Source of the DNA: a virus
Lineage: Duplodnaviria > Heunggongvirae > Uroviricota > Caudoviricetes
Virus record (IMG/VR): IMGVR_UViG_2541047904_000002
DNA length: 5,278 bases
Reading direction: 5' to 3' (one strand)
Shown here: positions 1-5,278 of the stretch, one piece after another
How the letters are laid out: each line of letters starts with the position of its first letter
How positions within the stretch are numbered: position 1 is the first letter of the stretch
Notes under the pieces: model-generated
The model's input: only the letters and a program-made list of their open reading frames with translations
Database searches by the model: none
What the model was told of the DNA's origin: nothing
Made by a program: the position numbers and the translations under genes

Positions 1-387
1 GTGACCGTCACGCTTTCTGAACTGTCAGCCCTGCAGCGTATTGAGCATCTCGCCCTGATGAAACAGCAGGCAGAACAGGCGGAGTCAGACAGCAACCGGC
101 AGGTTACTGTGGAAGACGCCATCAGAACCGGTGCTTTTGTGGTGGCGATGTCCCTGTGGCATAACCATCCGCAGAAGACAAAGCAGCCTTCCATGAATGA
201 AGCCGTTAAACAGATTGAGCAGGAAGTGCTTACCACCTGGCCCGCGGAGGCAATTTCTCATGCTGAAAACGTGGTGTACCGGCTGTCCGGTATGTATGGG
301 TTTGTGGTGAATGATGCCCCTGACCAGGCAGAGGACTCCGGGCCTGCAGAGCCTGTTTCTGCGGGAAAGTGTTCGACGGTGAGCTGA
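1..387 (+). CDS. G: Tail assembly chaperone G, 5'-partial (window begins inside the gene); ends at TGA 385-387
   Basis: Open frame 1 from the window edge, 128 aa shown. Translation reads as lambda gpG from memory. Position directly upstream of the T frame and the tape measure gene matches the conserved G-GT-TMP arrangement of long-tailed phages. Confidence 0.9.
   Translation: MTVTLSELSALQRIEHLALMKQQAEQAESDSNRQVTVEDAIRTGAFVVAMSLWHNHPQKTKQPSMNEAVKQIEQEVLTTWPAEAISHAENVVYRLSGMYGFVVNDAPDQAEDSGPAEPVSAGKCSTVS
363..369 (+). other. Programmed -1 ribosomal frameshift slippery heptamer GGGAAAG (G frame reads G GGA AAG)
   Basis: Seen directly: GGGAAAG at 363-369, with GGA (364-366) and AAG (367-369) as codons in the G frame. 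A -1 slip re-pairs on GGG/AAA and the next codon is GTG at 369-371, which is exactly where the T open frame begins. The heptamer lies 16 nt before the G stop codon. This is the heptamer known for lambda G-T. Confidence 0.9.
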
Positions 388-803
388 GTTTTGCCCTGAA
401 ACTGGCGCGAGAGATGGGGCGACCTGACTGGCGCGCCATGCTTGCCGGGATGTCATCCACGGAGTATGCCGACTGGCACCGCTTTTACAGTACCCATTAT
501 TTTCATGATGTTCTGCTGGATATGCACTTTTCCGGGCTGACGTACACTGTGCTCAGCCTGTTTTTCAGCGATCCGGATATGCATCCGCTGGATTTCAGTC
601 TGCTGAACCGGCGTGAGGATGACGAAGAGCCTGAAGATGATGTGCTGATGCAGAAAGCGGCAGGGCTTACCGGAGGCGTCCGCTTTGACCCGGACGGAAA
701 TGAAGTTATCCCCGCTTCCCCGGATATGGCGGGCATGACGGAGGATGACGTAATGCTGATGACAGTATCAGAAGGGATCGCAGGAGGAGTCCGGTATGGC
801 TGA
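369..803 (+). CDS. T: T-frame segment of the G-T fusion tail assembly chaperone; expressed by -1 frameshift from G, not from its own start; ends at TGA 801-803
   Basis: A 144-codon open frame in the -1 frame relative to G, beginning at the codon after the slippery site. No credible independent start: the 'M' at 369 in the ORF track is GTG immediately after the slip site. Translation reads as lambda gpT from memory, with an acidic DDEEPEDD stretch. Confidence 0.88.
   Translation: MFDGELSFALKLAREMGRPDWRAMLAGMSSTEYADWHRFYSTHYFHDVLLDMHFSGLTYTVLSLFFSDPDMHPLDFSLLNRREDDEEPEDDVLMQKAAGLTGGVRFDPDGNEVIPASPDMAGMTEDDVMLMTVSEGIAGGVRYG
782..787 (+). promoter_or_regulatory. Shine-Dalgarno AGGAGG for H, 8 nt upstream of ATG 796
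   Basis: AGGAGG at 782-787, inside the 3' end of the T frame, at appropriate spacing to the H start. Confidence 0.7.
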
Positions 804-3357
804 ACCGGTAGGCGATCTGGTCGTTGATTTGAGTCTGGATGCGGCCAGATTTGACGAGCAGATGGCCAGAGTCAGGCGTCATTTTTCCGGTACGGAAACT
901 GATGCGAAAAAAACAGCGGCAGTCGTTGAACAGTCGCTGAGCCGACAGGCGCTGGCTGCACAGAAAGCGGGGATTTCCGTCGGGCAGTATAAAGCCGCCA
1001 TGCGTATGCTGCCTGCACAGTTCACCGACGTGGCCACGCAGCTTGCAGGCGGGCAAAGCCCGTGGCTGATCCTGCTGCAACAGGGTGGTCAGGTTAAGGA
1101 CTCCTTCGGCGGGATGATCCCCATGTTCAGGGGGCTTGCCGGTGCGATCACCCTGCCGATGGTGGGGGCCACCTCGCTGGCGGTGGCGACCGGTGCGCTG
1201 GCGTATGCCTGGTATCAGGGTAACTCAACCCTGTCCGATTTCAACAAAACGCTGGTCCTTTCCGGCAATCAGGCGGGACTGACGGCAGATCGTATTCTGG
1301 CCCTGTCCAGAGCCGGGCAGGCGGCAGGGCTGACGTTTAACCAGACCAGCGAGTCACTGACGGCGCTGGTGAATGCCGGTGTGCGTGGTGGTGAGCAGTT
1401 TGAGGCGATCAGCCAGAGTGTGGCGCGTTTCTCCTCTGCATCCGGCGTGGAGGTGGACAAGGTCGCTGAAGCCTTCGGGAAGCTGACCACAGACCCGACG
1501 TCGGGGCTGACAGCGATGGCACGCCAGTTCCATAACGTAACGGCGGAGCAGATTGCGTATGTTGCTCAGTTGCAGCGTTCCGGCGATGAAGCCGGGGCAT
1601 TGCAGGCGGCGAACGAGGCCGCAACGAAAGGGTTTGATGACCAGACCCGCCGCCTGAAAGAGAACATGGGCACGCTGGAAACCTGGGCAGACAGGACAGC
1701 ACGGGCATTCAAATCCATGTGGGATGCGGTGCTGGATATTGGTCGTCCTGATACCGCTCAGGAGATGCTGATTAAGGCAGAGGCTGCGTTTAAGAAAGCG
1801 GACGACATCTGGAATCTGCGCAAGGATGATTATTTTGTTAACGATGAAGCGCGGGCGCGTTACTGGGATGATCGTGAAAAGGCCCGTCTTGCGCTTGAAG
1901 CCGCCCGAAAGAAGGCTGAACAGCAGAGTCAACAGGACAAAAATGCGCAGCAGCAGAGCGATACCGAAGCATCACGGCTGAAATATACCGAAGAGGCGCA
2001 GAAGGCTTACGAACGCCTGCAGACGCCGCTGGAGAAATATACCGCCCGTCAGGAAGAACTGAACAAGGCACTGAAAGACGGGAAAATCCTGCAGGCAGAT
2101 TACAACACGCTGATGGCGGCGGCGAAAAAGGATTATGAAGCGACGCTGAAAAAGCCGAAACAGTCCGGCGTGAAGGTGTCTGCGGGCGATCGTCAGGAAG
2201 ACAGTGCTCATGCTGCCCTGCTGACGCTTCAGGCTGAACTCCGGACGCTGGAGAAGCATGCCGGAGCAAATGAGAAAATCAGCCAGCAGCGCCGGGATTT
2301 GTGGAAGGCGGAGAGTCAGTTCGCGGTACTGGAGGAGGCGGCGCAACGTCGCCAGCTGTCTGCACAGGAGAAATCCCTGCTGGCGCATAAAGATGAGACG
2401 CTGGAGTACAAACGCCAGCTGGCTGCACTTGGCGACAAGGTTACGTATCAGGAGCGCCTGAACGCGCTGGCGCAGCAGGCGGATAAATTCGCACAGCAGC
2501 AACGGGCAAAACGGGCCGCTATTGATGCGAAAAGCCGGGGGCTGACTGACCGGCAGGCAGAACGGGAAGCCACGGAACAGCGCCTGAAGGAACAGTATGG
2601 CGATAATCCTCTGGCGCTGAATAACGTCATGTCAGAGCAGAAAAAGACCTGGGCGGCTGAAGACCTGCTTCGCGGGAACTGGATGGCAGGCCTGAAGTCC
2701 GGCTGGAGTGAGTGGGAAGAGAGTGCCACGGACAGTATGTCGCAGGTTAAAAGTGCTGCCACGCAGACCTTTGATGGTATTGCGCAGAATATGGCGGCGA
2801 TGCTGACCGGCAGTGAACAGAACTGGCGCAGCTTCACCCGTTCCGTGCTGTCCATGATGACAGAAATTCTGCTTAAGCAGGCAATGGTGGGGATTGTCGG
2901 GAGTATCGGCAGCGCTATTGGCGGGGCTGTTGGTGGCGGCGCATCCGCGTCAGGCGGTACAGCCATTCAGGCCGCTGCGGCGAAACTCCATTTTGCAACC
3001 GGAGGATTTACGGGAACCGGCGGCAAATATGAGCCAGCGGGGATTGTTCACCGTGGTGAATTTGTCTTCACGAAGGAGGCAACCAGCCGGATTGGCGTGG
3101 GAAATCTCTACCGGCTGATGCGCGGCTATGCCACCGGCGGTTATGTCGGTGGCACCGGAAGTCCGGCGCAAATGCGGCGTTCAGAGGGTATCAGGTTTGA
3201 GCAGAACAACAACGTGGTGATTCAGAACGACGGTACGAATGGTCTGCCAGGTCCACAGATGATGAAGGCGGTGTATGACATGGCCCGCAAGGGTGCCCGT
3301 GATGAAATTCAGGCACAGATGCGCGATGGTGGTCTGTTCTCCGGAGGTGAACGATGA
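796..3357 (+). CDS. H: Tail tape measure protein H, 853 aa
   Basis: A 2562-nt ORF that overlaps the T stop by 8 nt (ATGGCTGA). The protein has a hydrophobic N-proximal segment (about aa 104-140), a long A/E/K/Q/R-rich central region typical of an extended helix (about aa 320-600), and a Gly/Ala-rich hydrophobic segment (about aa 683-742). Length and sequence read as lambda gpH from memory. Confidence 0.97.
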   Translation: MAEPVGDLVVDLSLDAARFDEQMARVRRHFSGTETDAKKTAAVVEQSLSRQALAAQKAGISVGQYKAAMRMLPAQFTDVATQLAGGQSPWLILLQQGGQVKDSFGGMIPMFRGLAGAITLPMVGATSLAVATGALAYAWYQGNSTLSDFNKTLVLSGNQAGLTADRILALSRAGQAAGLTFNQTSESLTALVNAGVRGGEQFEAISQSVARFSSASGVEVDKVAEAFGKLTTDPTSGLTAMARQFHNVTAEQIAYVAQLQRSGDEAGALQAANEAATKGFDDQTRRLKENMGTLETWADRTARAFKSMWDAVLDIGRPDTAQEMLIKAEAAFKKADDIWNLRKDDYFVNDEARARYWDDREKARLALEAARKKAEQQSQQDKNAQQQSDTEASRLKYTEEAQKAYERLQTPLEKYTARQEELNKALKDGKILQADYNTLMAAAKKDYEATLKKPKQSGVKVSAGDRQEDSAHAALLTLQAELRTLEKHAGANEKISQQRRDLWKAESQFAVLEEAAQRRQLSAQEKSLLAHKDETLEYKRQLAALGDKVTYQERLNALAQQADKFAQQQRAKRAAIDAKSRGLTDRQAEREATEQRLKEQYGDNPLALNNVMSEQKKTWAAEDLLRGNWMAGLKSGWSEWEESATDSMSQVKSAATQTFDGIAQNMAAMLTGSEQNWRSFTRSVLSMMTEILLKQAMVGIVGSIGSAIGGAVGGGASASGGTAIQAAAAKLHFATGGFTGTGGKYEPAGIVHRGEFVFTKEATSRIGVGNLYRLMRGYATGGYVGGTGSPAQMRRSEGIRFEQNNNVVIQNDGTNGLPGPQMMKAVYDMARKGARDEIQAQMRDGGLFSGGER
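3343..3347 (+). promoter_or_regulatory. Shine-Dalgarno GGAGG for M, 6 nt upstream of ATG 3354
   Basis: GGAGG at 3343-3347 within the last codons of H. The M start overlaps the H stop as ATGA. Confidence 0.7.
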
Positions 3358-3683
3358 AGACCTTCCGCTGGAAAGTGAAACCCGGTATGGATGTGGCTTC
3401 GGCCCCTTCCGTCAGGAAAGTGCGCTTTGGTGATGGCTGTTCCCAGCGAGCGCCTGCCGGGCTGAATGCCAACCTGAAAACGTACAGCGTGACGCTTTCT
3501 GTCCCCCGTGAGGAGGCCACGGTACTGGAGTCGTTTCTGGCTGAGCACGGGGGCTGGAAGGCCTTTCTGTGGACGCCGCCTTATGGGTACCGGCAGATAA
3601 AGGTGACCTGCGCAAAATGGTCGTCGCGGGTCAGTATGCTGCGTGTTGAGTTCAGCGCAGAGTTTGAACAGGTGGTGAACTGA
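3354..3683 (+). CDS. M: Minor tail (tail tip assembly) protein M, 109 aa
   Basis: ORF with ATGA start/stop overlap with H and TGATG stop/start overlap with L. The 109-aa translation reads as lambda gpM from memory. Confidence 0.93.
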   Translation: MKTFRWKVKPGMDVASAPSVRKVRFGDGCSQRAPAGLNANLKTYSVTLSVPREEATVLESFLAEHGGWKAFLWTPPYGYRQIKVTCAKWSSRVSMLRVEFSAEFEQVVN

Positions 3684-4381
3684 TGCAGGATATCCGGCAG
3701 GAAACATTGAATGAATGCACCCGTGCGGAGCAGTCGGCCAGCGTGGTGCTCTGGGAAATCGATCTGACAGAGGTCGGTGGAGAACGTTATTTTTTCTGTA
3801 ATGAGCAGAACGAAAAAGGTGAGCCGGTCACCTGGCAGGGGCGACAGTATCAGCCGTATCCCATTCAGGGGAGTAGTTTTGAACTGAATGGCAAAGGCAC
3901 CAGTACGCGCCCCACGCTGACGGTTTCTAACCTGTACGGTATGGTCACCGGGATGGTGGAAGATCTGCAGAGTCTGGTCGGCGGAACGGTGGTCAGGCGT
4001 AAGGTTTACGCCCGTTTTCTGGATGCGGTGAACTTCGTCAACGGAAACAGCGACGCCGATCCGGAGCAGGAGGTGATCAGCCGCTGGCGCATCGAGCAGT
4101 GCAGCGAACTGAGTGCGGTCAGTGCCTCCTTTGTACTGTCCACACCGACGGAAACGGATGGTGCCGTTTTTCCGGGGCGCATCATGCTGGCTAATACCTG
4201 CACCTGGACCTATCGCGGTGATGAGTGCGGTTATCACGGTCCGGCGGTCGCGGATGAATATGATCAGCCGACTTCCGATATCACGAAGGATAAATGCAGC
4301 AAATGCCTGAGCGGCTGTAAGTTTCGCAATAACGTCGGCAACTTTGGCGGCTTCCTTTCCATTAACAAACTTTCGCAGTAA
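3683..4381 (+). CDS. L: Minor tail (tail tip) protein L, 232 aa, with C-terminal cysteine cluster
   Basis: ORF starting at the ATG that overlaps the M stop by 1 nt. Translation reads as lambda gpL from memory. Cysteines at residues 173, 182, 205, 208 and 212 cluster in the C-terminal 60 residues. Confidence 0.95.
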   Translation: MQDIRQETLNECTRAEQSASVVLWEIDLTEVGGERYFFCNEQNEKGEPVTWQGRQYQPYPIQGSSFELNGKGTSTRPTLTVSNLYGMVTGMVEDLQSLVGGTVVRRKVYARFLDAVNFVNGNSDADPEQEVISRWRIEQCSELSAVSASFVLSTPTETDGAVFPGRIMLANTCTWTYRGDECGYHGPAVADEYDQPTSDITKDKCSKCLSGCKFRNNVGNFGGFLSINKLSQ

Positions 4382-4386
4382 ATCCC

Positions 4387-5130
4387 ATGACAGAGACAGA
4401 ATCAGCGATTCTGGCGCATGCCCGGCGATGTGCGCCAGCGGAGTCGTGCGGCTTCGTGGTGAGAGCGCCGGAGGGGGAAAGATATTTTCCCTGCGTGAAT
4501 ATCTCCGGTGAGCCGGAGGCGTATTTCCGGATGGCTCCGGAGGACTGGCTGCAGGCAGAGATGCAGGGTGAGATTGTGGCGCTGGTCCACAGTCATCCCG
4601 GTGGTCTGCCCTGGCTGAGTGAGGCCGACCGGCGGCTGCAGGTGCAGAGTGATTTGCCGTGGTGGCTGGTCTGCCGGGGGGCGATTCATAAGTTCCGCTG
4701 TGTGCCGCATCTCACCGGGCGGCGCTTTGAGCACGGGGTGACGGACTGTTACACGCTGTTCCGGGACGCTTACCATCTGGCGGGGATTGAGATGCCGGAC
4801 TTTCATCGTGAGGATGACTGGTGGCGTAACGGCCAGAATCTCTATCTTGATAATCTGGAGGCCACAGGGCTGTATCAGGTGCCGTTGTCAGCGGCGCAGC
4901 CGGGCGATGTGCTGCTGTGCTGCTTTGGTTCATCGGTGCCGAATCATGCCGCTATTTACTGTGGTGACGGCGAGCTGCTGCACCATATTCCTGAACAACT
5001 GAGTAAACGAGAGAGGTATACCGACAAATGGCAGCGACGCACACACTCCCTCTGGCGTCACCGGGCATGGCGCGCATCTGCCTTTACGGGGATTTACAAC
5101 GATTTGGCCGCCGCATCGACCTTCGTGTGA
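4387..5130 (+). CDS. K: Tail tip assembly protein K, 247-aa long form: N-terminal JAB/MPN (JAMM) domain plus C-terminal NlpC/P60 domain. Alternative in-frame start at 4531 would give 199 aa.
   Basis: ORF begins 5 nt after the L stop. A complete JAMM motif is visible: E19 in ESCGF, then H68-S-H70-x7-S78-x2-D81 (HSHPGGLPWLSEAD). NlpC/P60-like residues are C121 in DCYTLF and H187 and H199 in GDVLLCCFGSSVPNHAAIYCGDGELLHH. No obvious Shine-Dalgarno precedes 4387, whereas GGAGG at 4515-4519 precedes the in-frame ATG at 4531. Confidence 0.88.
   Translation: MTETESAILAHARRCAPAESCGFVVRAPEGERYFPCVNISGEPEAYFRMAPEDWLQAEMQGEIVALVHSHPGGLPWLSEADRRLQVQSDLPWWLVCRGAIHKFRCVPHLTGRRFEHGVTDCYTLFRDAYHLAGIEMPDFHREDDWWRNGQNLYLDNLEATGLYQVPLSAAQPGDVLLCCFGSSVPNHAAIYCGDGELLHHIPEQLSKRERYTDKWQRRTHSLWRHRAWRASAFTGIYNDLAAASTFV
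4515..4519 (+). promoter_or_regulatory. Internal Shine-Dalgarno-like GGAGG 11 nt upstream of in-frame ATG 4531 within K
   Basis: GGAGG at 4515-4519. ATG 4531 corresponds to Met49 of the long K frame and, as I recall, to the start used in the classical 199-aa lambda K annotation. Confidence 0.45.
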
Positions 5131-5278
5131 AAACGGGGGCTGAAGCCATCCGCGCACTGGCCACACAGCTCCCGGTGTTTCGTCAGAAACTGAGCGACGG
5201 CTGGTATCAGGTACGGATTGCCGGGCGGGACGTCAGCACGTCCGGGTTAACGGCGCAGTTACATGAGACTCTGCCTGA
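5028..5278 (+). CDS. I: Tail assembly protein I, 3'-partial (first 83 codons; runs off the window end), N-terminal ubiquitin-like beta-grasp region
   Basis: ATG at 5028 in the -1 frame relative to K, open to the window end. It is absent from the ORF track only because no stop falls inside the window. Translation MAATHTLPLASPGMARICLYGDLQRFGRRIDLRVKTGAEAIRALATQLP... reads as lambda gpI from memory. GAGAGG at 5011-5016 is a plausible Shine-Dalgarno. Confidence 0.85.
   Translation, partial: MAATHTLPLASPGMARICLYGDLQRFGRRIDLRVKTGAEAIRALATQLPVFRQKLSDGWYQVRIAGRDVSTSGLTAQLHETLP

What the first reader, a model, noticed from the sequence alone, without database searches (positions are those of the whole stretch)
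363..803. G-T programmed -1 frameshift: slippery heptamer GGGAAAG at 363-369
T has no start of its own. Its frame opens at the codon directly after a textbook X XXY YYZ heptamer placed 16 nt before the G stop, so T can only be made as a G-T fusion (...A-G-K then V-F-D-G-E-L...). This recoding event is conserved across long-tailed phages and sets the G to GT ratio needed for tape-measure-directed tail assembly. An annotation pipeline would miscall T as a separate GTG-initiated gene.
Basis: partly seen in the sequence, partly recalled or inferred. Interest (0 to 1): 0.5.

Follow-up and report, generated by a model that had tools for sequence, protein, structure and literature searches.

The report
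Phage lambda G-T tail frameshift site
This is the long-known lambda-type programmed -1 ribosomal frameshift that makes the tail assembly chaperone fusion gpGT from genes G and T; it is real and correctly read, but ordinary.

Summary
GGGAAAG lies at 363-369, in phase (G_GGA_AAG) with the 5'-truncated G reading frame. The G stop (TGA 385-387) begins 16 nt after the heptamer's last base. The -1 frame then runs 144 codons to TGA 801-803, overlapping the start of the tape measure gene H (ATG 796).

The window is the G-T-H-M-L-K tail module of a lambdoid phage or prophage. It is 98.9% identical to phage ev017. In the first 1 kb it is 99.7% identical to phage 21, and lambda differs at 38 of 830 aligned bases. 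Positions 346-408 are base-for-base identical to lambda, where this frameshift was shown experimentally (about 4%; G:GT about 30:1).

In 332 related loci an in-phase N_NNA_AAG is always kept (GGGAAAG, AAAAAAG or GGAAAAG). The GTG that pipelines use as the "T start" is present in only 83. No T start candidate has a Shine-Dalgarno match above background.

One correction: the -1 frame opens at 324, not directly after the heptamer.

Verdict: supported and already known. Matching DNA occurs in 3,709 of 5,426 complete E. coli genomes. Interest is low.

The parts
1..387 (+). Gene G (tail assembly chaperone gpG). It is 5'-truncated by the window edge (first 12 codons missing); stop TGA 385-387.
   Evidence: PF06894 Phage_TAC_2 2e-49, profile positions 14-125. 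TIGR01674 phage_lambda_G 8e-55. Aligns with lambda G and phage 21 G.
363..369 (+). Slippery heptamer G_GGA_AAG, in phase with G; the site of the -1 tandem slip (Gly-Lys in both frames).
   Evidence: Identical to lambda's documented site (PMC3296357 Table 1; PMC7618472). In-phase N_NNA_AAG is kept in 332 of 332 located relatives.
369..803 (+). T segment, read in the -1 frame and translated only as the C-terminal part of gpGT. The frame is open from 324; stop TGA 801-803. The fusion CDS would be join(<1..369,369..803).
   Evidence: PF06223 Phage_tail_T 2.8e-14. TIGR01715 phage_lam_T 2.1e-55. Phage 21 record carries the joined CDS. No Shine-Dalgarno match before GTG369, ATG414, ATG438 or ATG450.
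378..446 (+). Predicted downstream RNA structure. An outer stem (378-384 with 440-446) starts 8 nt after the heptamer and encloses a GC-rich hairpin (403-418 with 423-438). Its role as a stimulator is not established for this sequence.
   Evidence: In the window it is not more stable than synonymous recodings (z -0.36).
796..3357 (+). Gene H (tail tape measure protein, 853 aa), the client of the gpG/gpGT chaperones. Its ATG overlaps the end of T by 8 nt and follows a strong Shine-Dalgarno sequence (GGAGGAG).
   Evidence: PF06791 1e-70 and PF09718 2e-21. Anti-SD duplex -10.3 kcal/mol.

Best explanation
The site is the lambda-type G-T programmed -1 ribosomal frameshift.

Mechanism. Ribosomes translating G reach G_GGA_AAG with tRNA-Gly on GGA in the P site and tRNA-Lys(mnm5s2UUU) on AAG in the A site. 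In a few percent of passages both tRNAs slip back one base and re-pair with GGG and AAA. Translation then continues in the -1 frame (GTG TTC GAC ...), bypasses the G stop 16 nt downstream, and yields gpGT (...SAGK-VFDGELSF...). Unshifted ribosomes terminate and yield gpG.

Function. The G parts of both proteins coat the tape measure protein gpH. The T part of the rare gpGT recruits the major tail protein gpV. The fixed slip frequency therefore sets the roughly 30:1 G:GT ratio needed for tail assembly. Neither protein ends up in the virion.

Basis. Shown here: the anatomy, the homology, sequence identity with lambda's signal, and conservation of the shift site in relatives. Taken from experiments on lambda, not shown for this sequence: that the slip occurs, its frequency, and the chaperone mechanism.
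For: - The heptamer is in phase, and the -1 ORF of 144 codons begins at its last base.
- G and T match the lambda G and T families at equivalog level.
- The gene order G-T-H-M-L-K is lambda's.
- Positions 346-408 are identical in the window, lambda and phage 21.
- The phage 21 record, 99.7% identical over the first 1 kb, annotates the joined GT CDS.
- In 332 of 333 relatives located, an in-phase shift site ending in A_AAG sits at the same place: GGGAAAG 136, GGAAAAG 164, AAAAAAG 32. The -1 frame continues at least 112 codons in all of them. This holds although the G C-terminal tail just upstream is poorly conserved.
- The codon at heptamer base 7 is GTG in only 83 of 332 loci and a non-start codon in the other 249.
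- Anti-SD pairing before the T start candidates is -4.3 to -1.9 kcal/mol (median of all windows -3.4), against -10.3, -10.8 and -7.2 for H, M and L.
- About 0.025 in-phase heptamers are expected by chance in the open overlap.
- Literature: the lambda G/GT slippery sequence is GGGAAAG, with about 96% of ribosomes staying in the 0 frame (PMC3296357). A 30:1 ratio is crucial, and the G and T parts bind gpH and gpV (PMC5009743). tRNA-Lys thiolation tunes the shift (PMC7618472).
Against: There is no direct protein evidence for this particular sequence. No downstream stimulatory structure is supported in the window: z is -1.74 against dinucleotide shuffles and -0.36 against synonymous recodings. The signal therefore rests on the heptamer alone, as far as can be seen here. 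A GTG is present at 369, and conserved in-frame ATGs lie at 438 and 450, so low-level independent initiation cannot be excluded from sequence alone. The 332 loci are highly redundant: they give 72 distinct 108-nt segments in roughly 6-9 clades.
Confidence: 0.96

Rival explanations
1. T is an ordinary separate gene that starts at GTG 369 (or at an internal ATG such as 414 or 438) and makes free gpT. The heptamer would be incidental.
For: RefSeq lambda and a PGAP-annotated E. coli prophage call T as a separate CDS from this GTG. Other records start T at internal ATGs. The ORF lister also gives GTG 369 as a possible start.
Against: There is no Shine-Dalgarno match above background before any candidate start. 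GTG is replaced by GTC, GCC, GCA, GCG, GCT or GTT in 249 of 332 relatives. The first start-like codon in the -1 frame varies from 0 to 23 codons downstream, while the in-phase A_AAG is invariant. Published lambda work describes gpGT, made by the frameshift, as the product that carries the T domain (PMC5009743, PMC3296357).
Confidence: 0.02
2. The G-T fusion arises by transcriptional slippage of RNA polymerase on the A run, giving mRNAs with one base more or fewer, rather than by ribosomal slippage.
For: Some relatives carry a longer A run at the site (AAAAAAG, six A). Slippage-prone homopolymers are used for similar purposes in other systems (PMC5009743).
Against: The window has only three A's at the site. 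That is too short for productive polymerase slippage according to established knowledge, which was not tested here. The conserved feature across clades is the phase-specific N_NNA_AAG, not run length. Published data link the shift to tRNA-Lys modification, a translational effect (PMC3296357).
Confidence: 0.01
3. The heptamer is a chance occurrence in a degraded prophage, and neither the frameshift nor T is functional here.
For: Matching DNA is widespread in E. coli chromosomes (3,709 of 5,426 genomes), and many prophages are defective.
Against: All six ORFs of the module are intact and match their families strongly. The window is 98.9% identical over its full length to phage ev017, a record in the phage collection. 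A chance in-phase heptamer is expected about 0.025 times.
Confidence: 0.01

Closest known systems
Bacteriophage lambda G/GT programmed -1 frameshift (Levin, Hendrix and Casjens 1993, as cited in PMC5009743 and PMC3296357)
   Same: The heptamer G_GGA_AAG is the same, and 63 nt around it (346-408) are identical. The distance to the G stop, the junction peptide, the protein families and the position upstream of tape measure gene H are also the same.
   Different: There are only scattered substitutions elsewhere: 38 of 830 aligned bases in G-T differ from lambda, by my count. These include several amino-acid changes in the G tail and in T. Nothing differs in the signal itself.
Conserved tail assembly chaperone frameshift of long-tailed dsDNA phages (Xu, Hendrix and Duda 2004, as cited in PMC5009743 and PMC10885494)
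   Same: Two overlapping ORFs lie between the major tail gene and the tape measure gene. The second is reached by a -1 shift at a slippery sequence near the end of the first, giving a minor fusion product.
   Different: That class is defined by synteny and recoding, often without sequence similarity. Here there is also direct, near-identical homology to the founding member.
Lambdoid relatives with variant shift sites (phi80, mEp237, Fels-1, mEp460: G_GAA_AAG; Stx1/Stx2 phages: A_AAA_AAG)
   Same: The G and T families, the in-phase A_AAG and the long -1 ORF are the same.
   Different: The P-site codon differs. G_GAA_AAG is not a perfect X_XXY_YYZ, and in Fels-1 and mEp460 the G stop is 4 nt rather than 16 nt downstream. 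These relatives also have a downstream fold more stable than synonymous recodings (z -2 to -3.2). The window does not.
E. coli dnaX -1 frameshift (A_AAA_AAG with an upstream Shine-Dalgarno-like element and a downstream stem-loop); comparison from my own knowledge
   Same: Both are -1 tandem slips in E. coli with tRNA-Lys on AAG in the A site.
   Different: dnaX shifts at about 50% and depends on flanking stimulators. Here no upstream SD-like element is seen by eye in the bases just before the heptamer, and no significant downstream structure was found. That fits a low-efficiency shift.

Membership tests
Lambda-type G/GT tail assembly chaperone frameshift | The upstream ORF is homologous to gpG. 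| tested here: met
   PF06894 2e-49; TIGR01674 equivalog 8e-55, score 184.5 against cutoff 74.45.
Lambda-type G/GT tail assembly chaperone frameshift | The overlapping -1 ORF is homologous to gpT. | tested here: met
   PF06223 2.8e-14; TIGR01715 equivalog 2.1e-55, score 185.8 against cutoff 77.35.
Lambda-type G/GT tail assembly chaperone frameshift | An in-phase slippery heptamer X_XXY_YYZ lies near the 3' end of G, inside the stretch where the -1 frame is open. | tested here: met
   G_GGA_AAG at 363-369. The -1 frame is open over 324-803 and the G stop is at 385-387.
Lambda-type G/GT tail assembly chaperone frameshift | The pair lies between the major tail protein gene and the tape measure gene. 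| tested here: met
   H (PF06791 and PF09718) starts at 796. The V gene lies outside the window but directly precedes G in phage 21, lambda and an E. coli prophage that are about 95 to 99.8% identical to the window in this region.
Lambda-type G/GT tail assembly chaperone frameshift | The downstream ORF lacks its own translation initiation signals. | tested here: met
   Anti-SD pairing before the candidate starts is at background level. The GTG is not conserved: 83 of 332 loci. This is sequence inference only.
Lambda-type G/GT tail assembly chaperone frameshift | The shift site is conserved in diverged homologues. | tested here: met
   332 of 332 located loci keep an in-phase N_NNA_AAG, across 72 distinct sequences.
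Lambda-type G/GT tail assembly chaperone frameshift | A fusion protein is produced at a few percent and is required for tail assembly. | not testable with these tools
   Shown for lambda, whose signal is identical over 346-408 (PMC5009743, PMC3296357). Not shown for this sequence.
Canonical stimulated -1 PRF (heptamer + 5-9 nt spacer + stable downstream stem-loop or pseudoknot) | A downstream RNA structure is more stable or more conserved than expected. | tested here: inconclusive
   A stem starting 8 nt after the heptamer is predicted and shows some covariation across clades. In the window its stability is ordinary: z -1.74 against dinucleotide shuffles and -0.36 against synonymous recodings.

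The most novel reading that the evidence does not exclude
Within this one family, shift-site quality and downstream RNA structure may trade off. Members with the imperfect site G_GAA_AAG (phi80, mEp237, Fels-1 and mEp460 types) carry a downstream fold clearly more stable than their protein sequence requires. Lambda-type members such as this window, with the perfect G_GGA_AAG, do not. The conserved stem that starts 8 nt after the heptamer (378-384 with 440-446, enclosing 403-418 with 423-438) would then be a tunable stimulator that keeps the G:GT ratio constant as the heptamer drifts. I could not find such an element described for lambda in the papers I could read.
Probability: 0.2. Interest if true: 0.3.

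Novelty: already known. Interest (0 to 1): 0.06.

Why it matters
It matters mainly for annotation. The correct product is a joined G-T CDS made by ribosomal slippage. RefSeq lambda and PGAP-annotated E. coli prophages still list T as a free-standing GTG gene, and other records start T at arbitrary internal ATGs. Biologically it is the founding example of the tail-chaperone frameshift that fixes the gpG:gpGT ratio, so finding it in one more lambdoid prophage adds nothing new. The only possible added value is the side observation that relatives with weaker heptamers have stronger downstream folds.

Tried and rejected
- Independent initiation of T. Rejected on the Shine-Dalgarno scan and on non-conservation of the GTG.
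- A downstream stimulatory structure in the window. Single-sequence folds and a synonymous-recoding null give no support for the window itself. The consensus fold and pair counts on 11 and 72 sequences are suggestive only, because few clades are independent and the region encodes a conserved peptide.
- An upstream SD-like stimulator as in dnaX. None is evident by eye in the bases just upstream of the heptamer (GAGCCTGTTTCTGC); this was not formally tested.
- Solved structures for gpGT by sequence search: none found.
- The primary lambda papers. Xu et al. 2013 (PMC3762263) is not held, and Levin et al. 1993 was not found. Statements about lambda experiments therefore rest on reviews and on Maynard et al. 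2012. That paper's text misprints the heptamer as GGGTTTG, but its Table 1 gives GGGAAAG.
- The first IMG/VR scan with the window's T protein returned only relatives at least 95% identical. They were uninformative for conservation, so three further scans with diverged T proteins were used.

Full report
**What is in the window.** The 5,278 bases carry, all on the + strand:
- a 5'-truncated ORF at 1-387;
- an overlapping ORF in the -1 frame that ends at 803;
- an 853-aa ORF at 796-3357;
- three further ORFs at 3354-3683, 3683-4381 and 4387-5130.

Pfam assigns these to lambda gpG (PF06894, 2e-49), gpT (PF06223, 2.8e-14), the lambda-type tape measure protein (PF06791 and PF09718), gpM, gpL, and gpK with JAB plus NlpC/P60 domains. 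NCBIfam equivalog models confirm G (TIGR01674, 8e-55) and T (TIGR01715, 2.1e-55).

Over its full length the window is 98.9% identical to Escherichia phage ev017 and 97.8% to phage 21. In the first 1 kb it is 99.7% identical to both, and lambda differs at 38 of 830 aligned bases, by my count. The same DNA is found in 3,709 of 5,426 complete E. coli genomes, at a median of two places per genome. The window is therefore the G-T-H-M-L-K tail module of a common lambdoid phage or prophage.

**Check of the observation.**
- GGGAAAG is at 363-369.
- The G frame reads GCG GGA AAG TGT TCG ACG GTG AGC TGA, so the heptamer is in phase as G_GGA_AAG. The G stop is at 385-387, 16 nt from the last heptamer base to the first stop base.
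- After a -1 slip the reading is GGG AAA GTG TTC GAC GGT GAG CTG.
- The -1 frame then continues for 144 codons to TGA 801-803 and overlaps the ATG of H (796) by 8 nt.

The -1 frame is open from 324, 39 nt upstream of the heptamer. What begins at base 369 is the first start-like codon of that frame, a GTG. The window also lacks the first 12 codons of G.

The heptamer is unlikely to be there by chance. The other genes of the window have only 2 in-phase X_XXY_YYZ heptamers in about 1,430 in-phase positions, and none is of the X_XXA_AAG class. Roughly 0.025 would be expected in the 61-nt stretch where both frames are open. A second GGGAAAG at 4475 in K is out of phase.

**Identity with the experimentally studied signal.** In the three-way alignment of the window, lambda and phage 21, positions 346-408 are identical in all three. 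That is 17 nt before the heptamer to 39 nt after it. In lambda:
- GGGAAAG is the documented G/GT slippery sequence, and about 96% of ribosomes stay in the 0 frame (PMC3296357, Table 1 and text).
[quoted passage not shown] Neither protein is in the virion (PMC5009743).
- Thiolation of tRNA-Lys(UUU) tunes the shift on G_GGA_AAG (PMC7618472).
- G_GGA_AAG is listed among the highly shift-prone heptamers in E. coli (PMC5009743).

The GenBank record of phage 21 already annotates the joined GT CDS as the lambda GT frameshift product.

**Comparative test: frameshift versus separate initiation.** I fetched diverged relatives from annotated phage records and from IMG/VR with four T-protein queries. The site could be located in 332 of the 333 sequences examined (the window plus 332 fetched loci).
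- All 332 have an in-phase site ending in A_AAG at the homologous position: GGGAAAG 136, GGAAAAG 164, AAAAAAG 32.
- All have a G stop 16 nt or 4 nt downstream.
- All have a -1 frame that continues for 112-152 codons.
- In most, the -1 frame opens only 9-63 nt upstream of the site.

In an alignment of 11 clade representatives, AAAG is invariant although the G C-terminal tail just upstream is among the least conserved parts of the region.

By contrast, the codon that starts at heptamer base 7 is GTG in only 83 of the 332. It is GTC, GCC, GCA, GCG, GCT or GTT in the rest. The first start-like codon in the -1 frame lies anywhere from 0 to 23 codons downstream.

In the window, pairing of the 16S anti-SD sequence with the 20 nt before GTG369, ATG414, ATG438 and ATG450 is -4.3 to -1.9 kcal/mol. 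The median of all windows is -3.4. The values for H, M and L are -10.3, -10.8 and -7.2.

These data favour recoding and speak against a free-standing T gene. One caveat applies: the loci are redundant, giving 72 distinct 108-nt segments in a handful of clades.

**Annotation.**
- RefSeq lambda NC_001416 lists T as a separate CDS starting at the GTG.
- A PGAP-annotated E. coli chromosome 99.8% identical to the window does the same, at the position equivalent to window 369.
- Other records start T at various internal ATGs.

**Stimulatory elements.** The 91 nt after the heptamer fold to -34.9 kcal/mol, with z = -1.74 against dinucleotide shuffles. A window spanning the site has z = 0.18.

A consensus fold of 11 representatives predicts two elements: a stem at 378-384 with 440-446, which starts 8 nt after the heptamer, and an enclosed GC-rich hairpin at 403-418 with 423-438. 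Pair counts exceed the shuffled and slid controls, and this holds on 72 distinct sequences. However, few independent clades contribute, the structure was derived from the same alignment, and the region encodes the conserved ...LAREMGRPDWRAML... peptide.

Against a null that keeps the T amino-acid sequence and resamples synonymous codons, the results differ by clade:

| Type | z against synonymous recodings |
|---|---|
| Window / lambda | -0.36 |
| phi80 | -3.24 |
| mEp237 | -3.06 |
| PhiR12_2 | -2.34 |
| Fels-1 | -2.16 |
| mEp460 | -1.97 |

For this window, then, nothing beyond the heptamer is supported as part of the signal. That fits a low-efficiency shift. My recollection, which I could not verify, is that the original lambda study also found no simple downstream structure. 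The contrast with the relatives that carry an imperfect heptamer is recorded as a side observation.

**Mechanism and confidence.** The best explanation is a tandem -1 slip of tRNA-Gly (GGA to GGG) and tRNA-Lys (AAG to AAA) at 363-369 in a few percent of ribosomes. This gives gpGT alongside the major product gpG, and the ratio is fixed by the slip frequency.

The anatomy, homology, identity with lambda's signal and conservation are shown here. The occurrence of the slip, its frequency and the chaperone mechanism are inferred from lambda experiments. Confidence is 0.96.

The rivals each get 0.02 or less:
- separate initiation of T;
- transcriptional slippage, since only three A's are present;
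- a non-functional relic, since all ORFs are intact and a near-identical phage record (ev017) is in the phage collection.

**Novelty and score.** This is the founding, long-documented case of the tail-chaperone frameshift, in a sequence whose signal is identical to lambda's. It is already known. Interest is about 0.06, mainly as a reminder of a persistent annotation error.

Noticed in passing
window 370-470 compared with L087, L089, L090, L091 at 690-790: Relatives with the imperfect shift site G_GAA_AAG (phi80, mEp237, Fels-1, mEp460 types) have a downstream fold more stable than synonymous recodings of the same peptide (z -2.0 to -3.2). The lambda-type window with the perfect G_GGA_AAG does not (z -0.36). 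PhiR12_2, which has a perfect heptamer, also scores -2.34, so the pattern is not clean. It may still reflect a trade-off between heptamer quality and stimulator strength.
   Followed up: partly
window 4387-5130 (about 4518-4524) compared with L002 5134-5290: K is a 247-aa ORF here, with a complete JAB domain plus NlpC/P60. The lambda reference NC_001416 has one base fewer at the equivalent of window ~4521 (GAGGCGTAT against GAGGCTAT). There the N-terminal part is out of frame and K is annotated as 199 aa from an internal ATG. A newer lambda record (LC730321.1, 48,503 bp) has the uninterrupted version, as do other relatives. This is probably an error or a strain difference in the old reference.
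   Followed up: partly
window 4367-4389: The ATG of the long K ORF (4387) has no Shine-Dalgarno complementarity at all (+0.7 kcal/mol). It lies 5 nt after the L stop, so K may depend on translational coupling to L.
   Followed up: no
window 796-803, 3354-3357, 3681-3685: The gene junctions are tightly coupled. The H ATG lies 8 nt inside the end of T (ATGGCTGA). The M ATG overlaps the H stop as ATGA. The L ATG overlaps the M stop as TGATG. This is typical of translationally coupled tail genes.
   Followed up: no
window 3099-3105 and 4475-4481: Other heptamers are present. An in-phase G_GGA_AAT in H gives only a 31-codon -1 tail and has an A-site codon that, from my own knowledge, slips poorly in E. 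coli. A second GGGAAAG in K is out of phase. Both look like chance.
   Followed up: yes
L090 683-700 and L091 683-700: In the Fels-1 and mEp460 types the G stop lies only 4 nt after the shift site (GGAAAAG NCC TGA) instead of 16 nt. The stop codon would then sit just one codon beyond the A site when the slip occurs.
   Followed up: no
PMC3296357, Results text: The paper's running text gives the lambda slippery sequence as GGGTTTG and the lysine codons as TTG and TTT. This is an apparent complement slip. Its Table 1 gives the correct GGGAAAG.
   Followed up: yes

Follow-up and report, generated by a model that had tools for sequence, protein, structure and literature searches.

Gene K of a lambda-like siphophage encodes a 247-residue protein with two predicted peptidase domains, and the 199-residue lambda K appears to reflect a G absent from the reference sequence

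The open reading frame at positions 4387–5130 of the window, by which we mean the whole stretch of 5,278 nucleotides of tailed-phage DNA that was analyzed, is the K gene of a lambda-like siphophage (all features below are on the plus strand), and its real product is the 247-residue protein that starts at ATG 4387. On profile, alignment and model evidence, this protein is a predicted JAMM/MPN+ zinc metalloprotease (E19, H68, H70, S78, D81) fused to a predicted NlpC/P60 cysteine peptidase (C121, H187, H199), and it belongs to the enzymes that assemble the tail tip and are left out of the virion. The 199-residue K of lambda, as judged from sequence comparison, comes from a single G that is absent in the 1982 reference sequence (J02459/NC_001416). 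We put the probability of this reading as a whole at about 0.9. The long form and both of its peptidase domains are already known, and a 247-residue K is annotated in RefSeq for exactly the same sequence, that of Escherichia phage ev017.

Over the 979 bases tested, the window is 100% identical to ev017 (NC_049948.1/LR597643.1, genus Jouyvirus), where the K annotation is the same as ours (YP_009909582.1), and it shares 96.5–99% identity with phage 21 and with numerous other records of lambda-like phages. Its tail genes are H (853 aa), M, L and K, followed by the start of I. The context of K was taken from Pfam matches of the neighboring reading frames (M, PF05939; L, PF05100, 334 bits; I, PF06805) and from the annotation of ev017, phage 21 and lambda, and it is that of a TAPK-type gene, located between L and I and upstream of the central fiber gene J. 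The segment spanning the L–K junction (equivalents of window positions 4300–4600) is found in 4,332 of 5,426 complete E. coli genomes, with a median of 2 and a maximum of 12 copies per genome, and lambda-type tail modules are thus widespread in prophages.

An in-frame stop codon at 4363–4365 precedes ATG 4387, the first start codon of the frame, which is closed by TGA at 5128–5130 and is intact at 247 codons in 76 of 83 related loci. The protein matches the Prok-JAB profile (PF14464) with 52.8 bits (cut-off 25) over residues 4–98, encoded at 4396–4680 (profile positions 4–103 of 114), and the NLPC_P60 profile (PF00877) with 49.2 bits (cut-off 23) over residues 111–224, encoded at 4717–5058 (profile positions 1–105 of 105). 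Both profiles therefore exceed their thresholds in the 247-residue form, in agreement with the sequence-only reading, which had proposed a JAB/MPN domain followed by an NlpC/P60 domain; the 199-residue form is left with Prok-JAB positions 63–103, and its 23 bits fall short of the gathering score (25). The catalytic JAMM motif, E...H-x-H-x7-S-x2-D, is complete in K, and its residues are conserved in 74–78 of 78 homologues. The upstream catalytic glutamate, E19, lies in a P-x-E-x-C-G element and is encoded by GAG at 4441–4443, and the zinc-binding part, H68-S-H70-x7-S78-x2-D81, occupies 4588–4629, both exactly where that reading had placed them; H68, H70 and D81 are invariant (78/78) and S78 is present in 74 rows. 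The candidate triad of the second domain is nearly invariant, with Cys121 (4747–4749) and His187 (4945–4947) each found in 77 of 78 homologues and His199 (4981–4983) in all of them.

Structure prediction is consistent with these assignments. An AlphaFold2 model of K built on the family alignment has a mean pLDDT of 97.3 and a pTM of 0.91. When its N-terminal half was compared with the PDB using Foldseek, Pyrococcus JAMM1, both by itself and in complex with the ubiquitin-like SAMP2 (5LD9/5LDA), came first with TM-scores to the target of 0.66–0.69, followed by AMSH, Rpn11 and CSN5, as is appropriate for an MPN fold. The Foldseek and PDB profile matches of the C-terminal half were MepS/Spr, CwlO, LytE and Acd33800, and the membership of this half in the NlpC/P60 family is backed by the above-threshold profile, the conserved Cys-His-His residues and the similarity to MepS/Spr and Acd33800.

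The question on which the length of K depends is whether residues 1–48, which are missing from the 199-residue form, belong to the protein. A full HMMER scan of K against 1.84 billion representative proteins returned 2,741 matches at E ≤ 0.001, of which 1,719 reach E ≤ 1e-10. Of the full-length matches (34–59% identity) within the top 150, nearly all align from query residues 2–15 to their own first 2–30 residues, with few non-fragment exceptions. For the alignment, 77 full-length homologues were picked, a set that favors intact N-termini by construction, giving 78 rows with homologues at 33–58% identity to K. Within residues 1–48 of this alignment, G22 and N38 are invariant (78/78), E19 is kept in 77 rows, C21 and F47 in 73 and P17 in 71; the mean frequency of the top residue is 0.45 for residues 11–48 and 0.47 for residues 49–105. 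The notion that there is no conservation upstream of Met49 thus clearly fails. The column of Met49 itself is occupied by Ile in 50, Met in 11, Leu in 9 and Val in 4 of the 78 homologues, and according to the alignment this position is a buried hydrophobic site and no conserved initiator. More distant relatives give the same picture: a tblastn search of 50,697 phage records matched 1,744, with at least 80% query coverage in 1,721, and the sampled distant matches (27–48% identity), from T1-like, HK97-like, Klebsiella, Pseudomonas, Burkholderia, Ralstonia and Vibrio phages, start at residues 1–8 in most cases.

Close relatives add evidence at the nucleotide level. Among 68 distinct close sequences, the variable sites of codons 1–48 are distributed over first, second and third codon positions as 4/2/17, and the same third-position bias is seen in codons 49–105 (7/5/22) and 106–247 (10/14/38); by this measure, codons 1–48 are under in-frame purifying selection. 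In the AlphaFold2 model, residues 1–48 have a pLDDT of 97–98 and form a helix (residues 3–15) and two strands (21–27 and 30–36). The family profile aligns to the solved JAMM proteins 2KKS, 2KCQ and 5LDA from their N-termini, and the P-x-E-x-C-G element of K falls on their E-A-C-G, E-G-C-G and E-V-C-G. Since residues 1–48 carry the catalytic glutamate, helix 1 and two core strands, a product started at Met49, which in the model lacks all of these parts of the MPN fold, would have no folded and active JAMM domain. Conservation, codon-position bias, the model and the alignment to solved JAMM proteins agree, therefore, with the earlier proposal that the long start is needed for a complete JAMM site.

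In the lambda reference, K is placed at 14276–14875 (199 aa), with 148 nt between it and L. An alignment of lambda with the window and phage 21 shows one base to be absent in the reference, which reads GAGGC-TATTTCC against GAGGCGTATTTCC; the gap lies between lambda nucleotides 14266 and 14267 and corresponds to the G at window position 4521. The missing G splits the reference K into a 76-residue reading frame that starts at 14133 and the 199-residue one. It is present in four independent lambda-derived sequences, namely PV340536 (Lambda), lambda imm434 (OM418626), DE3 (EU078592, from BL21(DE3)) and Lambda_AGU (LC730321), and the K of re-sequenced lambda, with the G restored, has 247 residues and is 98% identical to the window K. 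Exact matches to the deleted version are confined to four of 220 matching phage records (J02459, NC_001416, OR474059 and OR974322). In the E. coli genomes mentioned above, the segment has 10,687 occurrences, the top-ranked matches all having 99.7% identity over a 302-base span, and none of the best matches in the 5,426 complete genomes is 100% identical to the G-deleted version. The absence of the G is most likely a sequencing or reading error, and possibly a mutation private to the sequenced stock. Programmed frameshifting in lambda K was also considered and was rejected, given that the deletion is restricted to J02459/NC_001416 and two exact matches and that independent lambda sequences are intact. 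No published note on the start of lambda K or on the base at 14266 was found in the searchable literature, including papers on re-sequencing, CRISPRi and the K-12 ancestor. The lambda sequence notes of a commercial supplier presumably list a one-base insertion at about 14266.

Two features of this region may be recorded in their own right. The unannotated 76-residue reading frame of lambda (NC_001416, 14133–14363; L003, 1134–1364) consists of 45 genuine K residues and an out-of-frame tail. Within the K coding region, an inverted repeat at window positions 4500–4560 (CUCCGG / CCGGAGG / UUUCCGG / CUCCGGAGG) has a predicted structure of −23.6 kcal/mol and surrounds both the internal ATG and the position of the base absent from the lambda reference. 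It is a matter of speculation that this G+C-rich hairpin could have given a band compression on a sequencing gel, and hence the missing base.

The short annotation persists also in records with an intact sequence. In DE3 and lambda imm434 the reading frame is intact, yet 199 residues are annotated, by similarity to lambdap19, and the protein collection holds large clusters of 199-residue K. One of these (P0058) was traced to a contig, L088, where the 199-residue call stands on a fully intact reading frame of 247 codons; there the gene caller preferred the ATG with a Shine–Dalgarno (SD) sequence over the start equivalent to 4387. The short form has thus been propagated by annotation transfer and by start-site prediction that favors the internal GGAGG. 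The full 247 residues are annotated in the RefSeq entry of ev017, in the phage 21 record and in PV340536, and the top-ranked matches in E. coli carry the label "C40 family peptidase". It could be argued from the annotation of J02459/NC_001416, DE3 and lambda imm434, from the large database clusters and from the SD at 4531 that the 199-residue protein is the sole real K and that the upstream 144 nt are non-coding or form a separate short reading frame. We give this almost no credence: the frameshift in lambda is seen in the reference record and its two exact matches alone, the 199-residue calls include intact 247-codon frames, and residues 1–48 show conservation, codon bias, Pfam and PDB alignments and a confidently predicted fold.

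A different possibility is that the internal start is used in addition to the long one. The sequence-only reading had considered a shorter isoform from 4531 conceivable, and in such a case K would consist of two products, the full-length protein and a nested 199-residue isoform, with an NlpC/P60 domain, a remnant of JAB and a distinct role. What speaks for it is the strong GGAGG at 4515–4519, 11 nt upstream of the in-frame ATG of Met49 (4531–4533), the start of the historical 199-residue annotation. The energy of the duplex with the anti-SD sequence is −9.5 kcal/mol here and +0.7 kcal/mol upstream of 4387; across the window, about 8% of positions reach −8 or less and about 2.5% reach −10 or less. 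The original observation that 4387 has no SD and follows the L stop by 5 nt, while 4531 has a GGAGG, is accordingly borne out, as are all the other positions given there. The GGAGG and the ATG are retained in almost all of the 83 close loci, with one synonymous change touching the GGAGG, and Iyer et al. mention phages with a K homologue of the NlpC/P60 type only (PMC1779556). Retention of the GGAGG is uninformative, however, because it makes up the codons of Pro43 and Glu44 in loci that are 97–99% identical. The region around 4531 has a predicted minimum free energy (MFE) of −23.6 kcal/mol (7th percentile), in a hairpin that pairs the GGAGG; the 11-nt spacing between SD and ATG is long; Met49 is unconserved outside the close group, being Ile in 50 of the 78 homologues; and the fragment would start in the middle of the MPN fold. 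The isoform is thus unsupported and in our estimate highly improbable, and ATG 4531 is most likely not a genuine start. If the isoform did exist, it would take part in tail assembly or in infection with a role of its own, much as in other nested in-frame phage gene pairs.

How the long form of K is initiated is a separate issue. The L stop codon, TAA at 4379–4381, ends 5 nt before ATG 4387, and in the 83 close loci the junction consists of TAA and 5 nt (62 loci, two of which have a different upstream flank), TAA and 4 nt (16 loci) or TGA and 5 nt (5 loci), with an SD in none. Short spacing and the lack of an SD are the geometry of a coupled gene pair, and 81 of the 83 close loci keep the spacer of 4–5 nt. 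Around 4387, the stretch of 60 nt has an MFE of −7.8 kcal/mol (98th percentile, least structured) and a mean unpaired probability of 0.65, and a similarly low degree of structure is predicted at the start of L (−8.3) and at the long start of I (−7.3). According to annotated phage records, five distant phages have kept L upstream of K, and in four of these the two genes overlap or are 1 nt apart (HK633, 1-nt gap; Stevie, ATGA overlap; Erwinia Midgardsormr38, 1-nt overlap; Stenotrophomonas S72, 1-nt gap), KS9 with its 49-nt L–K gap being the exception. In HK633, Stevie and S72 the long K start has its own SD at the equivalent position. A more drastic rearrangement is seen in Stx2a_WGPS4 (AP012538.1, 47821–48220; L097, 1–400), where an antirepressor gene and a terminator-like hairpin separate L and K; there, K has five different N-terminal residues behind a new AGGAG, after which ILAHARRCAPAESCGF is kept. 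The new SD-bearing start followed by ILAHARRCAPAESCGF suggests that evolution rebuilt a start in the same place instead of falling back on Met49.

The geometry of the junction makes translational coupling of K to L plausible in this lineage. Ribosomes that terminate at the L stop 5 nt upstream would re-initiate at 4387, and the unusually unstructured start region would help them to do so. Alternatively, ribosomes could initiate at 4387 independently and without an SD, on an unstructured A-rich leader, by means of ribosomal protein S1 or a standby site. This is compatible with the 4387 region being the least structured of all the starts tested and with K starting alone where L is not adjacent (Stx2a_WGPS4) or across 49 nt (KS9), but an SD accompanies each of those separate starts, while in this lineage there is none and the 4–5-nt spacer has been kept. 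Independent initiation is therefore a somewhat unlikely account, and the two mechanisms are not mutually exclusive.

The likely function of K fits the need for a complete JAMM site. The two-peptidase make-up of K (TAPK) was described in 2006, as was the link between this protein and the ubiquitin-like domain at the N-terminus of I (TAPI); JAB was predicted to cut behind the glycine at the C-terminus of that ubiquitin-like domain (PMC1779556). [quoted passage not shown] Lambda K is essential for tail assembly and is absent from the virion (PMC10721106, PMC12617516 and a CRISPRi preprint), gpK having escaped detection in virions by mass spectrometry (PMC10721106), and the residues of gpI in tails are resolved only from 101 or 134 onward. 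Cleavage of gpI, the absence of gpK from virions and the lack of a resolved gpI N-terminus fit JAMM-dependent processing, and hence a requirement for the full JAMM site. [quoted passage not shown]

The closest known system is lambda gpK itself, the TAPK of Iyer, Burroughs and Aravind (2006), which like the window K combines JAB with NlpC/P60, is nearly identical to it over 247 aa once the re-sequenced lambda is used, and lies in the same gene order, H-M-L-K-I-J. There is no biological difference between the two, and annotation alone sets them apart. The best structural and profile matches are prokaryotic and archaeal JAMM proteins (PfJAMM1 with SAMP2, 5LD9/5LDA; 2KKS; 2KCQ). Like the N-terminal half of K, these JAMM/MPN+ proteases of ubiquitin-like proteins, together with AfJAMM (1R5X), have a minimal MPN fold of about 100–130 aa and the E...HxH...S..D motif, with the glutamate in an E-x-C-G element near residue 20. 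K differs from them in being fused to an NlpC/P60 domain and in acting in virion assembly, and its presumed substrate is a ubiquitin-like domain fused in cis to the structural protein gpI, whereas theirs is a free modifier. The second half of K shares a papain-like fold and the conserved Cys-His-His residues with NlpC/P60 (C40) peptidoglycan endopeptidases, for example MepS/Spr of E. coli, but K is devoid of a signal peptide and a cell-wall-binding domain and is not found in virions, and its NlpC/P60 substrate may be a protein rather than the murein attacked by those enzymes.

Gene I, the presumed substrate gene, overlaps the 3' end of K in a different frame (5028–5130). RefSeq places the start of I in ev017 at GTG 5127 (190 aa), and the annotations of lambda and phage 21 use the equivalent of ATG 5028 (223 aa; L001, 2229–2900), which has an SD duplex of −9.3 kcal/mol. 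The 223-residue form covers positions 2–83 of the Pfam profile Lambda_tail_I with 100 bits and the 190-residue form only positions 26–83, with 69 bits, so that the first strand of the ubiquitin-like domain is probably lost from the latter. The short RefSeq start of gene I is probably wrong, and, on these sequence features, the true start is probably ATG 5028. In the 103-nt overlap of K and I, 9 of the 13 variable sites among 69 distinct sequences are at third positions of the I frame, which are second positions of the K frame, indicating that selection in the overlap follows the I frame. Residues 215–247 of K look weakly constrained by the same comparison, and residues 228–247 are mostly absent in distant homologues (62% gaps).

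The biology of the phage is little altered by these results, as gene K, its two peptidase domains and the long form are all part of the existing literature and of RefSeq. What is added is an account of why the lambda reference deviates, along with the start of gene I, and its practical value is curatorial. The entry lambdap19 of NC_001416 (199 aa) is a truncated reference entry for lambda gpK, and its form has been copied into DE3 and lambda imm434. It has also misled published analysis: a review of 2020 analyzed lambda gpK as "199 in total" and found one peptidase domain only (PMC7291167). Gene I poses the mirror image of the K problem, and few of the records examined annotate both the enzyme and its presumed substrate correctly.

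Follow-up and report, generated by a model that had tools for sequence, protein, structure and literature searches.

The junction of the tail genes K and I in lambda-like phages, where the gene for a predicted JAB peptidase runs out of frame into the gene for a predicted ubiquitin-like protein, raises the questions of where translation of I begins, whether selection acts on both reading frames of the overlap, and what the arrangement means for the two proteins. We addressed these questions in a window of 5,278 nucleotides from a Caudoviricetes record (IMG/VR IMGVR_UViG_2541047904_000002). The 979 bases around K and I match Escherichia phage ev017, a lambda-like phage (Jouyvirus, RefSeq NC_049948), at 100% and many lambda isolates at 97%. 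The open reading frames of the window follow the lambda tail order, that is, the end of G/T, then H, M, L, K, and the start of I (Table 1), with the identities of M, L, K, and I confirmed by Pfam; in the parent phage, J comes after I. The window ends at codon 83 of I, so that only residues 1-83 lie inside, and the last beta-strand of the I domain and a conserved glycine motif (P92, G96, G101) fall outside. A recombination junction at the K/I boundary was considered and rejected, the divergent cassette being located inside I, at about codons 67-147.

Table 1. Features of the K/I junction and of the preceding tail genes, in window coordinates. Divergence at K third and I third codon positions is averaged over pairwise comparisons of ev017, two Citrobacter prophages, and one Stx-type phage; with I in the -1 frame of K, the third position of a K codon is the first of an I codon, and the third position of an I codon is the second of a K codon.
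Feature	Position	Strand	Description	K third	I third
Gene H	796-3357		ORF list
Gene M	3354-3683		ORF list and Pfam
Gene L	3683-4381		ORF list and Pfam
Gene K, tail tip assembly protease	4387..5130	+	ORF list; 247 aa and stop TGA 5128-5130
JAB/JAMM metalloprotease domain of K, aa 4-98	4396..4680	+	Pfam PF14464, 52.8 bits, E = 4e-14
NlpC/P60 papain-like peptidase domain of K, aa 111-224	4717..5058	+	Pfam PF00877, 49.2 bits, E = 6e-13
Shine-Dalgarno-like GAGAGAGGT for I	5008..5017	+	Inside K codons for KRERY; anti-Shine-Dalgarno duplex -9.3 kcal/mol
K/I overlap, 103 nt	5028..5130	+	Covers K codons 214-247 and, in the -1 frame of K, I codons 1-34 and one further base
I codons 1-13 (MAATHTLPLASPG), N-terminal extension	5028..5066	+	Unique to the lambda clade; other I subfamilies lack it
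Predicted ubiquitin-like beta-grasp (MoaD/SAMP-like) domain of I	5067..5278	+	Pfam PF06805, aa 14-82; truncated at residue 83, where the window stops
Segment apparently constrained in both frames, ~61 nt	5067..5127	+	I aa 14-33 (beta1-beta2, MARICLYGDLQRFGRRIDLR) over the K C-terminal tail, aa 227-247
GTG, start of I in RefSeq NC_049948	5127..5129	+	4-nt GTGA overlap; I of 190 aa
Divergence, K-only segment	4900-5027			0.38	0.00
Divergence, I aa 1-13	5028-5066			0.40	0.08
Divergence, I aa 14-33 and K aa 227-247	5067-5127			0.21	0.12
Divergence, I-only segment	5131-5276			0.24	0.48

K is about 97% identical to its homologs from lambda-type phages and belongs to the PHROG family phrog_30 (minor tail protein). 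Over residues 7-105, corresponding to the Pfam JAB match, K matches by sequence an uncharacterized protein (PDB 2kks_A), and the NlpC/P60 match covers the full profile (1-105). Both active sites are intact: the JAMM residues E19, H68, H70, S78, and D81 (E...HxH...S..D) and the NlpC/P60 triad C121, H187, and H199 are conserved in 14 diverse homologs, down to about 30% identity, and the numbering of H68, H70, and D81 in the original prediction proved right for the 247-residue protein. K therefore combines both Pfam domains with the intact catalytic residues that characterize TAPK. The RefSeq version of lambda K, shortened to 199 residues, loses the JAMM glutamate. AlphaFold2 (AF2) modeling of K from the single sequence yielded no usable model (mean pLDDT 33.9).

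I matches the Pfam family Lambda_tail_I (PF06805) with 75.6 bits (cut-off 23.8), starting at residue 14. Because the last strand of the domain falls beyond the window, AF2 was run on full-length lambda I (P0228, 99% identical to ev017 I) with an alignment of 34 sequences spanning the lambda-like and HK97/N15-like subfamilies; a search with the 83-residue fragment returned mostly fragments of close relatives, and the alignment was built from two profile searches. The model contains strands at residues 15-19, 29-32, 60-64, and 87-92 and a helix at 37-47 (beta-beta-alpha-beta...beta), with mean pLDDT values of 58-75 in 10-residue blocks across residues 11-90, the rest being poorly determined. The top Foldseek matches in the PDB were all beta-grasp proteins (SAMP1, MoaD, Urm1, ubiquitin, SUMO, and ThiS), with target-normalized TM scores of 0.6-0.76, probabilities up to 1.0, and modest E-values (5e-4 and weaker). 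Structure prediction thus supports, with moderate confidence, the ubiquitin-like beta-grasp fold that had been proposed for the N-terminus of I. The 34 diverse I proteins all share P92, G96, K98, and G101 immediately behind the domain; in the parent phage (L096 2229-2897), this PRxAGAKSGG motif is followed by a hydrophobic, glycine-rich linker and then by a C-terminal domain that matches lambda gpI in PDB 8iyk (E = 7e-82). The Pfam score, the moderately supported beta-grasp fold, and the C-terminal glycine, linker, and TAPI-C plug domain agree with the definition of Lambda_tail_I/TAPI. PDB 9l9p, the tail tip of phage T1, was consulted and is uninformative on the N-terminal domain of I.

The pairing of these two domains has been described before. 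Iyer, Burroughs, and Aravind reported in 2006 a ubiquitin-like domain in the tail assembly protein I and a JAB plus NlpC/P60 architecture of K, and proposed that K releases the ubiquitin-like domain of I at its C-terminal glycine (PMC1779556); the original prediction cited this work for the pairing, and the paper indeed says so. A report on an October 2025 bacteriophage conference summarizes work by A. Davidson in which gpK cuts the ubiquitin-like domain off gpI after I engages the tip (PMC12908700); no primary paper on cleavage of gpI by lambda gpK was found in a literature search. In cryo-EM structures of lambda and Ur-lambda, only residues 134/135-223 of gpI are resolved, gpI forms a plug of three subunits that holds the tape measure by its C-terminus, and gpK is absent from the virion (PMC10721106, PMC12617516). 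Removal of the ubiquitin-like domain of I by K, reported in the conference summary only, is consistent with the cryo-EM and mass-spectrometry data.

These observations fit a scheme in which K would be a non-virion, two-domain protease (JAB/JAMM and NlpC/P60), and I would be made as a precursor consisting of a 13-residue leader, a MoaD/SAMP-like domain (about residues 14-95) ending in PRxAGAKSGG, a hydrophobic linker, and a C-terminal plug domain that would sit in the lumen of the tail tip. I would be translated from its own Shine-Dalgarno sequence and ATG 5028, inside the end of the region encoding the NlpC/P60 domain of K. Once I had joined the tip complex, K would remove the ubiquitin-like domain, as is both inferred here and reported; with removal at that stage, the domain would act as a removable pro-domain or assembly checkpoint rather than as a conjugated modifier.

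The out-of-frame overlap of 103 nucleotides, with I opening at ATG 5028 in the -1 frame of K, was borne out by the reading frame analysis. The I frame is closed by TAA at 5004-5006 and open from 5007 to the end of the window, and the lambda RefSeq genome contains the same overlap (K to 14875, I from 14773). The claim that all of the last 34 codons of K are dual-coding held only in part. Using counts by position class, not a formal dN/dS model for overlapping genes, we found that 5067-5127 appears to be constrained in both frames, whereas 5028-5066 behaves like sequence encoding K only (Table 1). In 5067-5127, variation is suppressed about four-fold at I third positions and about two-fold at K third positions (Fisher p = 0.0015 and 0.005, on variable-site counts), and the same double suppression occurs independently in a clade of mEp013-like prophages with a 58-nt overlap (p = 5e-6 and 0.003). 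The segment 5028-5066 evolves indistinguishably from K-only sequence (K third positions, 0.40 vs 0.38), and its identity between clades is 11-12 of 13 residues for K 214-226 vs 7-9 of 13 for I 1-13. By these counts, I codons 1-13 appear to be a passenger of the K frame, unconstrained beyond the ATG.

The segment of K encoded within 5067-5127 is itself unusual. It lies past the end of the Pfam domain (residue 224); in K homologs from outside the overlapping clades, about 5-15 residues follow the RH[RK] motif and no such tail is present, and tblastn alignments with K homologs of other clades stop near residue 226. The identity of the tail is 76-81%, compared with 75-80% for the overlapping I segment. 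The suppressed synonymous variation hints that the K tail is functional, although selection on the first I codons could contribute to this suppression, and conservation of the tail is in part necessarily induced by the L..RFGR motif of I in the other frame. Tentatively, K residues 227-247 (...SAFTGIYNDLAAASTFV) might be a functional peptide that arose by overprinting onto the beta1-beta2 codons of I, with a docking element for recognition of I or of the tip complex as a possible role. If so, a recognition tail of the protease and the first hairpin of its substrate would share 61 nucleotides and be forced to co-evolve.

Alternatively, the low synonymous variation in 5067-5127 could reflect a constraint at the nucleotide level or on initiation, for example, for an unstructured 5' end of I, with the K tail being functionless read-through. 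RNA structure as such was rejected as the cause of the conservation, given that the overlap region folds less stably than shuffled sequence (z-score +1.94), but this same value fits selection for accessibility, and the complete lack of the tail in K homologs from other clades points the same way, as does a conservation of its IYxD motif that can, as read from the codons, be induced in part by L..RFGR. Against this explanation, the roughly four-fold suppression falls on I third positions, which are K second positions, and is found independently in two clades; it includes codons 14-33, well away from the start at 5028; and the degree of conservation of the tail is close to that of the I segment. 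We regard this explanation as somewhat unlikely.

For the start of I, the open frame offers three in-frame candidates, namely, ATG 5028, ATG 5067 (Met14), and GTG 5127, and all three are used in public annotation: 5028 in phage 21 and lambda, GTG 5127 in the ev017 RefSeq record, and Met14 in thousands of E. coli prophage copies at NCBI, annotated as proteins of 200 residues (clusters P0213 and P0229). The predicted pairing of the upstream sequence with the anti-Shine-Dalgarno is -9.3 kcal/mol for ATG 5028, -2.5 for ATG 5067, and -1.5 for GTG 5127, compared with -10.8 and -7.2 for the starts of M and L in the same window; the annotators of phage 21 place the ribosome binding site at the equivalent of 5013-5017, and the Shine-Dalgarno sequence of the 5028 start is kept in the Stx and Citrobacter clades. 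An ATG is retained exactly 103 nt before the K stop in all 112 lambda-clade loci with usable sequence (63 of them unique). In the sister clade of Stx phages and E. albertii, codon 14 is CTG, and the equivalent of 5028 is the sole ATG, GTG, or TTG in the open frame. Finally, 5028-5066 contains 13 third positions of K codons, of which 10 vary. Among the three that do not, two are the obligatory G of the tryptophan codon TGG, and the remaining one is A5028, for which a change to G would leave K unchanged but turn the I start from ATG into GTG.

On the strength of the Shine-Dalgarno sequence, the CTG in the Stx clade, the conservation across the 112 loci, and the invariant A5028, we favor ATG 5028 over ATG 5067; it is the best-supported start of I, and Met1 very probably precedes Met14 in the translated protein. 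The competing possibility is that translation begins at Met14, alone or beside 5028, which would reduce the true overlap to 64 nt and place codons 1-13 outside the protein. The Pfam domain and all distant I homologs start at Met14, give or take a few residues, no separate constraint is seen on codons 1-13, mEp013-like prophages begin I at the equivalent of Met14 with their 58-nt overlap, and the NCBI annotation of the prophage copies mentioned above uses this codon. Nevertheless, ATG 5067 is not preceded by a Shine-Dalgarno sequence, the Stx/E. albertii clade has only the upstream ATG available, and A5028 stands out as the single invariant K site in 5028-5066 that is free to change synonymously. 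Initiation at Met14 in place of, or on a par with, 5028 is therefore improbable; Met14 may serve as a secondary start of I.

The third candidate, GTG 5127, would abolish the long overlap and leave four bases (GTGA) shared with the K stop, the usual arrangement in phages; it is annotated in RefSeq NC_049948 (ev017), and a 2020 review took gpI as 190 residues (PMC7291167). We dismiss it because the protein would then lack 20 residues (ICLYGDLQRFGRR...) that make up beta1-beta2 of the fold and are conserved in all I subfamilies; in addition, this codon has no Shine-Dalgarno sequence, and the selection signature of the I frame reaches upstream to 5067. Initiation at this codon is very improbable, and the annotation is probably an error.

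Equally hard to credit is a K-I polyprotein that would be made by a programmed -1 frameshift in the overlap, analogous to that of G/T (slip site GGGAAAG at 363-369 in the same window), and would process itself: I lies exactly in the -1 frame of K, open from 5007, and fused K-I and JAB-I open reading frames exist (P0056, P0203, P0220, and P0221; phrog_28576 and phrog_35166) and were also noted by Iyer et al. (PMC1779556), but neither an X_XXY_YYZ heptamer in any frame of 5000-5130 (the sole homopolymer run is GGGG at 5088) nor a stable downstream RNA structure (fold z-score +1.94), the two hallmarks of such a site, was found, I has its own Shine-Dalgarno sequence and ATG, and the fusions, N-truncated singletons joined at different points, look like the outcome of indel damage. 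The natural fusions were accordingly rejected as polyprotein evidence, their junctions being different and P0203 showing a second frameshift, and the K-I fusion of HCF1 comes from a record flagged UNVERIFIED_ASMBLY. The small K-I and JAB-I fusion families in PHROGs fit the idea of a cis-cleaved pro-domain and are no evidence for recoding at this locus. GGGAAAG occurs once more, at 4475, where it is not in the frame of K, and two occurrences in the window do not exceed chance expectation.

With ATG 5028 as the preferred start, we compared annotated and recomputed K/I junctions across the family. The 103-nt overlap occurs in lambda, Stx phages, and Citrobacter, and the N-terminal extension of I is common to the Salmonella and Providencia proteins; the overlap is 58 nt in mEp013-like prophages (58-73 nt when Morganella is included) and 1-29 nt in HK97/N15-like, T1-like, and SSU5-like phages (LAU1, HK225, K50, Rogue1, and SSU5). 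A gap of 460-750 nt containing other open reading frames separates the two genes in Pseudomonas BR52a and Bordetella PHB09. Judging from these junctions, adjacency of K and I is common, and the long overlap is a clade-specific feature, not an essential part of the system; the suggestion that the overlap enforces co-inheritance of the two genes is thus unsupported. Nor does the proposed coupling of expression find support: a start 103 nt upstream of the K stop, with a Shine-Dalgarno sequence of its own, is the wrong geometry for termination-reinitiation.

The overlap probably has two layers. In one, the K frame runs about 21 codons past its conserved domain, over the beta1-beta2 codons of I, with both frames apparently constrained. 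In the other, the start of I in the lambda clade has probably moved 13 codons further upstream into K, across a segment where only the K frame appears constrained.

Among known systems, lambda K/I (gpK/gpI; TAPK/TAPI) is the closest, with the same genes, order, 103-nt -1 overlap, domains, and motifs, K about 97% and I about 99% identical, and essentially no difference other than the phage (here ev017, Jouyvirus); the RefSeq starts differ, lambda K being given as 199 and ev017 I as 190 residues. An F-type pyocin, a tailocin and not a phage, includes PA0639 (gpK-like) and PA0640 (a gpI-like plug), and a preprint describes the K homolog as required and absent from the particles. Ubiquitin-fusion precursors with their deubiquitinases, and JAMM proteases acting on SAMP/MoaD proteins (for example, Rpn11-type enzymes with archaeal ubiquitin), share with K/I a beta-grasp domain with terminal glycine upstream of a cargo and its release by a JAMM-type metalloprotease, which for K/I is a proposal. 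Unlike in those systems, E1 and E2 are missing from the K/I locus, nothing points to conjugation, the ubiquitin-like domain would be a pro-domain in cis, and K also carries NlpC/P60. E1 and E2 domains of the type found in Bil and in type II CBASS (Cap2/Cap3) were detected neither in Pfam scans of M, L, K, and I nor in the annotations of the other tail genes (G/T, H, and J). As for the dual coding itself, lambda Rz/Rz1 (embedded, out of frame) and G/GT (-1 frameshift) are likewise same-strand cases in a compact phage operon, but K/I differs from both in being a terminal overlap of two independently initiated genes.

The identity of the locus, the domains and catalytic residues, the start-site evidence, and the beta-grasp prediction together support its reading as the K/I junction of a lambda-type tail-tip assembly operon, and this reading, including the proposed processing and overlap origin, appears highly probable. 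The JAB/ubiquitin-like pairing and the overlap have already been described, so that nothing here is new in kind, and the interpretation in the original prediction agrees with published work. What the present analysis adds is the best-supported start codon of I and the recognition of the long overlap as a clade-specific feature. It also bears on annotation: RefSeq records truncate both partners, lambda K without the JAMM glutamate and ev017 I without beta1-beta2; these truncations conceal the ubiquitin-like/JAB pairing from automated analyses, and a published analysis of domains (PMC7291167) has already suffered from them. For the biology of these phages, the locus exemplifies a virus in which a JAB protease and a ubiquitin-like pro-domain would together serve as a checkpoint of assembly, an arrangement predicted in 2006 and, according to the 2025 meeting report, shown experimentally.

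Both partners of the overlapping pair are shortened in RefSeq, I in Escherichia phage ev017 and K in phage lambda. The ev017 I gene is annotated from a GTG at 5127 (window 5127-5129), yielding a protein of 190 aa with a ubiquitin-like domain devoid of beta1-beta2, and lambda K (NC_001416) is annotated from Met49 at 14276 (equivalent to window 4531), yielding a protein of 199 aa that is missing Glu19 of the JAMM motif. A 2020 review (PMC7291167) saw only a partial motif because it analyzed these forms, the 190-aa gpI and the 199-aa gpK. The K ATG at 4387 lacks a Shine-Dalgarno sequence (window 4379-4389; computed duplex energy with the anti-Shine-Dalgarno sequence, +0.7 kcal/mol), and the stop codon of L lies 5 nt ahead of this ATG. 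Together, these features suggest that K is synthesized at a low level, through reinitiation after L.

In the I homolog of Burkholderia phage vB_FKKS2 (L088, 1905-1945), the ubiquitin-like domain lies in an open frame without ATG, GTG, or TTG. An ATA lying 6 nt downstream of a strong GAGGAGG overlaps the K stop codon (A-TAG), which points to a non-canonical start or, alternatively, to an error in the sequence. In the record, I is instead annotated from a position 110 nt downstream, within the ubiquitin-like domain.

The databases also contain single open reading frames in which K and I, the JAB domain and I, or I and J are fused (proteins P0056, P0203, P0220, and P0221; PHROGs families phrog_28576, phrog_35166, and phrog_31; and L154, 2381-3397). 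The source of the HCF1 fusion is an unverified assembly. The junctions of the Escherichia coli fusions vary in position, between the equivalents of ~5013 and ~5045, and these frames look like indel pseudogenes. In two fusions, P0056 and P0221, the frame changes in or adjoining a short CA repeat, which may thus be a small indel hotspot.

Short sequence features of the window
Feature	Coordinates	Sequence	Location
CA repeat	5040-5049	CGCACACACTC	Inside the K/I overlap
Known lambda G/GT -1 frameshift heptamer	363-369	GGGAAAG	Where the G ORF (1-387) overlaps the T-frame ORF (369-803)

Near-identical lambda K/I DNA is present in short contigs (L097-L109, L116, L119, L122, L123, L127, L129-L134, L148, and L150-L152; genome_contigs), many with names stating ~1x coverage, from assemblies of unrelated taxa, including Neobacillus, Pseudoxanthomonas, Shewanella, Chromatium, Kitasatospora, and Bradyrhizobium. 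Almost certainly, these contigs represent contamination of sequencing libraries by lambda DNA.

The central part of I forms a divergent cassette (codons ~67-147; window 5227 onward; ~2428-2670 in the parent phage record, L096) that spans the latter half of the ubiquitin-like domain together with the hydrophobic linker and carries an indel of ~10 residues. In many loci, K and both ends of I are at least 95% identical, with only ~40-65% nucleotide identity in the cassette, a pattern suggestive of two allelic forms that are swapped through recombination.
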